DNA of 64,000 bases, from the NCBI GenBank assembly GCA_000431235.1, contig HF988729.1, positions 16,940 through 80,939 of the forward strand. Direction: 5' to 3'. Under the pieces are notes generated by a model. That model was not told the origin of the DNA. It saw nothing but the letters and a program-made list of their open reading frames with translations, and did no database searches. The stretch is from Coprobacillus sp. CAG:698 (GTDB lineage: Bacteria; Bacillota_I; Bacilli_A; ML615J-28; CAG-698). Made by a program: the position numbers and the translations under genes. Every line of letters starts with the position of its first letter. Position 1 is the first letter of the stretch. Below, in pieces: positions 1-64,000 of the stretch.

Positions 1-1038
1 TTATCACTTTTAATGATATTGGCATATATTAATATCATTAAATATGATGAGAATAATCTTATAAAGCAAGTAAGTGAATTAAAAAAATACTTTTTGAAGA
101 TGTGGCCTCTTACAAATTTTATATACAATGGTTTTTATAATAAAAGTATACTAAATTTATTTATTTATGTTATAAGTTCATTAATTATATTATTTATTTA
201 TATAACTATTGTTTCTAAATATTTTGTTAAGTTTAATTCTTTAGAAAAAGAAAATATCCAAAAAAAGACTAAGCAAAATACTTACAGGCAAAAAAACTAT
301 TTTGTTTCACTTCTTTCGAAAGAACTAAAAATGTATACAAACATTCCCACATTTATAATAAACACAATGATTGGACCAATTTTATCAGTAGTATGCATTA
401 CAATTATGAGTAGTTTTATTGTGAGAAATAATTATATTTTTGGACTAGAAAAACTTGATCAATTATTATTAGATTTAAACGTAACAGTTAAAGAGTTTGT
501 TATAGGCCTTTTAGGTGTAAGCATAAATATGATACTTACAATTAGTCAAATAAGTTCGTGTTCAATTTCTTTAGAGGGTAAATCCTTAGGTATAACTAAG
601 TCGCTACCAATTTCTAAAAAAGATATATTTAGTTCAAAAATAATTTTTAATTATTTGATATTTGGGGCATTTTCATTTATATCAAGTATTTTAGTAATAG
701 TTATTCTTAAACCTGTATGTTATGTAAGTATAATATTATTACTATTATGTTTACTTAACCCATTAAGCTTTTCGGTCATAGGATTATTATGTAATCTATA
801 TTTACCTAAATTAAATTATTCAAATCCTTATCAGGTAGTAAAGCAAGGTTTATCTGTTCTTGCAAATATGATTGTTTCTTTAGTTTTAAATATTTTTTAC
901 TTAGGATTGTTTATTGCTATAACAATAGCAGTAAATACTTTAATAGGACTATTAGGCTTATTAGTAATAAGTATTATAACTTTTGCAATAAGCATATTAG
1001 TCTTAAAAAAAGAGTCTTATAGATTTGATAGTCTTTAA
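1..1038 (+). CDS. polytopic membrane protein, 5'-partial (frame open to window edge); possibly an ABC-exporter-type permease
   Basis: ORF track 13..1038. No in-frame stop between nt 1 and 13. Series of hydrophobic helices and no soluble domain. Family assignment is a guess. Confidence 0.45.
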   Translation, partial: LSLLMILAYINIIKYDENNLIKQVSELKKYFLKMWPLTNFIYNGFYNKSILNLFIYVISSLIILFIYITIVSKYFVKFNSLEKENIQKKTKQNTYRQKNYFVSLLSKELKMYTNIPTFIINTMIGPILSVVCITIMSSFIVRNNYIFGLEKLDQLLLDLNVTVKEFVIGLLGVSINMILTISQISSCSISLEGKSLGITKSLPISKKDIFSSKIIFNYLIFGAFSFISSILVIVILKPVCYVSIILLLLCLLNPLSFSVIGLLCNLYLPKLNYSNPYQVVKQGLSVLANMIVSLVLNIFYLGLFIAITIAVNTLIGLLGLLVISIITFAISILVLKKESYRFDSL

Positions 1039-1106
1039 ACTATAGAAAAAAATACCAATGACAAAATCAAAAAAAGATGATATAATTAAACAAAGAGGAG
1101 ATGTTT

Positions 1107-4076
1107 ATGAACAAATTACATGCTTTAAAAATATTTGTACTAATGATAGCATTAACTTTTGCTATTCTATTAGTAGGTTGTGATATATCAAATACTAATA
1201 CATATTATGTTAATTTTCTAGTTAACGATAATGTATACAAAACTATAGCAGTGAAGGAAAATGAAACAATAGATAATGAGATCTTTAAAGAAATAAAGCC
1301 AGCCATAGATGGATATGAATTTAAATATTGGCTTGATGGTGATGACAAATTTGACGAAACACAAAAAATAACTAAGGATTTAAATTTAAAAGCATATTTT
1401 GAAAAAGTTACGGAAAAAGTTGTTATAACAATTGTAAGCAATAATGAAATAGTAAATACAATCGAACTAGAAAAGGGACAAAAGCTTTCAAAACTAGATG
1501 ATTTAGTTTTAGAAGGATATGTCTTTAAAGGCTATTATCTCGGCGTAGAACTTTATGACTTTGATGCTGATGTAAATGAAAATATAACATTAACTGCAAA
1601 ATGGGAAAAAGAGGCTGAAAAAGACATAACAGTTAAATTATACGATGGTGATGAACTAATTGACACTATAATCACAAAAGCAAATGTTGAAGTTTCTTTA
1701 AAGAAGCTAACTAAAGAAGGATATGATTTTGTGGGATGGAGTTATTTAGAAAATGTTTATAATGATAAAATTATTTTATCAGAAGATGCTGTTTTAAATG
1801 CTAAATGGGAAGTACATTTATATACAATATCTTTCTATGATAAAGATAAATTAATTGAAACTAGAAAAGTAGAACATGGAAAAGATTTATTAGATATACC
1901 AACATTTGTGAAAGATGGTTATGAATTTATGGGTTGGGATCAAGAATTAGTCAACATAACAAGTGACTTAATTGTATATGCTGATTATTATGCACTTGAA
2001 TATATGATTACATATCATAACTGTGATAAGACTTCAAATGTGAGAAAATATACGATTGAATCTCGTCCTATAGTTTTATCAGCTGCTGAAAAAGAAGGAT
2101 ATGTCTTTGGAGGTTGGTATCTTGAAGATAACTTTAAAACGAAAGTGGAAGTGATTGAAACTGGAACTTTTGGAAATTTAAATTTATACGCAAGATTTTT
2201 GAATACATATAGTGTATATTTCTCATTAGATGGTGGAGATTTTTCTAGTGATGTTATTGAAAGTTATAATTTAAAAGCTAATTCTACAGGAGAGTTTGTG
2301 ATTACACAATACAATACAAATTATTGGGAATTATACAAAGATAATATATTCTTAATGAAAAAAGAAAATGATCCTAAAGCAATATATTCGTTTAGAGTTG
2401 GACTAAAATATGCGGATGGTTCATTTGTTATAACTAGCCTTGTAAAGTCAGGTGGTAGTAGTAATGATTTGGGTGATTGTGATTACGTTATCGTAGTTGC
2501 TGAATCTAATACTGCCGGATGCAAAGAATTAAACTTTAATAATCTAAAAGTAGGCTATAAGTTATCAATAAATGTAGACATAGCATCTTTAAGTGAAGGG
2601 GCTGTAAATTTAAAAACATTGCTTTTCAATGACTCGTTAACTGAATACAAAGGAAACATCTTAGAAGAACAAATCCTTCCAACACCGAAAAAGAAAAGAT
2701 ATATTTTCAAAGGTTGGATGACTTCAGAAAATGAAATAATCACAAAAATAAATAATTCTTCAAGCAAAGAAATTATTCTTAAAGCTTTATGGGAAAAAGC
2801 TGAAGGCACTACAGAGTACGAAATAGATATGATAAGTGATGAACTAATTGAAAAAATAGGACGAGTTGTATCTAAAAACATTGAATTACCTACTTATATC
2901 GAAGAATTCAAAGCAACCATAAAATGGACGACATCTGATGAAAATATTATTTCATCAACGGGTGTTGTTAAGAGACCATTTGGAAGTAATAAAACATGTA
3001 CATTAACTATGAGTATAACAATAAAAGAAATTACTCAAGAGTACACTGTAACAGTTTTAGTACCTCGTGGATACAAAGATATATCTAAAGGAGGAATTAT
3101 TGCTGGTTATAACTATACATCTATAACACCAAGTGATGTAACTTTACGAAAGGTAGATATTTTATATTGTGCCTTTGGAAATGTTGGTGCTAATGGTCAT
3201 ATTACTAATTTAAGTTCTATAGGTTCATATCTTAAAAATTATATTGATAAGGCTCATTCATATGGTGATTATGTAATATTATCATTAAATACATCAAATC
3301 TTGCTATTGCCGCAAGCAAGCAAGAGACAATTGATGTTTTAGTAAAGGATTGCCTAAAAGCTATTAATAATTTTGGGTTAGATGGTATAGATGTTGACTG
3401 GGAAACACCAACTCAAGAAACAAAAGAGAACTATACTGCTTTGATGAAATCTTTATATACTAGAGTAAAAGCAAATAATCCAGAACACTTAGTAACAACA
3501 GCAACAGCTGCAGGGCCTTGGCAATATCCACGATTTGATTTAGAAAATTCAATCAAATATATTGACTACATTAACCTGATGGCATATGATTTACAAACAA
3601 ATTCTAAAGCAACACATCAAAGCGCTTTATATAAATCAACACGTGGTTATACGCTAGGCAAATGTACAATTGATGAAACCTTACCATTATATAATAATGT
3701 TAATGTTCCTAACGAAAAAATAATTGTTGGCCTTCCATTCTATGGCAGGAAATTCAAAGATACTGATGGAATTGGTCAAAGTAGTAGTGCTGATGGTGCA
3801 TGCACACAAAGTTATATTTATGAAAACTATTTAAGTAAAAGTGTTGATGGTGTAACTATAGGTTTTGATGATGAATGCAAAGTACCTTATATTTATGATG
3901 CTAATAAGAGACTATTCATATCTTATGATGATGAAAAATCAATAAGGATAAAAACAGAATACATTTCTATGAAAGGTTTAGCTGGAATGATGTATTGGCA
4001 AGATGGTCAAGACTATAACAATAAATTATTAAATGCAATTTATGCAAATAAATCAACAATGAAAAGTACACGATAA
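1107..4076 (+). CDS. surface lipoprotein with tandem Listeria-Bacteroides-type (Flg_new-like) repeats and a C-terminal GH18 chitinase/endo-beta-N-acetylglucosaminidase-like domain
   Basis: Signal peptide plus lipobox LLVGC. Five tandem ~65-aa repeats with a GY.F.GW...A.W pattern, plus a sixth copy further on. GH18 catalytic motif DGIDVDWE at 3381-3404. ATG 1107 is better spaced from RBS AGAGGAG (1094-1100) than ATG 1101. Confidence 0.8.
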   Translation: MNKLHALKIFVLMIALTFAILLVGCDISNTNTYYVNFLVNDNVYKTIAVKENETIDNEIFKEIKPAIDGYEFKYWLDGDDKFDETQKITKDLNLKAYFEKVTEKVVITIVSNNEIVNTIELEKGQKLSKLDDLVLEGYVFKGYYLGVELYDFDADVNENITLTAKWEKEAEKDITVKLYDGDELIDTIITKANVEVSLKKLTKEGYDFVGWSYLENVYNDKIILSEDAVLNAKWEVHLYTISFYDKDKLIETRKVEHGKDLLDIPTFVKDGYEFMGWDQELVNITSDLIVYADYYALEYMITYHNCDKTSNVRKYTIESRPIVLSAAEKEGYVFGGWYLEDNFKTKVEVIETGTFGNLNLYARFLNTYSVYFSLDGGDFSSDVIESYNLKANSTGEFVITQYNTNYWELYKDNIFLMKKENDPKAIYSFRVGLKYADGSFVITSLVKSGGSSNDLGDCDYVIVVAESNTAGCKELNFNNLKVGYKLSINVDIASLSEGAVNLKTLLFNDSLTEYKGNILEEQILPTPKKKRYIFKGWMTSENEIITKINNSSSKEIILKALWEKAEGTTEYEIDMISDELIEKIGRVVSKNIELPTYIEEFKATIKWTTSDENIISSTGVVKRPFGSNKTCTLTMSITIKEITQEYTVTVLVPRGYKDISKGGIIAGYNYTSITPSDVTLRKVDILYCAFGNVGANGHITNLSSIGSYLKNYIDKAHSYGDYVILSLNTSNLAIAASKQETIDVLVKDCLKAINNFGLDGIDVDWETPTQETKENYTALMKSLYTRVKANNPEHLVTTATAAGPWQYPRFDLENSIKYIDYINLMAYDLQTNSKATHQSALYKSTRGYTLGKCTIDETLPLYNNVNVPNEKIIVGLPFYGRKFKDTDGIGQSSSADGACTQSYIYENYLSKSVDGVTIGFDDECKVPYIYDANKRLFISYDDEKSIRIKTEYISMKGLAGMMYWQDGQDYNNKLLNAIYANKSTMKSTR

Positions 4077-4077
4077 A

Positions 4078-4131
4078 AAAAGACGTCTATAAAGGGATAT
4101 ATCTAATATCTCTTATAGACATCTTTTATTT
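4078..4131. terminator. bidirectional hairpin terminator between convergent genes
   Basis: Long imperfect inverted repeat GACGTCTATAAAGGGATAT / ATATCTCTTATAGACATC, flanked by an A-run on the left and a T-run on the right. Confidence 0.6.
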
Positions 4132-4923
4132 TTTAAATCTTTGACGATAAGTACACTTCTTGCAAAGTTCTTCACATAAAATATTTTTAGTAAAACCATT
4201 TTTAATGTTAAGAAATCTTTGACTTGTAATTATATCTTTAAATGGTGTAGTTAAAATATTGCCTAAGTTTATAGCTCCATCTTTGTCAAGACAGCACGGA
4301 ACAACAGTTCCATCAGATAAAATACCAATATGGGTTTTAGTCCCTAGGCACGTTCCATTTATATCATAAGTTTTTGAATTTAAGTCAGGCCAGTCAAATT
4401 CTTCTTCGGAAGAAAAGAATACGTGTTCCTTAAGTTTATTTGATAAATTTAAATCAATTGTTCTTTGATAATGTTTTTCAAAAGGAATAAGAGCTTCATT
4501 TTTTGAAAAGTTACCCCAAAGTCTTAAGGAAATATATGTGTCAAAATCTTTCTCAATCAAAGCAAAGATATCATTATAGTATTTTTCATTATCTTTCAAA
4601 TTAACTATTGCTTGAAGTGATATATTAACTTGACGAACATATTTCATAATATCAAGGTGATTATGCAATAAAGTTGCATTCGTTGTGAGATTTACACTAA
4701 ATCCTTTATTATATGCAAGAAGGATAAATTTATCGATATCAGGATGCATAAGAGGCTCACCTTGAATATGCAAATATATATATTTTGTGTAGGGCTTTAT
4801 TTCATCTAAGATATGTTCAAATTCACTAAAGGATAGCATTTTTTTGTCTTTTGTAGTTTTAACACAAAATTTACAATTTAAATTGCAATAATTGATAATC
4901 TCTATATATATTTTCTTAAACAT
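4126..4923 (-). CDS. radical SAM / SPASM-domain protein
   Basis: N-terminal CNLNCKFC (CxxxCxxC) cluster motif. Cys-rich C-terminus (GTVVPCC...CEELCKKC) typical of SPASM/twitch auxiliary clusters. Confidence 0.8.
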   Translation of the reverse strand: MFKKIYIEIINYCNLNCKFCVKTTKDKKMLSFSEFEHILDEIKPYTKYIYLHIQGEPLMHPDIDKFILLAYNKGFSVNLTTNATLLHNHLDIMKYVRQVNISLQAIVNLKDNEKYYNDIFALIEKDFDTYISLRLWGNFSKNEALIPFEKHYQRTIDLNLSNKLKEHVFFSSEEEFDWPDLNSKTYDINGTCLGTKTHIGILSDGTVVPCCLDKDGAINLGNILTTPFKDIITSQRFLNIKNGFTKNILCEELCKKCTYRQRFKK

Positions 4924-4925
4924 AA

Positions 4926-5585
4926 TTATCTCTCATAAGAACTAGGATCAAAGAAATAAAAGTTTTGATAATAGTAAATATTTACATTATAACCAATTAA
5001 TGTGAAAGGGTCTTTTGTGTTATCATAGATAAGTTGACTAACGTATTCTTTGTCATCTAGTTTGCAGGTAATTTTATATGGAGTTGTACCAAATGTTTCC
5101 TCCTTTTCAATAAGTTCAATATTCGTTATTTTAAGTTTACGAATGTTTTTACATTCCATTGTAATTTTTACTTTATGAAAGTATTTATATATTTTAATAA
5201 TCTTCACAAAATAAAAAATAAATAAAGAAAGAGATAAAATAATAATAGTTATTGATAAGAAACCATTATTAGATAGGTAAATAAAATCAGTAGGATCATC
5301 CTTCATATAATATATGGTTACATAATCACCCACTGAGAACGAATCATCAACATTTTCGATGATGCCATCATATAATTTGTTCCCACATTTATATCTGATT
5401 TTTGCTAAGCTATCATCAGTGGTGTTGACAACTCTCAAAATTCGTGCTTCGGTTTTCGTCCCTAAAATCTGATAGTGCAGAGACTTACTATTTGATATTA
5501 TTCCAAAACTAAGGAATAACAAACTTATAAAGAAAATAATCCAGTTAAGAATAAGCTTAGGTTTAGGAATAATATAATTATTCAT
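4926..5585 (-). CDS. membrane protein, DUF3592-like
   Basis: ORF track 4926..5744, but upstream of codon 54 it runs antisense across a tRNA and its promoter. ATG at 5583-5585 has RBS GAGGTG. Two TM helices flank a small beta-rich domain. The stop lies 2 nt from the radical SAM start. Confidence 0.6.
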   Translation of the reverse strand: MNNYIIPKPKLILNWIIFFISLLFLSFGIISNSKSLHYQILGTKTEARILRVVNTTDDSLAKIRYKCGNKLYDGIIENVDDSFSVGDYVTIYYMKDDPTDFIYLSNNGFLSITIIILSLSLFIFYFVKIIKIYKYFHKVKITMECKNIRKLKITNIELIEKEETFGTTPYKITCKLDDKEYVSQLIYDNTKDPFTLIGYNVNIYYYQNFYFFDPSSYER

Positions 5586-5667
5586 GGTTTTCACCTCATA
5601 TAATATAATATTATACAACAAATATCCTAAAAAATAAATAAACATTGCAAAAAAATAAAAATAATAC

Positions 5668-5696
5668 TTAACAAAATAATTATTATATGGTATAAT
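5668..5696 (+). promoter_or_regulatory. sigma-70 type promoter (TTAACA-17-TATAAT with TGn extension)
   Basis: TTAACA 5668-5673, 17-nt spacer, TGgTATAAT ending 5696. It lies 10 nt upstream of the tRNA-Glu 5' end. Confidence 0.55.
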
Positions 5697-5706
5697 CTTT
5701 ACATGT

Positions 5707-5781
5707 GGTCCCATGGTCAAGCGGTTAAGACGAGACCCTCTCAAGGTCTAATCACGAGTTCGATTCTCGTTGGGATCACCA
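5707..5781 (+). tRNA. tRNA-Glu (anticodon CUC)
   Basis: Hand-folded cloverleaf. Acceptor GGTCCCA/TGGGATC, D-arm GTCAAGCGGTTAAGAC, anticodon stem AGACC/GGTCT with loop CTCTCAA, T-arm ACGAG-TTCGATT-CTCGT. CCA is encoded. Confidence 0.9.
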
Positions 5782-5813
5782 TTTTTTTATGTTTAGTGTT
5801 AAAGAGGATACCA

Positions 5814-6152
5814 ATGAATATATTAATAGGTTTTTGTGGACTAGATTGTGAGAAGTGTGAAGCACGAAAAGCAACTATAACTAATGATGATAAATTAAGA
5901 GAAGAAGTTGCCAAGAAGTGGAGTGAATTAAATCATACTTCTATTACAAAAGAAATGATAAATTGTGTTGGATGTCGTCTAGAAGGTGTTAAAACTATAT
6001 TTTGTGACACCTTTTGCCTAATTCGTAAATGTGCATCAAGTAAAGGCTTAAGCACCTGCGGGAAATGCCCAAACCTTGAGTTTTGTGATACAGTTAAGAT
6101 GATAGCAAACAATAACCAAGAAGCATTAAATAATTTAAAAAATAACTTTTAG
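5814..6152 (+). CDS. Cys-rich putative metal-binding protein, DUF3795-like
   Basis: ATG 5814 preceded by RBS AAAGAGGA. The track's 5' extension (5703-5813) overlaps the tRNA. Repeated CxxC motifs (CGLDCEKCEA, CVGC, CGKC). Confidence 0.65.
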   Translation: MNILIGFCGLDCEKCEARKATITNDDKLREEVAKKWSELNHTSITKEMINCVGCRLEGVKTIFCDTFCLIRKCASSKGLSTCGKCPNLEFCDTVKMIANNNQEALNNLKNNF

Positions 6153-6158
6153 TTTTAC

Positions 6159-6242
6159 GCAAGAATGGTGAAATTGGTAGACACGCAAGATTCAGATTCT
6201 TGTATTAGAAATAATGTGTGGGTTCGAGTCCCATTTCTTGCA
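6159..6242 (+). tRNA. tRNA-Leu (anticodon CAG), long variable arm, CCA not encoded
   Basis: Acceptor GCAAGAA/TTCTTGC. Anticodon stem CAAGA/TCTTG with loop TTCAGAT. Variable arm ATTAGAAATAATGT. T-arm GTGGG-TTCGAGT-CCCAT. Confidence 0.9.
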
Positions 6243-6256
6243 TTAATAAGTATTTT

Positions 6257-6283
6257 AGACCTTTTCAGGTCTTTTTATTTTTT
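6257..6283 (+). terminator. rho-independent terminator
   Basis: AGACC-ttttca-GGTCT followed by TTTTTaTTTTTT. Confidence 0.7.
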
Positions 6284-6360
6284 AAAACTACATTTGCTAA
6301 TAGGTGTTGTTTGTGGTATAATGAATTATATATGAAAATATTGATATAAGGGTGAAACAA

Positions 6361-7338
6361 ATGAAAAAAATGCTAGCGTTATTTCTACTTCTTATAGCTA
6401 TTGTTTGCAGTGGCTGTGTTTCAGAAAATGAAGAAGTAAAAACATATCCTTTACTTGACAATACAAATGAACCAACTATAGACTTTCTTCAGCCTTGGGC
6501 TTTTTACAATAAAACAAGCGAAGAATTAGATAAACATTTTGAAGAATTAAAAACAAGAGGATTTAAGACAATTATCATTCAGAATATATCAAAATATGAT
6601 AAAGGTGAACCTAAAGAATGTTTTTATGATTCAGAAAAAAGTTTTCCTTTAGAAAAAAAAGATTTTCTTGAAAAAGTAATAACTATATGTAATGAAAAAA
6701 ATATAAATGTTATTTGTGGGATTTCTTCAGATGATTATTGGTGGAGTCAAACATCTCATGAATTTGATGAAGAAACAATGAATATGTTTAATGAAGAAGA
6801 GACATTTACTATAGGTGAAATCTTAGCAAAATATAAAATTCAAGGTATTTATTATAGTAACGAAATGTATTCAAATAGCGAAGGCTTTATCAAAAGTTGG
6901 ACTAAAAACATTAATAAAATAATTGAATATATCGAAAAAATAGATCCAAAGATGCCTTTTTATTTATCTCCATTTAATTCTTCATTTTATGGAGGTTCTG
7001 AAAAACAAAAGTTATCTTTTTGGAAAGAATTCTTTCAAAAAATAAATTTTAGAAAATTTGATTATTTTTTACTTCAAGATGGATTTGGGGCTTTATCAAA
7101 AGATCCTACAACTAAAAAATGTGAAGATGTTTATAATCTTAATGTAAAAATAAGGTCACTATGTTTAGAATATTCAAAGGTAAATTTTGCTCTTAACATT
7201 GAACTTTTCGCTTCTAAAGGATTAGCAAGCGATGATAGAGTTAATTTGCAGAAGAAGTATGCTAACACTTTAGGTGATGTTATAGCATGTTTTTCAGTAT
7301 CTCATTATTATATAGAGGGTGGTAAAAATGAAGACTAA
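6361..7338 (+). CDS. lipoprotein, glycoside-hydrolase-like TIM-barrel family (DUF4434-like)
   Basis: Signal peptide with lipobox VCSGC. ATG 6361 follows RBS AAGGGTGA. Family call rests on overall resemblance only. Confidence 0.5.
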   Translation: MKKMLALFLLLIAIVCSGCVSENEEVKTYPLLDNTNEPTIDFLQPWAFYNKTSEELDKHFEELKTRGFKTIIIQNISKYDKGEPKECFYDSEKSFPLEKKDFLEKVITICNEKNINVICGISSDDYWWSQTSHEFDEETMNMFNEEETFTIGEILAKYKIQGIYYSNEMYSNSEGFIKSWTKNINKIIEYIEKIDPKMPFYLSPFNSSFYGGSEKQKLSFWKEFFQKINFRKFDYFLLQDGFGALSKDPTTKKCEDVYNLNVKIRSLCLEYSKVNFALNIELFASKGLASDDRVNLQKKYANTLGDVIACFSVSHYYIEGGKNED

Positions 7339-8710
7339 TGTTTTTGAAAGTGATAAAATTACAAAATCAATTATTGTTTTAGCTTTACCAACAATAGTAA
7401 GTCAGCTCATCACAACAATATATAATCTTGCTGATACATTTTGGGTGGGAATGCTCAATAATCATTTTCAAATCGCTGCTCTTTCAATTGTCTTTCCAAT
7501 ACAATTAACATTAACAGCAATTGGTAACTTATTTGGCTTAGGTGCAGGGACATGCATCTCCAATGCTATTGGAGCTAGTGAACATAAAAAAGCTAAATCT
7601 TCATCAAGTTTTGCTATTTATGTTGGCATTATCGTAACTCTTGTATTGTCTCTTTTTGTACTTTTCTTTAGTAATGTTACTTTAAATATATTAGGTTCAA
7701 CTGAAAAAACAAATGAATATGTGTTATCTTATTTAAAATATGTCGTTGTTCTTGGGGCTGTTCCTACGGTATTTAATATGATAATTGCAAATATGATTCG
7801 TGCTGAAGGCTTTTCACTTCAAGCAAGTATTGGATTATCAATTGGAGGAATTTTAAATATTGTTTTAGACCCTATATTCGTTTTACCATTTGGTTTTAAT
7901 ATGGAAATCAAAGGAGCAGCTATTGCTACATTAATTTCTAATGTTATAACAACAATATATTTTCTTATTCTCCTCATTATAATTAGGAAGAAGACAACAA
8001 TAAGTTTTGTTCCTAAGAGAATGTTTGAAACTAAAAAAATTGGTCTAGAGGTAATTTTTACGGGTATACCTTCGGCACTACAAACTATGCTTTCGGCAGT
8101 TTCAAACCTAGTTTTGAACTCACTTATAATTAGTTACGGGGAAGTTGCTGAAGCGGCAATTGGAATTACTAAGAAAGTTGATGCGATTCCGTTTGGAGTA
8201 ATCACAGGCTTATCACAAGGCTCAGCTCCTCTAATGGCTTATAATAATGGTGCTAAAAAATACGATAAGATGAAAAAAACTTTGAGATATTCATTAATAT
8301 ATTGTATAGCAGCGGCAATTATAATTCTATTAGCTATAGAAGTATTTGCAGATTCAATAATTAGTGCTTTTATAAAAGAAGAAAATACTATTCTTTACGG
8401 AACAAAATTCTTAAGATTACATTGTGTATCAATGATATTTATGTCTGTAACGTTTATGCTTGTATCTTTCTTCCAATCAATTGGAGCTAAAGTTAAAGCT
8501 TTTATTCTCTCGATAATAAGAAAAGGTGTATTTGATATTCCTCTAATGTATTTAATGAATACTATAATTCCAATGTATGGAGTTGTAGCGTGTCAACCTA
8601 TAATGGATTTCGTATCTGCTGGTGTTGCTATTTGTTTCTACTTTATTTGGAAAAAAGAACATGAACAAATGTGCTTAAATGAAGAAAAATTAATTGCTGA
8701 ACTAAAATAA
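7328..8710 (+). CDS. MATE family efflux transporter
   Basis: 12-TM profile. N-terminal LPTIVSQLITTIYNLADTFWVG is typical of MATE. ATG 7328 follows RBS GAGGGTGG. Confidence 0.85.
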   Translation: MKTNVFESDKITKSIIVLALPTIVSQLITTIYNLADTFWVGMLNNHFQIAALSIVFPIQLTLTAIGNLFGLGAGTCISNAIGASEHKKAKSSSSFAIYVGIIVTLVLSLFVLFFSNVTLNILGSTEKTNEYVLSYLKYVVVLGAVPTVFNMIIANMIRAEGFSLQASIGLSIGGILNIVLDPIFVLPFGFNMEIKGAAIATLISNVITTIYFLILLIIIRKKTTISFVPKRMFETKKIGLEVIFTGIPSALQTMLSAVSNLVLNSLIISYGEVAEAAIGITKKVDAIPFGVITGLSQGSAPLMAYNNGAKKYDKMKKTLRYSLIYCIAAAIIILLAIEVFADSIISAFIKEENTILYGTKFLRLHCVSMIFMSVTFMLVSFFQSIGAKVKAFILSIIRKGVFDIPLMYLMNTIIPMYGVVACQPIMDFVSAGVAICFYFIWKKEHEQMCLNEEKLIAELK

Positions 8711-8765
8711 TATATCCTAAAAAATATGTTAAAGTTTAATACTTTTTAAACTAGAAAGGATAAGT

Positions 8766-10283
8766 ATGATAAAAGTTGTTTCAAATGAAAATATGAGGAA
8801 AAGTGACAAGTTCACAATTGAAAGTAAAATATCTAGTCGAGAATTAATGTTTAAAGCTGGGAAAGCTATATATGAAAGTGTTTCTTGGAAAGGTAAAATT
8901 GGCATATGCTGTGGTTGTGGAAATAACGCTGGCGATGGATATGTCTTAGCATCTCTTTTAAAAGAAAGTAATTATGATGTAGACATAATAATACTTTTTG
9001 AAAAGTTTTCAGATGATGGAAAGTATTATTTTAACTTAGCTATAGAAAAACGCGTTAAAGTAATTTGTTTAAATGATAATTATAATAAGGATTTATTTAA
9101 AGAATATGATATATTAGTAGATTGTATTTTTGGAACAGGATTTAAAAATGAGGTTACAGGAAAATACAAAGATGTAATTTCAAAAATTAATGAATCAAAA
9201 AAATATGTTGTTTCTGTAGATATCAATAGTGGGCTAAATGGTGATAATGGATTAGCTAGTTTATGTGTCCATTCTGATCTAACAGTTTCCATAGGTTATT
9301 ATAAATCAGGTCATTTCTTAAATATGGCTAAAGATGTAATGAAAACAAAGATTAATCGAGAAATAGGTATAGAATTAATTGAAAATGCTTATGAATTGAT
9401 TGAGGCAAATGATATTAAGAATTTATTTTTAAAACGTAAAAATTATTCTAATAAATCAACATATGGATATATTGTCTTAATAGGAGGTTCTAAAGACTAT
9501 AGCGGTTCTATTAGACTTTCACTTATGGCAAATTGCGCAATGAGAAGTGGAGCTGGAGTTGTAACAGTTGCTGTTCCCGAAAGCATAGAGGCAGTCTTAT
9601 CACCAAAAATACTAGAAAGTACAATTCTTTGTATGAAAGACATTGATGGGCACATTAAATTTGACAAAGAAGTTTTAGATAAAATAATGGCTAAAAATAG
9701 AGTTATTGCTTTTGGAATGGGCATAAAGAATAATCAAGATACAAAGGAAAGTTTAGAGTACTTGCTTGAAAATTACACTAAAACACTAATAATAGATGCT
9801 GATGGATTAAATGCTTTAGCAGAAAGTAACTCTAATCTATTACAAAATGCTAAATGTAAAGTTATTCTTACTCCTCATATAAAAGAATTTTCAAGACTAA
9901 CAAAACTAGAAATTAAGGAAATAAGTCAAAATCCAGTTGCTCATGCTACTGACTATGCAAAAAACAATAAAGTCATAGTTCTTTTAAAAGGACCGACAAC
10001 AATCATAACAGATGGTGAAAAAGTGTACTTAGTTGATAAGGGTTGTGCTGGAATGGCAACAGCTGGAAGTGGAGATGTTTTAAGTGGTATCTTGGCATCA
10101 ATTGCCAGTTATAACGAAAATGACTTATTGCTCGCAACTGCAGGAGCAGCCTATATAAATGGTTTAGCTGGTGAACTTGCTCAAGAAGAGTATGGTGATA
10201 TTTCAATGATTGCTAGTGACACTGTCAATAAAATAGGAAAAGCAATCAAAATGGTGAGAACATGTACAAATCTAAACAAATGA
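8766..10283 (+). CDS. nnr: bifunctional NAD(P)H-hydrate epimerase / ADP-dependent dehydratase
   Basis: YjeF-N motif GCGNNAGDGYV plus a C-terminal carbohydrate-kinase motif AGSGDVLSG. Confidence 0.85.
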   Translation: MIKVVSNENMRKSDKFTIESKISSRELMFKAGKAIYESVSWKGKIGICCGCGNNAGDGYVLASLLKESNYDVDIIILFEKFSDDGKYYFNLAIEKRVKVICLNDNYNKDLFKEYDILVDCIFGTGFKNEVTGKYKDVISKINESKKYVVSVDINSGLNGDNGLASLCVHSDLTVSIGYYKSGHFLNMAKDVMKTKINREIGIELIENAYELIEANDIKNLFLKRKNYSNKSTYGYIVLIGGSKDYSGSIRLSLMANCAMRSGAGVVTVAVPESIEAVLSPKILESTILCMKDIDGHIKFDKEVLDKIMAKNRVIAFGMGIKNNQDTKESLEYLLENYTKTLIIDADGLNALAESNSNLLQNAKCKVILTPHIKEFSRLTKLEIKEISQNPVAHATDYAKNNKVIVLLKGPTTIITDGEKVYLVDKGCAGMATAGSGDVLSGILASIASYNENDLLLATAGAAYINGLAGELAQEEYGDISMIASDTVNKIGKAIKMVRTCTNLNK

Positions 10284-10372
10284 GTGAAATTTGTATTTGT
10301 AATAATTTGGCACAAGAATTAAAATATATTTATCAATAAAACGAAAATAATAATAAATATAGGAGTAAAATT

Positions 10373-10954
10373 ATGAATAGTATTAAAAAGTTATTTCAAA
10401 AGTTTAAAGTTGAAAGTATTGTAAGTGCGGTTTTCGCAATTATCTTAGGTATTCTATTTGTTGCTATGCCAAATAGTTCAGCAAATGCCTTATGTACAGT
10501 TTCTGGCGTATTCTTCATTATAACTGGTTTAACGTTAATAATGGCTTTTGTTGCTGGTGGATTTTTCTTTGGTGGACATTTACTTATTTTAGGAATAGCA
10601 TTATTAATATGTGGTGCTTTTACATTGTCATATCCTAATGAATTTAAAGATCTGATTAAAATAATATTTGGTATTTACATAATAGTAGATGGAACAACAA
10701 GTCTTGTTGATAGTATCTATTGTGCAAGAGCAAAAATCAGAGGTTGGTTTGTCTTGACAATTATCTCATTTCTTTCTATAATACTAGGATCTATCTTAAT
10801 GCTTGCAACATTTGAAACAATAGTAATTTTTATGGGATGTGCTTTAATAATTGATGGAATCTGTGACCTGATTGAAATATTAGTCTTCAGTAAAAAAGTT
10901 AGAGAAGCAAAGAAAAGATTACTTGATAGTCATGAAACAATATATATTGACTAA
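10373..10954 (+). CDS. HdeD/DUF308 family membrane protein
   Basis: 193 aa, six hydrophobic helices with repeated G-rich DUF308-like segments. RBS AGGAG. Confidence 0.6.
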   Translation: MNSIKKLFQKFKVESIVSAVFAIILGILFVAMPNSSANALCTVSGVFFIITGLTLIMAFVAGGFFFGGHLLILGIALLICGAFTLSYPNEFKDLIKIIFGIYIIVDGTTSLVDSIYCARAKIRGWFVLTIISFLSIILGSILMLATFETIVIFMGCALIIDGICDLIEILVFSKKVREAKKRLLDSHETIYID

Positions 10955-10960
10955 AAAATG

Positions 10961-10992
10961 ACATAAGGAAAAACCTTATGTTTTTATTTTTT
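10961..10992 (+). terminator. rho-independent terminator
   Basis: ACATAAGG-aaaaa-CCTTATGT followed by a T-run. Confidence 0.7.
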
Positions 10993-11104
10993 TAAAAAAA
11001 ATTAATTTTTTAGAATATTTTTTAAAATTTTTGTGTTATGTATAATGTAAAGAGAAAAAGGAGAATTATCAAGAGTTACTATTGATATTAATCCAAGCAT
11101 TGAG

Positions 11105-12187
11105 ATGATGGTTGATGAAGATCAAAAAGTTTTATCTGTATCAGCACTTAACGATGATGGAAGCATAATCATCAGTGGTGAAGAAATCGTCGGAAAAGAT
11201 GTTGAAGAAGCAACAAAATTAATTCTTGAATTAAGCACAGAAACAGGCTATATAGTTAAAGGTGAAATTACTAGTACTGATAACACTATAAATATTACCG
11301 TATCAGGAAATACTGAATATGCAGAAAAGCTTGCTAATAAGATTATTGATAGCGGAAACAAAGCTTTAGAAAAACTAGGAATTGAAGCTAAACTAAATAA
11401 AGTTAAAGCTATGGCTGTTGCTGAACTTAAAAAATTAGTTTTAGAAAATTCAACATTCACAGAAGCAGAAGTTGAAGCTATGACTGAGGAAGAATTACTA
11501 AAAGCATTAGTAGTTGGCAGAATGGAAACAGCAATATTAATTTCTGAAGACTTAAAGAAAGTATACTTTGAAGCGAAAGCATATGAAATTAAATTTGCCG
11601 AAAAAGAAGCAACAAAAAAAATAATTAAAGAAATTGATGGAGTTTCGCAAATACTTGTTGGAACTTATAGTACATTACTAACTGGTTATCGTGAATTTAT
11701 AACTTCTTTAGAAGATTTAAAATACGATACTCTAATTTCTCCAGACTCAGAATATCAAATTTTATTAGCTAAAGTACGAGAAGCAAAAGCTAAATATTTA
11801 GAACAAAGAAGTTTTGTTTTAACATTAGAAGCTGGTGATGTGAAAGTTAAAGCCGAAGTAGAATTAAACAATTTAAAGAAAGCATATGAAGATTTAGAAA
11901 AATTATTAGTTGAATGTGGAAACGCTGCTGTTAAAAGCTTTGATTACACAATCAATAAATTAAAAGAAGCCGAAGTTGCCTTGACAGAAGTAGAGAACAA
12001 ATTAAAAAGTGTAGATGTAGAGAAAGTATTGACGGAAAAAACACAAGAAATCGAAAATGTGATTAATAGTACAAAAAATGAGTTCTTCGATAAATTTGAA
12101 AAAGCTCACAAAGAAGATATCGAAAAAGTAGAAGCAGACTTCATAGCTAAAAAAGAAGAACTTAAAAAGTCAATAATCGCAAAGTAA
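11105..12187 (+). CDS. coiled-coil protein, paralogue of the ectodomain of the anti-sigma-like protein at 12757; N-terminally truncated or with a non-canonical start
   Basis: The frame is open from 11051. The conserved module (R)VTIDINPSIEMMVDEDQKVLSVSALNDDG begins upstream of the first ATG. There is no TM segment. The rest is E/K/A-rich helical sequence. Confidence 0.55.
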   Translation: MMVDEDQKVLSVSALNDDGSIIISGEEIVGKDVEEATKLILELSTETGYIVKGEITSTDNTINITVSGNTEYAEKLANKIIDSGNKALEKLGIEAKLNKVKAMAVAELKKLVLENSTFTEAEVEAMTEEELLKALVVGRMETAILISEDLKKVYFEAKAYEIKFAEKEATKKIIKEIDGVSQILVGTYSTLLTGYREFITSLEDLKYDTLISPDSEYQILLAKVREAKAKYLEQRSFVLTLEAGDVKVKAEVELNNLKKAYEDLEKLLVECGNAAVKSFDYTINKLKEAEVALTEVENKLKSVDVEKVLTEKTQEIENVINSTKNEFFDKFEKAHKEDIEKVEADFIAKKEELKKSIIAK

Positions 12188-12260
12188 CTAAAAAATGTTA
12201 ACAGTTATTGCTATTTTGTGATATAATTATCGTAATTAGTCACTGAAAGGATAGCAACTG

Positions 12261-12743
12261 ATGAATAGTTTTCATGAAAGATTAAAAAACAAAGATGAAG
12301 AAGCTTTTGAAAAACTATATGATAAATATGTAAAACTTGTTTATCACATAACATATTCATACACAAGGTGTAAAGAAGATGCAGAAGACTTAACAATTGA
12401 GGTCTTTACAAAAGTTTATAATAATTTAGATAAATATGAAGAACGACAAAAACTAAAAGAATGGATTAGTGAAATTGCTAGAAATACAGCTTTAAACTTT
12501 GTTACTCGTAATAAAATGAAAGATGTAATCTTTGACGATGAAGTTGTTGATAGTGTTCATTCCTATGATAGTACTCATACCGAGTTAATTGATTTGTTTG
12601 AGAAAAGATTAGATAATGAAACAAAACAAATAATGATCATGAAATTTATTTATAATTATACTTTTAAAGAAATTGCAAAAGTGAACAATATGACTTTAGG
12701 AAAGGTTCAAGGATTATACTATGATGGAATAGAAAAATTATGA
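12261..12743 (+). CDS. ECF-type RNA polymerase sigma factor (sigma-70 regions 2 and 4)
   Basis: 160 aa. Region 2 reads EDLTIEVFTKVYNNLDKY...WISEIARNTALNF. The region 4 HTH reads YTFKEIAKVNNMTLGKVQGLYYDG. Confidence 0.8.
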   Translation: MNSFHERLKNKDEEAFEKLYDKYVKLVYHITYSYTRCKEDAEDLTIEVFTKVYNNLDKYEERQKLKEWISEIARNTALNFVTRNKMKDVIFDDEVVDSVHSYDSTHTELIDLFEKRLDNETKQIMIMKFIYNYTFKEIAKVNNMTLGKVQGLYYDGIEKL

Positions 12744-12756
12744 AAGGAGCTTAAAA

Positions 12757-14085
12757 ATGGATAAACTTGAAAAAAATATTAAAGAATCTTTAAATGATAA
12801 ATTTATAGAAAAAAATCCAAGTGATGACATCAAAAAGCGCCTTTTTAGTAGACTTGGATTGCAAGTGAAACAAAAAAAGTTTTCTAAAAGTAACTTGATT
12901 AAATTATGTACATCGTTTGCTTGTCTTGTTCTAGTAATTATTTGTTCAATTTTAATCTTTTCAAATGACAATGTGAATACTCTTAAGTATGAAGCGATTA
13001 TCCAAATAGACGTTAATCCTAGTGTTGAATTTGTCGTTGATGATAGTGATAAAGTCTTATCAGTAAAAGGATTAAATGATGACGGAAAATTAATTCTAAC
13101 AGATGAAGAATTTGAGAACTTATCATTAAAAGATGCTGTCAGTAAACTTTTAAATCTTGAAGAAAAAACAAATTTTCTTTCAGAAACTAATAAAAATGTT
13201 GCTCAAACCTTAACAATAGAAAACAAAGGTGTTGAAGAAGTACTTACTAATAAGCTAAATCAAATTCTCAAAAGTACTCAAAATAATTTATCTACAAATA
13301 TAGAGATAAAATTCAATACAAGTAAATCAATTGAAGATTTAAAAGATTATGTAAATTCTATTGATATAATTAAAAATGTTCAGGACTTACAATATAGTGA
13401 ACTAATTGGAATTGTAAGAAAGTATCACGAAGACGTTAGAACGTTAGATAGTATTGCTCTTGAGAATTTATATTTAAAGTCAAAAACAGAATACTTTGAA
13501 GAGCTAAAAGAAAATAAAATAAAAGAACTTGTAAATGATTTAGATGATTCATATAAAACACAAATAGATAGATATAATAAGTTATATTTACTTGTAAAGG
13601 AAACATATAATAATTTACAAGCAACATATGAAAGTTTGTATGTAGATAATAATTCTCCTTACAAAATGGCTTTAAAAGACTTAGAAGAAGTGAAAGATGA
13701 AATAGCTCTACAAGAGAAAAAAGTTGAAGAAGCTAGAAAAGGTTCATCGTATTACATTTTGAAGAAAGAAGAAGCAATTTTAGAACGCTTAAAATATAAA
13801 TATGAAATATGCTCAGCAGCTTTAGAATATCAAGAACAGATAGCAAGTGAAGCTTATGAATATATATCTAATGAACTTGAAGAACTTTTAAAAGAACTTA
13901 AAGATGTCAAAGAATCACTTCCAGAGTCAATAAAGAATATAAAACTTTCAGACATTATAGATACAGAAGAAAAAGAGAAAGAATGTGAAGAAAGTATTAA
14001 AAGTACTTTTATCACAAAGTATCAAAATGATATAGATAACGCTAGAAAAGAAAAGTTAGAGAGAAAAGAATCATTAATAAATTAG
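12757..14085 (+). CDS. membrane-anchored anti-sigma-like protein with an extracytoplasmic coiled-coil domain
   Basis: Starts 14 nt after the sigma gene stop. Single TM (LIKLCTSFACLVLVIICSILIF), then the module IDVNPSVEFVVDDSDKVLSVKGLNDDG, then a long helical region. Confidence 0.6.
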   Translation: MDKLEKNIKESLNDKFIEKNPSDDIKKRLFSRLGLQVKQKKFSKSNLIKLCTSFACLVLVIICSILIFSNDNVNTLKYEAIIQIDVNPSVEFVVDDSDKVLSVKGLNDDGKLILTDEEFENLSLKDAVSKLLNLEEKTNFLSETNKNVAQTLTIENKGVEEVLTNKLNQILKSTQNNLSTNIEIKFNTSKSIEDLKDYVNSIDIIKNVQDLQYSELIGIVRKYHEDVRTLDSIALENLYLKSKTEYFEELKENKIKELVNDLDDSYKTQIDRYNKLYLLVKETYNNLQATYESLYVDNNSPYKMALKDLEEVKDEIALQEKKVEEARKGSSYYILKKEEAILERLKYKYEICSAALEYQEQIASEAYEYISNELEELLKELKDVKESLPESIKNIKLSDIIDTEEKEKECEESIKSTFITKYQNDIDNARKEKLERKESLIN

Positions 14086-14137
14086 TAGATAATATATCTT
14101 AAAATAATAACCATTGTGGCCTCCAGCCCAACAAAGA

Positions 14138-14168
14138 AACGTTAGTTTTTATAATTAACGTTTTTTTG
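14138..14168 (+). terminator. rho-independent terminator
   Basis: AACGTTA-loop-TAACGTT followed by a T-run. Confidence 0.55.
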
Positions 14169-14322
14169 TTATATTAAATTATAGGAAATAATAAACTGAT
14201 AAAATAGATATTAAGAGTATAAAAATGTTATTATTTTGAAGACAATATGGAAATATTATACAAAAATAGAAAAAAATTAATTAGATATAATCATAAATTA
14301 AATATAGATATAATTATATAAC

Positions 14323-14351
14323 TTGAAAAAAAAGAAAAAAAATGTTATAAT
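14323..14351 (+). promoter_or_regulatory. promoter of the V-ATPase operon (TTGAAA-17-TGtTATAAT)
   Basis: TTGAAA 14323-14328, 17-nt spacer, extended -10 TGtTATAAT ending 14351. Confidence 0.5.
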
Positions 14352-14384
14352 AGTTTAGTATGCGTAAAAAAGGTGGTGAAAACA

Positions 14385-14693
14385 ATGTCTATCATCGAAA
14401 AGATTAAAGTGACTGAGGAAAAGGCTGATAAAATAAGAGAAGAAGCCTCTTTAGAAGTTTCTAAAATGCTTGATGAAGTTAACTTAAAAAACAAAGAGTT
14501 AGTAAAGAATATGTATGAGGCTGCTAAGAAAAGCATTGAATTAGAATATAAGAATACACTTAATCAAATTGAAAAGATTAAAGAATCAAAATTAGATGAA
14601 TGTCAAAAGATTAACGACTCAAATAGGAAAATCGCGAAAGCCCACCTAAATGAAACTGTTGATTTCATTTTAAAGAAGGTGATTGATTCGTGA
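14385..14693 (+). CDS. V-type ATPase small peripheral-stalk subunit (G-like; NtpF position in E. hirae)
   Basis: First gene of the ntp-like operon. About 100-aa charged helical protein. ATG 14385 follows RBS AAGGTGGTGA. Confidence 0.6.
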   Translation: MSIIEKIKVTEEKADKIREEASLEVSKMLDEVNLKNKELVKNMYEAAKKSIELEYKNTLNQIEKIKESKLDECQKINDSNRKIAKAHLNETVDFILKKVIDS

Positions 14694-16570
14694 TTGTTCC
14701 AATGAAAAAAGTTCAAATTGCTGTATTCAAGGAAGATTTTGATAAGGTAATTAAATCTTTACAACGATTTGAACTTATGATGATAATAAATAAAGAAGGT
14801 GGAGATGCTTCTATTTCTCTTGATCTTAATGAAGCTTTGCAACAAAGAGTTACAAAGACATTAGCCCTTGTAAAGAAATATGAAGAAAAGAAGCCACTAT
14901 TTGATTATCAAGTTGCAGATTATAATGAGTTTAAAGAAGTGTCTAAAGAAAGTCTAGACTTACTTGAGAAGCTTGAGAAGTTTATTAGTAGAAACGATGA
15001 AATTAAGCAAATAATTAAAGGGAAAAATGAAACTCTTGAAAATCTCAAACTTTGGTTAGAATTAGAATATTTGCCTGAGGAAGTAAAAGATACAAAATAT
15101 GCGAAAACGTATATTGGTTACGTACCAAGTCGAAGTCTTGAGAGATTTACTGAAGAAGCAAAGAAGGATGGCTTTGACTATCAAGTTTATGGTAAAAATA
15201 GTCAATTTGCTGCTGTTATGGTTTTTTGCTATTATGAAGACAATGACAGTTTACAAGAATTATTGAAAAAATATGAGTTTACTGATTTCACACTTCCTAA
15301 GATTGATTGTAAAATCAAAGAGTATTATGACAAGATTATTAAAGAAATTGATGAACTAAATGATGAATATATTGCAAATTTAAATACAATTAAAGAGTAC
15401 GTAAAAAGAAGTGATGAACTTAGAGTATTAAGCGACCAAATTCTTACTCAAGAAGAAATCAATAACGTTAGATGTGATGTTACTGAAGAAACTAAAGTTA
15501 TCGAAGGCTGGGTAAGAGATTATGAAAAGGATCAAGTTGAAAAAGCTATCAAAGAAGTAACAGATGACTATATCCTTGAGATTACTGATCCAGAAGATGG
15601 TGACGCTGTTCCAACTTATACAAAGAACAAAAAGTTTCCTTCACAATTTGAACAAGTTACTGATATGTTTTCTAAGCCAAATTATCATGAGGTTGATCCT
15701 AACCCTGTGATGTCAGTTTGGTATTGGTTCTTGTTTGGAATGATGATGGGAGATGCTGGATATGGACTACTTATGATTGTTGCAGCTTTCATTTTTAGAA
15801 AGTTAGCAAAACCTAAAGGAAACACTTTAAAACTAGTTAATATAATTATGTATTCTGGTGTTCCAACAATTTTTTGGGGAATAATTTTTGGAAGTTATTT
15901 TGGATTTAATCCTCAAACTGATTTTGGAATATCTTGGTGGTGGTACTGGTTTGCTCCAATGGATAATCCAATCAAGATGTTAATTGTGTCAGTCGCAGTT
16001 GGAGCATTACACTTAATTACAGGACTAATTGTGAAGTGCGTTATATGTGTAAGAGAAAAAGATTATATAGAATTATTTTCTAAAAATCTAAGTTGGATAC
16101 TTATTCTATCGGGAATAGGTTTATATTTTATTTCTAATATGGCTGGAATTATATGTGCTGGTCTAGGCGTTGCACTAATCCTATTATTTGCTGGCGCTCG
16201 AAAAAAATCGATTTTTGGAAAAGCATTCTTTGGGATACTAGGTTTATATGATGTAACAAGCTATCTAGGAGATGTTTTATCTTATTCAAGAATTATGGCC
16301 TTAGCGATGTCAAGTGCTGCCGTTGCTATGGTTATGAATACTTTAGCAAACATGGTTGGTGGTTCTGTTGTAGGAATGTTTGCCGCAGCATTAATATTTG
16401 TTGCTGGACATATATTTAACATTGTTTTAGGACTATTATCAGCTTATGTTCACGATGCAAGACTTCAATATATTGAATTCTTCGGAAAATTCTTTGAAGG
16501 TGGAGGCATAGACTTCAAACCTTTATCTATTAAAACAAAATATTTAAAAGATGTTATAAATACAAAATAA
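14690..16570 (+). CDS. ntpI: V-type ATPase subunit I (a-subunit)
   Basis: 626 aa with a soluble N-half and a polytopic C-half. GTG start overlaps the upstream TGA (GTGA). Confidence 0.85.
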   Translation: MIVPMKKVQIAVFKEDFDKVIKSLQRFELMMIINKEGGDASISLDLNEALQQRVTKTLALVKKYEEKKPLFDYQVADYNEFKEVSKESLDLLEKLEKFISRNDEIKQIIKGKNETLENLKLWLELEYLPEEVKDTKYAKTYIGYVPSRSLERFTEEAKKDGFDYQVYGKNSQFAAVMVFCYYEDNDSLQELLKKYEFTDFTLPKIDCKIKEYYDKIIKEIDELNDEYIANLNTIKEYVKRSDELRVLSDQILTQEEINNVRCDVTEETKVIEGWVRDYEKDQVEKAIKEVTDDYILEITDPEDGDAVPTYTKNKKFPSQFEQVTDMFSKPNYHEVDPNPVMSVWYWFLFGMMMGDAGYGLLMIVAAFIFRKLAKPKGNTLKLVNIIMYSGVPTIFWGIIFGSYFGFNPQTDFGISWWWYWFAPMDNPIKMLIVSVAVGALHLITGLIVKCVICVREKDYIELFSKNLSWILILSGIGLYFISNMAGIICAGLGVALILLFAGARKKSIFGKAFFGILGLYDVTSYLGDVLSYSRIMALAMSSAAVAMVMNTLANMVGGSVVGMFAAALIFVAGHIFNIVLGLLSAYVHDARLQYIEFFGKFFEGGGIDFKPLSIKTKYLKDVINTK

Positions 16571-16589
16571 AAAAAGGAGATATTTTTAT

Positions 16590-17063
16590 ATGACAATCGG
16601 AACAATTATTGCTCTTGTCGGAGCAGCATTAGGAACTATTTTACCTGGTATTGGATCAATACTTGGTGTACAAATGTGTGGAAAAGCATCTGCTGGTGTT
16701 ACAGCTGAAAAACCTGAATTATTTGGTAAATTATTAGTATTACAAATTCTTCCTGGTACACAAGGATTATATGGATTCTTAGCATCATTCTTATTTATGA
16801 TTACAACTGGTATGATTAGTGGTGATGCTGAAGCATTTGCTATGAGTACTTCAAGAGGATGGGCTTTCCTTGCTGCTTTCTTACCAATCACTATTAATGG
16901 TTTAATTTCTGCAATCTTCCAAGGTAAAGTTGCATTAGCTGGTATTATGATGACTGCAAAACAACCTGATGCTTCAGGTAAAGGTATTACTATGGCAGTT
17001 TTAATTGAAACATATGCCATTCTTTCATTAATCGTTAGTATAATGTTAATATTTGCAATTTAA
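16590..17063 (+). CDS. ntpK: V-type ATPase proteolipid subunit K (double-hairpin c subunit)
   Basis: 157 aa. Near-identical motifs to E. hirae NtpK: LPGTQGLYGF, FQGKVA, IETYAIL. Confidence 0.9.
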   Translation: MTIGTIIALVGAALGTILPGIGSILGVQMCGKASAGVTAEKPELFGKLLVLQILPGTQGLYGFLASFLFMITTGMISGDAEAFAMSTSRGWAFLAAFLPITINGLISAIFQGKVALAGIMMTAKQPDASGKGITMAVLIETYAILSLIVSIMLIFAI

Positions 17064-17095
17064 TAAGTCGTTAGAATAAACGCAAGGAGAGATCA

Positions 17096-17665
17096 GTGTA
17101 TAATAAGATAATTGAAAAAGCAGAGGCTGAAGCTTCAAGAATTAAAGAAAATGGTGAATTAAAAGCAAGGAAATTAACAGATGAATTGCTTAATGAGACA
17201 CAAGAAAAGATTAATCAAATGGTTGATGAAGCTAAGATTAAAAATGCTGACCTCATCAAAACAAAAACAGCTGAATTTGATCAAACATTAAAACAACAAG
17301 TTTTATCAAACCAAAAAGAATTAATCAAGGAAACATTTGATTATGCATTAGAAAAACTAGTGAAAATGAATGATGAAGAACTTAGAAAATTTATAATAAT
17401 TTCTCTACATAAATCAGGTCTTACTGGTGATGTTGTTCTAAAGGTAAATAAAGATGATTATAATAGATATTATAATATTATCAAAAAAGTGTCTTTTGAT
17501 AATATGAAATTAACACTAAGTTCAGAATCAGCGAATATAAAAGGTGGATTTATTATCGAAGGTAAATACTTCGATTTAGACAATTCTTACGAAGTAATCT
17601 TAAAGAATTTAAGTGAAGAATTAGAAACAAAAATTGCACAAATGCTTTTTAAAAATGAGGCATAA
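17096..17665 (+). CDS. ntpE: V-type ATPase subunit E
   Basis: GTG start 5 nt after RBS AAGGAGA. Charged N-terminal helix plus a globular C-terminus. Operon position matches. Confidence 0.75.
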   Translation: MYNKIIEKAEAEASRIKENGELKARKLTDELLNETQEKINQMVDEAKIKNADLIKTKTAEFDQTLKQQVLSNQKELIKETFDYALEKLVKMNDEELRKFIIISLHKSGLTGDVVLKVNKDDYNRYYNIIKKVSFDNMKLTLSSESANIKGGFIIEGKYFDLDNSYEVILKNLSEELETKIAQMLFKNEA

Positions 17666-17667
17666 CT

Positions 17668-18588
17668 ATGAATTATCCTTATGCAAATGGAATTATAAGT
17701 GTAATTGAAAACAAAGTTCTAGATCGTAATAAGTTATATGTTCTTTCAAAATATGAGAAAAAAGAATTTATCAAAGTCCTTTTAGCAATGAATTATGGAG
17801 GCAGTGGTGAGACTCTTGAGGACCTAATTGCTTCTGAAAATAATCGTGTAAAAGATTTGCTTAAAGAAATTTCTCCTAAAAAAGAAGATACTAATTTATT
17901 CTATTTAGTAAATGATGCACAAAATATAAAGATTTTATACAAAATAAAAGTGTATAACTTAGACAAATATGATTTGTTATCAGAAAATGGAACAATGGAT
18001 TTAGAAATTTTATCACAAGCTATAATTGACAATAATTTTACAAATGCACCTAAGAGGTTAAAAGAATTAGTTACCAAAATTAATAGTCACCTAACAGATG
18101 ATATAAATCCTAAAAACTTAAGTTCTCTTATTGATAATTCAATATATAGTTATGCAATTAAAGCAACTAATAATCACATTTTAAAGAAGTACTTGACTTA
18201 TCGTATAGATTTCAACAATGTGATTTCTATGTTACGTAGTAAAAACTTAAATTGGAATAAAAGTGAATATTTTAAAATGTTTTTAGATAATGGTTCAATT
18301 TCTAAAAATGTTTTAGAAAACGTTTATGAAGCCTCTAAAGAAGAATTGATAAAATGTTTAGAAGTATTTTATGATGGCAAAATCAGCAAGGTTTTGAAAA
18401 AAATAACTTCCCTTGATGAATGTCAATTGGAATTCGAACGTTTAATGCTTGAGTTAATGAAAGAATATAAAAATGAGCCTTTAAATATAGGTCCAGTAAT
18501 ATATTACTATTTACTTAAACAGGCAGAAGCCCAAAACATAAGAATTTTATATTCACTTGATAAAGTAGATATAAAGGATTTACTTTAA
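17668..18588 (+). CDS. ntpC: V-type ATPase subunit C (d-type)
   Basis: 306 aa. Operon position and size match. Confidence 0.75.
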   Translation: MNYPYANGIISVIENKVLDRNKLYVLSKYEKKEFIKVLLAMNYGGSGETLEDLIASENNRVKDLLKEISPKKEDTNLFYLVNDAQNIKILYKIKVYNLDKYDLLSENGTMDLEILSQAIIDNNFTNAPKRLKELVTKINSHLTDDINPKNLSSLIDNSIYSYAIKATNNHILKKYLTYRIDFNNVISMLRSKNLNWNKSEYFKMFLDNGSISKNVLENVYEASKEELIKCLEVFYDGKISKVLKKITSLDECQLEFERLMLELMKEYKNEPLNIGPVIYYYLLKQAEAQNIRILYSLDKVDIKDLL

Positions 18589-18626
18589 AAATATTAAATA
18601 ATTTATTCTAGAAAGCAGGTGAAAGA

Positions 18627-18944
18627 ATGTCAGAAAAAGTAAAAGTAGCTGCCATAGGCACAGATGAATCTATAGCAATATATAATTCTGTAGGATTCAA
18701 AACTTATTTTTCAACTGATTATCAGAAAATAGATAAAATGATTTTTAAACTTTTTAAAGAAGGATGCAAAATCATTTATGTTACTGAAAAAGTATATGAG
18801 AATATTCCTGAAACATTGGAAAAATATAGTCAAATGACTTATCCAATCATTCTACCGCTTCCTCTAGATAATGTTAATAGCGGAGTTGGAATGAAAAAAA
18901 ATAAAGCAAATGTTGAAAAGGCCATAGGCATAAACATTTTCTAG
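18627..18944 (+). CDS. ntpG: V-type ATPase subunit F (NtpG in E. hirae nomenclature)
   Basis: 105 aa, N-terminal KVAAIG...GF pattern, operon position matches. Confidence 0.75.
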   Translation: MSEKVKVAAIGTDESIAIYNSVGFKTYFSTDYQKIDKMIFKLFKEGCKIIYVTEKVYENIPETLEKYSQMTYPIILPLPLDNVNSGVGMKKNKANVEKAIGINIF

Positions 18945-18959
18945 AAAGAGGTTAGATGA

Positions 18960-20741
18960 ATGACACAATCTGAACAAAAACAAGTTGGCGTTATATCAAA
19001 AGTTGCAGGTCCTTTAATTATTGCTAAAGGCATGAAAGATGTGCAAATGTATGACGTTGTACGTGTAAGTAATAAAAAATTAATCGGTGAAATAATTGAA
19101 TTAAGAGGTGATGTAGCCTCTATCCAAGTATATGAAGAAACAGCTGGATTAGGTCCAGGAGAACCTGTTTACTTTACAAATCAACCACTTTCAGTGGAAT
19201 TAGGCCCTGGTTTAATTGAAGGAATATATGATGGTATTCAAAGACCATTAAATGTCATTTTTGATGAATATGGTGATCGTATTCCTTTAGGTGTTGATGT
19301 ACCTAAATTAAATCGTGAAAAAGTATGGGTATTTAACCCAAAAAGAAAAGTTGGCTCAAAAGTTACTGCTGGTGATACATTAGGTGAAGTACAAGAAACA
19401 AGTATAGTATGCCACAAAATTATGGTTCCTTATGGATTATCTGGAGAATTAGTTTGGATTCACCAAGGTAATGCTAAGGTAACTGATATTGTTGCCAAAA
19501 TAAAGAAAGATAATGACGAAATCGTAGAACTAAATATGATTCAAAACTGGCCAGTTCGTAAAGGAAGGCCATATAACAAGAAATTAGCTCCACGTGCTCC
19601 ATTAATTACTGGGCAAAGAGTAATCGATACATTTTTCCCTGTAGCTCGTGGGGGAATCGCAGCTATCCCTGGACCATTTGGTAGCGGTAAAACTGTCGTT
19701 CAACATCAATTAGCAAAATGGTCTAATGCTGATATAATCGTTTATGTAGGTTGTGGTGAGCGTGGAAACGAAATGACTGATGTTCTTCAAGAATTTCCAG
19801 AACTAAAAGATCCAAAAACTGGTGAAAGTTTGATGAAGAGAACAGTTCTAATTGCTAATACATCAAATATGCCTGTTGCTGCTCGTGAAGCATCTATTTA
19901 TACAGGTATTACGATTGCTGAATATTATCGTGATATGGGATACAATGTAGCCATAATGGCTGACTCAACATCACGTTGGGCAGAAGCTCTACGTGAAATG
20001 TCAGGACGTTTAGAAGAAATGCCTGGTGAAGAAGGATATCCTGCTTATCTTTCATCAAGACTTGCAGAGTTCTATGAAAGAGCTGGTTATGTAAAATGCT
20101 TAGGCAGTGAAGGTTTAGAAGGATCTATCACTGCAATTGGTGCTGTATCGCCTCCAGGAGGAGATACATCTGAACCAGTATCACAAGCCACACTAAGAAT
20201 AGTAAAAGTATTCTGGGGCTTAAGTGCTAACTTAGCGTATCGCCGTCATTTCCCTGCTATTGATTGGTTGAAGAGTTATTCTTTATATGATTTAAATGAA
20301 TACTTTAATGAAGAATTAGATCAAGAATGGAGCAAGCAAGTTTCACGTGCTATGCAAATACTTCAAGAAGAAGCTAAACTAGACGAAATTGTTAGACTAG
20401 TTGGTGTTGATTCTCTTGAATATTCTGATAGATTAAAACTTGATGTGGCTAGAAGTATTCGTGAGGATTATCTTCATCAAAATGCTTTCCATGAAGTTGA
20501 TACATATACATCTCTTGCAAAGCAATTTGGAATGTTGAAGGTTATCTTAAAATGGTATAATGGAAGTGTTGAAGCTCTCAAAAATAATGTTTCATATAAT
20601 GAATTGACTAAGATGAATGTCTTAACAACAATTGGTCGTATGAAATATATTAGTGAAAATGAATTTCCTGAAAAAGTAAACGAAATATATAAAGAAATGG
20701 ATAATGAATTTGAAAAACTAATGAAAGGAGCTAATGAATAA
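18960..20741 (+). CDS. ntpA: V-type ATPase catalytic subunit A
   Basis: P-loop GPFGSGKT and conserved [14 protein letters not shown]. Confidence 0.95.
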
Positions 20742-22120
20742 TGCCTAAAGAGTATAAAACAATTAGAGAAGTAGTTGGCCCTTTGATGTTAGTTGACCAT
20801 GTAGAAGGCGTTAAGTATGATGAACTTGTACAAATACGCCAAGAAAATGGAGAAATTCGTTATGGTAAAGTTCTTGAAATTAATGAAGATAAAGCTTTAG
20901 TGCAACTTTACAATAGTTCTCAAGGATTAAAAATTAGTACTGCAAAGGCAATGTTCTTAGGACACGGAGTTGAATTAAAAGTTTCTCCACAAATAATTGG
21001 ACGTGTATTTGATGGTATGGGTCGTCCTATTGATGGTGGTGAAGAACTTATTCCTACAAAAACACTAGACATAAACGGAACTCCTCTAAACCCTGTTGCT
21101 CGTGATTACCCATCAGAATTCATTCAAACAGGTGTTAGTGCTATTGATGGTTTGAATACATTAGTTCGTGGACAAAAACTTCCAATCTTTTCTGGATCTG
21201 GACTTCCTCATGCTCGTCTTGCTGTCCAAATTGCTCGTCAAGCAAGAGTTAGAGGAACAAATGATGATTTTGCAGTAGTGTTTGCGGCAATAGGTATTAC
21301 TTTTGAAGAAGCAAATTATTTCATTGAAGATTTCAAAAAATCAGGAGCAATTGAAAGATCTGTATTATTTATGAATCTAGCTAATGACCCTGCAATTGAG
21401 CGTATCGCAACACCACGTATGGCGATAACATGTGCTGAATATTTAGCATATGAACTTGGAATGCATGTTCTAGTAATTATGACTGATATTACAAACTATG
21501 CTGAAGCCTTACGTGAGGTATCAGCTGCTAGAAAAGAAGTACCAGGTCGTCGTGGCTACCCTGGATATATGTATACAGACTTAGCATCTTTATATGAAAG
21601 AGCTGGACGTATTAGAGGTAAAAATGGTTCAATTACCCAAATACCTATTCTAACAATGCCTGAAGATGATAAAACACATCCAATTCCTGACTTAACTGGT
21701 TATATAACTGAAGGACAAATAATCCTTTCAAGAGAATTACATAATCAAGGAATCAATCCTCCAATTAATGTATTACCATCATTAAGTCGTTTAAAGGATA
21801 AAGGTATTGGAGTTAACAAAACTCGTGAAGATCATGCTCAAACAATGAACCAATTATTCTCAGCGTACGCAAGAGGAAAAGAAGCTAAAGAGCTTGCTGT
21901 TATTCTTGGAGATGCTGCTTTATCTGATGTTGACAAATTATATGCAAAATTTGCAGAAGCTTTCGAAGAAGAATATGTATCTCAAGGAAGTAGTACAAAT
22001 AGATCAATTGAAGAAACATTAGATCTTGGATGGAAACTTTTGAAAATTCTTCCTGAAAGTGAATTGAAACGTATAGACTTGAAATTTATTGAAAAATATT
22101 TACCTAAAGATGAGGAATAA
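20741..22120 (+). CDS. ntpB: V-type ATPase subunit B
   Basis: Conserved [34 protein letters not shown]. Confidence 0.95.
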
Positions 22121-22122
22121 AT

Positions 22123-22758
22123 ATGGCAACTACAAATGTTAATCCAACAAGAATGGAATTAACACGCCTCAAAAAAGAACTTGCCACTGCCAAAAGAGGA
22201 CATAAATTATTAAAAGACAAACAAGATGAAATGGTTCGTCAATTTATGATGCTAATAAGAACAAACCGTGAACTTAGATTAAACATTGAAAACAAACTTT
22301 CAAATGTGTCAGAAACATTTGCTCAAGCACGTTTGAAAATGAGTTATTCAGGTTTAATGGAAGCACTAATGGTACCTGCCAATGACGTCGTAATTGAAAC
22401 ATCATCGAAAACAATTATGAATATGTCTGTACCAAGTTTAAAGGTAGAAACAAGTGATTCTGTAGACATTACATATGGTTTTGCTTTTACACCATGTGAA
22501 CTTGATGATTCTGTTTTGGAATTATCAACACTTGTAGAGAAAATGGTAAAACTTGCTGAGATTGAAAAGTCATGTGATATGCTTGCGGTTGAAATCGAAA
22601 AAACAAGAAGGCGTGTAAATGCTATTGAATATGTTCTTATTCCTAATCTCGAAGAAAATATTCATTATATTACAATGAAACTTGAAGATAATGAAAGAAG
22701 TAATATTATTCGTTTAATGAAAAGTAAAGAAATTATCATGAAAAGAACAGAATCATAA
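22123..22758 (+). CDS. ntpD: V-type ATPase subunit D
   Basis: N-terminus NPTRMELTRLKKELATAKRGHKLLKDKQDE is typical of subunit D. Confidence 0.9.
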   Translation: MATTNVNPTRMELTRLKKELATAKRGHKLLKDKQDEMVRQFMMLIRTNRELRLNIENKLSNVSETFAQARLKMSYSGLMEALMVPANDVVIETSSKTIMNMSVPSLKVETSDSVDITYGFAFTPCELDDSVLELSTLVEKMVKLAEIEKSCDMLAVEIEKTRRRVNAIEYVLIPNLEENIHYITMKLEDNERSNIIRLMKSKEIIMKRTES

Positions 22759-22775
22759 TGGATTCTGTTTTTTTG
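22748..22775 (+). terminator. rho-independent terminator of the V-ATPase operon
   Basis: CAGAATC-ataatg-GATTCTG followed by TTTTTTT. Confidence 0.75.
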
Positions 22776-22839
22776 TTTTATATGCTTGTAACAAAATATA
22801 AATTGTGATAAAATGTTTACTATATGAAAGGAAATTAAT

Positions 22840-23574
22840 ATGATTTATAAAGTAAAAAGAAAAGTTACTGGTAGTATGGTTGATACCAAAGCTAATTTAT
22901 CTTTGTTAGGATTATGTGATGTGATTGTTGACACAATGTCAGAAATGTTAGGCTTATTAAAACTTGATGGATTATATGCTTTAAAGAATTACAATGCAAT
23001 GTGGGTCATTTCTAAAAACAAAATAAGAATCTTTGATGAAGCAAAATGGAATGAAAAACTTGAAGTAGAAAGTTTTATTTCTTCAACAACATTAGCTCGT
23101 ATAACAATTGATACAGTAATAAAAAAATTAGATAAGATAATAGCATATTCACGAATAGAAAGTTGCGCAATTGATTTACAATCAAGAAGAATAAGAAAAA
23201 CAAATACAATGGGTATTGATGATAATATTGTGATTGAAAATCCTTATAATTTTAATCAGTTTATCGAGACAGAAGGTGAGAGTAATGATTTAAATTTAGA
23301 ATTTACCCAAAAATCCCTATACACAAATATAGATTATCTTCATCATACAAATAATCTTGAATACATCAGAGTTTTATTAAATTCATTTACAGTTAAAGAA
23401 ATAGAAACTAAACCAATAAAACAAATAGAAATTAATTATAAAAATCAATCGTTTGAAAATGATTTGCTAGAAGTTTATAAAAATATATCAGAAAACATAT
23501 GTTTTTATGAAATTAAAGCAAATAATAAAAATAATGTAAAAGAAACAAAAGTAAATGGAAAAATATTTTTTTAA
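22840..23574 (+). CDS. acyl-ACP thioesterase-like (double hotdog) protein
   Basis: 244 aa. The second half carries the IDYLHHTNNLEYI motif, resembling D.D.n.HVNN.kYi of FatA/B-type thioesterases. Confidence 0.55.
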   Translation: MIYKVKRKVTGSMVDTKANLSLLGLCDVIVDTMSEMLGLLKLDGLYALKNYNAMWVISKNKIRIFDEAKWNEKLEVESFISSTTLARITIDTVIKKLDKIIAYSRIESCAIDLQSRRIRKTNTMGIDDNIVIENPYNFNQFIETEGESNDLNLEFTQKSLYTNIDYLHHTNNLEYIRVLLNSFTVKEIETKPIKQIEINYKNQSFENDLLEVYKNISENICFYEIKANNKNNVKETKVNGKIFF

Positions 23575-23661
23575 ATGTAAACGTTTTAAACAAATATTTT
23601 CTTGCATTTTATTTAATTTTGGTATATAATAGATGTATAAAAATGAAAGGAAAAATGTAGT

Positions 23662-23739
23662 ATGAAAAATAATAATTTAACATTCACAATGAACGCATTT
23701 TATTATTACTTTTACTTTCCAAGATTTGTCGCGCAATAA
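23662..23739 (+). promoter_or_regulatory. candidate leader-peptide ORF MKNNNLTFTMNAFYYYFYFPRFVAQ (attenuator sensor)
   Basis: 25 codons preceded by a weak RBS GAAAGGA (23645-23651). Seven consecutive Phe/Tyr codons at 23698-23718. Followed by alternative hairpins and a terminator (see findings). Confidence 0.5.
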
Positions 23740-23832
23740 CAGTCTTGGCTTTTTCCGATGGAAAAGTTTGATGTACTATTATTACTCGACAAAATAATGA
23801 AAAGTCGAGTAATAGCTCATCTATAAATCTTT

Positions 23833-23862
23833 GTGCTATTACCTATGTAGTAGCACTTTTTC
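23833..23862 (+). terminator. intrinsic terminator inside the 5' leader of the ABC operon (attenuator)
   Basis: GTGCTATTA-cctatg-TAGTAGCAC (one G-U pair) followed by TTTTTcaTTTTT. It lies 35 nt upstream of the ABC start codon. Confidence 0.7.
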
Positions 23863-23896
23863 ATTTTTATAAAAAAAAAAAAAGGAGACGAAAATT

Positions 23897-24898
23897 ATGA
23901 AAAAAATTATTCTATGTTTATTATGTGTTTTATGTTTGTGTGGATTAGTTGGTTGTAATCAAAAACAAAAACCTGCTGATATTATTGCAGGTGGTGGACA
24001 AGTTAAAATTGGAATCATTAAGTATGTTACTGCACCAGCTTTAGATAGTGCTCAAGAAGGGATTATTGAAGCTTTGGAAAAAGCAGGTTACAAAGATGGC
24101 GAAAAGATTAAAATTGTCAAATATGCTCCCGAAGGTGATCCATCAACATTATCACAAGTTTCTGAGATTGCTGTAAAAGAATGTGATCTAGTTTTCGCAA
24201 TTGCAACACCAGCTGTAAGTGAAGTAAAAGCAAAAATCTTAAAAACTGGTTTAGATGTTCCTGTTTTATTTACTGCTGTTACTGATCCAGTTTCCAAAGG
24301 TATTGTAGATTCACTAGAGAAAACAGGATGTAATATTAGTGGTACAAGTGATTTGAACCCAGTAGGTGATCAATTAGCGTTAATCACTGATTTAGCACCT
24401 GAAGCAAAAAAGGTAGGATATCTATATACTTCATCAGAAGATAATTCTGTTGTCCAACTTAATTTATTAAAAGCAAAGGCTAAAGAATTAAATTTAGAAG
24501 TAGTTACAAGAGCAATCACAAATTTAAGTGAACTAAAAATGGCAACAGAAGCGTTAGTTAGTGAAGGCATTGATGTTATTTATTTACCAACAGATAATCT
24601 AGTTAATTCTGCCTCAAAAACAGTACTAGATATAACAAACAAGAACAAAATACCATCAATATGTGCTGAAGAAGGTTATTTATCAAATGGTGGAACAATA
24701 ACTTTGAGTATTAATTACAAAGATTTAGGTATTCTAACTGGAGAAATGGCTGTGAAGATTATAAACGGAGAAGTAGAAGATGCAAGCAGTTTACCAGTTG
24801 GTAGTTTAACAAAGTTTGAATTAAAAATAAATGAAGAAGAAGCTAATAAGTATGGAATAGTTATTAGTGATGCAATAAAAGAAAAATTAAATAAATAG
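23897..24898 (+). CDS. ABC transporter substrate-binding lipoprotein, PF04392 (ABC_sub_bind / TrpX-like) family
   Basis: Signal peptide with lipobox LVGC. KIGIIKYVTAPALDSAQEG is a typical N-terminus of this family. RBS AAGGAGA. Confidence 0.75.
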   Translation: MKKIILCLLCVLCLCGLVGCNQKQKPADIIAGGGQVKIGIIKYVTAPALDSAQEGIIEALEKAGYKDGEKIKIVKYAPEGDPSTLSQVSEIAVKECDLVFAIATPAVSEVKAKILKTGLDVPVLFTAVTDPVSKGIVDSLEKTGCNISGTSDLNPVGDQLALITDLAPEAKKVGYLYTSSEDNSVVQLNLLKAKAKELNLEVVTRAITNLSELKMATEALVSEGIDVIYLPTDNLVNSASKTVLDITNKNKIPSICAEEGYLSNGGTITLSINYKDLGILTGEMAVKIINGEVEDASSLPVGSLTKFELKINEEEANKYGIVISDAIKEKLNK

Positions 24899-24909
24899 AG
24901 TGTGATTTT

Positions 24910-25848
24910 ATGAATATAATTGATATATTATCAACAGGAATTGAACAAGGTATTATTTGGGCAATTCTTGTAATTGGTGTTTATATAACATATAGAATTT
25001 TAGATATAGCTGATCTAAGCGTTGAAGGTACATTTCCTTTAGGAGCATGTACAGCAGCCCTTATGATTTATTTAGGAGTTAATCCAGTTATAGCATGCAT
25101 TATTTCTATGATAACAGGTATGATTGCTGGAGCTGTAACAGGCCTATTACATACTTCATTAAAAATACCAGCTATTATTTCAGGAATAATTGTTATGACT
25201 GCATTAACATCAGTTAATCTAGTTATTTTAGGCTTTGCTAATGAAAATTCTTCAGTACAGAGTGTACTAAATATTGATAAAAATATCTTTCAGGCGTTTT
25301 CAGAACTATTAACAAATAGTTTTAAGATACCTTTGCTTTATTCAAGTAAGATATCATCAATAATCATAGGATTAATATTCTTATTATTAATAAGTATATT
25401 AATATACTGGTTATTTGGAACTGAAATTGGAATGAGTATAAGAGCTACTGGAAACAACCCTAAGATGGCAAGAGCTCAAGGTATAAATACTAATTTAATG
25501 ATAATATTTGGTTTAATGTTAAGTAATGGCTTAATAGCTTTAAGTGGTGCTTTATATGCTCAAAACTCAGGTACAGCAATTGCTGACTGTGGAAGAGGAG
25601 CAATCATTATAGGGCTTGCTTCAATAATTATTGGTGAAATAATATTTAAACATAAAACTTTTAAGAGTTCACTTATTGCTATTATTATTGGAACAATAAT
25701 ATTCTTCATAATTAAACAAATAGCAATTAGAATGAATGTTGAACACTACTTGAATCTATTTACAGCAATTTTAATTACAGTTATTCTAGCAATGCCAGTA
25801 ATAAAATCAAAACTAATAAATAAAAAGAAGGTGGAAAATCATGCTTGA
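24910..25848 (+). CDS. ABC transporter permease (TrpY-like)
   Basis: Polytopic. Adjacent to the SBP and overlaps the ATPase gene. Confidence 0.8.
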   Translation: MNIIDILSTGIEQGIIWAILVIGVYITYRILDIADLSVEGTFPLGACTAALMIYLGVNPVIACIISMITGMIAGAVTGLLHTSLKIPAIISGIIVMTALTSVNLVILGFANENSSVQSVLNIDKNIFQAFSELLTNSFKIPLLYSSKISSIIIGLIFLLLISILIYWLFGTEIGMSIRATGNNPKMARAQGINTNLMIIFGLMLSNGLIALSGALYAQNSGTAIADCGRGAIIIGLASIIIGEIIFKHKTFKSSLIAIIIGTIIFFIIKQIAIRMNVEHYLNLFTAILITVILAMPVIKSKLINKKKVENHA

Positions 25849-26599
25849 GATATCAAATATAACTAAAATATTTAATAAAGAAGAAGGAATCGAATATCAA
25901 AAGAAAGCATTAGATTGTGTTAACCTTGTTGTTGAAGATGGAGATTTCGTTAGTGTAATTGGAGGAAATGGTAGTGGTAAAAGTACCCTTATGAACATCA
26001 TTTCTGGAGTATATAAACCTGATAGTGGTTATATTAAAATTGATGGTGAAGATATAACAATGCTTAGTGAAAGTAAAAGAGCAAGCTATTTAGGAAGAGT
26101 TTTTCAAGATCCTCTTATGCTAACTTGTGCTAATATGTCAATAATTGAAAATATGGAATTAGCTTCAAGAAGAGGTGAAAAGCAAACCTTTAAATGGGGA
26201 TTTAAAAAAACTAACGAAATACTATTCAAAGAGGAACTTAAAAGATTAAATTTAAATCTTGAGAATAGACTAGAACAAAAAGTTGGCTTACTATCTGGTG
26301 GTCAAAGACAAGCAGTAACCTTATTGATGGCAACGCTAAAAAAGCCTAAACTATTATTATTAGATGAGCATACTGCTGCTCTTGATCCTAAAACTGCCAA
26401 AAAAGTTTTAGAATTAACAGAAAAAATAGTAACTGAAAATAAGATAACTACATTTATGATTACTCATAATATGAAAGATGCCTTAAGATATGGAAATAGA
26501 CTAGTGATGCTAAATGGTGGTAAAATAGTTTTAGATGCAAAAGGAGAAGAAAAAGCTAAATTAACAATTGATGATTTGTTAGAAAAGTTTGAAGCATAA
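25841..26599 (+). CDS. ABC transporter ATP-binding protein (TrpZ-like)
   Basis: Walker A GGNGSGKST, signature LSGGQRQ, Walker B LLLLDEHTAALD. Confidence 0.9.
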   Translation: MLEISNITKIFNKEEGIEYQKKALDCVNLVVEDGDFVSVIGGNGSGKSTLMNIISGVYKPDSGYIKIDGEDITMLSESKRASYLGRVFQDPLMLTCANMSIIENMELASRRGEKQTFKWGFKKTNEILFKEELKRLNLNLENRLEQKVGLLSGGQRQAVTLLMATLKKPKLLLLDEHTAALDPKTAKKVLELTEKIVTENKITTFMITHNMKDALRYGNRLVMLNGGKIVLDAKGEEKAKLTIDDLLEKFEA

Positions 26600-26622
26600 A
26601 GGTGTTTAAAACACCTTTTTTT
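26598..26622 (+). terminator. rho-independent terminator
   Basis: AAAGGTGTT-taa-AACACCTTT followed by a T-run. Confidence 0.75.
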
Positions 26623-26700
26623 GAAATATATTGAAATGCTTTCACATATAATGTATTGTGAATATAATCATAAAATATAATGTTGTGTAAATACAATTAT

Positions 26701-26729
26701 TTGACAATGGTTTATATTTATGTTATAAT
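26701..26729 (+). promoter_or_regulatory. consensus sigma-70 promoter TTGACA-17-TGtTATAAT
   Basis: TTGACA 26701-26706, 17-nt spacer, TATAAT 26724-26729 preceded by TGt. Confidence 0.6.
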
Positions 26730-26752
26730 TTAGTCATAAAGGATATATATAT

Positions 26753-27490
26753 ATGAAGGAATTTCTAAAAAAATATAAAGAAAAAATAATCAAACTTTTG
26801 ATAGCAATATTTACATTAATATTAATTTCGGTCTTAGTAATGGTTTTATTGCTAGCTTTTAATGTAATATATTATGATTCAGGATTTCATTTCAATGAAG
26901 AATTATTTAATTGGTTTAAAAACTCATGGTTTGGAATAGTTTTATATGTACTTGTACAGTGTATATTAACATCTGCTTTATGTGTTATACCAGGTTCATC
27001 GATGGCATTTATTCTCTTAAGTACATTTATTTATGGTGAGCCATGGAAAGCATTTTTACTATCTTTTGCTGGTGTTATCCTTTCGAGTGCGACAATGTAT
27101 GCTATAGGTCGTTTTGGTGGTTATAAACTATGTTCAAAACTTTTAGGCAAGGAAGATTGCGAAAAGTCATTAGAACTTTTACGTAATAAAGGAACTGTGT
27201 ATTTTCCACTAATGATGGTATTTCCACTTTTTCCTGATGATGCTTTGGTAATGATAGCTGGAACTACCAAAATGAGTTTAAAATGGTTTATTCCTTCAAT
27301 TATCTTTGGCCGTGGCATTGGAATTGCTACAATTGTTTTTGGAATACATATAGTTCCATTTGAAGAGTTCACAACTCTTTATGATTGGATTGTATTTATT
27401 ACTATATGTGCTTTTTGGATAATTTTAATCTTTTATTTAGCACATTTACTAAATGTATATTTAGATAAAAAAAGAAAAGAAAATAAATAA
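26753..27490 (+). CDS. TVP38/TMEM64 (VTT/DedA-related) family membrane protein
   Basis: Polytopic. Motif PGSSMAFILLSTFIYGEPW...YAIGRFGG. Confidence 0.7.
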   Translation: MKEFLKKYKEKIIKLLIAIFTLILISVLVMVLLLAFNVIYYDSGFHFNEELFNWFKNSWFGIVLYVLVQCILTSALCVIPGSSMAFILLSTFIYGEPWKAFLLSFAGVILSSATMYAIGRFGGYKLCSKLLGKEDCEKSLELLRNKGTVYFPLMMVFPLFPDDALVMIAGTTKMSLKWFIPSIIFGRGIGIATIVFGIHIVPFEEFTTLYDWIVFITICAFWIILIFYLAHLLNVYLDKKRKENK

Positions 27491-27530
27491 AACACTTGCT
27501 TTTTTTGAAAAAACATTGTATAATGAAGCT

Positions 27531-27790
27531 ATAATAAAAACTTTGAAGAGAAGAGTAATAAAACAAAACTTTTGTAGAGAGTTCTCGTTTGGTGCAAGAG
27601 AATAAAGTTAGAGTTTATGAAGATGGCCTCTGAGTTGGGTTTCTGAAATTTGAGTAGGAAATCTCGGGTTTGCCCGTTATCGCAAAAGAACTTGTTAGAG
27701 TTTGAAATAGGCATGCTGTTTAGGCATTGTGAAAAAGGTTGGTACCACGTGATTATATATCTCGTCCTTGTTATAGGGCGAGATTTTTAA
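27531..27790 (+). promoter_or_regulatory. T-box leader, probable Met (AUG) specifier, with terminator
   Basis: AGAGAG bulge 27576-27581, distal-loop GGTGCAAG, candidate specifier ATG-A 27617-27620. T-box sequence AAGGTTGGTACCACGTG ~27735-27751. Terminator ATCTCGTCC/GGGCGAGAT 27759-27784 plus a T-run. Promoter TTGCTT-17-TATAAT at 27496-27524. Confidence 0.8.
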
Positions 27791-27806
27791 TTTGTAAGGA
27801 GGCAAA

Positions 27807-28817
27807 ATGATTGATACAAATAATGATTATATTTTAGAAATAAACAATTTGTGTAAATGCTATGGTGATAATTCGATTTTAAATAATATTAATTTAAAAA
27901 TTAAAAAAGGAGAAATTTATGGCATTTTAGGGTTTTCAGGAGCTGGTAAATCAACTCTAGTAAGATGTATAAATGGACTAGAAAAATATGATTCTGGTGA
28001 AATTATATTTAACGGGGAAAAAGCTTTATTTGATTGCAATTATCGTAGAGATATATCAATGATATTTCAATCGTTTAATTTACTTGATCAAAGAACAGTT
28101 ATAAAAAATGTAATGCTTCCTGGTGAGCTTGTAAAAGATAGCAAAAGATATGAGAAAGCTTTAGAGATGCTTAAGTTAGTCGGCTTAGCAAATAAAATCA
28201 ATTCATATCCTTCGCAATTATCTGGTGGAGAAAAACAAAGAGTGGCTATTGCTCGTTCACTAATGACAAATCCGAAAATACTTTTGTGCGACGAAGCAAC
28301 TTCAGCTTTAGATCCAGAAACAACAAATCAAATTCTTGATTTATTATTGAAATTAAATCAAGAACTTAAATTAACGATTATAATGATATCACATCAAATG
28401 AATGTTATTGAAAGAATTTGCCATAAAGTAGCTATTCTTGATAAATCACAAATAATTGAAAATGGAAGTGCTCAAGATATATTTTTATCTCCAAAAACTG
28501 ATGTTGGAAAGAAAATGGTTTATTCAGGGCATTTAAATACTGAACTAAATGATGAAAAACTAATAAAAATTAAATTCAATGGAGAAATTGATACTCCAAT
28601 TGTGGCAAACATAATTTGTGACTGCAATGTTATTGTTTCAATAATTTATGCCGATTCAAAAGTTGTTGAGGGTAGAGTATATGGACAGATAATTTTCAAA
28701 ATGCCCAAGGATGAAAGAGAAGTAAAAAAGGTAGAAAGATATTTACAACTTAAAAATGTTTCTTTTGAGGAGGTGTATATAGATGAGTATCAGCAGCATT
28801 TTTCAAATGATATTTGA
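27807..28817 (+). CDS. metN: methionine ABC transporter ATP-binding protein
   Basis: Walker A GFSGAGKST, signature LSGGEKQR, C-terminal NIL-type domain. Confidence 0.9.
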   Translation: MIDTNNDYILEINNLCKCYGDNSILNNINLKIKKGEIYGILGFSGAGKSTLVRCINGLEKYDSGEIIFNGEKALFDCNYRRDISMIFQSFNLLDQRTVIKNVMLPGELVKDSKRYEKALEMLKLVGLANKINSYPSQLSGGEKQRVAIARSLMTNPKILLCDEATSALDPETTNQILDLLLKLNQELKLTIIMISHQMNVIERICHKVAILDKSQIIENGSAQDIFLSPKTDVGKKMVYSGHLNTELNDEKLIKIKFNGEIDTPIVANIICDCNVIVSIIYADSKVVEGRVYGQIIFKMPKDEREVKKVERYLQLKNVSFEEVYIDEYQQHFSNDI

Positions 28818-29448
28818 AACTTTGTCAATGACAATAATTTCTTTAGGTTTAGCTTATCTATTTGGAATGCCAATTGGATTAATTTTAAACATAACGTCAA
28901 AAAAAGGTTTAAAACCATGTAAGAGTATTAATTTTATCTTAAGTTCAATAGTTAATGTTTTACGCTCCATACCATGTTTAATAATTGTAGTATTACTAAT
29001 GCCAGTAGTAAGAGCTGTTTTTGGCATTGGAACTGGAAAATGGTATACTATAATAATTCCTTTGTTTGTTGCTTCTTTAGGATTTGTTGCTAGAATCGTT
29101 GAGCAATCACTAGCAGAAGTTGACAAAGGAAAAATCGAAGCTGTTCGATCATTAGGTGCAAATAACATACAAATTGTTATGAAAGTATTGGTTCCTGAAG
29201 CAAGATCATCATTGATATCTGGTGTTGCTGTAACGTTTGTATCAATACTTGGTTATACATCTTTTGCATATAATATTGCTGCTGGTGGACTTATATCAGG
29301 AATTTGGCATTATTACGCTAAAAACACAGGTAACTATTTGACATCAATATCATTTTGGATTTTAATTATTATTGTTGTCATATTAGTTCAACTAGTTCAA
29401 GAGGTTGGTTTATATATTTCAAAAAAATTAGATAAAAGGAGAATTTAA
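28783..29448 (+). CDS. metI: methionine ABC transporter permease
   Basis: Five-TM BPD-type permease. Strong RBS GAGGAGGTG before ATG 28783. An alternative start at 28810 is possible. Confidence 0.85.
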   Translation: MSISSIFQMIFETLSMTIISLGLAYLFGMPIGLILNITSKKGLKPCKSINFILSSIVNVLRSIPCLIIVVLLMPVVRAVFGIGTGKWYTIIIPLFVASLGFVARIVEQSLAEVDKGKIEAVRSLGANNIQIVMKVLVPEARSSLISGVAVTFVSILGYTSFAYNIAAGGLISGIWHYYAKNTGNYLTSISFWILIIIVVILVQLVQEVGLYISKKLDKRRI

Positions 29449-29449
29449 A

Positions 29450-30277
29450 ATGAAAAAAATTGTTATTATTATTTTATTATGTTTATTTGGTTTGACATCT
29501 ACAGGTTGTTTTTCTCAAGACAAAACTATTAGAGTTTGTGCAAGTGAGTTGCCTCACGCAGATGTGTTAAATAATTGTGTCAGAGAAATTTTAAAATTAA
29601 AAGGATATAAACTAGAAGTAAGTGTTCTTGATTGGACTTTACAAAATGATGGCGTAGCGAATAAAGACTATGATGCTAATTATTTTCAACATATACCATA
29701 TCTAGAAACTTATTCAGGTAAAACAAGTTTATTTGCAACATGCAAAGTACATTATGAGCCACTAGGAATATATTATGGAAAAGAAAAGAAAGATTTATTA
29801 GAAGGAAAATCATTTGAAATATGTAATGATGAATCAAACGCAGTAAGAGCTTTAAAATTACTTCAAGAAAAAGGAGTTTTAAAGAAAGCACCAATTACTA
29901 GTGATGGTAAATTAGCTTTTACAGGTTCAACATGGATTTCTGATAACGATATTAAGATTACATTAATATCAGAGGAACTTTTGGTTTCTTCAATTAATGA
30001 TTATGATTTTGCTTTATTACCTTGTAATACTGCATATACAGGTAATATTTCTTCTAGTAGATTAGTTGATAAAGAAGATAATCAAACTTTAATTCTAGAA
30101 AATGCAAATGTAATTGCGGCCCGTCAAAGCGATTATCTTGAAGATTCTGTTTACAAGAAAAAGATAGATGTATTAACAGAGGCAATGCTATCTAAAGAAG
30201 TAAGAGAATATATCCAAAAGAAATATGAGGGTAAAATTACATGTGATGAAAAAACACAAATAGATTTAAGAAAATAA
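29450..30277 (+). CDS. metQ: methionine-binding lipoprotein (NlpA/MetQ family)
   Basis: Lipobox LTSTGC. Conserved NYFQH.PYL motif. Confidence 0.85.
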   Translation: MKKIVIIILLCLFGLTSTGCFSQDKTIRVCASELPHADVLNNCVREILKLKGYKLEVSVLDWTLQNDGVANKDYDANYFQHIPYLETYSGKTSLFATCKVHYEPLGIYYGKEKKDLLEGKSFEICNDESNAVRALKLLQEKGVLKKAPITSDGKLAFTGSTWISDNDIKITLISEELLVSSINDYDFALLPCNTAYTGNISSSRLVDKEDNQTLILENANVIAARQSDYLEDSVYKKKIDVLTEAMLSKEVREYIQKKYEGKITCDEKTQIDLRK

Positions 30278-30397
30278 AAGACTTCAAAAGTGCAAAGTGC
30301 ATATATTGTTTATATGATTTTGCATTTTTTTATATCTTATTAATTGCATTTAAATTTAATGTATGATAAAATATACTCATATATTTCGGAGGAAGAT

Positions 30398-31813
30398 ATG
30401 GATAAAGTAAAAAAACAATACGGTCTATGGACTGGAATAGCAATGGTCGTAGGAATCGTTATCGGTTCTGGTGTATTTTTTAAAGCTGGTGGAGTTTTAC
30501 AATCATCAGGAGGAGATTTAAAATTTGCACTATTAGCGTGGTTAATAGGTGGACTAATAATGATAACATCTGGATTTTGTTTTGCTATTTTTGCAACAAA
30601 AATTACAAAGTTTAATGGTGTAGTTGATTATGTTGAACTAGCAACAAACAAAAAAATAGGATATTTTCTTGCATGGCTTATGACAACATTCTATTATCCT
30701 ATAATTGCATCTATTGTGTCTCTTTTTTCAGGACAATATTTTTTCAAAATGTTTGGTCTTGATGTAGGTTTAGTTTCGTGGCAAAATGTTATTTTTGCAA
30801 GTTGTGTGTTGACTGCTTCCGTTATTCTAAATTATTTATCACCAATTATTTCAGCAAAGTTTCAAGTTTCATCAACAATTATTAAACTTATTCCAATATT
30901 AATAGTTGCAGTGGTTGGTTTATTTGCTTCTATAATTGTTGGCTCTGATTATGGAATTATAAATGCTTTTAAAGTGATTGGTGTTAAACCTGATAATTCT
31001 AATTATGTGCTAAACTTTGGTGAGGCAGTTAAAAAAACAGCCTTTGCATATGAAGGATGGGTTTGCGCTACATCTATAAATGCGGAATTGAAGGAATCAC
31101 ATAAGAATTTACCACGAGCATTAGTTTTTGGAACAGTGGCTATACTTGTATTTTATCTAATATATTTTATTTCATTATCTGCCTTTTTAGGTAATACTGG
31201 AACAATAAATAGTGGTAACAATGCACCAATTGATGTATTTGAAAAAATAATGGGTAAATTTGGTGGAGCTTTGTTTGCATTCTTCTTAATGGTATCTTGT
31301 TTAGGAACAGTCAATGGTGTTACAATTAGTTGCTGTCGTGGAATGTATACAATGTCATGTCGTGGTCAAGGAATTGCTCCAGAAAAGTTTTCTAAACTAG
31401 GAAAAAATCAAAGTGTTTCACTTTACTCATGTATATATGGTTATATTTGTATTTTGTTTATGCTTATGGTTTGGTGCTTAGCAATAAATGGAGTATGGTT
31501 ATTTAAATATTTAGGATCAATGGATGAAATTATTTGTGCTATTATTTATTTAGTATATATTACAATGTACATTTACATGATGAAAAACTTTAAAGACCAA
31601 AATGTTTTGAGAAGATTTATCTTTCCTGCGTTGGCAATAGTTGGTTCTATATTCTTTACAATCTGCGGAACAGGAATATTCCAATTAATCACAACTGGAG
31701 AAGTTGAAAGCTTAAAGGCATTTGGTGTCTTTATGATATTCTTTGTATTATTAATGCTTCCTTCTATTTTCTTCTATAAAAAGGAAAAAGAAATGCCTGA
31801 AGAATCATTATAA
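30398..31813 (+). CDS. APC-family amino acid permease
   Basis: ATG 30398 follows RBS GGAGGA; the track's TTG 30344 is unlikely. 12-TM profile, N-terminal GLWTGIAMVVGIVIGSGVF. Confidence 0.8.
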   Translation: MDKVKKQYGLWTGIAMVVGIVIGSGVFFKAGGVLQSSGGDLKFALLAWLIGGLIMITSGFCFAIFATKITKFNGVVDYVELATNKKIGYFLAWLMTTFYYPIIASIVSLFSGQYFFKMFGLDVGLVSWQNVIFASCVLTASVILNYLSPIISAKFQVSSTIIKLIPILIVAVVGLFASIIVGSDYGIINAFKVIGVKPDNSNYVLNFGEAVKKTAFAYEGWVCATSINAELKESHKNLPRALVFGTVAILVFYLIYFISLSAFLGNTGTINSGNNAPIDVFEKIMGKFGGALFAFFLMVSCLGTVNGVTISCCRGMYTMSCRGQGIAPEKFSKLGKNQSVSLYSCIYGYICILFMLMVWCLAINGVWLFKYLGSMDEIICAIIYLVYITMYIYMMKNFKDQNVLRRFIFPALAIVGSIFFTICGTGIFQLITTGEVESLKAFGVFMIFFVLLMLPSIFFYKKEKEMPEESL

Positions 31814-31821
31814 TAATATAA

Positions 31822-31857
31822 ACTGTGAATTCGATTTTCACAGTTTTTCTTTTTTTA
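31822..31857 (+). terminator. rho-independent terminator
   Basis: ACTGTGAA-ttcgat-TTCACAGT followed by TTTTTcTTTTTTT. Confidence 0.75.
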
Positions 31858-32028
31858 AATAAAATATTTTATTGCTTATTTTAAAAAACTATAATACAAC
31901 TAAATTACAGCGTAATACTAAATAAAATTTATGTTTTTTTCTTCGAAGGGTTTTTGCATACGATCTAATATAATATTTAAAAAAAAAGGAAAGATCAAGG
32001 GCTAAAATATGAAAATAATTTTGGGAAA

Positions 32029-32862
32029 ATGAAATTAGCAAATTCTGTTTGGATTAATAAAGATTTAGATGTGAAAAGTGAATATATTGATACTTTATCA
32101 AAATATTATAATCCTGGAGTTTACCAAACAAATTTTGATTCAAACGATAAGAAAAATATATGTAAGTGGATTAATAAAAATACAGATAATTTACTTGATT
32201 ATAAAGTGGATGATGTAGAAGCAGATGGTCAAACAATGATTATGCTTATTAATACAACTTTATTCAATAATAAATGGAAATATGTTTTTACTAAAAACAA
32301 TAGTTTTACTGATTTATTTTATGGTGATAGTAATACAAATGTTAACTATAAATTACATAAAAAAACAAGTTTATATGAAAATGATGACTATATAATAGTA
32401 CATGATTATTTTGAAAATAAAAATAAAATCAAATATATTATGCCTAAAGGTAATAAGACTATAAAAGATTTGCTTGATTCTAATATTATAGCTCAAGAAT
32501 TTGAATATACTTCAAAATATATCCAGTTAAGTGTTCCTAATTTTAAAACTAAAAGTGATTTTTTGTTGAATGAAATGATTTCTGACTTAGGAGCTGGAAA
32601 TATATTTAACATTAGTAAAGCAAATTTTTCAAAAATATCTAATCAAAAGATATATATTGAAAAAATTATCCAAGATGCTTTCATAGAATTGAATGAAGAA
32701 GGCGTTAAAGCACCAGCAGTAACAATAGCTACTAGCACATGTTCTTCTGCTAATCCAAATGTAGAACAAGAAGTTGTCTTAAATAAACCTTTCATATATT
32801 GTATATATGATGAAAGTGATGTGCCTTTATTTGTTGGTGCAGTTAAAAATATAGAAGAATAA
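32029..32862 (+). CDS. serpin-family protein lacking roughly the first 100 residues (possible pseudogene/remnant)
   Basis: C-terminal serpin hallmarks: hinge and reactive-centre loop NEEGVKAPAVTIA..., then NKPFIYCIYD...PLFVGAVKN. The in-frame stop at 31978-31980 leaves no room for the N-terminal helices or a signal peptide. Poor RBS. Confidence 0.6.
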   Translation: MKLANSVWINKDLDVKSEYIDTLSKYYNPGVYQTNFDSNDKKNICKWINKNTDNLLDYKVDDVEADGQTMIMLINTTLFNNKWKYVFTKNNSFTDLFYGDSNTNVNYKLHKKTSLYENDDYIIVHDYFENKNKIKYIMPKGNKTIKDLLDSNIIAQEFEYTSKYIQLSVPNFKTKSDFLLNEMISDLGAGNIFNISKANFSKISNQKIYIEKIIQDAFIELNEEGVKAPAVTIATSTCSSANPNVEQEVVLNKPFIYCIYDESDVPLFVGAVKNIEE

Positions 32863-32913
32863 AAATAAAAAAAGGTTGAAACTAAACTATATAGTTTATT
32901 CACCTTTTTTTGT

Positions 32914-33249
32914 TTATTTTTTTTCTTTCTTTATTTGTTTAGTGAGATTAGAAGTAGCTTCATCCACTGGTAAAGTGAAAGCAATTCCTTGTGCTTCTGT
33001 ATCACTACCAACTTCTTGATACAAAAGATTCAATAAATCTTTTACAATATCATTAGATACTAGTATCATAACAACTTCTTTTTCAGGGTTTATTGTTATT
33101 CCATATAATTTTTCGGCATCAACACTAGCACTACCTGAGGCATTTAGAATTGTTCCTCCACGAGCACCTAGTTTTCTTGCTATATCCATTACTTTATCTG
33201 AAAAGCCATTATTTACTATTGACATAACTAATACAATTCTATTTTCCAA
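32914..33249 (-). CDS. PII-like signal-transduction protein (non-canonical)
   Basis: 111 aa with a beta-alpha-beta-beta-alpha-beta pattern (RIVLVMSIV...GGTILNASG...VVMILV...GIAFTLPV). Last gene of the DUF1538-like operon. Confidence 0.6.
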   Translation of the reverse strand: MENRIVLVMSIVNNGFSDKVMDIARKLGARGGTILNASGSASVDAEKLYGITINPEKEVVMILVSNDIVKDLLNLLYQEVGSDTEAQGIAFTLPVDEATSNLTKQIKKEKK

Positions 33250-33607
33250 TATGTTTTCCTCCTAAGTTTGATAAGAATAAGTAGTTTTGCATTCCGATGA
33301 TGCTTTTGATAGGAATTGAGAATGCTATTGATTGATGATATTTAAATTTTTTAAATTTATCTTCAACTGCAAGTATGGCATCCTTAACTCGATTTTCACG
33401 AATGAAAGAAAATACAACATCACGATTGTTATTTTCGAAACCAAACATTTTCATAACTTCATTTGTACTTGTTCCATTACCAGGAAATGAAATTGAAAAG
33501 TTAACTTCAAATTCTTCAAGTAAGTCTAAGATAACTTCCTTTTTTCCTTGAGGAACAATTGATACAAGTATTTTTATTTTTTTAAGTTGTTCAATTGAAT
33601 TATTCAT
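33239..33607 (-). CDS. PII-like protein (divergent)
   Basis: ATG at 33605-33607 follows RBS AAGGTGG. Similar size and beta-alpha pattern. Overlaps the next gene by 11 nt. Confidence 0.5.
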   Translation of the reverse strand: MNNSIEQLKKIKILVSIVPQGKKEVILDLLEEFEVNFSISFPGNGTSTNEVMKMFGFENNNRDVVFSFIRENRVKDAILAVEDKFKKFKYHQSIAFSIPIKSIIGMQNYLFLSNLGGKHIGK

Positions 33608-33617
33608 AGAGACCACC

Positions 33618-35150
33618 TTACATAAATTCGATGATTATTTGATCATCTTGTTTTAATGCATTCTTAATATTTCGTTTATTTCTTAATGCATCTTTTACAA
33701 TTGCCATTATTCCTAAGAACTCAATAGCAATTAGTGGAGTCATAGCAACTAAAGAAACAACTCCGAAAGCTTCGGTAAGTACTGATTCTGCACCATTTAG
33801 AGTATAACATGCACCTATAGCAAGAGGTAATATAAAACTTGATGAAAGAGGACCACTTGCAACACCACCAGAGTCAAAAGCTATAGCTGTATAAATTTTA
33901 GGTGTGAATAGGGAAAGACCTAAACATATAGCGTAACCAGGGAGTAAATAATATAGAATATTAAATTTGAAGACGATTCTTATCATTGCTAGTGCAATTG
34001 CTATTCCAACTCCAACAACAAGCGCAATCATCATTGAACGTTTTTTAACTAAACCATCAGTAATTTCTTGAACTTGAGAATTAAGAACATGAATTGCAGG
34101 TTCCGCAAGAACTGTTAAAGCGCCTACAATAAAACCAATAACGATAAGAAGTGTTTTTGAGTAGGAAGCTATTTGTGTACCTAATTTATAACCAATTGAA
34201 ATATAGGCTACATCAACGCTTGCTAAGAATAAAACTAAACCAACATATGTATAGGCAAGGCCTATAAGAATTTGATAAATTTTGGACTTGTTTATTTTCA
34301 AAAAGAAGAATGAACAAATCGCAAAACATAAAACAATCAAGCCGAGAGCAATTCCAACTTCTCCCATTTTGTGAAGAATACTTTTTCCAAATGCAAGTAA
34401 AAGATTTTCACCAAGGATATAATCAGCTTCATTTAGTGAATAAGTTAGCTTACCACTTGTAAAGATAGATAAAAGTAGAGTAACGGCAATTGGACCAATT
34501 GAACATAGGGCAATAATTCCAAAACTTGCATCTTTTTCACTTTTCTTAGAAACAACTCTTGAAACACCAAGTCCTAAAGCCATTAAAAATGGAACAGTAA
34601 TAGGTCCTGTAGTTACACCACCAGAGTCAAAAGCAAGAGGAATGATATTTTCATTTCCTGTTAACACAGATATGATAGCAATTCCAAAAAGTAACATATA
34701 AAAATACATCAATAAAAGATTTAATGATAATTTATGAATAGTTTTTAAAATTGCAAAGACAAGAAATCCTCCTACACCGACACTTATGCTAACTATTAAA
34801 ACATATCGGTTAAACACTTGTTTTGTTTGCTCTGCAAGCACCGTTAAATCAGGCTCAGCAAACGTAACAAGAAATCCGAGAATGAAACAAGTAACTAATA
34901 AAACAGTAATTTTACCACTTTTAGTTAATCCATAACCAGTAAGCTTTCCCATCTCAGTCATCGAAAGATCAGATCCTAAGTTGAAAAGAGCAATACCTAT
35001 AATTAGAAATAGGGTAGCCAAAGAAAATGCAAAAATTTCTTTACCTGAAAGACTTACAAATGGTGTAAAATTAAGAATAATAACCAGTAAATATATAGGT
35101 AAAACGGAAAAGGCAGATTCTTTGATTTTTTCTAAATTTTTTTTAAACAA
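33618..35150 (-). CDS. polytopic membrane protein with two DUF1538-like halves (putative transporter)
   Basis: Internal duplication is visible: AEPDLTVLAEQ / AEPAIHVLNSQ and AFDSGGVTTGPITVPF / AFDSGGVASGPLSSSF. Confidence 0.65.
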   Translation of the reverse strand: MFKKNLEKIKESAFSVLPIYLLVIILNFTPFVSLSGKEIFAFSLATLFLIIGIALFNLGSDLSMTEMGKLTGYGLTKSGKITVLLVTCFILGFLVTFAEPDLTVLAEQTKQVFNRYVLIVSISVGVGGFLVFAILKTIHKLSLNLLLMYFYMLLFGIAIISVLTGNENIIPLAFDSGGVTTGPITVPFLMALGLGVSRVVSKKSEKDASFGIIALCSIGPIAVTLLLSIFTSGKLTYSLNEADYILGENLLLAFGKSILHKMGEVGIALGLIVLCFAICSFFFLKINKSKIYQILIGLAYTYVGLVLFLASVDVAYISIGYKLGTQIASYSKTLLIVIGFIVGALTVLAEPAIHVLNSQVQEITDGLVKKRSMMIALVVGVGIAIALAMIRIVFKFNILYYLLPGYAICLGLSLFTPKIYTAIAFDSGGVASGPLSSSFILPLAIGACYTLNGAESVLTEAFGVVSLVAMTPLIAIEFLGIMAIVKDALRNKRNIKNALKQDDQIIIEFM

Positions 35151-35270
35151 TTTTTCACCTCACCTTTACTTTATATTATACCAAAAAAAATACAAAAAGT
35201 TTAGAACAAATTTATAATTTTTATTCATTATTTAAAAATTAGACTCTTGCCTCAAACAAATTGTCTTTAA

Positions 35271-36161
35271 ATGCATATATTTATAATGAAGTTAACTTCT
35301 ATGAAAGGGGTGCAAATTATTAATTATACGAATAAAGCATTGTTTGGTTATAAAAATGAAACAATTAAATCCAATGCCGTTACAAGTATTATGCAAGATG
35401 TATTAACTTGTAATGTCTTTTCTGTAAAAAAAGACTATACAAAAAATAGTATACTAACATTTTTAATTAATATTAAAAATACTGGAAATGAAGTTATAAA
35501 GAATTTAACTATTACTGATAATCTTTCATTATATGAATATAATGGTAAAAAATTGAATCAATTATCATATATTGAAAATAGTACTTTGATATTTGTGAAT
35601 GGGGAAGAAAATAGGATAAAACCAAAATTAAACAATGAACTTATTTTTGATAATATTACTATTCCAGAGAAAGGTATAGTAACAATTGTTTATCAGACAA
35701 TAGTTACAAAATATGCTCAATTAGATGCTTCAAACAAAATAGAAAGTGAAATAACTATAAAAGGAGAAGATGTTCTAAAAGAGATAAAATTAAAGTATGT
35801 TATAAATGTAGAGAATAAGGCGGATCTAAAAATCGATAAAAGAATTGAACCTATACCAATAGTAAACAAAGGGGAAATAAAAATAATTTATCAATTATTT
35901 AATTATGGAAATGTTGATGTAAATCCTCAAGATGCAGGCTTTTTTGTTGATACATTTAATCCTATTATTAAAAATATAAAAGTAGAACTAAATAGAACAA
36001 ACTCATTACAAAATAATTATACATATAATCAAACAACTGGATTATTTCAAATAAATAAAGGAATAATCACAGTTCCTAAAGCTAAATTTATTCAAACAAG
36101 TGAGGGAGATATTTCTGTAGAACCGGGAATGACAGAAATTATTATTTCAGGAAAACTTTGA
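35271..36161 (+). CDS. DUF11-like (conserved repeat domain) protein, no signal peptide; start uncertain
   Basis: Two beta-rich modules of the TIGR01451/DUF11 style (LTFLINIKNTGNEVIKNLTITDNL; IKIIYQLFNYGNVDV). None of ATG 35271, 35286 or 35301 has a convincing RBS. Confidence 0.5.
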   Translation: MHIFIMKLTSMKGVQIINYTNKALFGYKNETIKSNAVTSIMQDVLTCNVFSVKKDYTKNSILTFLINIKNTGNEVIKNLTITDNLSLYEYNGKKLNQLSYIENSTLIFVNGEENRIKPKLNNELIFDNITIPEKGIVTIVYQTIVTKYAQLDASNKIESEITIKGEDVLKEIKLKYVINVENKADLKIDKRIEPIPIVNKGEIKIIYQLFNYGNVDVNPQDAGFFVDTFNPIIKNIKVELNRTNSLQNNYTYNQTTGLFQINKGIITVPKAKFIQTSEGDISVEPGMTEIIISGKL

Positions 36162-36184
36162 AAGCTAAGTAGCTACTAGCAAAA

Positions 36185-36228
36185 AAGTCAACATTGTATA
36201 TTATATACATTTGTTGACTTTTATTTTT
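36185..36228. terminator. bidirectional terminator between convergent genes
   Basis: AAGTCAACA-18 nt-TGTTGACTT flanked by A- and T-runs. Confidence 0.6.
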
Positions 36229-37072
36229 ATTTTATATAAATTTGTTTTTCAGGAGTTTCCTTATTGAACCAAAGCAAATGATTGTTATTAAAAATTTGAT
36301 TGAATTGATGATGATAAACCTTTTCAAAACTTGAAGAACTCTTCAAATAATAATCATAGTTAATTTTAGAACCTTGATCCATCCATGTAGGATCTATATG
36401 ATACCAAAATAAGCCAATTTTGACTAGATTCCAGGCGTGACCATCTAAATTGTAGTAGGGACCATATCCATTTTCAGTTTTACCGATAATTACTTCACAA
36501 GGGATATTGAGCTTGTCCATAATTCCCTTGAAAAGGAGAGCATAAGAAGTGCAAACTCCTTTTTTATCTTCGAGCATCGAAAGAACATCTCTATTAGTTA
36601 ATGAGTTGTCGTATTCGTAATTAAGACATATATATTCACTAACCCATTGAACTTTATCGATAGTTTCATATTCAGAATTAATTTGTGAAGTTATTTCTTC
36701 TATTTTTTTATTGTATATCTCTAAATTTTTTTCATAATCTTCTTTTGGATAGCGAGAACTATAAGTTATTTTAATTCTTTTTAAATCTAATTTACCCATG
36801 GAAATTGATACGTTATAAACATGGAAATTTGTAGGCTCCCCACATTCGAGTCGGTATTTAACTTTAATTGCTGTTTTTTTAGATTCTGGTTCAATGACTG
36901 ATAATTCATCTTCATTATTATCAATTGCTTCTTGGATTACTTCATATAATTTTTTATAAGAAATTGTTCTACTATTGCATAATGATAGTATTAAACAAAC
37001 AAATACTATTATAGCAATAATTGGGATAATAGGAATAGTAATTGATTTATTTTTTATATTAATTGTTATCAT
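36227..37072 (-). CDS. membrane-anchored transglutaminase-like cysteine protease-fold protein
   Basis: N-terminal TM. Cys-His-Asp arrangement GVCTSYALLF ... GHAWNLVKI ... WYHIDPTW. Confidence 0.75.
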   Translation of the reverse strand: MITINIKNKSITIPIIPIIAIIVFVCLILSLCNSRTISYKKLYEVIQEAIDNNEDELSVIEPESKKTAIKVKYRLECGEPTNFHVYNVSISMGKLDLKRIKITYSSRYPKEDYEKNLEIYNKKIEEITSQINSEYETIDKVQWVSEYICLNYEYDNSLTNRDVLSMLEDKKGVCTSYALLFKGIMDKLNIPCEVIIGKTENGYGPYYNLDGHAWNLVKIGLFWYHIDPTWMDQGSKINYDYYLKSSSSFEKVYHHQFNQIFNNNHLLWFNKETPEKQIYIK

Positions 37073-37986
37073 ATGTTTTTCTCCAAGGCTAATTTATTAT
37101 TGTATATAGAAATGATATCTTTTATAATTTCAACGTGATTAAAGTACACGTTATAAATAATATAGTTTTGTCTTATCATTTGTAACTTTTCAATTGGAAG
37201 AATAGCAAGTTTATTTTTATTGACTTCATCCATGCATGCACTTTTTGCAAGTACTGATATTCCAAAGTCTTTTCTAATTAAATCCTTAATAGTAGCAATA
37301 TTATCTACTTCTAAAACTACATTATAGTTTTTAATAGAATCATTATTATATTCTAGAGAAGCTTCAAATATTTTTCTTGTTGTTGAAGTCTGAAGTCTAA
37401 GAATCAATCTTTCTTTTTTTAACTCTTCAAGAGTAACGCTTTTTTTAGAAACTAAAGGATTATTAATTGAGAGAACACATACTAAATCATCTTTATCAAC
37501 TGGGAAAAATTTTAAAGAAGAATCTTCAATCATCCCATCAACATATGCTAAATCTAATTCATAATTTTCAACCATTTTATATAAATTAGAAGTGGTGTCA
37601 GTAATAATTATAATAGATATGTTTGGATTATTAAGACTATAATATCCAACAATTTCCGTAAACATGTTGCTTTCAGCTGTGTGAGTTACGCCAATACGAA
37701 TTTTTTTGGCAGCGGTGTCAATGTTTTTAAGCTCGTAAAGAAGTTTACTTTCGAGAGCTGCCATTCTTTTAGCGTAATTAGCGATTAGTTCTCCTTCAGG
37801 TGTTAGAGAAATTTCTCTTTTACCTCGAGAAATAATTTTAACTCCATACTCAGCTTCTAATTGGTTTATATGATGACTTACAGCTGGTTGAGTTAGAGAA
37901 AGTTTTTCAGCTGCTTTACTGAAATTTTTCTCTTCGATAACTGATAATAAAGTTTTAAATCTAATATCAAGCATATTATACCTCAC
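37069..37986 (-). CDS. LysR-family transcriptional regulator
   Basis: N-terminal HTH FSKAAEKLSLTQPAVSHHINQLE plus a LysR substrate-binding domain. Its stop overlaps the downstream start (ATGA). Confidence 0.9.
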   Translation of the reverse strand: MRYNMLDIRFKTLLSVIEEKNFSKAAEKLSLTQPAVSHHINQLEAEYGVKIISRGKREISLTPEGELIANYAKRMAALESKLLYELKNIDTAAKKIRIGVTHTAESNMFTEIVGYYSLNNPNISIIIITDTTSNLYKMVENYELDLAYVDGMIEDSSLKFFPVDKDDLVCVLSINNPLVSKKSVTLEELKKERLILRLQTSTTRKIFEASLEYNNDSIKNYNVVLEVDNIATIKDLIRKDFGISVLAKSACMDEVNKNKLAILPIEKLQMIRQNYIIYNVYFNHVEIIKDIISIYNNKLALEKNI

Positions 37987-38127
37987 ATATAAATATAATT
38001 TATAGTACTATAAAATAATATAATTTGTATTTATATAAAAACATAGTATAATTATTCTACCACACAAAATAAAGAAATACAATATGTTTTTATAAATTTA
38101 AATTAATGTTTAGAAAAGGGTGATAAA

Positions 38128-39576
38128 ATGGCAAATATATATGAAAAACTAGGTATAGAATCACAAGTGGCTGTAGTGATTATTTCAATTGCTTTAATGT
38201 TATTTCTTGGATTTCTTGGAACTAGAGTGACTAAAAGGTTGAAACTACCAAATGTAACGGCTTATATTTTAGTGGGTATTATAATAGGACCTTATGCTTT
38301 AAACTTAATTCCTGAAAACATAGTCAGCAAAATGGACTTTTTATCTGATATTGCGTTAGCTTTTATAGCCTTCAGCACAGGAGAATTTTTTAAGTTTTCG
38401 GTTTTGAAAAAGAATGGAACTAAGGTAGTCATTATTACAGTATTAGAATCATTAATGGCTTCCTTTCTTGTATTTATCGTGATGTTTGTAATATTGCGAC
38501 TTAATCTTGCTTTTTCAATAGTTTTAGCTGCTCTAGCTGCAGCAACTGCTCCAGCTTCAACAGTAATGACTATTAGACAAACAGGTGCCAAAGGTGATTT
38601 TGTAGAAACGTTATTGCAAGTTGTAGCCTTAGATGATGTAGTTGGTTTGATTGCTTATAGCATAGCTATTTCAGTAGCTGTTGCTTCAATGAGTGGTGAT
38701 GGAATTAACTTCAAGAGTATAATTGTACCTATTTTAATAAATACAGGTGTTTTAGTGCTTGGTGGATTCTTTGGAGTCTTCTTAAAGTGGTTAATGCCTA
38801 AGAAAAGATCAAATGACAACAGATTAATTATTTCTATATCAATGATATTCTTATTTTGTGGTATCTGTGCTTTATTGCAAGTGTCTCCATTATTAGGATG
38901 TATGTCTATGGGTACTATATATATTAATATTACTAATGACGATAAATTGTTTAAGCAATTAAATTACTTTAGTCCACCAATTTTACTATTATTCTTTGTT
39001 CGTTCAGGAATAAACTTTAATTTAGATAGTTTATTTAAACCTAGTGGTTCAATTGGTACAGTTTCTTTAATACTAATAGGTATAATCTATTTTATTGTGA
39101 GAATTATTGGAAAATATGCGGGAGCTTTTCTTGGATGTTGGCAAGTCAAAAAGCCTAAGGAAGTTCGCAACTACTTAGGACTAGCACTGATACCTCAAGC
39201 AGGAGTTGCAATTGGTTTAGCCGCTTTAGGAGCACGAACCTTAGGTGGTGAGCAGGGATCTGCTCTTGAAACTATAATATTAGCTTCGAGTGTTCTCTAT
39301 GAGTTAATAGGACCAGCTTGTGCGAAACTTTCATTATACTTATCAAAATCATACTCAACAAATTTAGAAGATTTGACTGACGTTGAAATGGTAGATTCTC
39401 AAGGTAATGTGAAAACTGACGTTGAAATACTAATTGATAGAATTAATAAAATCAAAAATCAACTTCCTGTTCATACGGAAAATGAGGAAGAAGAAGCATT
39501 TAACGAAGCAGCTGAAGAACAATATTTATATAGTAGGCGTGGATTCGTTAATCAAATAAATAGAAGGAGGAATTAA
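38128..39576 (+). CDS. cation:proton antiporter (Na+/H+ exchanger family)
   Basis: LPNVTAYILVGIIIGPYALNLI N-terminus, about 12 TM helices, acidic soluble tail. Confidence 0.8.
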   Translation: MANIYEKLGIESQVAVVIISIALMLFLGFLGTRVTKRLKLPNVTAYILVGIIIGPYALNLIPENIVSKMDFLSDIALAFIAFSTGEFFKFSVLKKNGTKVVIITVLESLMASFLVFIVMFVILRLNLAFSIVLAALAAATAPASTVMTIRQTGAKGDFVETLLQVVALDDVVGLIAYSIAISVAVASMSGDGINFKSIIVPILINTGVLVLGGFFGVFLKWLMPKKRSNDNRLIISISMIFLFCGICALLQVSPLLGCMSMGTIYINITNDDKLFKQLNYFSPPILLLFFVRSGINFNLDSLFKPSGSIGTVSLILIGIIYFIVRIIGKYAGAFLGCWQVKKPKEVRNYLGLALIPQAGVAIGLAALGARTLGGEQGSALETIILASSVLYELIGPACAKLSLYLSKSYSTNLEDLTDVEMVDSQGNVKTDVEILIDRINKIKNQLPVHTENEEEEAFNEAAEEQYLYSRRGFVNQINRRRN

Positions 39577-39578
39577 TT

Positions 39579-40295
39579 ATGTTTCTATCTTATGTTGACC
39601 CAATTACAAAAATTATTGGAAATTGGGCAAGTGAAATTAATCTTTATAGTTGTATTTTAAAAATAATCTTGTCACTAATTCTTTCAGCAATTATTGGATA
39701 TGAAAGATCAAGCAAAAGACATGCTGCTGGATTAAGAACATTTATAATCGTATCTTTAGCATCAACTATGGCAATGATAATTGATTTATCAATAGATAAC
39801 AAAACAAGCTTAATGATATCAGCAGGAACTATAATTGCTGTATCAATAATAAGTGCTAATACAATTCTTTATAGCTCAAAAAATCAAATAAAAGGATTAA
39901 CTACATCTGTTGGTTTATGGGGCACAGGAATATTAGGTTTACTTGTAGGAACAGGATATTATACAATTTCCCTAATTGGATTTGGAGTTTATCTAATAGT
40001 TTTATCAGCACTTCCAAAAATGGAAATATTCTTAAAAAACAGATCTAATCACTTTGAAATACATTTAGAATTAAAAAATATTTCTTATTTGAAAGATTTT
40101 GTAACTACAATAAGAGAGCTAGGTATAAGAGTTGATGATATTGAATCAAATCCAGCATATATAAATTCAGGATTAAGTGTATATACAGTTTCTGTTTCAA
40201 TTATAAGTGATGAATTAAAGAAATATAAAACACATCATGAAATTATTGAGGCACTTAAATCATTAGAATATGTATATCACATTGAAGAAATGTAA
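39579..40295 (+). CDS. mgtC: MgtC/SapB family protein
   Basis: LILSAIIGYERSSKRHAAGLRTFIIVSLAS motif and a C-terminal ACT-like domain. Confidence 0.8.
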   Translation: MFLSYVDPITKIIGNWASEINLYSCILKIILSLILSAIIGYERSSKRHAAGLRTFIIVSLASTMAMIIDLSIDNKTSLMISAGTIIAVSIISANTILYSSKNQIKGLTTSVGLWGTGILGLLVGTGYYTISLIGFGVYLIVLSALPKMEIFLKNRSNHFEIHLELKNISYLKDFVTTIRELGIRVDDIESNPAYINSGLSVYTVSVSIISDELKKYKTHHEIIEALKSLEYVYHIEEM

Positions 40296-40298
40296 ATG

Positions 40299-40322
40299 AA
40301 AACCACATTTTGTGGTTTTTTA
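40299..40322 (+). terminator. rho-independent terminator
   Basis: AAACCACA-ttt-TGTGGTTT followed by a T-run. Confidence 0.75.
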
Positions 40323-40441
40323 TTTAAATATTATCAAAATAATAATTTGAGTTAAAATGAAACATATTTAGACAATAATATTATTGTAAATGAAAATAAT
40401 AAATGATATAATTATAGATATTATTAGAATGGAGAATAGTA

Positions 40442-41176
40442 ATGAAAAATATTAAAAATCTGTTGATAGATAAAATTGAAACTATTAAAATAGGAGATAT
40501 TGTTGAGTTCGGTTCATATCCTCAAAGTCTAAAAGAAAAGGAAATATCTATACAAAATTGCTCTCCAACTGATAAAGGTTATTATATTGGTAATGATAAT
40601 TGTAATTATGAATTTTATCGTGAATACTATTATAAAGTTGAACCATTACTTTGGAAAATATTAGATATTAAAGATGATAAAATATTATTGTTCTCTGAAA
40701 GAATCTTACTAAGACATGAATATAGTCTTGCGAGAAATAATTATAAAAAATCAAAAGCAAGATTATTTATTAATAATGAATTTTACAATAAAGCATTTAC
40801 AAAGGAAGAACAAGAGAAAATTATTCCCACACTTATTGATAATTCCCTTTTCTCAACAACTCATGAGAAAAATCCATATGTATGCAAAAATACTTTTGAT
40901 AAAATATATCTATTAAGCCTTAGAGACATAACTAATCCAGAATATGGATTTAATGAAAATACAGAAGAAGATGAAAATAGATGTAAGAAAATAACTTCGT
41001 ACGCAGCTAATTCAGGTGCCGCTTCGGATAACAAAGGTAATGGATATTACTATTTGCGAACTCCCAGTTTTTATGAATTTGAATCAGAATATACTGTTTT
41101 AAATGACGGAAGTATTCTTTCGAGTTCACTTGGAAATACTGGAATAGCTCCAGCTTTATGGATTAAAATAAAATAA
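40442..41176 (+). CDS. DUF6273-like protein (one module)
   Basis: Module pattern FGSYPQ ... EPLLWKILD ... IYLLSLRDI ... YYYLRTP ... IAPALWIK. No signal peptide. Confidence 0.55.
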   Translation: MKNIKNLLIDKIETIKIGDIVEFGSYPQSLKEKEISIQNCSPTDKGYYIGNDNCNYEFYREYYYKVEPLLWKILDIKDDKILLFSERILLRHEYSLARNNYKKSKARLFINNEFYNKAFTKEEQEKIIPTLIDNSLFSTTHEKNPYVCKNTFDKIYLLSLRDITNPEYGFNENTEEDENRCKKITSYAANSGAASDNKGNGYYYLRTPSFYEFESEYTVLNDGSILSSSLGNTGIAPALWIKIK

Positions 41177-41191
41177 CTAAGGACAGAAAAT

Positions 41192-42712
41192 ATGAAAAAA
41201 ACAAATAAAACTTTCTATAAAAAGGCGATTATAAATTTTGGTATGTATCCTCAGACAATAAAAGATAATAATGTTACAATTAGTGGAACTCCTGATGAAA
41301 ATGGTTATTATACAGGTAGTGATGGTGAGAAGTATGAAATGCTTAAGGCAAATCCCTTTGATGATAATTATTTATTTTCTAACGGGGAGACAATAATTGA
41401 AAACAAAGAATATTATTTTAAAGTTGAACCAATAAAATGGAAGATATTACAATATAGTCATGATAAAGCTTTAATATTTTCTGAATATATAATAGATACT
41501 CATATATATGATGAGCGTGAAAATAACTATGAAACTTCTAGCATAAGAAAATGGTTAAATAATGAATTCTTATATAAAGCTTTCAAAATGGAAGATAGAA
41601 ATAATATTGTAAAAAAGGTTGTTAATAACTCGATTATTTCGACTTTAGATGATGATAATGATTATGTATGTTCAAATACAAAAGATAATGTGTTTTTATT
41701 GAGCCGAAAAGAAATAGCTGACGAAACATATGGTTTTCTCTATGATCCTTGGGAAATGTGTGAGAAGAGAGAAAAAGAATTAACTGATTATGCTAAAGCT
41801 AAAGAAGTATATGTAGACTTAGAAACTAAAAAAGGTGATTATTTTTTAAGAACACCATATAGAATTTCACCTACTAATGCTATTATAAGTAGTGCCTTAG
41901 GCGATACATATTATGAATATGTATATAATCCTTATATAGGTGTTGTTCCTGCATTAGTTTTAAAATTAAAAGGTGAAAATGAACCTGAAGAAAATGGTTA
42001 TAATCTTTTTCAAAAAGGAAATATTATTGAATTTGGTTCTTACCCACAAACTGCTATATGTGAGGTAGCGGATGATTATGAATATGAAAAAGATAAAGAA
42101 GGGTTCATAAAAAGATATGATGGATCCAAATGCATAGCAGCAGCTATAAAGAATCCAGAAGGGTTTATATTAGAAAATACAGATAGATATGAAATGAATA
42201 GAAAATTATTATTTCTATTTGAACCTCTTAAATGGAAGATATTGAAAAAACAAGAAGATAAAGTTTTACTTGTTTGTGATGAAATAATTGATGCTGGAAT
42301 ATTTGATGATAAAGGAAGCGATTATAAAAACTCTCAAGTTCGTAGATGGCTTAATGAAGAATTTCTTAATCTGGCTTTCACAAAAAAAGAAATAGAAATG
42401 ATTGATGATACTGCAATATATGATGCCAGTGATTTAATATGTAATAAAAACTCTCAAAATAATCTAGATAAAGTTTTCTTATTAAGTATAAGTGACATCA
42501 GAAATCTAATCAATGAAAAGAAAAAAAGCACAGATTACGCTCGTTCTAATGGAACTATGAAAGAAAGTAGTTACTGGCTTAGAACTTCATCTATTACAGA
42601 TAAATATGATGCTCGATGCGCAGGTACAAATGACTTTTATAATTATCTTCGAAAAGAAGAAGTTACTGGCCTGGTTCCAGCGATATGGTTAAAACTCGAA
42701 ATGAGGAAGTAA
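41192..42712 (+). CDS. DUF6273-like protein (two tandem modules)
   Basis: The same module occurs twice: FGMYPQ...IKWKIL...VFLLSRKEI...YFLRTP...VVPALVLK, then FGSYPQ...LKWKIL...VFLLSISDI...YWLRTS...LVPAIWLK. Confidence 0.55.
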   Translation: MKKTNKTFYKKAIINFGMYPQTIKDNNVTISGTPDENGYYTGSDGEKYEMLKANPFDDNYLFSNGETIIENKEYYFKVEPIKWKILQYSHDKALIFSEYIIDTHIYDERENNYETSSIRKWLNNEFLYKAFKMEDRNNIVKKVVNNSIISTLDDDNDYVCSNTKDNVFLLSRKEIADETYGFLYDPWEMCEKREKELTDYAKAKEVYVDLETKKGDYFLRTPYRISPTNAIISSALGDTYYEYVYNPYIGVVPALVLKLKGENEPEENGYNLFQKGNIIEFGSYPQTAICEVADDYEYEKDKEGFIKRYDGSKCIAAAIKNPEGFILENTDRYEMNRKLLFLFEPLKWKILKKQEDKVLLVCDEIIDAGIFDDKGSDYKNSQVRRWLNEEFLNLAFTKKEIEMIDDTAIYDASDLICNKNSQNNLDKVFLLSISDIRNLINEKKKSTDYARSNGTMKESSYWLRTSSITDKYDARCAGTNDFYNYLRKEEVTGLVPAIWLKLEMRK

Positions 42713-42839
42713 TTTTCTCATTTTTATTATTTGAAATATTATGTTATAGACATAACTATTGTAATTGTCTTAACAAAAATGAAGATTATATTGTTAGTAA
42801 TTTGTGAATGTGATATAATAATACAAAGGAGTGATATAA

Positions 42840-44066
42840 ATGAAAAAAAATATATTAAAGAAATATGCAGAGGTTGTTGTAAAGGTTGGTGCAAATATCC
42901 AAAAAGATCAATATGTAATGATATATGCAAGTGTTAATCAAGCAGAGTTTGTAAGAATGCTTGCAAAAGAATGTTACAAAGCAAAAGCACGTTTTGTAAA
43001 GGTTGAGTGGAGTGATGATGAAATCTCTAAGATATCTTTGAAACATGTAAAATATGAAACATATATTGAAAATAGTAAAATGACAGAGTATCGTTTGCAA
43101 AATATGTGTAAAATAATACCTGCATGTATATATGTTGAAGATAGTGATCCCGACGTATTTAATGGACTTGATATGATTGCTCAACTAAAAGCTCGTCAAG
43201 ATAGATACCAAGATTTAAAGAAATATTATGATGAGTTAGAAAACAAATATCAATGGGTTATATGTGCAATGCCATCAAAAGAATGGGCTAAAAAGGTATT
43301 TCCAGAAATGCCAGTGAATGAAGCATACAAAAAATTAGAAGAAGCAATCTTAACAACAACAAGAATCGATGAGAATGCTCTAAATAACTGGGAAGAACAT
43401 ATTAATAATCTAGAGGAAAAAGCTAAAATACTTAATGATTTAAATCTAGATTATTTAGAATATAAGTCAAGCAATGGCACAAATTTAAAACTACATTTAA
43501 TGCCAAATCATAACTGGTTAAGTGCTCGCGGAAAAACATTAAAAACAAATATAATGTATGCTGCCAATATGCCTACGGAAGAAGTATTTACAATGCCTAA
43601 ACCAGATGCTGTTGATGGTGTTGTTTATAGTACAAAACCACTTTCATTGAGAGGTAAACTTGTTGAGAACTTTGCAATATATTTTGAAAATGGAAGAGTA
43701 ACTAAAGTTGAAGCTGAAAAGGGTAAAGAAGTATTAGAAGAATTATTAAATGACGATGAAGGAAGTAAACATTTGGGTGAAGTTGCTCTAGTGCCTTACA
43801 ATTCACCAATTAATCTTTCTAAAATTCTCTTCTATAATACTTTGTTTGATGAAAATGCAAGTTGCCATCTTGCACTAGGAGCTTCATTTAAAGATGCTAT
43901 AAAAGGTTACGAAGACTTAACAGAAGAAGATTGGAAAAAAATGGGATTTAATGATTCAATGAATCATGTAGATTTCATGGTTGGTAGTCAAGATTTAGAT
44001 ATTGTTGGAACAAAATTTGACGATACAAAAGTACAAATTTTTAAGAATGGTAATTGGGCAATATAA
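42840..44066 (+). CDS. pepS: aminopeptidase, M29 (PepS/AmpS) family
   Basis: N-terminus KKYAEVVVKVGANIQKDQ and C-terminus HLGEVALVP...NTLFDENASCHLALG are typical of M29. Confidence 0.85.
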   Translation: MKKNILKKYAEVVVKVGANIQKDQYVMIYASVNQAEFVRMLAKECYKAKARFVKVEWSDDEISKISLKHVKYETYIENSKMTEYRLQNMCKIIPACIYVEDSDPDVFNGLDMIAQLKARQDRYQDLKKYYDELENKYQWVICAMPSKEWAKKVFPEMPVNEAYKKLEEAILTTTRIDENALNNWEEHINNLEEKAKILNDLNLDYLEYKSSNGTNLKLHLMPNHNWLSARGKTLKTNIMYAANMPTEEVFTMPKPDAVDGVVYSTKPLSLRGKLVENFAIYFENGRVTKVEAEKGKEVLEELLNDDEGSKHLGEVALVPYNSPINLSKILFYNTLFDENASCHLALGASFKDAIKGYEDLTEEDWKKMGFNDSMNHVDFMVGSQDLDIVGTKFDDTKVQIFKNGNWAI

Positions 44067-44422
44067 TGGAAAAGTTTATCCTGAATAAAGAAACAAAAAA
44101 GTTAAAAAATATTGATTATGCAAAAGTTTGCTTATTAAAGGATTTAGTTTCATATCAAGAAGGTCAAGTAGTAAGTAAAACATTATCACAAAATAAAAAT
44201 TTAAGCATGACTTTATTTTCTTTCGATAAAGATGAAGAAATTAGTACTCACAAGTCTGACGGGGATGCTTTTGTTTTATGTTTAGATGGAAAAATTAAAA
44301 TCACTATTGATGATAAGGAATATGTATTAAATGATGGTGAATCGATAGTTATGCCTTCTAAACATCCGCATGCTGTTTATGCTCTTGAAAGATGTAAAAT
44401 GCTTTTGGTAGTGGTGTTCTAA
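44066..44422 (+). CDS. cupin-domain protein
   Basis: ATG 44066 overlaps the pepS stop (TAATG). The cupin motif region is [13 protein letters not shown]...[14 protein letters not shown]. Confidence 0.7.
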
Positions 44423-45087
44423 TGGTTAAAATTGGAAATAGTTGGGATGATTTACTAAAAGATGAATTCCAAAAAGATTATTATAAAAACTTACATGAGT
44501 TTTTAAAAAGTGAATATTCCCATCACATAATTTATCCTAATATGTTTGATATTTTTAATGCTTTGAAATACACTGCATATGAGGATGTTAAGGTTGTAAT
44601 AATTGGTCAAGATCCATATCATGAAGAGGGACAAGCTCATGGACTATGTTTTTCTGTGAAGGAAAATGTTCCTTTTCCGCCATCACTAAAGAATATCTTT
44701 AAAGAACTAAATAGTGATTTGAATATACCTATTCCTCAAAATGGTGATCTCACGAAGTGGGCTAAGCAAGGAGTACTCCTTCTTAATACTTGCTTAACTG
44801 TTAGAGCTCACTATGCAAATAGCCATAAAGGAAAAGGTTGGGAAATCCTTACAAATAAAATTATAGAACTTTTAAATGAAAGAAAACAACCTGTAATATT
44901 TGTATTGTGGGGAAATGACGCTAAAACAAAAAAACAATTAATAACTAATCCAATTCATTATGTTTTAGAAGCTGCTCACCCAAGTCCTTTATCGGCATAT
45001 AATGGGTTCTTTGGATGTAAACATTTTTCAAAGGTAAATGCCATACTAAAGAAAAATAATATAAAAGAAATAGATTGGAGTCTATAG
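44422..45087 (+). CDS. ung: uracil-DNA glycosylase
   Basis: GQDPYH water-activating loop and HPSPLS leucine-loop motif. Confidence 0.95.
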
Positions 45088-45573
45088 ATGATAAAAGTAG
45101 TTACAAAAAATCAAATGGACAAATACTTAGATGAAATAGTTGATTTAAGAATCAAACTAAATGATATTCATGTAGATTCTTTAAAAGATGTTTTTAAAGA
45201 TAATATAATGAATGAAACAAGACTTGATACAATATATGCCATTAATGATACTAATAGAGATGTAGTTATTATGGAAAATAACGATGTTGTAATGGCTTAT
45301 GCCTTGATTAACTACGAAAAAACAAAAGAAACATTTGATAAAAAAGCTAAAGAAGTTTATTATATTCAAGAAATAATGATTTCTAATGCCTTTCAAAATC
45401 AAGGCTTAGGTAAGAAAATGATAGAATATTTGAAAAAGGATGCTTATAAAAAAGGATTCAAATTAATAGAACTTGATGTATGGAGTTTCAATCAAAAAGC
45501 TATTAGTTTTTATAAAAATGTTGGTTTTAGAGAACAACAACTGATTATGAATTTGGAGTTAACTGATGAATAA
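45088..45573 (+). CDS. GNAT family N-acetyltransferase
   Basis: Acetyl-CoA motif Q.QGLGKKMIEYL followed by AISFYKNVGF. Confidence 0.8.
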   Translation: MIKVVTKNQMDKYLDEIVDLRIKLNDIHVDSLKDVFKDNIMNETRLDTIYAINDTNRDVVIMENNDVVMAYALINYEKTKETFDKKAKEVYYIQEIMISNAFQNQGLGKKMIEYLKKDAYKKGFKLIELDVWSFNQKAISFYKNVGFREQQLIMNLELTDE

Positions 45574-47305
45574 AAACAAACTTCAAGAAATTAAAGCAAG
45601 TATAACGAATGATTATGAGCTTTTTAAAAAGAAATCAAATATACTATCAATATTAAGAGGAATCTCATTTCTTTTAATTGCTCTTTCTATATTATTATAT
45701 TTTACTATAGACTTACATTTTGTTTTTATAATTCTTACAATTATTTGTTTCATTGTTTTGCTTATAATACATAATCATATTGACTTAATAAAGAAGTATT
45801 ATGAATCATATTTACATGTGATTTCCAATTATGAAAGAAGAATTGATGGTACATATGTAGGTAGAAAAGAAACTACTGGGTTAGAGTTTTTTGAAAATGA
45901 TAAAGATTTTTTGAAAGACTTAGATATAATTGGTAATAATTCTTTGTACCAATATTTGAACATTTGTAGAACACATATGGGAAGAAAAAAACTATATGAT
46001 AGTTTATGTAATAATGATTTGGGTGAAAACCTTTATAAAAGGCAAGAAGCAATAAAAGAATTAGGCGAAAATCTTGAGTTTTGTTTAAACTTTGAAGCTA
46101 ACAATTATCGAATAGAGGACAACGTATATTTCTCAAAATTAAATAAAGTTACTCTGAAGGGGTTACATATAATTTTATCTTTAGGAATATTTTTATTTAT
46201 TACTTTTGTAATATTATTTATATTGTCTGGTTTAGATAGAGTTAATCCTTCCTTCTTAATTATACCTTGCATAGTACAGATACTTAATTTCTTTATCTTT
46301 GGAAATATAAATAAAAATGCTTTAGAAGAAATAAAGAATATTGATGATGTTTCCTCATCGATATACGATACATTAAAGCTTTTTAAAGATATCGAGTTGA
46401 AGTCAGAAGTTTTAAAAACACACTTAGATAATATTATAAGGGGAAGAAAGTATGTTAAAAAATTAACCCTTATATCTGATTTTGATAGTGTACGTTATAA
46501 CCCTTTGATAGGTGCTATTTTTAATGCTTTGGTTCCTTTCTCAGTTATAATTAGTTATTTATGCATGAAGACTATTAATAATTATTCATATGATATAACT
46601 AAGGGAATTGAATCTTTTGAAGAGTTCGAAATGCTTGTAAGTTTATGTGTGATAAAACATACAAAAGAATGTGCATCCCTTCCTAAAAGGTCAGAAGAGG
46701 TTTCGATTGCGTGCACTAATGTTTTACATCCACTTCTTGGTGAATCTAAATGTGTTGGAAATGATTTTGATACAAAGAATGGTATAAATGTTATAACAGG
46801 TTCAAATATGAGCGGTAAGACATCGTTTATGCGAACTATTGGCATAAATATAGTATTAATGAATGCGGGAACTTATGTAAATGCTACATCATTTTCGGCA
46901 TCTTATCTTAATTTATTCACATCAATGCGCATATCAGATGATATAACTAAAGGAATATCTACATTTTACGCTGAACTGCTACGTATAAAAAAAGCTATTG
47001 ATTGTGTTAAAAATAATGAAAAAATGTTAACGCTAATAGATGAAGTTTTTAGTGGAACTAATTCTAATGATCGTATAAAAGGCGCAATTTCTCTTATGAA
47101 AATGCTTGATAAACCTAACTCAATAGTTCTAATTACAACACATGATTTTGAACTTTGTGACATAAAGGATGAGAATATTATAAATTATCATTTTAGTGAA
47201 TACTATGAGAATGATAAAATTAAGTTCAATTATAAACTCGAAAAAGGTAAATGTACTACTACTAATGCCATCTATTTGATGAAGTTAGTGGGTATAGAAG
47301 AATAG
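45566..47305 (+). CDS. membrane-associated MutS-domain-V ATPase (MutS-related protein without a mismatch-binding domain)
   Basis: TM helices near aa 30-70 and 195-245. Walker A GSNMSGKTS, then STFYAEL and Walker B LTLIDEVFSGTN. Confidence 0.75.
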   Translation: MNKNKLQEIKASITNDYELFKKKSNILSILRGISFLLIALSILLYFTIDLHFVFIILTIICFIVLLIIHNHIDLIKKYYESYLHVISNYERRIDGTYVGRKETTGLEFFENDKDFLKDLDIIGNNSLYQYLNICRTHMGRKKLYDSLCNNDLGENLYKRQEAIKELGENLEFCLNFEANNYRIEDNVYFSKLNKVTLKGLHIILSLGIFLFITFVILFILSGLDRVNPSFLIIPCIVQILNFFIFGNINKNALEEIKNIDDVSSSIYDTLKLFKDIELKSEVLKTHLDNIIRGRKYVKKLTLISDFDSVRYNPLIGAIFNALVPFSVIISYLCMKTINNYSYDITKGIESFEEFEMLVSLCVIKHTKECASLPKRSEEVSIACTNVLHPLLGESKCVGNDFDTKNGINVITGSNMSGKTSFMRTIGINIVLMNAGTYVNATSFSASYLNLFTSMRISDDITKGISTFYAELLRIKKAIDCVKNNEKMLTLIDEVFSGTNSNDRIKGAISLMKMLDKPNSIVLITTHDFELCDIKDENIINYHFSEYYENDKIKFNYKLEKGKCTTTNAIYLMKLVGIEE

Positions 47306-47330
47306 ACGCTGTATGCGTCTTTTTCTTGTT
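47304..47330 (+). terminator. rho-independent terminator
   Basis: AGACGC-tgtat-GCGTCT followed by TTTTcTT. Confidence 0.7.
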
Positions 47331-47557
47331 TTATCAATAAAACCATGATATAATTAATATGAAGAAAACGCATATAAAAGGTATTTTATACAAAAAGAAA
47401 AATAATTTTTATTATAAAAATAGGAAATAGTCACATAGTAAAAATAATAATTTTGCTTAGAGTTTATCCTTTTTTATGTTTCTTTAACTAAATATAAGCA
47501 CTAATTTAACTTATTTTTAAGTAGTTATGATAAAATTAATAAAAAGGATGTGTGGTT

Positions 47558-48226
47558 ATGAAATTACTTTTAGCAGAAGATGATAGAGATATTTCAAGTG
47601 TAATAGTAAAATTCTTACAAAAAAACAACTATCTAGTTGATGCTGTATATGATGGAAAGGAAGCTTTACAATACTTAGATTGTGAAAAATATGATGGTGT
47701 AATTCTAGATGTAATGATGCCTAAAATGGACGGGATAACTGTTGTAAGGAATATGCGAAAAAAAGGTGACAATACGCCTGTTTTAATTTTGACTGCTAAA
47801 GCTGAAATTGATGACAAAGTTTTAGGTTTAGATGCTGGTGCTGATGACTATCTAACTAAACCATTTTCAATGAAAGAATTTTTAGCGCGTATAAGAGCTC
47901 TTACACGTCGTAAGAATACAACGCTGTCAACATTTTCTTTTGGCAACATAATATTAAATCCCAAAACATATGAGATAATATCGCAGACAGATAAAGTAAG
48001 ATTAAGTGCTAAGGAATATCAAGTAATGGAAATATTAATAAATAATTCCAATTCACTTGTATCAACAGAGATGTTGATGGATAAAGTTTGGGGTTTTGAT
48101 AGCGATGCAGAAATAAATGTTGTTTGGGTTTATATTTCGGCACTTAGAAAGAAACTTCAAGCAATAAATGCTAATCTTACAATTTCAGCTATAAGAGGGC
48201 TTGGATATAAATTGGAGGAAAAATAA
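47558..48226 (+). CDS. OmpR-family response regulator
   Basis: Receiver domain (LLAEDD ... ILDVMMPKMDG ... LTAK) plus a winged-helix C-terminus. ATG 47558 follows RBS AAAGGA. Confidence 0.9.
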   Translation: MKLLLAEDDRDISSVIVKFLQKNNYLVDAVYDGKEALQYLDCEKYDGVILDVMMPKMDGITVVRNMRKKGDNTPVLILTAKAEIDDKVLGLDAGADDYLTKPFSMKEFLARIRALTRRKNTTLSTFSFGNIILNPKTYEIISQTDKVRLSAKEYQVMEILINNSNSLVSTEMLMDKVWGFDSDAEINVVWVYISALRKKLQAINANLTISAIRGLGYKLEEK

Positions 48227-49434
48227 TGATCAAGAAGTTAAAAATGAGGTTTGTACTAATTTGTATGTCCTCAATACTATTTGTTCTTGGAGCGATTATC
48301 GCAACTGTTAATATAATAAATTATCGATTTATTAATCAAACAGCAGATGAACTTTTGGATTTATTAGCATATAATGATGGAATGTTTATCGAAGAATACT
48401 TCAAAGAATATGGAGCTCCTCCATATACGACAAAAGAAAGCAAATACGAAACAAGATTTTTTTGTGTTAGATTTGATGACGAAGAAAGACTTATCAGTAT
48501 AAATATCCAAAATATTGCTAGTGTTAATGAAGAAGAAGCGGTAAGCTATGCCTTTAATGTATTGAATAGTAATAAAAAAAGAGGTTTTTACGAAAAATAT
48601 AGATATTTAATTTCTAAAACAACGAATGGGAAATTAGTTATTTTTGTTGATTGTTCTAAAGCGGTATATATAGCTAGAAAGTTTGTAAACATAAGCGTAA
48701 TAGTTGGTGCATTTGCCCTTGTAGGACTTTCTCTTCTAGTTTGGACGATTTCCTCAAAAACAGTAAAACCAATTGTGGATAGTTATAATAAACAAAGAAA
48801 ATTTATAACTGATGCTGGTCACGAGCTTAAAACTCCGTTAACAATAATTGCTGCAAATGCAGAAATAATGGAAATTGAAAATGGAGAAGACGAGTGTATA
48901 GATGCCATAAAGAAACAAGTTGCGAGAATGACACAGATGACGAAAAACCTAGTGACATTATCACGAATAGATGAAGCGGACTTACGAAATGAAATGAATG
49001 AATTCTCATTAACAAATACTTCAATTGATATATTTGAAAGTATGAAGAAAGTAGCTATAAATCAAGGGAAAGATTATACATATTCTGTAGAAAATGATTT
49101 AATTTATAATGGAAATGAAAGATTAATTCGTGAATTACTATTAGTTATAGTCGATAACGCTATAAAGTATTCAAAGTCGCATATTAATATAAATGTTTCA
49201 AAAAAGAAAAACAAATTAATAGTAGATATTGAAAATGATACAAATGGTCTAAACAAAGATGAAATAAAAAACTATACAAATAGGTTTTATCGAACGGATG
49301 AAAGCAGAGCATCATCTATTGAAGGTAGTGGCATAGGCTTATCAATTGCCAATGAGATAGTTAAAATGCATAAAGGGGAAATGAAGTTATCATCTGAAGA
49401 TGGTATTGAGTTTAAGATAAAAATAATTTTATAA
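48226..49434 (+). CDS. sensor histidine kinase
   Basis: Two TM helices, H-box HELKTPLT, N-box DNAIKYS, G-box GSGIGLSI. The start overlaps the RR stop (TAATG). Confidence 0.9.
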   Translation: MIKKLKMRFVLICMSSILFVLGAIIATVNIINYRFINQTADELLDLLAYNDGMFIEEYFKEYGAPPYTTKESKYETRFFCVRFDDEERLISINIQNIASVNEEEAVSYAFNVLNSNKKRGFYEKYRYLISKTTNGKLVIFVDCSKAVYIARKFVNISVIVGAFALVGLSLLVWTISSKTVKPIVDSYNKQRKFITDAGHELKTPLTIIAANAEIMEIENGEDECIDAIKKQVARMTQMTKNLVTLSRIDEADLRNEMNEFSLTNTSIDIFESMKKVAINQGKDYTYSVENDLIYNGNERLIRELLLVIVDNAIKYSKSHININVSKKKNKLIVDIENDTNGLNKDEIKNYTNRFYRTDESRASSIEGSGIGLSIANEIVKMHKGEMKLSSEDGIEFKIKIIL

Positions 49435-49642
49435 AAATTTTATAAACTTTTAACTAATTTTTAGGTTGATATTATATAATGTTATTGTAAAAATTAGTAT
49501 ATAAGAGATTTTAAAATGTCATCTATTATCTTCCTTTTATATACTAAGTGATTACAAGATGTGTGTCATATTTTATATGTACATATCTATCATATCTTTC
49601 CCCTTCCCCTATATAAGACAAATCTCTATACGAGAACAAAAG

Positions 49643-49668
49643 CTAACTTGTGTAAAGTTAGTTTTTTG
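49643..49668 (+). terminator. orphan intrinsic terminator 210 nt downstream of the kinase stop
   Basis: CTAACTT-gtgta-AAGTTAG followed by TTTTTTgTTTTTT. No ORF of 60 aa or more lies between 49434 and this site. Confidence 0.6.
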
Positions 49669-49786
49669 TTTTTTACCTAATAATACAAAGGTATAAAATG
49701 AGTGCTGTAAAGAAAAAATAAATATATGACTTGTTATTTCTTGAATAAAATTAAAAATTAATATATAATATATACGGAGGCTAAGT

Positions 49787-51346
49787 ATGAAGAATAATTC
49801 AAGAAGAAATCAAAACACAGAAAGAAATAAAATGCCGGTGTACAAGAAAATTTTATTGACAATATTATCAATCATTATTTTGTTTATTCAGCTGAGTGTG
49901 TATTATTTTGTATTTATAGAGTCTAAAAATATTACATGGATTACGGTTTGCGTGCGAATACTAGGTATAATAATTGTTATATATTTATTCAGCAATCAAA
50001 CGATGTGTAGCACATATAAATTGATATGGTCAAGCATTGTCTTATTTTTCTCATATGCTGGTCCCCTATTATATCTTCTCTTCGGAAATCAAAGGAGCTT
50101 GTCAAAGAGAAAAAGCAAAAAAGTTAAAGATTATTTGGATAGTAATGAATTAACTAATGAATTTATTGACAAACTAAAAAGTGAAGACATCAAAGGCTAT
50201 AAATTTGTAAAATTAGTTAATGCCTCTACAAGAATGCCGGTTTATAAAAATACTAGTGTTAAATTCTATAATAATATTGAGGAAAAATTTTACAGTGTTT
50301 TAGAAGATATTAAGAATGCAAGAAGGTATATATTTATTGAAATGTTTATTCTCTCAACAGGGAAAATGCTTGATATGCTAATAGAGGCCTTAGAAGAAAA
50401 AGGAAAAGAAGGAATAGAAATAAAACTTCTTTATGATGATGTTGGAAGTAAATTTCCTTTGCGTTCGCAATCACTTAAAAAATTAAAAGCTATTCCAAAT
50501 GTTGTGGTAGAAACATACGAACCATTAGGCTTTTCAATTAATCCAGCTGTAAACTTTCGTGACCATCGAAAAATAATTATTATCGATGGAAAAATTGGTT
50601 ATGTAGGTGGAGATAATATTGGTGATGAATATGCTAACTGGATAAAAAAATATGGATTGTGGCGTGATAATGCTGTAAGATTATCTGGAGAAGCTATAAA
50701 TAGTTTAGTCTTAATGTTTTCAGAAACATGGTATATGTCATCGAAAGAAATGCTTAAAGTTCAAGATTATTATTTTGAAGGTGAAAGTAAACTAGAAAAT
50801 AGTTATGTTTATCCATACTGTGATGGACCTACAAATAATTGTAATCCAGCATATGAATTGTATTCGGCAATGGCAATGAATTCTGAAAACTACCTATACA
50901 TTTCAACTCCATATATTTCTATAAATAGTGAATTTATAGAAACAATTGTTTCGGCGTGTAAAAGTGGAGTTGACGTGAGAATTCTTGTTCCAGGTATTCC
51001 AGATAAGAAATTGGTATACAAAACTACACAAAGTTTTTACGGAGAAATTCTGAAAGCTGGAGGAAGGATTTATGAATACACACCCGGATTTAATCATGCA
51101 AAAAACTATATATGCGATGATAAATATGCCATTGTAGGGACAATTAATATGGATTATCGAAGCTTATATTTACATTTTGAAAACGCAGTTTTACTTATTA
51201 ACGATGAAAATATAATAAAAATGAAAGATGATTTCTTAAGCGATTTAGAAAAAAGTAAAGAAATAACATATGAAAATTGGAGCAAAAGATCAGTTCTATC
51301 AAAAGCTTTGCAAATGATTTTAAAGGTTTTTTCTGCTCTGATGTAA
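49787..51346 (+). CDS. cls: cardiolipin synthase (PLD superfamily)
   Basis: N-terminal TM helices. Two HKD motifs: HRKIIIIDG and NHAKNYICDD. RBS GGAGG. Confidence 0.9.
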   Translation: MKNNSRRNQNTERNKMPVYKKILLTILSIIILFIQLSVYYFVFIESKNITWITVCVRILGIIIVIYLFSNQTMCSTYKLIWSSIVLFFSYAGPLLYLLFGNQRSLSKRKSKKVKDYLDSNELTNEFIDKLKSEDIKGYKFVKLVNASTRMPVYKNTSVKFYNNIEEKFYSVLEDIKNARRYIFIEMFILSTGKMLDMLIEALEEKGKEGIEIKLLYDDVGSKFPLRSQSLKKLKAIPNVVVETYEPLGFSINPAVNFRDHRKIIIIDGKIGYVGGDNIGDEYANWIKKYGLWRDNAVRLSGEAINSLVLMFSETWYMSSKEMLKVQDYYFEGESKLENSYVYPYCDGPTNNCNPAYELYSAMAMNSENYLYISTPYISINSEFIETIVSACKSGVDVRILVPGIPDKKLVYKTTQSFYGEILKAGGRIYEYTPGFNHAKNYICDDKYAIVGTINMDYRSLYLHFENAVLLINDENIIKMKDDFLSDLEKSKEITYENWSKRSVLSKALQMILKVFSALM

Positions 51347-51380
51347 ATGACAATTACTATTATACGAGGAGGAATAAATT

Positions 51381-51689
51381 ATGTTATTAGAATTAAATTA
51401 TGAGAATTATGAAAAAGTTGTAAAAGAGAATAAAATAGTCTTAATTGACTTTTATGCTACTTGGTGTGGACCATGCAAGATGCTTTCCCCAATTATCGAA
51501 GAGATTGCTGAAGAAGGCGTTGAAGGAGTTCAAATCTGTAAAGTTGACGTTGATAAAGAAACTAAATTAGCTTCAAAATTTGGCATACAATCTATACCAA
51601 CTTTAGTAGTTATTAAAGATGCTAAGCCCGAAAGAATGGCTATGGGATATCGTCCTAAAGAAAGCATTTTGAGAATGCTAGAGTTTTAA
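51381..51689 (+). CDS. trxA: thioredoxin
   Basis: WCGPC active site, 102 aa. Confidence 0.95.
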   Translation: MLLELNYENYEKVVKENKIVLIDFYATWCGPCKMLSPIIEEIAEEGVEGVQICKVDVDKETKLASKFGIQSIPTLVVIKDAKPERMAMGYRPKESILRMLEF

Positions 51690-51810
51690 AATGTAGGAAA
51701 ATACTATTTAGATATATTTAATAAAACTTATAAAAAAAGTGTAAATAAATCATTTAATTTACGTTTATTTAAGATTTGTATTTTCAAATTAAAAAACGAA
51801 AAATGATGAC

Positions 51811-51839
51811 TTTACATTTTTTTAAAATATGTATATAAT
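51811..51839 (+). promoter_or_regulatory. sigma-70 promoter TTTACA-17-TATAAT upstream of cysS
   Basis: TTTACA 51811-51816, 17-nt spacer, TATAAT 51834-51839. Confidence 0.5.
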
Positions 51840-51870
51840 ATATAGTGAGTAAAATATAGGAGTTTTGATT

Positions 51871-53223
51871 ATGATAAAAATATACAATTCTTTAACAAAT
51901 AAAATAGAAGAATTTAAACCAATTGAAGAGGGAAAGCTTTCGATGTATGTTTGCGGACCAACTGTGTATAGTACAATACACATTGGAAATTCGCGCCCAG
52001 TTATTTTCTTTGATACTGTTGCCCGTTTCTTTATGTATTTAGGATATGAAGTAAAATATGTATCTAACTTTACAGATATTGATGACAAAATAATTCGTCG
52101 AGCTAAGGAAGAAAATGTATCTGAAAAAGAAATTAGTGAAAAATACATAAAAGACGTATTAAATATTTATAAAAGGTTAAATTGTCTTCCTCACTATAAA
52201 AACCCTAAAGTAACTGAAAATATGAATAATATTATTGAATTCATTGGCAAAATGGTAGATAATGGTGGGGCCTATGCTATAGATGGTGATGTCTATTTTG
52301 ATGTTTCTAAAATAAAAGAATATGGAATTTTGAGTGGACAAACAATAGATAATCTTCTTGATGGTGTTCGCATTGAAAATAATACTAAAAAACATAGTTC
52401 TATCGATTTTACTCTTTGGAAGAAAACTGATGAAGGTGTAAAATGGGATTCACCTTGGGGTGAAGGTAGACCAGGATGGCACACAGAATGTGTTGTTATG
52501 ATTGATGATATATTTAAAGGACCTATAGATATTCATGGTGGAGGTAGTGATTTGAAATTCCCTCATCATGATAATGAAATAGCTCAATCGATATGTGTTA
52601 ATAATCATAAAATAGCTCATTATTGGATGCATAATGGTCGCATTGATCTTGGTGGTGAAAAAATGAGTAAATCATTAGGAAATATAATTCTTGCTAATGA
52701 TTTATTAGATAGAGTTCCATATCAAGTTTATCGCTTGATGATGTTAAATGTTCCTTATCGTCAATTATTAAATTATCGCGAGGAGTTACTAACACAATCA
52801 ACAAAAGATTATGAGAAAATCAAGAGAGCATATATTAGTTTATATCGTAAGTTAGAACTTTCTAATGCTATTAATTTTGATGTAAATATTGATGACGAAA
52901 GTATTTTGAAAATCAAAAATGATTTTATAAGTAGTATGAGTAATGATTTCAATACTGCTAATGCGATAACAGCAATTTTTGAGTTAACAAAACTTATAAA
53001 TATTCATTTACGTAATAGTAATACAGATAATTTGATATTAATGCAGATGCTTAAGTGCTTAAAAGAATTATTATGGGTACTAGGAATTGAAGTAGAAGTA
53101 AAGCCATTAACAGATGATGAAAAGAAACTTATTAGTGACTGGAATGAAGCTAAAAGAAATAAAGATTTCGTAAAAGCAGATGAATTAAGAAAGCAAATAA
53201 GTGATAGAAAAATAGAGTTATAA
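51871..53223 (+). CDS. cysS: cysteine--tRNA ligase
   Basis: HIGN and KMSKS class-I signatures. ATG 51871 follows RBS TAGGAG. Confidence 0.95.
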   Translation: MIKIYNSLTNKIEEFKPIEEGKLSMYVCGPTVYSTIHIGNSRPVIFFDTVARFFMYLGYEVKYVSNFTDIDDKIIRRAKEENVSEKEISEKYIKDVLNIYKRLNCLPHYKNPKVTENMNNIIEFIGKMVDNGGAYAIDGDVYFDVSKIKEYGILSGQTIDNLLDGVRIENNTKKHSSIDFTLWKKTDEGVKWDSPWGEGRPGWHTECVVMIDDIFKGPIDIHGGGSDLKFPHHDNEIAQSICVNNHKIAHYWMHNGRIDLGGEKMSKSLGNIILANDLLDRVPYQVYRLMMLNVPYRQLLNYREELLTQSTKDYEKIKRAYISLYRKLELSNAINFDVNIDDESILKIKNDFISSMSNDFNTANAITAIFELTKLINIHLRNSNTDNLILMQMLKCLKELLWVLGIEVEVKPLTDDEKKLISDWNEAKRNKDFVKADELRKQISDRKIEL

Positions 53224-53224
53224 A

Positions 53225-53626
53225 ATGAATGAATTTACAAAAAAAATTGATTCTTTGATGCTAAATGGGTCGGACTTAGCATATATAGGAGATGCTTATT
53301 ATGAACTTTATATTAGGACATATCTAATCTCTAAAGGAATTCATAAGCCTAATGAATTACATAGTAAGTGTACTAAGTATGTTTGTGCTAAAAGTCATGC
53401 ATTAATTGCTTCAGAAATTGTTTCTGAGTTTACACCTAGAGAACTAGATGTTTTTCATAGAGGTAAGAATTATAATTACAAACATACTTCTAAATCGGCA
53501 AATTTGCCTGAATATTTGCTTAGTTCTGGCTTTGAAGCAGTAATCGGATATTTATTCCTATCACAAAATGAAAAGAGATTGAATGAAATTTTGGCCATGG
53601 CAATCTCAATTATAGAAAGAAATTAA
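53225..53626 (+). CDS. mrnC: mini-ribonuclease III
   Basis: LAYIGDAYYELYIR motif, 133 aa, conserved position after cysS. Confidence 0.85.
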   Translation: MNEFTKKIDSLMLNGSDLAYIGDAYYELYIRTYLISKGIHKPNELHSKCTKYVCAKSHALIASEIVSEFTPRELDVFHRGKNYNYKHTSKSANLPEYLLSSGFEAVIGYLFLSQNEKRLNEILAMAISIIERN

Positions 53627-53630
53627 ATAA

Positions 53631-54362
53631 ATGGTAAATAAAATGGAAACAAATACACAACTCATATATGGTAAAAATACAGTTTTAGAAGCGTTAAAAA
53701 ATGGTTCAGTGAAAGTTTTATATCTAGAAAAAGAACAAAACTATGATGTAAAAGAACTTGCTTTAAAAAGTAAAGTAGAAATAAAATACTTGACGAAAAT
53801 AGAAATGAATAAGATGGTAAATGGTAACCATCAAGGCTGTATAGCTTTAACGTTTGATTATAAGTATTATCAATTAGATGATGTTATAACTGATAAAAAT
53901 GACTCGCTAATAATTGCATTAGATGGATTAGAAGATCCTCACAACCTAGGAGCAATAATTCGAACTGCAGAAATAAGCGGATGCGATGGAATTATTTTAC
54001 CGAAAAACAGAAGTGTACGTGTTTCAAGTAGTGTTTTCAAAGTTTCTACTGGGGCAATAGAATATGTAAAAGTTGCTCAAGTAACTAATTTAAGACAAAC
54101 ACTACAAGAACTAAAGAAAAAAGGATATTGGATTGTTGGCGCTGAATACACTCCTCAAAGTCAAGAAATATGGGATGTGGATTATAATATGAAGATATGT
54201 CTTGTGATTGGATCTGAAGGAAATGGTATATCAAGAATAGTTCGCGAAGAATGTGATTACATTGTTAAGATTCCAATGTGGGGAAAAATCAATTCATTGA
54301 ATGCATCAGTAAGTGCGGCAATCATAATTTATGAAATTAGGAGACAACAAAATAAAAAATGA
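53631..54362 (+). CDS. rlmB: 23S rRNA (guanosine-2'-O)-methyltransferase, SpoU/TrmH family
   Basis: SpoU motifs DPHNLGAIIRTAE, LVIGSEGNGIS, IPM.G...SLNASVSAAI. Conserved position. Confidence 0.85.
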   Translation: MVNKMETNTQLIYGKNTVLEALKNGSVKVLYLEKEQNYDVKELALKSKVEIKYLTKIEMNKMVNGNHQGCIALTFDYKYYQLDDVITDKNDSLIIALDGLEDPHNLGAIIRTAEISGCDGIILPKNRSVRVSSSVFKVSTGAIEYVKVAQVTNLRQTLQELKKKGYWIVGAEYTPQSQEIWDVDYNMKICLVIGSEGNGISRIVREECDYIVKIPMWGKINSLNASVSAAIIIYEIRRQQNKK

Positions 54363-55042
54363 TAATAAAATATAACGATAATGAATTGTTATATTTGATA
54401 TCAGAAAAAGACGAAGTAGCTTTAGAAATAATGATGAATAAATATGAACCTCTTATTAAAAGTATGTTAGTAAGATATAAAATTAAAAGCAAAAACTTTG
54501 AAGATTTTTACCAAGAGTGCTTAATGACTCTTTATAATTGTGTTAATAAGTATCGTGAAGATCGCAAAATATCATTTAATTCATATTTAGAAATGTCATT
54601 AAATTATTGCATTCAAAACATCTTAAGAAAAGAAAAAAGTTATTTTTATGATGTTGTATTGATGGAAATGCAAGACTTGGATTATATTCTTCCTGTGAAG
54701 GAAGAAGAGACGATAGAATATTCTTTTGAAAAACTTAGTCAATATGAAAAAAAGGTTTTAAAATATTTAAGTGAAGGTTATACAATTCCTAATATTTCTT
54801 TACAATTAAATAAAGAAAGTAGAAGCATTTATAATACGATTTCGCGAATTAAAAATAAATCTAAGATAGGAATTAAACTTTCGAAAAAAGATACGATTTT
54901 ATCTGATTTTGAGAAAAGGGTATATGATAAGTACCTTTTAGGGTTTAAAGCAAATGAAATAGCGTATTTGCTGAGAACTGATATTAATTCTATATATAAT
55001 GCTTTAAAAAGGGCTAAGAATAAAACTAAAAATAAAAAATAA
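54359..55042 (+). CDS. SigH-position sigma-70 family factor with a duplicated region-4-like HTH
   Basis: Region 2-like FEDFYQECLMTLYNCVNKYRED. Two tandem region-4-like segments (aa 126-167 and 181-221). Syntenic with B. subtilis sigH. Confidence 0.65.
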   Translation: MIIKYNDNELLYLISEKDEVALEIMMNKYEPLIKSMLVRYKIKSKNFEDFYQECLMTLYNCVNKYREDRKISFNSYLEMSLNYCIQNILRKEKSYFYDVVLMEMQDLDYILPVKEEETIEYSFEKLSQYEKKVLKYLSEGYTIPNISLQLNKESRSIYNTISRIKNKSKIGIKLSKKDTILSDFEKRVYDKYLLGFKANEIAYLLRTDINSIYNALKRAKNKTKNKK

Positions 55043-55055
55043 GCATTAAAATCAA

Positions 55056-55084
55056 TTGACATTTAGAAAGAAAAATAGTATAAT
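55056..55084 (+). promoter_or_regulatory. consensus sigma-70 promoter TTGACA-17-TATAAT
   Basis: TTGACA 55056-55061, 17-nt spacer, TATAAT 55079-55084. Confidence 0.65.
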
Positions 55085-55106
55085 ATATTGTAGTTTTGGT
55101 GATTCT

Positions 55107-55256
55107 ATGAGAGAAAAAGTAATACTTGTATGTGAAGAATGTTTGTCACGTAATTATACAATTGATAAAAATAAACTTACAAATCCTAAAAGAATGGAAA
55201 TTAAAAAGTTTTGTAAAAAATGTAATAAACATACTTTACACAAAGAAACAAAATAA
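55107..55256 (+). CDS. rpmG: 50S ribosomal protein L33
   Basis: 49 aa [12 protein letters not shown]...[14 protein letters not shown] with two CxxC pairs. The track's TTG 55056 start coincides with the -35 box. Confidence 0.9.
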
Positions 55257-55369
55257 ATAAACAAAAATAAATAAAGATAATAATTAGTCTTTATTTATTG
55301 ATAATAGCAATCATTAAATTTTATACTGTATATTTTAAACTAAATTAATAAATTCAATGGAGGATTATC

Positions 55370-55804
55370 ATGGCTGAAAAAGAAAAGAAAAGCTTAATGA
55401 GTTTACTTGGAAAAGAATACAAATATGAAGGATTATTATTACTTGTTTTAGGTATAATAACTACAGTACTAGGAGTATTGATTCATTTAGGCGTAACAAC
55501 AAAAGGATCTGAAGGATTAGTAATTAATGAAAACTTCTATTTCATTGGTGAATATCCAAAATTATTTGCATGGGTTCTAATCATCTTAGGAGCTGCTGCA
55601 ATTATACTTGCAATTTATCCTTATTACAAACCATCAATTAAAGAAATGAAGAGAATAACATGGCCTAGTAAAAAAGAAATGTTATCTAACACTTTAATTG
55701 TTATAGCATTTATTGTTATTGTTGCTTTCTTATTCTTAGGTTATGATGCAATTCTAAATCAAGTTGTAAAATTATTCAAATATCTTGGTAACTTAATGAG
55801 ATAA
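55370..55804 (+). CDS. secE: preprotein translocase subunit SecE (long, three-TM form)
   Basis: The C-terminal 55 aa (ITWPSKKEMLSNTLIVIAFIVIV...) is the conserved SecE core. The N-terminal about 85 aa adds two TM helices. Conserved position before nusG. Confidence 0.8.
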   Translation: MAEKEKKSLMSLLGKEYKYEGLLLLVLGIITTVLGVLIHLGVTTKGSEGLVINENFYFIGEYPKLFAWVLIILGAAAIILAIYPYYKPSIKEMKRITWPSKKEMLSNTLIVIAFIVIVAFLFLGYDAILNQVVKLFKYLGNLMR

Positions 55805-55817
55805 GGAACTCGATAAA

Positions 55818-56360
55818 ATGGAAGATAGAGCTTGGTACGTGGTACAAACATCTCCTGGTTTCGAAAGTGTTGTAAAGAGAAACCTTGAAAGAAGAATTGA
55901 GTCGATGAAGATGACTGATAAAATCTTCAATGTGTTAGTACCTGAACAAATAGAAGTTGAGAAAAAGAAAAATGGAGAACTAAAAGAAGTTGTTGTTAGA
56001 CCATATTCTGGATATGTGTTTATTGACATGATAGTAACTGATGAAACTTGGTTTATGGTTCGTAACACTCCAAGTGTAACAGGATTCTTAGGATCAAGTG
56101 GTGGTGGTGCAAAACCTGTGCCATTGCAAATTGATGAAATTACACCAATTTTAAAAATGTGTGGAATTTCTCAGTCAAGTTCATTCACTGGCAAAGTTGG
56201 TGATAAAGTAAGAATTATGTCAGGCAGCTTCAGTGGTCAAGAAGGCGTTATTTCTTCAATCGATGAATCTAAAGAAATTGTAAAAGTATTAATAGAGGGC
56301 TTCGGCGGTCAAGCAACTTTAGAACTTGGATATGAAGAAGTAAAGTTATTAGATAAATAG
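55818..56360 (+). CDS. nusG: transcription termination/antitermination factor NusG
   Basis: N-terminal WYVVQTSPGFE (NGN domain) and a C-terminal KOW (GDKVRIMSGSFSGQEGVI). Confidence 0.95.
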   Translation: MEDRAWYVVQTSPGFESVVKRNLERRIESMKMTDKIFNVLVPEQIEVEKKKNGELKEVVVRPYSGYVFIDMIVTDETWFMVRNTPSVTGFLGSSGGGAKPVPLQIDEITPILKMCGISQSSSFTGKVGDKVRIMSGSFSGQEGVISSIDESKEIVKVLIEGFGGQATLELGYEEVKLLDK

Positions 56361-56367
56361 AACAACT

Positions 56368-56399
56368 AACCTTTCCGTAAGTGGGAAGGTTTTATTTTT
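56368..56399 (+). terminator. rho-independent terminator after nusG
   Basis: ACCTTTCC-gtaagt-GGGAAGGT followed by TTTTaTTTTT. Confidence 0.65.
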
Positions 56400-56433
56400 G
56401 CAAAAATAAAGAACAAAAAGCCTCAAAAAATAA

Positions 56434-56462
56434 TTGACTTTTAAGGTAAAATAATGTATAAT
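56434..56462 (+). promoter_or_regulatory. sigma-70 promoter TTGACT-17-TATAAT of the rplKA unit
   Basis: TTGACT 56434-56439, 17-nt spacer, TATAAT 56457-56462. Confidence 0.55.
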
Positions 56463-56499
56463 ATATAAGTGCGTTAATCACGTTACTATTTTATTATTA

Positions 56500-56526
56500 G
56501 TGGGAGAGTAAAAACTCAAATACCAC
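56500..56526 (+). promoter_or_regulatory. putative L1-binding mRNA mimic of the 23S rRNA L1 stalk (rplK leader)
   Basis: GUGGGAG-[GAGU-aaaa-ACUC]-AAAUACCAC. The flanks match my recollection of the 23S rRNA L1-stalk base, GUGGGAGG...GAAAUACCAC. Confidence 0.45.
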
Positions 56527-56553
56527 ATCACGGACAAAAAGGAGGTGCGTCTC

Positions 56554-56982
56554 GTGGCTGCGAAAAAAATTACGAAAGTTGTGAAACTACAATTAAATGC
56601 AGGTAAAGCAACACCAGCTCCACCAGTTGGACCAGTATTATCACCTACAGGTATTAATACTCAACAATTCTGCTTACAATTCAATGATAAGACTAGAGAT
56701 ATGGCTGGATATATGATTCCTGTTATTGTTACGGTTTATGATGATCGTTCATTTTCTTTCATCACAAAGACTCCACCAGCATCTGATCTATTAAAGAAAG
56801 CTGCTGGAATTGAAAGTGGTTCTTCAAACGCTAAGAAGATTAAAGTTGCTACTATTTCTCGTGAAAAAGTTAAAGAAATTGCAACTACTAAATTACCTGA
56901 CTTAAGCGCATACACAGTTGAAGCTGGTATGAAGATTATTGAAGGAACTGCAAGAAACATGGGAATTGTTGTTGAAGATTAA
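56554..56982 (+). CDS. rplK: 50S ribosomal protein L11
   Basis: GTG 56554 lies 6 nt after RBS AAAGGAGGTG and gives [27 protein letters not shown]. Confidence 0.95.
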
Positions 56983-57035
56983 TTAAAAACAATGAAGTTT
57001 CTAAACCCAAATAAGTTGATAATTCAACTTAAACT

Positions 57036-57060
57036 GTGGGAGGAATTTCCGTTAGACCAC
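57036..57060 (+). promoter_or_regulatory. second putative L1-binding hairpin (rplK-rplA intergenic)
   Basis: GUGGGA-[GGA-auu-UCC]-GUUAGACCAC. Same GUGG/CCAC closing stem and GGGAG element as the 56500 site. It lies 18 nt upstream of the rplA start. Confidence 0.4.
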
Positions 57061-57078
57061 ATTTAAGGAGGTAAAAAT

Positions 57079-57780
57079 ATGGCTAAAAGAAGTAAGAAAT
57101 ACCAAGATGCGGCAAAACAAATTGACCGTACTAAAAAGTATACTCTTGTTGAAGCTGTAGAATTAGCTAAAAAAACTAGTTGTACTAAATTTGATGGAAC
57201 TGTTGAACTTGCATTTAAGATGAATCTTGATTCACGTAAAGCTGATCAAAACTTACGTGGAGCTATCGTTCTTCCTTATGGAACAGGTAAAACTCGTACT
57301 GTGTTAGTATTAACTAAATCACCAGAAAAACAAAAGAATGCTACTGATGCTGGTGCAGATTATGTCGGCGATGCTGAATATATCGAAAAAATCAAAAATG
57401 GTTGGTTCGAATTTGACATTATCGTTGCTACACCTGATATGATGGGCGAATTAGGACGTTTAGGTAAAATCTTAGGACCTAAAGGTTTAATGCCAAATGC
57501 AAAAACTGGTACAGTTACAATGGATATTACAAAAGCTGTTAATGAAATTAAAGCTGGTAAAGTTGAATATCGTGTTGACAAGACTGGTAACATTCAAATG
57601 TTAGTTGGTAAAGTAAGTTTTGATGCTGAAAAATTAGTTGAAAATGTAAAAACTATTTATGCATTAATTTTAAAACTTAAACCATCAACTGTTAAAGGTG
57701 TTTATATTAAGAATATGGCTATTTCTACTACAATGGGCCCTGGAATCAAAGTTGACCAAGACTCTGTACTTACAAAATAA
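57079..57780 (+). CDS. rplA: 50S ribosomal protein L1
   Basis: Conserved L1 sequence ([35 protein letters not shown]). Confidence 0.95.
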
Positions 57781-57850
57781 TTAAATAATAAAAATAACTA
57801 AATTAAATAAAAATAATAAAATAATCCATAAAAATAAAATAGTTTGATTA

Positions 57851-57979
57851 TTCGCCGTAGACAGTAGGTGCGTAAAGCTTAATTTCCTACCGAGGTTACA
57901 TAATTAGATTAAAATGATCTAATTATAAAAAAGTTCTCTTTACCTCTTTTTGTCTATGCAAAAAGAGGTTTATTTTTTC
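57851..57979 (+). promoter_or_regulatory. rplJ (L10) leader with attenuator terminator
   Basis: Structured leader GCCGTAGACAGTAGG...CCTACCGAGG. Then the hairpin ACCTCTTTTTG-tctatg-CAAAAAGAGGT (57942-57969) plus a T-run, just before the rplJ RBS. Position and architecture resemble the Bacillota L10 leader. Confidence 0.55.
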
Positions 57980-57991
57980 AAGGAGGTAAAA

Positions 57992-58483
57992 ATGAAAAAA
58001 GCGACTTTAAACAGAAAAGTTGAAGACGTTAATGCTATTTCTGCCAAATTTGAAGAATCTTCAATCGCTATCGTTGTTAATCCAATTGGTTTAACAGTAA
58101 CAGAAGTTTCTGAATTACGTAATAATCTTTATAAAGCTGGTGCTGATTTAAAGGTTATTAAGAATAACATTTTACGTCGTGCTGCTGATAAGTTAGGATA
58201 CGATGGTATCCAAGAGACATTTGCTGGACCAAGTGCTGTTGTTTTCTCTAAAGATGCTGGAAGTGCTGCAAAAGTAGTATTTGATTTCTTAAAAGCAAAT
58301 AACAAATTTGAAGTTAAAGCAGGTCTAATCGATGGTGTATTTACTACAAAAGAAGATTTAAAAGCTATCGCTGGTTTACCAAACAAGGAAGGTATGCTAT
58401 CAATGTTACTAAGTGTAATGCAAGCTCCTATTCGCAATCTTGGTATTGTTATTAAAGCGATTGGTGAAAAAGAACAAGCATAA
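57992..58483 (+). CDS. rplJ: 50S ribosomal protein L10
   Basis: ATG 57992 follows RBS AAGGAGGT. The track's TTG 57950 start lies inside the leader terminator. Confidence 0.95.
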   Translation: MKKATLNRKVEDVNAISAKFEESSIAIVVNPIGLTVTEVSELRNNLYKAGADLKVIKNNILRRAADKLGYDGIQETFAGPSAVVFSKDAGSAAKVVFDFLKANNKFEVKAGLIDGVFTTKEDLKAIAGLPNKEGMLSMLLSVMQAPIRNLGIVIKAIGEKEQA

Positions 58484-58504
58484 TTTTAAGGAGGATATTA
58501 TATT

Positions 58505-58876
58505 ATGGCTAAAATCGATACACAAAAATTTATTGAAGATTTAAAAGAAATGACAGTTTTAGAACTTAACGAATTAGTTAAGGCAATAGAAGAAGCTTTC
58601 GGCGTTACTGCTGCTGCAGCTGTAGTTGCTGCTGGTGGAGCTCATGAAGAAAAAGAAGAAGGACCACAATTAGTAAGCGTAGTATTAAAGAGCGCTGCTG
58701 CTAACAAAGTTGGTATCATTAAAGCTGTTAAAGAAATGTTAGGTTTATCTTTAATGGATGCTAAGAAATTAGTTGAAACTGCTGATGCTAAAATTAAAGA
58801 AGGTATTTCTAAAGAAGAAGCTGACGGCGTTGCTGCTAAATTAAAAGAATTAGGCGCAGAAGTTGAAGTTAAATAA
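58505..58876 (+). CDS. rplL: 50S ribosomal protein L7/L12
   Basis: Ala-rich hinge AAAAVVAAGG and the conserved C-terminal domain KLKELGAEVEVK. Confidence 0.95.
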   Translation: MAKIDTQKFIEDLKEMTVLELNELVKAIEEAFGVTAAAAVVAAGGAHEEKEEGPQLVSVVLKSAAANKVGIIKAVKEMLGLSLMDAKKLVETADAKIKEGISKEEADGVAAKLKELGAEVEVK

Positions 58877-58886
58877 TTTGAAATAT

Positions 58887-58917
58887 AAGCTAGAGCCTTG
58901 CGCTTTAGCTTTTTGTT
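58887..58917 (+). terminator. rho-independent terminator after rplL
   Basis: AGCTAGAGC-cttgc-GCTTTAGCT (one G-U pair) followed by TTTTgTTT. Confidence 0.65.
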
Positions 58918-58923
58918 TATTAT

Positions 58924-59514
58924 ATGAGCCAATATTTTGAAAATGACCCTAATTTAAAATCAAATACAAAACAAATAAAATATACTTATCATGGTAAAGA
59001 AATAATTTATACAGTTGATTTAGGAGTTTTTAGTAAGGATCGCGTTGATTTTGGAAGTAATTTACTATTACAATCTTTACCTATATTCACTTGTGAGAAT
59101 ATTTTGGATATTGGATGTGGATATGGAACTATCGGATTATCAATAGCAAAAGTATATGATAATACTAATGTTATGATGTGTGATGTTAATAAACGTGCAA
59201 TTGAACTTACTAGAAATAATATATTATTGAATAAAATAAATAATGCTAAAGTAATTGAAAGTAATTGTTATGAGAATATAAATGATAAATACGATGTAAT
59301 TATTTCTAATCCACCTATTAGAGCTGGAAAAAAAGTTGTTCATGAGATATGTTTAAAAGCTAGTGAATTTCTAAATGATAATGGAAAAGTATATTTTGTT
59401 ATTCAAAAAAAACAAGGCGCTGAGTCTTTGTATAAAAAGATGTTAGAAATTTATAATAAATGTGAGATAATTAATAAAAAGAATGGTTATCTAATAATTG
59501 AAGGTTCGATGTAA
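58924..59514 (+). CDS. class I SAM-dependent methyltransferase (YbxB/RsmC-like small domain)
   Basis: Motif I DIGCGYGTIGL and motif IV NPPIRAGK. Same position as B. subtilis ybxB between rplL and rpoB. Confidence 0.8.
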   Translation: MSQYFENDPNLKSNTKQIKYTYHGKEIIYTVDLGVFSKDRVDFGSNLLLQSLPIFTCENILDIGCGYGTIGLSIAKVYDNTNVMMCDVNKRAIELTRNNILLNKINNAKVIESNCYENINDKYDVIISNPPIRAGKKVVHEICLKASEFLNDNGKVYFVIQKKQGAESLYKKMLEIYNKCEIINKKNGYLIIEGSM

Positions 59515-59584
59515 CCTTCATTTTATTTTTGTGATTTAATATGTCACATTTAGATAAATATTATAATAAAATCGCATTTTACAC

Positions 59585-59613
59585 TTGACTAATTGAAGGA
59601 AATATGGTAATAT
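59585..59613 (+). promoter_or_regulatory. promoter TTGACT-17-TGgTAATAT upstream of rpoB
   Basis: TTGACT 59585-59590, 17-nt spacer, extended -10 ending 59613. Confidence 0.45.
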
Positions 59614-59688
59614 AGTAGAATGCAATAGAATGTATTTATAATGCAAAATCTGCGTCATTTTTTGCTTATTTATTGAGAGGTGAAAATA

Positions 59689-62600
59689 TTGGGCTACAAA
59701 AATGTAAAATATGGAAAAAATCGTATTAGACGAAATTATTCACGCGTTCAAACTAACGTAGAATTACCAAATTTAATTGAGGTTCAAACAAAATCGTTTG
59801 AATGGTTCAAGACTGAAGGATTAAGGCAGTTGTTTGCGGAGTTTTCTCCAATTAAAGATCATGCTGGTAATCTAGAACTTTATTTTGATAATTTCTCTTT
59901 TGATGAGCCTAAGTATAGTATCCCTGAAGCAAAGAGAAACGACATGAACTTTTCTCGTCCGCTAAAGGCTGATGTAATGCTTAAATCAAATGAAACTGGT
60001 GAAATCAAAATGGATAGAATTTTCTTAGGTGAATATCCTATGATGACTCCATCAGGAACATTTGTTATCAATGGTGCTGAGCGTGTTGTTGTAACACAAA
60101 TTATTCGTTCTGCTGGTGCTTTCTATAACTGTACTACTGATAAAAAAAGTGGACAAAAACAATTTTATGGACAAATTATTCCAACACGTGGTGCATGGAT
60201 TGAATTTGAAACTGGTGGAAAGGATTTATGGTTCGCCAAACTTGATAGATCTAAGAAGATTTATTTAACTACTTTCCTTCGTGCTATAGGTTTAAAGAGT
60301 AATCGTAGCATAAAGAGTTTATATGGTGATAATAAATACTTACAAGCAACATTTGCAAAAGATGATTCTTTTGGACCTGATGATGCACTAGAGCAATTAT
60401 ATGAAAAATTGCGCCCAGGTGAAAAAGCTAAACCTGAAGATGCTCGTAAATACATTGGAAGTAGATTGTTTGAAAATAGACGTTATGACTTAGCAAGTGT
60501 TGGACGTTATAAAGTAAATAAAAAATTAGATGTTTTAGATAGACTTAACTATATATTAGAAAATTATAACAATGCATATGTAAAATTTGAAAATGCTAAT
60601 GGTGACATAGTTGATTCATCTACTGGTGAAATTTTATTCCCATATGTAAAAGCAAATGAATATGAAGGCTATGAATTAACAAATGATTTAATTGATTATT
60701 TAAATGAAAATCGTCACTTGTTTAGAAATACTAATTATTATAGTAAAATGTTAGATGAATCTGACTGTGTAGTACTTGAATGCCTAGAAGTGTCTTTTGA
60801 AAAACTTCATAATAGAACTGAAGTTAAATTAGTTGGCAATGACCAAAAAGAAGATAGAAATCATGTTACTGTATCTGATATTTTGGCAGGTGTTGGTTAT
60901 TATATGAACTTACATGAAGGTGTTGGTCAAGTTGATGACATCGATCACCTAGGAAATCGTCGCTTAAGATTAATAGGTGAATTATTACAAAATCAATTCC
61001 GTATTGGTCTTGCAAAACTTGAAAAGAATGTTAAAGATAAAATGTCAATGGCAGCTGATCCAAAATCAATTGTTCCTCAAAACTTGGTTAATATTAAAGC
61101 ATTAACATCATCAATTAAGGAATTCTTTGGAAGTAGCCAATTATCTCAATTTATGGATCAAATTAATCCACTTTCTGAATTAACACATAAACGTCGTCTA
61201 TCTGCATTAGGTGCAGGTGGATTAACTCGTGATCGTGCTGGATTCGAAGTTCGTGACGTACACGTATCTCATTATGGACGTATTTGTCCTATCGAGACAC
61301 CTGAAGGTCAAAACATCGGTTTAATCAACTCACTTGCTACATATGCAAGAGTTGACCAATATGGATTTATTGAAACTCCATACTTAAAAGTTATTCAAAA
61401 AGATGGAAAATCTATAGTTACAGATGAAAAAATCTATTTAACTGCTGATAAAGAAGAAGCATATTATATAACTCAAGCTAACACAGAAGTTAATGAAAAC
61501 ATGGAAATAGTCCCTGAAAAAGTTACTGCTCGTCATATGGGTGATACACATATTTATCCACGTACACAAATTAACTTAATCGACGTTAGCCCACAACAAA
61601 TTGTTGCCGTTAGTACTGCATGTATTCCATTCTTAGAGCATGATGATGCTAACCGTGCCCTAATGGGAGCTAATATGCAACGTCAAGCTATTCCACTATT
61701 ATGTCCTGAAGCTCCATTTGTTGCTACAGGTATAGAAGCAAAAGCTGCTCATGATTCTGGTGTTGCTTGTATTTGTGAAGGCGATGGAGTTGTTGATTTT
61801 GTTGATGCTTCCACAGTTATAGTTTTAGAAGATAGCGGTGCTGTTAAAACATATAAATTAATTAAATATGACCGTTCTAATCACTCAACTTGTGTAAACC
61901 AAAAACCAATTGTTTACAGAGGTGAAAGAGTTAAAAAAGGTGATGTATTAGCTGATGGTGCATCTATGGACCAAGGTGAAATGGCATTAGGACGTAATGT
62001 TGTAATTGCCTTTATGACATGGAATGGTTATAACTATGAAGATGCTGTTATCATGAGTGAAAGATTAGTTCAAGATGACGTTTATACATCAATTCACATT
62101 GAAAGATATGAAGTTGAAGTACGTGAAGGTAAACTTGGAAAAGAAGAAATTACTCGTGAAATTGAAGATAGAAAAGAAGCTATTGCTAATCTAGATGAAC
62201 GTGGTATAGTTCGTTTAGGTGCAGAAGTTAAAGAAAATGATATATTAGTTGGTAAAGTTACTCCAAAAGGACAAACTGAACCTACACCAGAAGAAAGATT
62301 ATCAATTGCTTTATTTAATGATAATTCTAAAGATGTTCGTAATACATCAAAGAAGGTTCCTCATGGTGGTGGTGGAGTAGTTCATCGTATTGAACACTTC
62401 TCACGTAAAAATGGTGATGAACTTGACCCAGGCGTATTAGAAGTTGTACGTATCTACATCGTTCAAAAACGTAAAATTACTGAGGGCGATAAGATGTCAG
62501 GAAGACACGGTAATAAAGGTGTTATTTCACGAATTCTTCCTCCTGAAGATATGCCATTTATGGAAGATGGTACACCTGTTGATATTATGTTGAACCCTCA

Positions 62601-63243
62601 AGGTATTCCTTCTCGTTTAAATATCGGACAAGTTTTAGAAATACATTTAGGTATGGCTGCCAAGAGATTAGGTATTCATATTGCAACACCAGTTTTCGAT
62701 GGTGTTACTAATGAAGATTTAAAAGAAATCATGGCTGAAGCAGGAATGGATCCAACTGGAAAAACTGTTTTAAGAGATGGTAGAACTGGTAAACCATTTG
62801 ATAATAAAATATCTGTTGGTGTCATGTATATGATCAAACTTGCTCACATGGTTGATGATAAATTACATGCAAGAAGTGAAGGTTCATATACTCTTGTTAC
62901 TCAACAACCAATGGGTGGTAAGGCACAAAACGGTGGTCAACGTTTCGGTGAAATGGAAGTTTGGGCCTTAGAGGCATATGGTGCTGCTTATACGCTTAGA
63001 GAAATGTTAACAATTAAATCTGATGATATTGTTGGACGTAATAAAGTTTATAAAGCAATCACTGATGGAGAACCTGTGACTAAACCTGGAATCCCAGAAT
63101 CATTTAGAGTTTTAGTTAAAGAATTACAAGGTCTAGGTTTAAGTGTTAAATTAATCGACGCTGAAACAGGTGAAGATGTTGCAAATAAGAGTCTTGTAGA
63201 AGAGATTACAGAGGCAACAAAAGCTAAAAAAACAAACAATTAA
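59689..63243 (+). CDS. rpoB: DNA-directed RNA polymerase subunit beta
   Basis: Highly conserved RpoB sequence. TTG 59689 lies 5-6 nt after RBS GAGAGGTGA. The track's GTG 59680 sits inside the RBS. Confidence 0.95.
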   Translation: MGYKNVKYGKNRIRRNYSRVQTNVELPNLIEVQTKSFEWFKTEGLRQLFAEFSPIKDHAGNLELYFDNFSFDEPKYSIPEAKRNDMNFSRPLKADVMLKSNETGEIKMDRIFLGEYPMMTPSGTFVINGAERVVVTQIIRSAGAFYNCTTDKKSGQKQFYGQIIPTRGAWIEFETGGKDLWFAKLDRSKKIYLTTFLRAIGLKSNRSIKSLYGDNKYLQATFAKDDSFGPDDALEQLYEKLRPGEKAKPEDARKYIGSRLFENRRYDLASVGRYKVNKKLDVLDRLNYILENYNNAYVKFENANGDIVDSSTGEILFPYVKANEYEGYELTNDLIDYLNENRHLFRNTNYYSKMLDESDCVVLECLEVSFEKLHNRTEVKLVGNDQKEDRNHVTVSDILAGVGYYMNLHEGVGQVDDIDHLGNRRLRLIGELLQNQFRIGLAKLEKNVKDKMSMAADPKSIVPQNLVNIKALTSSIKEFFGSSQLSQFMDQINPLSELTHKRRLSALGAGGLTRDRAGFEVRDVHVSHYGRICPIETPEGQNIGLINSLATYARVDQYGFIETPYLKVIQKDGKSIVTDEKIYLTADKEEAYYITQANTEVNENMEIVPEKVTARHMGDTHIYPRTQINLIDVSPQQIVAVSTACIPFLEHDDANRALMGANMQRQAIPLLCPEAPFVATGIEAKAAHDSGVACICEGDGVVDFVDASTVIVLEDSGAVKTYKLIKYDRSNHSTCVNQKPIVYRGERVKKGDVLADGASMDQGEMALGRNVVIAFMTWNGYNYEDAVIMSERLVQDDVYTSIHIERYEVEVREGKLGKEEITREIEDRKEAIANLDERGIVRLGAEVKENDILVGKVTPKGQTEPTPEERLSIALFNDNSKDVRNTSKKVPHGGGGVVHRIEHFSRKNGDELDPGVLEVVRIYIVQKRKITEGDKMSGRHGNKGVISRILPPEDMPFMEDGTPVDIMLNPQGIPSRLNIGQVLEIHLGMAAKRLGIHIATPVFDGVTNEDLKEIMAEAGMDPTGKTVLRDGRTGKPFDNKISVGVMYMIKLAHMVDDKLHARSEGSYTLVTQQPMGGKAQNGGQRFGEMEVWALEAYGAAYTLREMLTIKSDDIVGRNKVYKAITDGEPVTKPGIPESFRVLVKELQGLGLSVKLIDAETGEDVANKSLVEEITEATKAKKTNN

Positions 63244-63262
63244 TATTTCGAGGTGAAATAAT

Positions 63263-64000
63263 TTGAAAAGCAAGAAAAAATATAGCTATATACAAATAGG
63301 AATTGCGTCTCCAGAAGAAATTAGAAGTTGGAGTTATGGTGAAGTTAAAAAACATGAAACTATTAACTACCGTACTTTAAAACCTGAACGCGATGGTCTA
63401 TTTTGCGAAGTTATATTTGGACCTACAAAAGACTATCAATGCGCTTGTGGAAAATCAAAAAAGATGTCTAAGAGCGATAAAAAATGTGAAAAATGTGGTG
63501 TCGATATAACTGAAAGTAAAGTTAGACGTGAGCGTATGGGTCATATTGAACTTGTTGCTCCTGTTGTTCATACATGGTTTATGAAAAATAGTCCAAGTAA
63601 GATAGCCTTACTTCTAGATATGAAGAGTAAAACTATTGAAGATATTGTATATTTTGCATCATACATTGTTATTGATCCAGGTACAGTTGAAGATTTTGAA
63701 AAAGGAAGAATTTTAACTGAACAAGAATATGCAAAATATCAAATGAGTCATGGAAGAAGAAGTTTTACAGCTTTGACTGGTGCTGAAGCAATTAAGAAAC
63801 TTCTCCAAGAATTAGATTTGGGTGAGATCGCTGAAGAACTTAGAGAGGAACTTAAGACAGCAACAAAGCAAAGACGTGATAAATTAATCAAAAGACTAGA
63901 AGTTGTGGAAGCATTCCATAAATCTGGAAATAAACCTGAGTGGATGGTTATGGAAGTAATACCTGTACTTCCTCCTGATTTAAGACCAATGGTTCAACTA
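63263..64000 (+). CDS. rpoC: DNA-directed RNA polymerase subunit beta', 3'-partial (runs off the window)
   Basis: TTG 63263 lies 6 nt after RBS GAGGTGA. Translation [27 protein letters not shown]...CACGK...CEKCGV (zinc finger). Not in the ORF track because no stop falls within the window. Confidence 0.9.

Follow-up and report, generated by a model that had tools for sequence, protein, structure and literature searches.

A probable tyrosine-sensing leader-peptide attenuator upstream of a predicted tyrosine ABC importer in a Bacillota genome

Introduction

The DNA between a promoter-like site and a three-gene ABC transporter operon in Coprobacillus sp. CAG:698 most probably constitutes a ribosome-mediated (leader-peptide) transcription attenuator, which would sense charged tRNA-Tyr, and to a lesser degree charged tRNA-Phe, and thereby govern a tyrosine importer. 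It was found in a 64,000-nucleotide stretch of contig HF988729.1, referred to here as the window, and all features described lie on the forward strand. The leader holds a short open reading frame (ORF) with a run of Tyr and Phe codons, a hairpin around its stop codon, and a chain of mutually exclusive helices that ends in an intrinsic terminator; these elements are conserved upstream of orthologous operons, with co-varying helices and a spacing compatible with ribosome footprints. Ribosome-mediated attenuation at this site had been proposed in an earlier, sequence-only reading, which is supported by the present analysis, all computable tests for its refutation having come out in its favour.

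In the mechanism that we propose, transcription would start near position 23637 and the leader ORF would be translated while the polymerase advances, the latter being briefly held at a hairpin, P1, and an adjoining U-tract (23719-23755) until the ribosome arrives. With Tyr-tRNA plentiful, the ribosome would reach the stop codon and cover segment 1 (seg1, 23727-23743) together with the 3' arm of P1, upon which segments 2 and 3, and 4 and 5, would pair and transcription would terminate at 23857-23868 (OFF); were there no translation, P1 would sequester seg1, with the same outcome. With Tyr-tRNA scarce, the ribosome would stall in the codon run (23698-23718), its leading edge covering or melting the 5' arm of P1 and leaving seg1 free to capture the emerging seg2. 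Seg3 would then pair with seg4, the 5' arm of the terminator, so that the terminator is blocked and the polymerase can read on into the importer genes (ON). Transcription outruns translation in Bacillus subtilis (Johnson 2020, as cited in PMC7858274), and a mechanism of this kind is therefore disfavoured unless a pause re-synchronises the two processes, as P1 and the U-tract may do here.

Elements of the leader

The leader ORF (23662-23739) encodes MKNNNLTFTMNAFYYYFYFPRFVAQ in 25 codons followed by TAA, and its Shine-Dalgarno (SD) sequence, GAAAGGA (23645-23651), lies 10 nt 5' of the ATG and is invariant in alignment A1. Seven consecutive codons at 23698-23718, TTT TAT TAT TAC TTT TAC TTT, specify the aromatic run F Y Y Y F Y F, the proposed stall site. 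ORF, SD and run are all as the sequence-only reading had described them, and so is its caveat that TTT and TAT codons are common in AT-rich DNA, valid for the window alone: at 28% GC, the six frames of the window contain six runs of at least five Phe or Tyr codons with at least three Tyr, against about 2.4 in shuffles, and the aromatic run, taken alone, shows no significant departure from chance. The leader is significant because it is conserved in relatives and not because of window statistics.

The Pro-Arg codons immediately 3' of the run form the 5' arm (CCAAGAUU) of hairpin P1 (23719-23748), the 3' arm of which is AGUCUUGG and the loop of which contains seg1 and the stop codon. Its previously recognised core, CCAAGA/TCTTGG (23719-23724 / 23743-23748), extends to 8 bp (23719-23726 / 23741-23748, -7.1 kcal/mol). 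Adjoining P1 is the U-tract CUUUUUC, which forms a second small hairpin, also noted before, with GGAAAAG (23749-23766). Seg1 (UGUCGCGCAAUAACAGU, 23727-23743) takes in the final four codons, the stop codon and the next 4 nt; the shorter seg1 drawn at first, GTCGCGCAATAA, had been placed at 23727-23738, one base off its true position, 23728-23739. Its partner, seg2 (ACUAUUAUUACUCGACA, 23775-23791, core 23780-23790), would pair with seg1 in the ON state and with seg3 (GUCGAGUAAUAGC, 23804-23816, core 23804-23814) in the OFF state, and seg3 can pair with either seg2 or seg4. The cores of seg2 and seg3, the complementary segments GTAATAGC (23809-23816) and GCTATTAC (23835-23842), and the terminator all lie where the sequence-only reading had put them.

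The duplex of seg1 with seg2 (23727-23743 / 23775-23791) is paired at 14 of 17 positions with -9.4 kcal/mol, and is thus weak, as had been cautioned, and longer than the 4+1+5 bp previously assigned to it. With three mismatches it is weaker than the 2:3 hairpin, or anti-antiterminator (-13.7 kcal/mol), and the switch must therefore be kinetic; the 3:4 hairpin, or antiterminator, has -10.0 kcal/mol. The terminator (23833-23868) consists of seg4 (GUGCUAUUAC, 23833-23842), a loop, seg5 (GUAGUAGCAC, 23847-23856) and the tail UUUUUCAUUUUU (23857-23868). Its stem (23833-23856; 10 bp, -11.8 kcal/mol), after which comes TTTTTCATTTTT, was also recovered independently by a terminator scan. An intrinsic terminator hence separates the structural gene from the leader ORF, the arrangement that marks the attenuator class, and the leader as a whole folds far more stably than shuffles (z = -5.5).

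Conservation of the device in relatives

Close relatives were gathered protein by protein, and about 24 distinct regions 5' of orthologous PF04392 transporter operons, from many uncultured Bacillota, carry the same device: an SD and ATG, followed by an ORF 19-27 codons long that contains an aromatic run of 5-9 codons, P1 around the stop codon, the U-tract, and a chain of alternative helices (1:2, 2:3, 3:4 and 4:5), of which 4:5 is the terminator. Because these regions range from 27 to 50% GC, and contigs of about 50% GC carry the aromatic run as well, AT-richness is no explanation for the device. The mini-ORF with its in-frame run is kept in relatives with as little as about 38% identity in the substrate-binding protein (SBP), and the aligned upstream regions bear out the sequence-only reading, the run being conserved and in frame and the helices carrying compensatory changes. 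A covariance model of run, P1 and U-tract matched the window at this one place and none of the leaderless loci, and an SBP search of the genome contigs returned only distant relatives (33-41% identity), all without the leader.

An SD-like purine tract precedes the ATG by 7-10 nt in 21/21 distinct leaders, and the frame is preserved despite indels of 9 and 12 nt, which are multiples of three, while across this span the two alternative frames stay open in just 1/21 and 3/21 leaders. Within the run, TAT and TAC alternate synonymously and Phe is the sole frequent replacement. By these features the leader ORF behaves as coding, and from them we infer its translation. Tyr accounts for 115 of the 148 run codons over the 21 leaders (TAT 68, TAC 47, with TTT 30, TTC 1 and AGC 2), a composition of 78% Tyr and 21% Phe, and the copy in the window, with four Tyr and three Phe codons, is the most Phe-rich of all. 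Codon composition thus suggests that the signal is mainly tyrosine, so that of the Tyr/Phe sensing first envisaged the Tyr part is the principal one and Phe would have a lesser share.

The same data bear on the idea of a switch made of RNA only, be it an unknown riboswitch, a protein site or a tRNA-Tyr site, in which UAUUAC/GUAAUA modules are functional and the ORF is incidental. Two blocks, GUUAUUAC and GUAAUAAC, are indeed conserved far beyond pairing needs and contain the Tyr codon UAC and an anticodon-like GUA, and the leader is as strongly structured as its z of -5.5 indicates. Such conservation is, however, expected where each segment needs two partners; the SD, ATG and frame are conserved, as are the length of the ORF and the place of its stop codon, and the alternative frames are closed; and two leaders of about 50% GC (L042 and L077) keep the Tyr run although their downstream segments are wholly different in sequence. 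Neither a T-box nor any other Rfam signature is present, and an RNA-only switch is, in our judgement, extremely improbable. As the sequence-only reading had noted, there is no T-box motif: within 23500-23960, RF00230 had no match at E<=10, nor at its gathering threshold, and it had none on 19 related leaders. The Rfam search, including the Phe, Trp, His, Leu and Thr leader families, matched no known leader and at E<=10 returned only mir-316 (E 3.5) and tsr24 (E 5.1), both of them noise. The window does use a T-box for metNIQ (metN T-box, 27534-27771, 116.5 bits). TRAP-like triplet repeats were rejected on inspection of the leader sequence. The AU-rich UAUUAC/GUAAUA modules pair promiscuously, which makes structure prediction noisy.

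P1 occurs in nearly all leaders, with 95% of cells paired and compensatory changes, and four Ts of the U-tract are invariant in two leader sets (18 and 20), the 3' partner GGAAAAG being unconserved. P1 and the invariant U-tract belong to the core of the device, P1 being more than an incidental hairpin. P1 also helps to weigh an arrest peptide akin to TnaC, in which YYY..FPR would stall the ribosome on free tyrosine or another small molecule, and it is the presence of tyrosine, not its scarcity, that would induce the importer. An F/Y-P-R motif, which includes a proline, is conserved after the run in most leaders, and proline is frequent in arrest motifs. Substrate induction is also conceivable, as Clostridioides difficile imports tyrosine and ferments it to p-cresol (PMC6816091). 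Yet the Pro-Arg codons are explained by the RNA, CCAAGR being the 5' arm of P1, and the hairpin is kept in the five lineages in which 'PR' has been lost (L023, L029, L034, L042 and L077), and likewise where the peptide reads APS, LNQ, LRG, PSR or RLK. The rest of the peptide is unconserved outside the run, and the RNA geometry points to the run, rather than the stop codon, as the stall site. A run of 5-9 identical codons is, moreover, the hallmark of a tRNA-charging sensor, whereas TnaC depends on single key residues. An arrest peptide is therefore very unlikely, and sensing of tRNA charging by attenuation is the reading that we retain.

Alternative helices and ribosome position

An intrinsic terminator is present in all group-A leaders, its stem 98.9% paired with three pairs changed on both sides, and the core helices are 98-99% paired, again with changes on both sides. 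In the 3:4 core (99.3% paired) one pair varies between AU (10), GC (7) and GU (1). Most core pairs are invariant, and classical covariation is consequently thin outside 1:2. Across 16 lineages cognate seg1/seg2 pairs match far better than non-cognate ones (p<5e-5), with a summed 1:2 energy of -218 kcal/mol against -137 +/- 10 kcal/mol for permuted partners; the pairing is better than in shuffles in most leaders, with p = 0.08 for the window. The variable 3' part of seg2 (UCGAC in the window) co-varies with seg1 lineage by lineage, as in UCGAC/GUCG, AUGAC/GUCAU, GAACAA/UUGUUC, ACGAU/AUCGU and GGAAACGAU/AUCGUUUCC, and this same seg2 site also pairs with seg3 (z -4 to -7). On seg3, the sites for 2:3 and 3:4 overlap by 9 nt in the window and by 9-13 nt in most leaders, and the 3:4 antiterminator is mutually exclusive with both 2:3 and 4:5.

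The positions of these segments fit those of a ribosome. In 19/19 leaders seg1 starts 9-12 nt past the last aromatic codon and ends at most 11 nt beyond the first nucleotide of the stop codon, such that a terminating ribosome has seg1 within its footprint and one stalled in the run does not. The informative model of the nascent RNA was one in which the RNA behind the ribosome's edge is removed. With the A site at codon 17, the minimum free energy (MFE) fold of the window's leader is 1:2 plus 3:4, with an antiterminator probability of 0.66 against 0.21 for a ribosome at the stop codon, where the 2:3 fold leaves the terminator arm free; the ON and OFF structures initially proposed are thus reproduced. 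Over 20 leaders the mean antiterminator probability is 0.84 in the run and 0.61 at the stop codon (Wilcoxon p = 2e-4), and it declines steadily as the ribosome approaches the stop codon, the terminator arm being predicted in several relatives to be paired even with the ribosome there. When the full leader was folded at equilibrium under ribosome masks, the terminator persisted in every state (P ~0.99), and a truncated fold with the 5' leader retained gave no clean switch, seg4 pairing with the region around the start codon and confounding the result.

Promoter and upstream box

A promoter-like site (23602-23630) precedes the leader, with TTGCAT (23602-23607), 17 nt spacing and TATAAT (23625-23630). 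Of the extended -10 promoter suggested before, TATAAT is present and the extension falls away, the TG at 23620-23621 being out of register. The -35 agrees with TTGACA at only 3/6 positions, and the site was below threshold, and hence unlisted, in a consensus promoter scan; its positions are kept in eight orthologous leaders, and such conservation is better promoter evidence than the consensus match. A box, TGTAAACGTTT (23576-23586), lies 5' of the -35 and is invariant in alignment A1. It has a single exact copy within the window, and L007-L019, L023 and L066 carry one per locus, 5' of the leader's promoter. It resembles a cre/LacI-type half-palindrome and may be an operator providing a second control layer.

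Control might then reside in the promoter through this box, with a constitutively leaky terminator and a mini-ORF that specifies a small peptide or is unused. The box is invariant and promoter-linked in distant relatives, and equilibrium folding favours the terminator in all states, as such a scheme would have it. It leaves unexplained, however, the lineage-specific co-variation of 1:2, the overlap of 2:3 with 3:4 and the constant place that the stop codon has in seg1, and many leaders without the box still keep the attenuator; we give a leaky terminator hardly any credence. Promoter control and attenuation could act together.

The transporter operon and its substrate

The operon downstream of the proposed attenuator comprises genes for a PF04392 substrate-binding lipoprotein (23897-24898; Pfam, E 8e-67), a BPD_transp_2 permease (24910-25848; Pfam) and an ABC ATPase (25841-26599; Pfam). 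The closest solved structure to this SBP is the Tyr-binding CD0873 of C. difficile (PDB 6HNI, E 1e-58), in which Glu-263 hydrogen-bonds the tyrosine OH and Tyr-279 excludes Trp (PMC6816091). SBP residues E258 and Y274 align with these two and are invariant in 14 orthologues. The transporter, which had been taken for a TrpX-like importer, thus appears by sequence to be of the CD0873 tyrosine type instead, and the operon (23897-26599) is predicted to encode a tyrosine importer. A comparison of leader presence with the Tyr-specific Glu did not discriminate among the retrieved SBPs, because nearly all of them have E or D together with Y. One orthologous SBP gene (L055) carries a T-box in place of the leader device, with a specifier that reads ambiguously as GUU or UUC.

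Comparison with known systems

If the attenuator operates as proposed, tyrosine would join the short list of amino acids sensed by leader-peptide attenuation, a mechanism that would thereby extend to uptake, and several uncultured lineages of Bacillota would make regular use of attenuation, with T-boxes present in the same genome. The attenuator would also provide a regulatory argument, independent of structure, for tyrosine import by this PF04392 subfamily, helping to annotate thousands of genes now called 'ABC transporter substrate-binding protein', and a compact natural Tyr-tRNA sensor (~200 nt) usable as a reporter part. If the pause at P1 and the U-tract is true, it would offer a handle on transcription-translation synchrony in Bacillota. 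The Tyr codon run shares the UAUUAC module of seg2 and seg4, and some lineages have a conserved 'anti-run' box, AGUCAUAAU, complementary to the run. A bolder proposal, possible and rather doubtful, is that the window holds the founding example of an uncatalogued and widespread tyrosine-specific attenuator family in Bacillota, the first dedicated to tyrosine and to an amino-acid importer, in which, beyond the textbook design, P1 and the U-tract are a dedicated pause that re-couples ribosome and polymerase in a phylum believed to favour runaway transcription, the Tyr run doubles as an RNA arm, and the whole switch is a triplicated hairpin with its first arm read by the ribosome. A literature search, with incomplete journal coverage, found no Tyr-run leader described. 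The characterised relative, the C. difficile CD0873 operon, differs from the window operon in gene order (permease-ATPase-SBP-SBP) and lacks the device, its leader having a 17-codon ORF, MKTLLNKQVRFFSSQFS, without a Tyr run.

The E. coli leaders pheL-pheA, pheST and trpL likewise have a short ORF led by an SD, within which codons for the regulated amino acid form a run, aromatic also in pheL (PMC3082878), and in them too the 5' arm of the terminator can pair upstream and the position of the ribosome selects the fold. The leader in the window differs in its Tyr-dominated run, its target, an importer and not a biosynthetic or aminoacyl-tRNA synthetase gene, and its Bacillota host. It adds P1 around seg1 and the chain 1:2/2:3/3:4/4:5, its stalled ribosome would free seg1 rather than cover segment 1, and it has no sequence or Rfam similarity to the E. 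coli leaders. Mixed aromatic codons in a leader peptide are also found in aroR, 5' of aroF in Corynebacterium glutamicum, where a Phe-Tyr-Phe leader serves attenuation of aromatic genes (PMC11802643, citing Neshat 2014); as far as that account goes, aroR differs in having three such codons, in responding to Phe and not Tyr, in its biosynthetic target and in its actinobacterial host.

Leader-peptide attenuation, described in the sequence-only reading as classically proteobacterial, is rare in Bacillota as that implies, yet precedents exist there, with His leaders predicted or shown for hisS/hisZ and his operons (B. cereus group, Peptostreptococcaceae, Erysipelotrichales) and a Leu-rich ilv attenuator in Staphylococcus aureus (PMC2965389, PMC9413887, PMC5794164). 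These likewise act alongside T-boxes or replace them, and differ in amino acid and target and by their unrelated sequence. Within the same transporter family, trpXYZ of Streptococcus suis is T-box controlled (PMC9382623) and shares with the proposed attenuator induction by uncharged cognate tRNA through a choice between terminator and antiterminator; the T-box binds the tRNA directly, whereas in the window the sensor would be the ribosome as it translates the codon run.

Layout of the leader in the window

A 322-nt spacer separates an acyl-ACP thioesterase gene (22840-23574) from a three-gene ABC operon for a PF04392 substrate-binding protein (SBP; 23897-24898), a permease (24910-25848) and an ATPase (25841-26599). 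The host is one of the uncultured Bacilli, AT-rich at 28% GC, and its RpoB is 74-76% identical to that of MAGs labelled “Bacilli bacterium” or “Acholeplasmataceae bacterium”. The sequence-only reading had placed a Tyr/Phe-responsive, ribosome-mediated attenuator here, and inspection of the spacer finds all the leader elements that it listed. The promoter-like site TTGCAT-17-TATAAT (23602-23630) and the transcription start site are predicted; the TG at 23620-21, previously assigned to an extended -10 element, is out of register with the best-spaced hexamer. GAAAGGA (23645-51) lies upstream of a 25-codon leader ORF, MKNNNLTFTMNAFYYYFYFPRFVAQ plus stop (23662-23739), whose codons 13-19 are all aromatic. 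The Pro-Arg codons right behind this run form the 5′ arm (CCAAGAUU, 23719-26) of a hairpin, P1, whose loop holds the leader stop codon and whose 3′ arm (AGUCUUGG, 23741-48) is followed by CUUUUUC. Of the segments that enter alternative pairings, seg1 (GTCGCGCAATAA) had been misplaced and lies at 23728-39, seg2 at 23775-91 and seg3 at 23804-16, and the intrinsic terminator (seg4:seg5; 23833-56, 10 bp, then UUUUUCAUUUUU) was recovered independently by a terminator scan. The leader is far more structured than its shuffles (z = -5.5).

Two further elements flank the leader start. Sixteen nucleotides upstream of the -35 hexamer, the box TGTAAACGTTT (23576-23586), invariant in eight close relatives and shared, ahead of the leader promoter, by the distant loci L023 and L066, matches the cre consensus at 13 of 14 positions, with the look of a cre/LacI-type operator, and may provide a second, transcription-factor layer of control. 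Directly before the leader start, and abutting it, is a minimal start-stop ORF, AUG UAG (23655-23664; AUGUAGUAUG), where the string UGUAGUAUGAAAA, invariant in the eight closest relatives, resembles the terminator 3′ arm (UGUAGUAGCAC) and in folds is able to pair with UAUUAC modules.

Conservation of the codon run and P1

Judged on the window alone, the aromatic run is not beyond chance, as had been cautioned for AT-rich DNA: runs of at least five Phe/Tyr codons with at least three Tyr number six in its six frames versus about 2.4 in shuffles. The decisive evidence for the candidate device is comparative, drawn from DNA around SBP homologues 95, 88, 79, 71, 69, 59, 51 and 49% identical and from 80 metagenomic loci. 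The region upstream of the SBP gene is conserved across the whole close set, and mini-ORF and run persist in relatives as proposed, the frame being kept because indels within the ORF are of 9 and 12 nt. In a scan for small aromatic-rich ORFs, about 24 distinct sequences proved to have the device ahead of their SBP gene, with leader ORFs such as MMKKLNSIVMSKSYYYYYYFPRVVR (L020), MKNQQLNSATLRYYYYYYYAPSMFR (L023), MKIRSFAQSYYYYYYPRKIV (L025), MMKLVKVNYYYYYYFPRRCRG (L067) and, on contigs of about 50% GC, MIYRTNIKSSAFYYSYYYYPSRSFPKS and MNRKNIIRTSAYYYSYYYYYRLKIVSQ (L042 and L077), a taxonomic range gauged from GC content and a few record names only. In each of the 21 distinct leaders analysed, 19-27 codons open with an ATG behind an SD-like tract, and the remaining two frames are open across the same span in just 1/21 and 3/21. 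Their runs comprise TAT 68, TAC 47, TTT 30, TTC 1 and AGC 2 times; TAT and TAC swap freely, Phe is the sole common substitute, and the single-base neighbours Asn, His, Asp, Cys, Ser and stop are absent bar the two AGC, a pattern indicative of selection for codon identity. With a covariance model built from run, P1 and U-tract, the window gives a single match (71.9 bits), and across 95 sources the matches are confined to leader-bearing loci.

P1, with the stop codon in or beside its loop, occurs almost everywhere among the leaders, and since it is retained where the peptide after the run reads APS, LNQ, LRG, PSR or RLK instead of PR, conservation of “PR” reflects an RNA constraint. No variation occurs in the four Us behind P1 across 18 and across 20 leaders and their local pairing partner is not conserved, so P1 and the U-tract are read as a putative hairpin-dependent pause signal. 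Just after them, a conserved “anti-run” box (GUAAGUCAUAAUUUAAA in L034, L040, L050 and L067; UAGUCAUAAUAGAC in L042 and L077) complements the end of the Tyr run (AUUAU-ACU) with an identical single C.U mismatch in two divergent groups, and might keep a leader that is not being translated in its OFF fold; nothing clearly equivalent is seen in the window lineage.

Competing helices

An intrinsic terminator ends every leader of the set. When, for each leader, the best pairing site for the stretch from run to P1 3′ arm was sought up to the terminator, it fell without exception on the 5′ arm of the hairpin that follows, scoring better than shuffles in most leaders. The pairing of seg1 with seg2 proposed for the window, the critical helix of the switch, stands, its extent being greater than first drawn (17 positions, 14 paired, -9.4 kcal/mol); it is among the weakest of the family, as had been conceded. 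The part of seg2 just 3′ of its UUAUUAC core varies by lineage (UCGAC, UUGAC, AUGAC, GAACAA, GAGACAUA, ACGAU, AGAGGCA, AGACAUCU, AUGAUAUCU), the entire seg2 differs in GC-richer leaders (GGAAACGAU, GAGAAACGA), and the closing codons of the leader ORF always complement the seg2 of their own lineage. The covariation sought is found: cognate seg1:seg2 duplexes from 16 lineages sum to -218 kcal/mol versus -137 ± 10 for permuted partners (p<5e-5), and when 18 leaders are aligned with MAFFT, 97.9% pairing is seen across the P1, 2:3-core and terminator helices, six pairs having changed in both partners. In the same alignment the core of 3:4, the antiterminator, is 99.3% paired, one position being AU in 10 leaders, GC in 7 and GU in 1, and in 2:3 a compensatory change from A-U to G-C is private to L025. 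The seg2 site that binds seg1 also pairs with seg3 (z -4 to -7), in which the 2:3 part and the part pairing with the terminator 5′ arm share 9-13 nt. Most core helix positions are invariant, as expected because each segment must suit two partners.

Within 23698-23856 of the window, and in leader alignment A3, a single hairpin (GUGUUAUUAC...GUAAUAACAC) is present twice, almost unchanged, as seg2:seg3 and as seg4:seg5, and the Tyr run (UAUUAUUAC) plus seg1 resembles a third copy; it looks as if the attenuator originated by tandem duplication of its terminator.

Ribosome position and fold choice

Counted from the first base of the final aromatic codon, seg1 starts 9-12 nt downstream, and it ends at most 11 nt beyond the first base of the stop codon (19/19 leaders). 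The mRNA channel of a terminating ribosome extends some 12 nt beyond the A site on the 3′ side, and such a ribosome would therefore mask seg1; one held in the run would cover the P1 5′ arm and leave seg1 unmasked, freeing a segment otherwise hidden by P1 or by the terminating ribosome. The geometry fits the ribosome-position model. Equilibrium folding of the complete leader, by which the proposal was to be checked, is uninformative because the terminator prevails in all cases, as is usual for attenuators, which act kinetically. The expected switch does appear when folding is limited to the nascent RNA between the leading edge of the ribosome and a point two bases beyond the terminator 5′ arm. 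When codon 17 occupies the A site, the window's fold of lowest energy is exactly 1:2 plus 3:4 and the probability P that the terminator arm is paired is 0.66; with the ribosome at the stop, the fold is 2:3 with that arm free (P 0.21). In these thermodynamic models, which include neither kinetics nor trailing ribosomes, mean P over 20 leaders is 0.84 (run) versus 0.61 (stop; Wilcoxon p = 2e-4), dropping progressively toward the stop (L050 0.82 to 0.21, L014 0.91 to 0.37, L023 0.90 to 0.46).

A predicted tyrosine importer

The nearest solved relative of the window SBP is Clostridioides difficile CD0873 (6HNI, E 1e-58), which was crystallised with tyrosine and, among 20 amino acids, is stabilised by tyrosine only; its Glu-263, an Ala in Phe- and Trp-binding homologues, contacts the Tyr hydroxyl, and its Tyr-279 excludes Trp (PMC6816091). 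The window SBP has E258 and Y274 at these positions, both invariant in 14 orthologues. If uptake is induced by starvation, a Tyr-dominated run before a predicted Tyr-type importer is just the combination to be expected.

Relatives do the same job with other sensors: the L055 orthologue has a bona fide T-box upstream of its SBP gene (1047-1300, 113.9 bits), and S. suis trpXYZ likewise bears one (PMC9382623). The L055 specifier is GUU (Val) or, one base over, UUC (Phe), the next base being C, not the usual purine. Upstream of the characterised C. difficile CD0873 operon a Tyr-run leader was not found. The permease gene of this operon is preceded (L105, 3840-4260) by a leader some 420 nt long that comprises a 17-codon ORF behind an SD (MKTLLNKQVRFFSSQFS), two hairpins having ACUGUGUGG in common and a terminator (CCAUACAG...CUGUGUGG plus U7). 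This leader lacks both an Rfam match and a Tyr run; it may represent another, so far undescribed attenuator acting on that tyrosine importer. Loci L086-L102 (GC about 0.41), whose SBPs have Asp replacing Glu at the Tyr-OH position, carry a separate leader family 270-470 nt upstream of the SBP gene, with an ORF (MLNKATHLGNLKAFYYFSFFR) of two Tyr and four Phe, a stop immediately behind the run, then a strong hairpin and terminator (AACCAGUUGGGCCUGUCCUAACUGGUU); Rfam has no match to it in L086 and L091, the two loci scanned.

Other features in the window

At Rfam gathering score the window contains a T-box leader before metN (27534-27771, 116.5 bits), a ribosomal protein L10 leader (57837-57983) and two tRNA genes (5707-5778; 6159-6242). 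A perfect TTGACA-17-TATAAT promoter with TG (26701-26729) precedes a VTT/DedA-family membrane protein gene (26753-27490) that adjoins the ABC operon in L007, L009, L011 and L014 too, a conserved synteny. Behind the V-ATPase D gene, a 14-bp hairpin (22741-22774) has a terminator score on both strands.

Comparison with known systems

No Rfam family matches the window leader at gathering score or E<=10, and Rfam holds no model for the device; the reported lack of a T-box motif agrees with this, the metNIQ T-box 3.7 kb downstream being easily detected in the Rfam scan. Full-text searching of the literature turned up neither a Tyr-run leader nor a PF04392 transporter under leader-peptide control. 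In function, the device is inferred to be a tyrosine leader-peptide attenuator. Leader-peptide attenuation is uncommon in Bacillota, where cases for His and Leu have been documented or predicted (PMC2965389, PMC9413887, PMC5794164). The device is of extra interest because “runaway” transcription of the B. subtilis type is considered unfavourable to ribosome-coupled control (PMC7858274, PMC13323073); ribosome and polymerase may be re-synchronised in these organisms by the invariant hairpin and U-tract. The closest aromatic leader-peptide case outside Proteobacteria is C. glutamicum aroR, whose Phe-Tyr-Phe leader is reported to be responsive to Phe, not Tyr (PMC11802643). With trpL and pheL the window leader shares the same classical attenuation logic, to which it would add one layer, the segment freed by the stalled ribosome.
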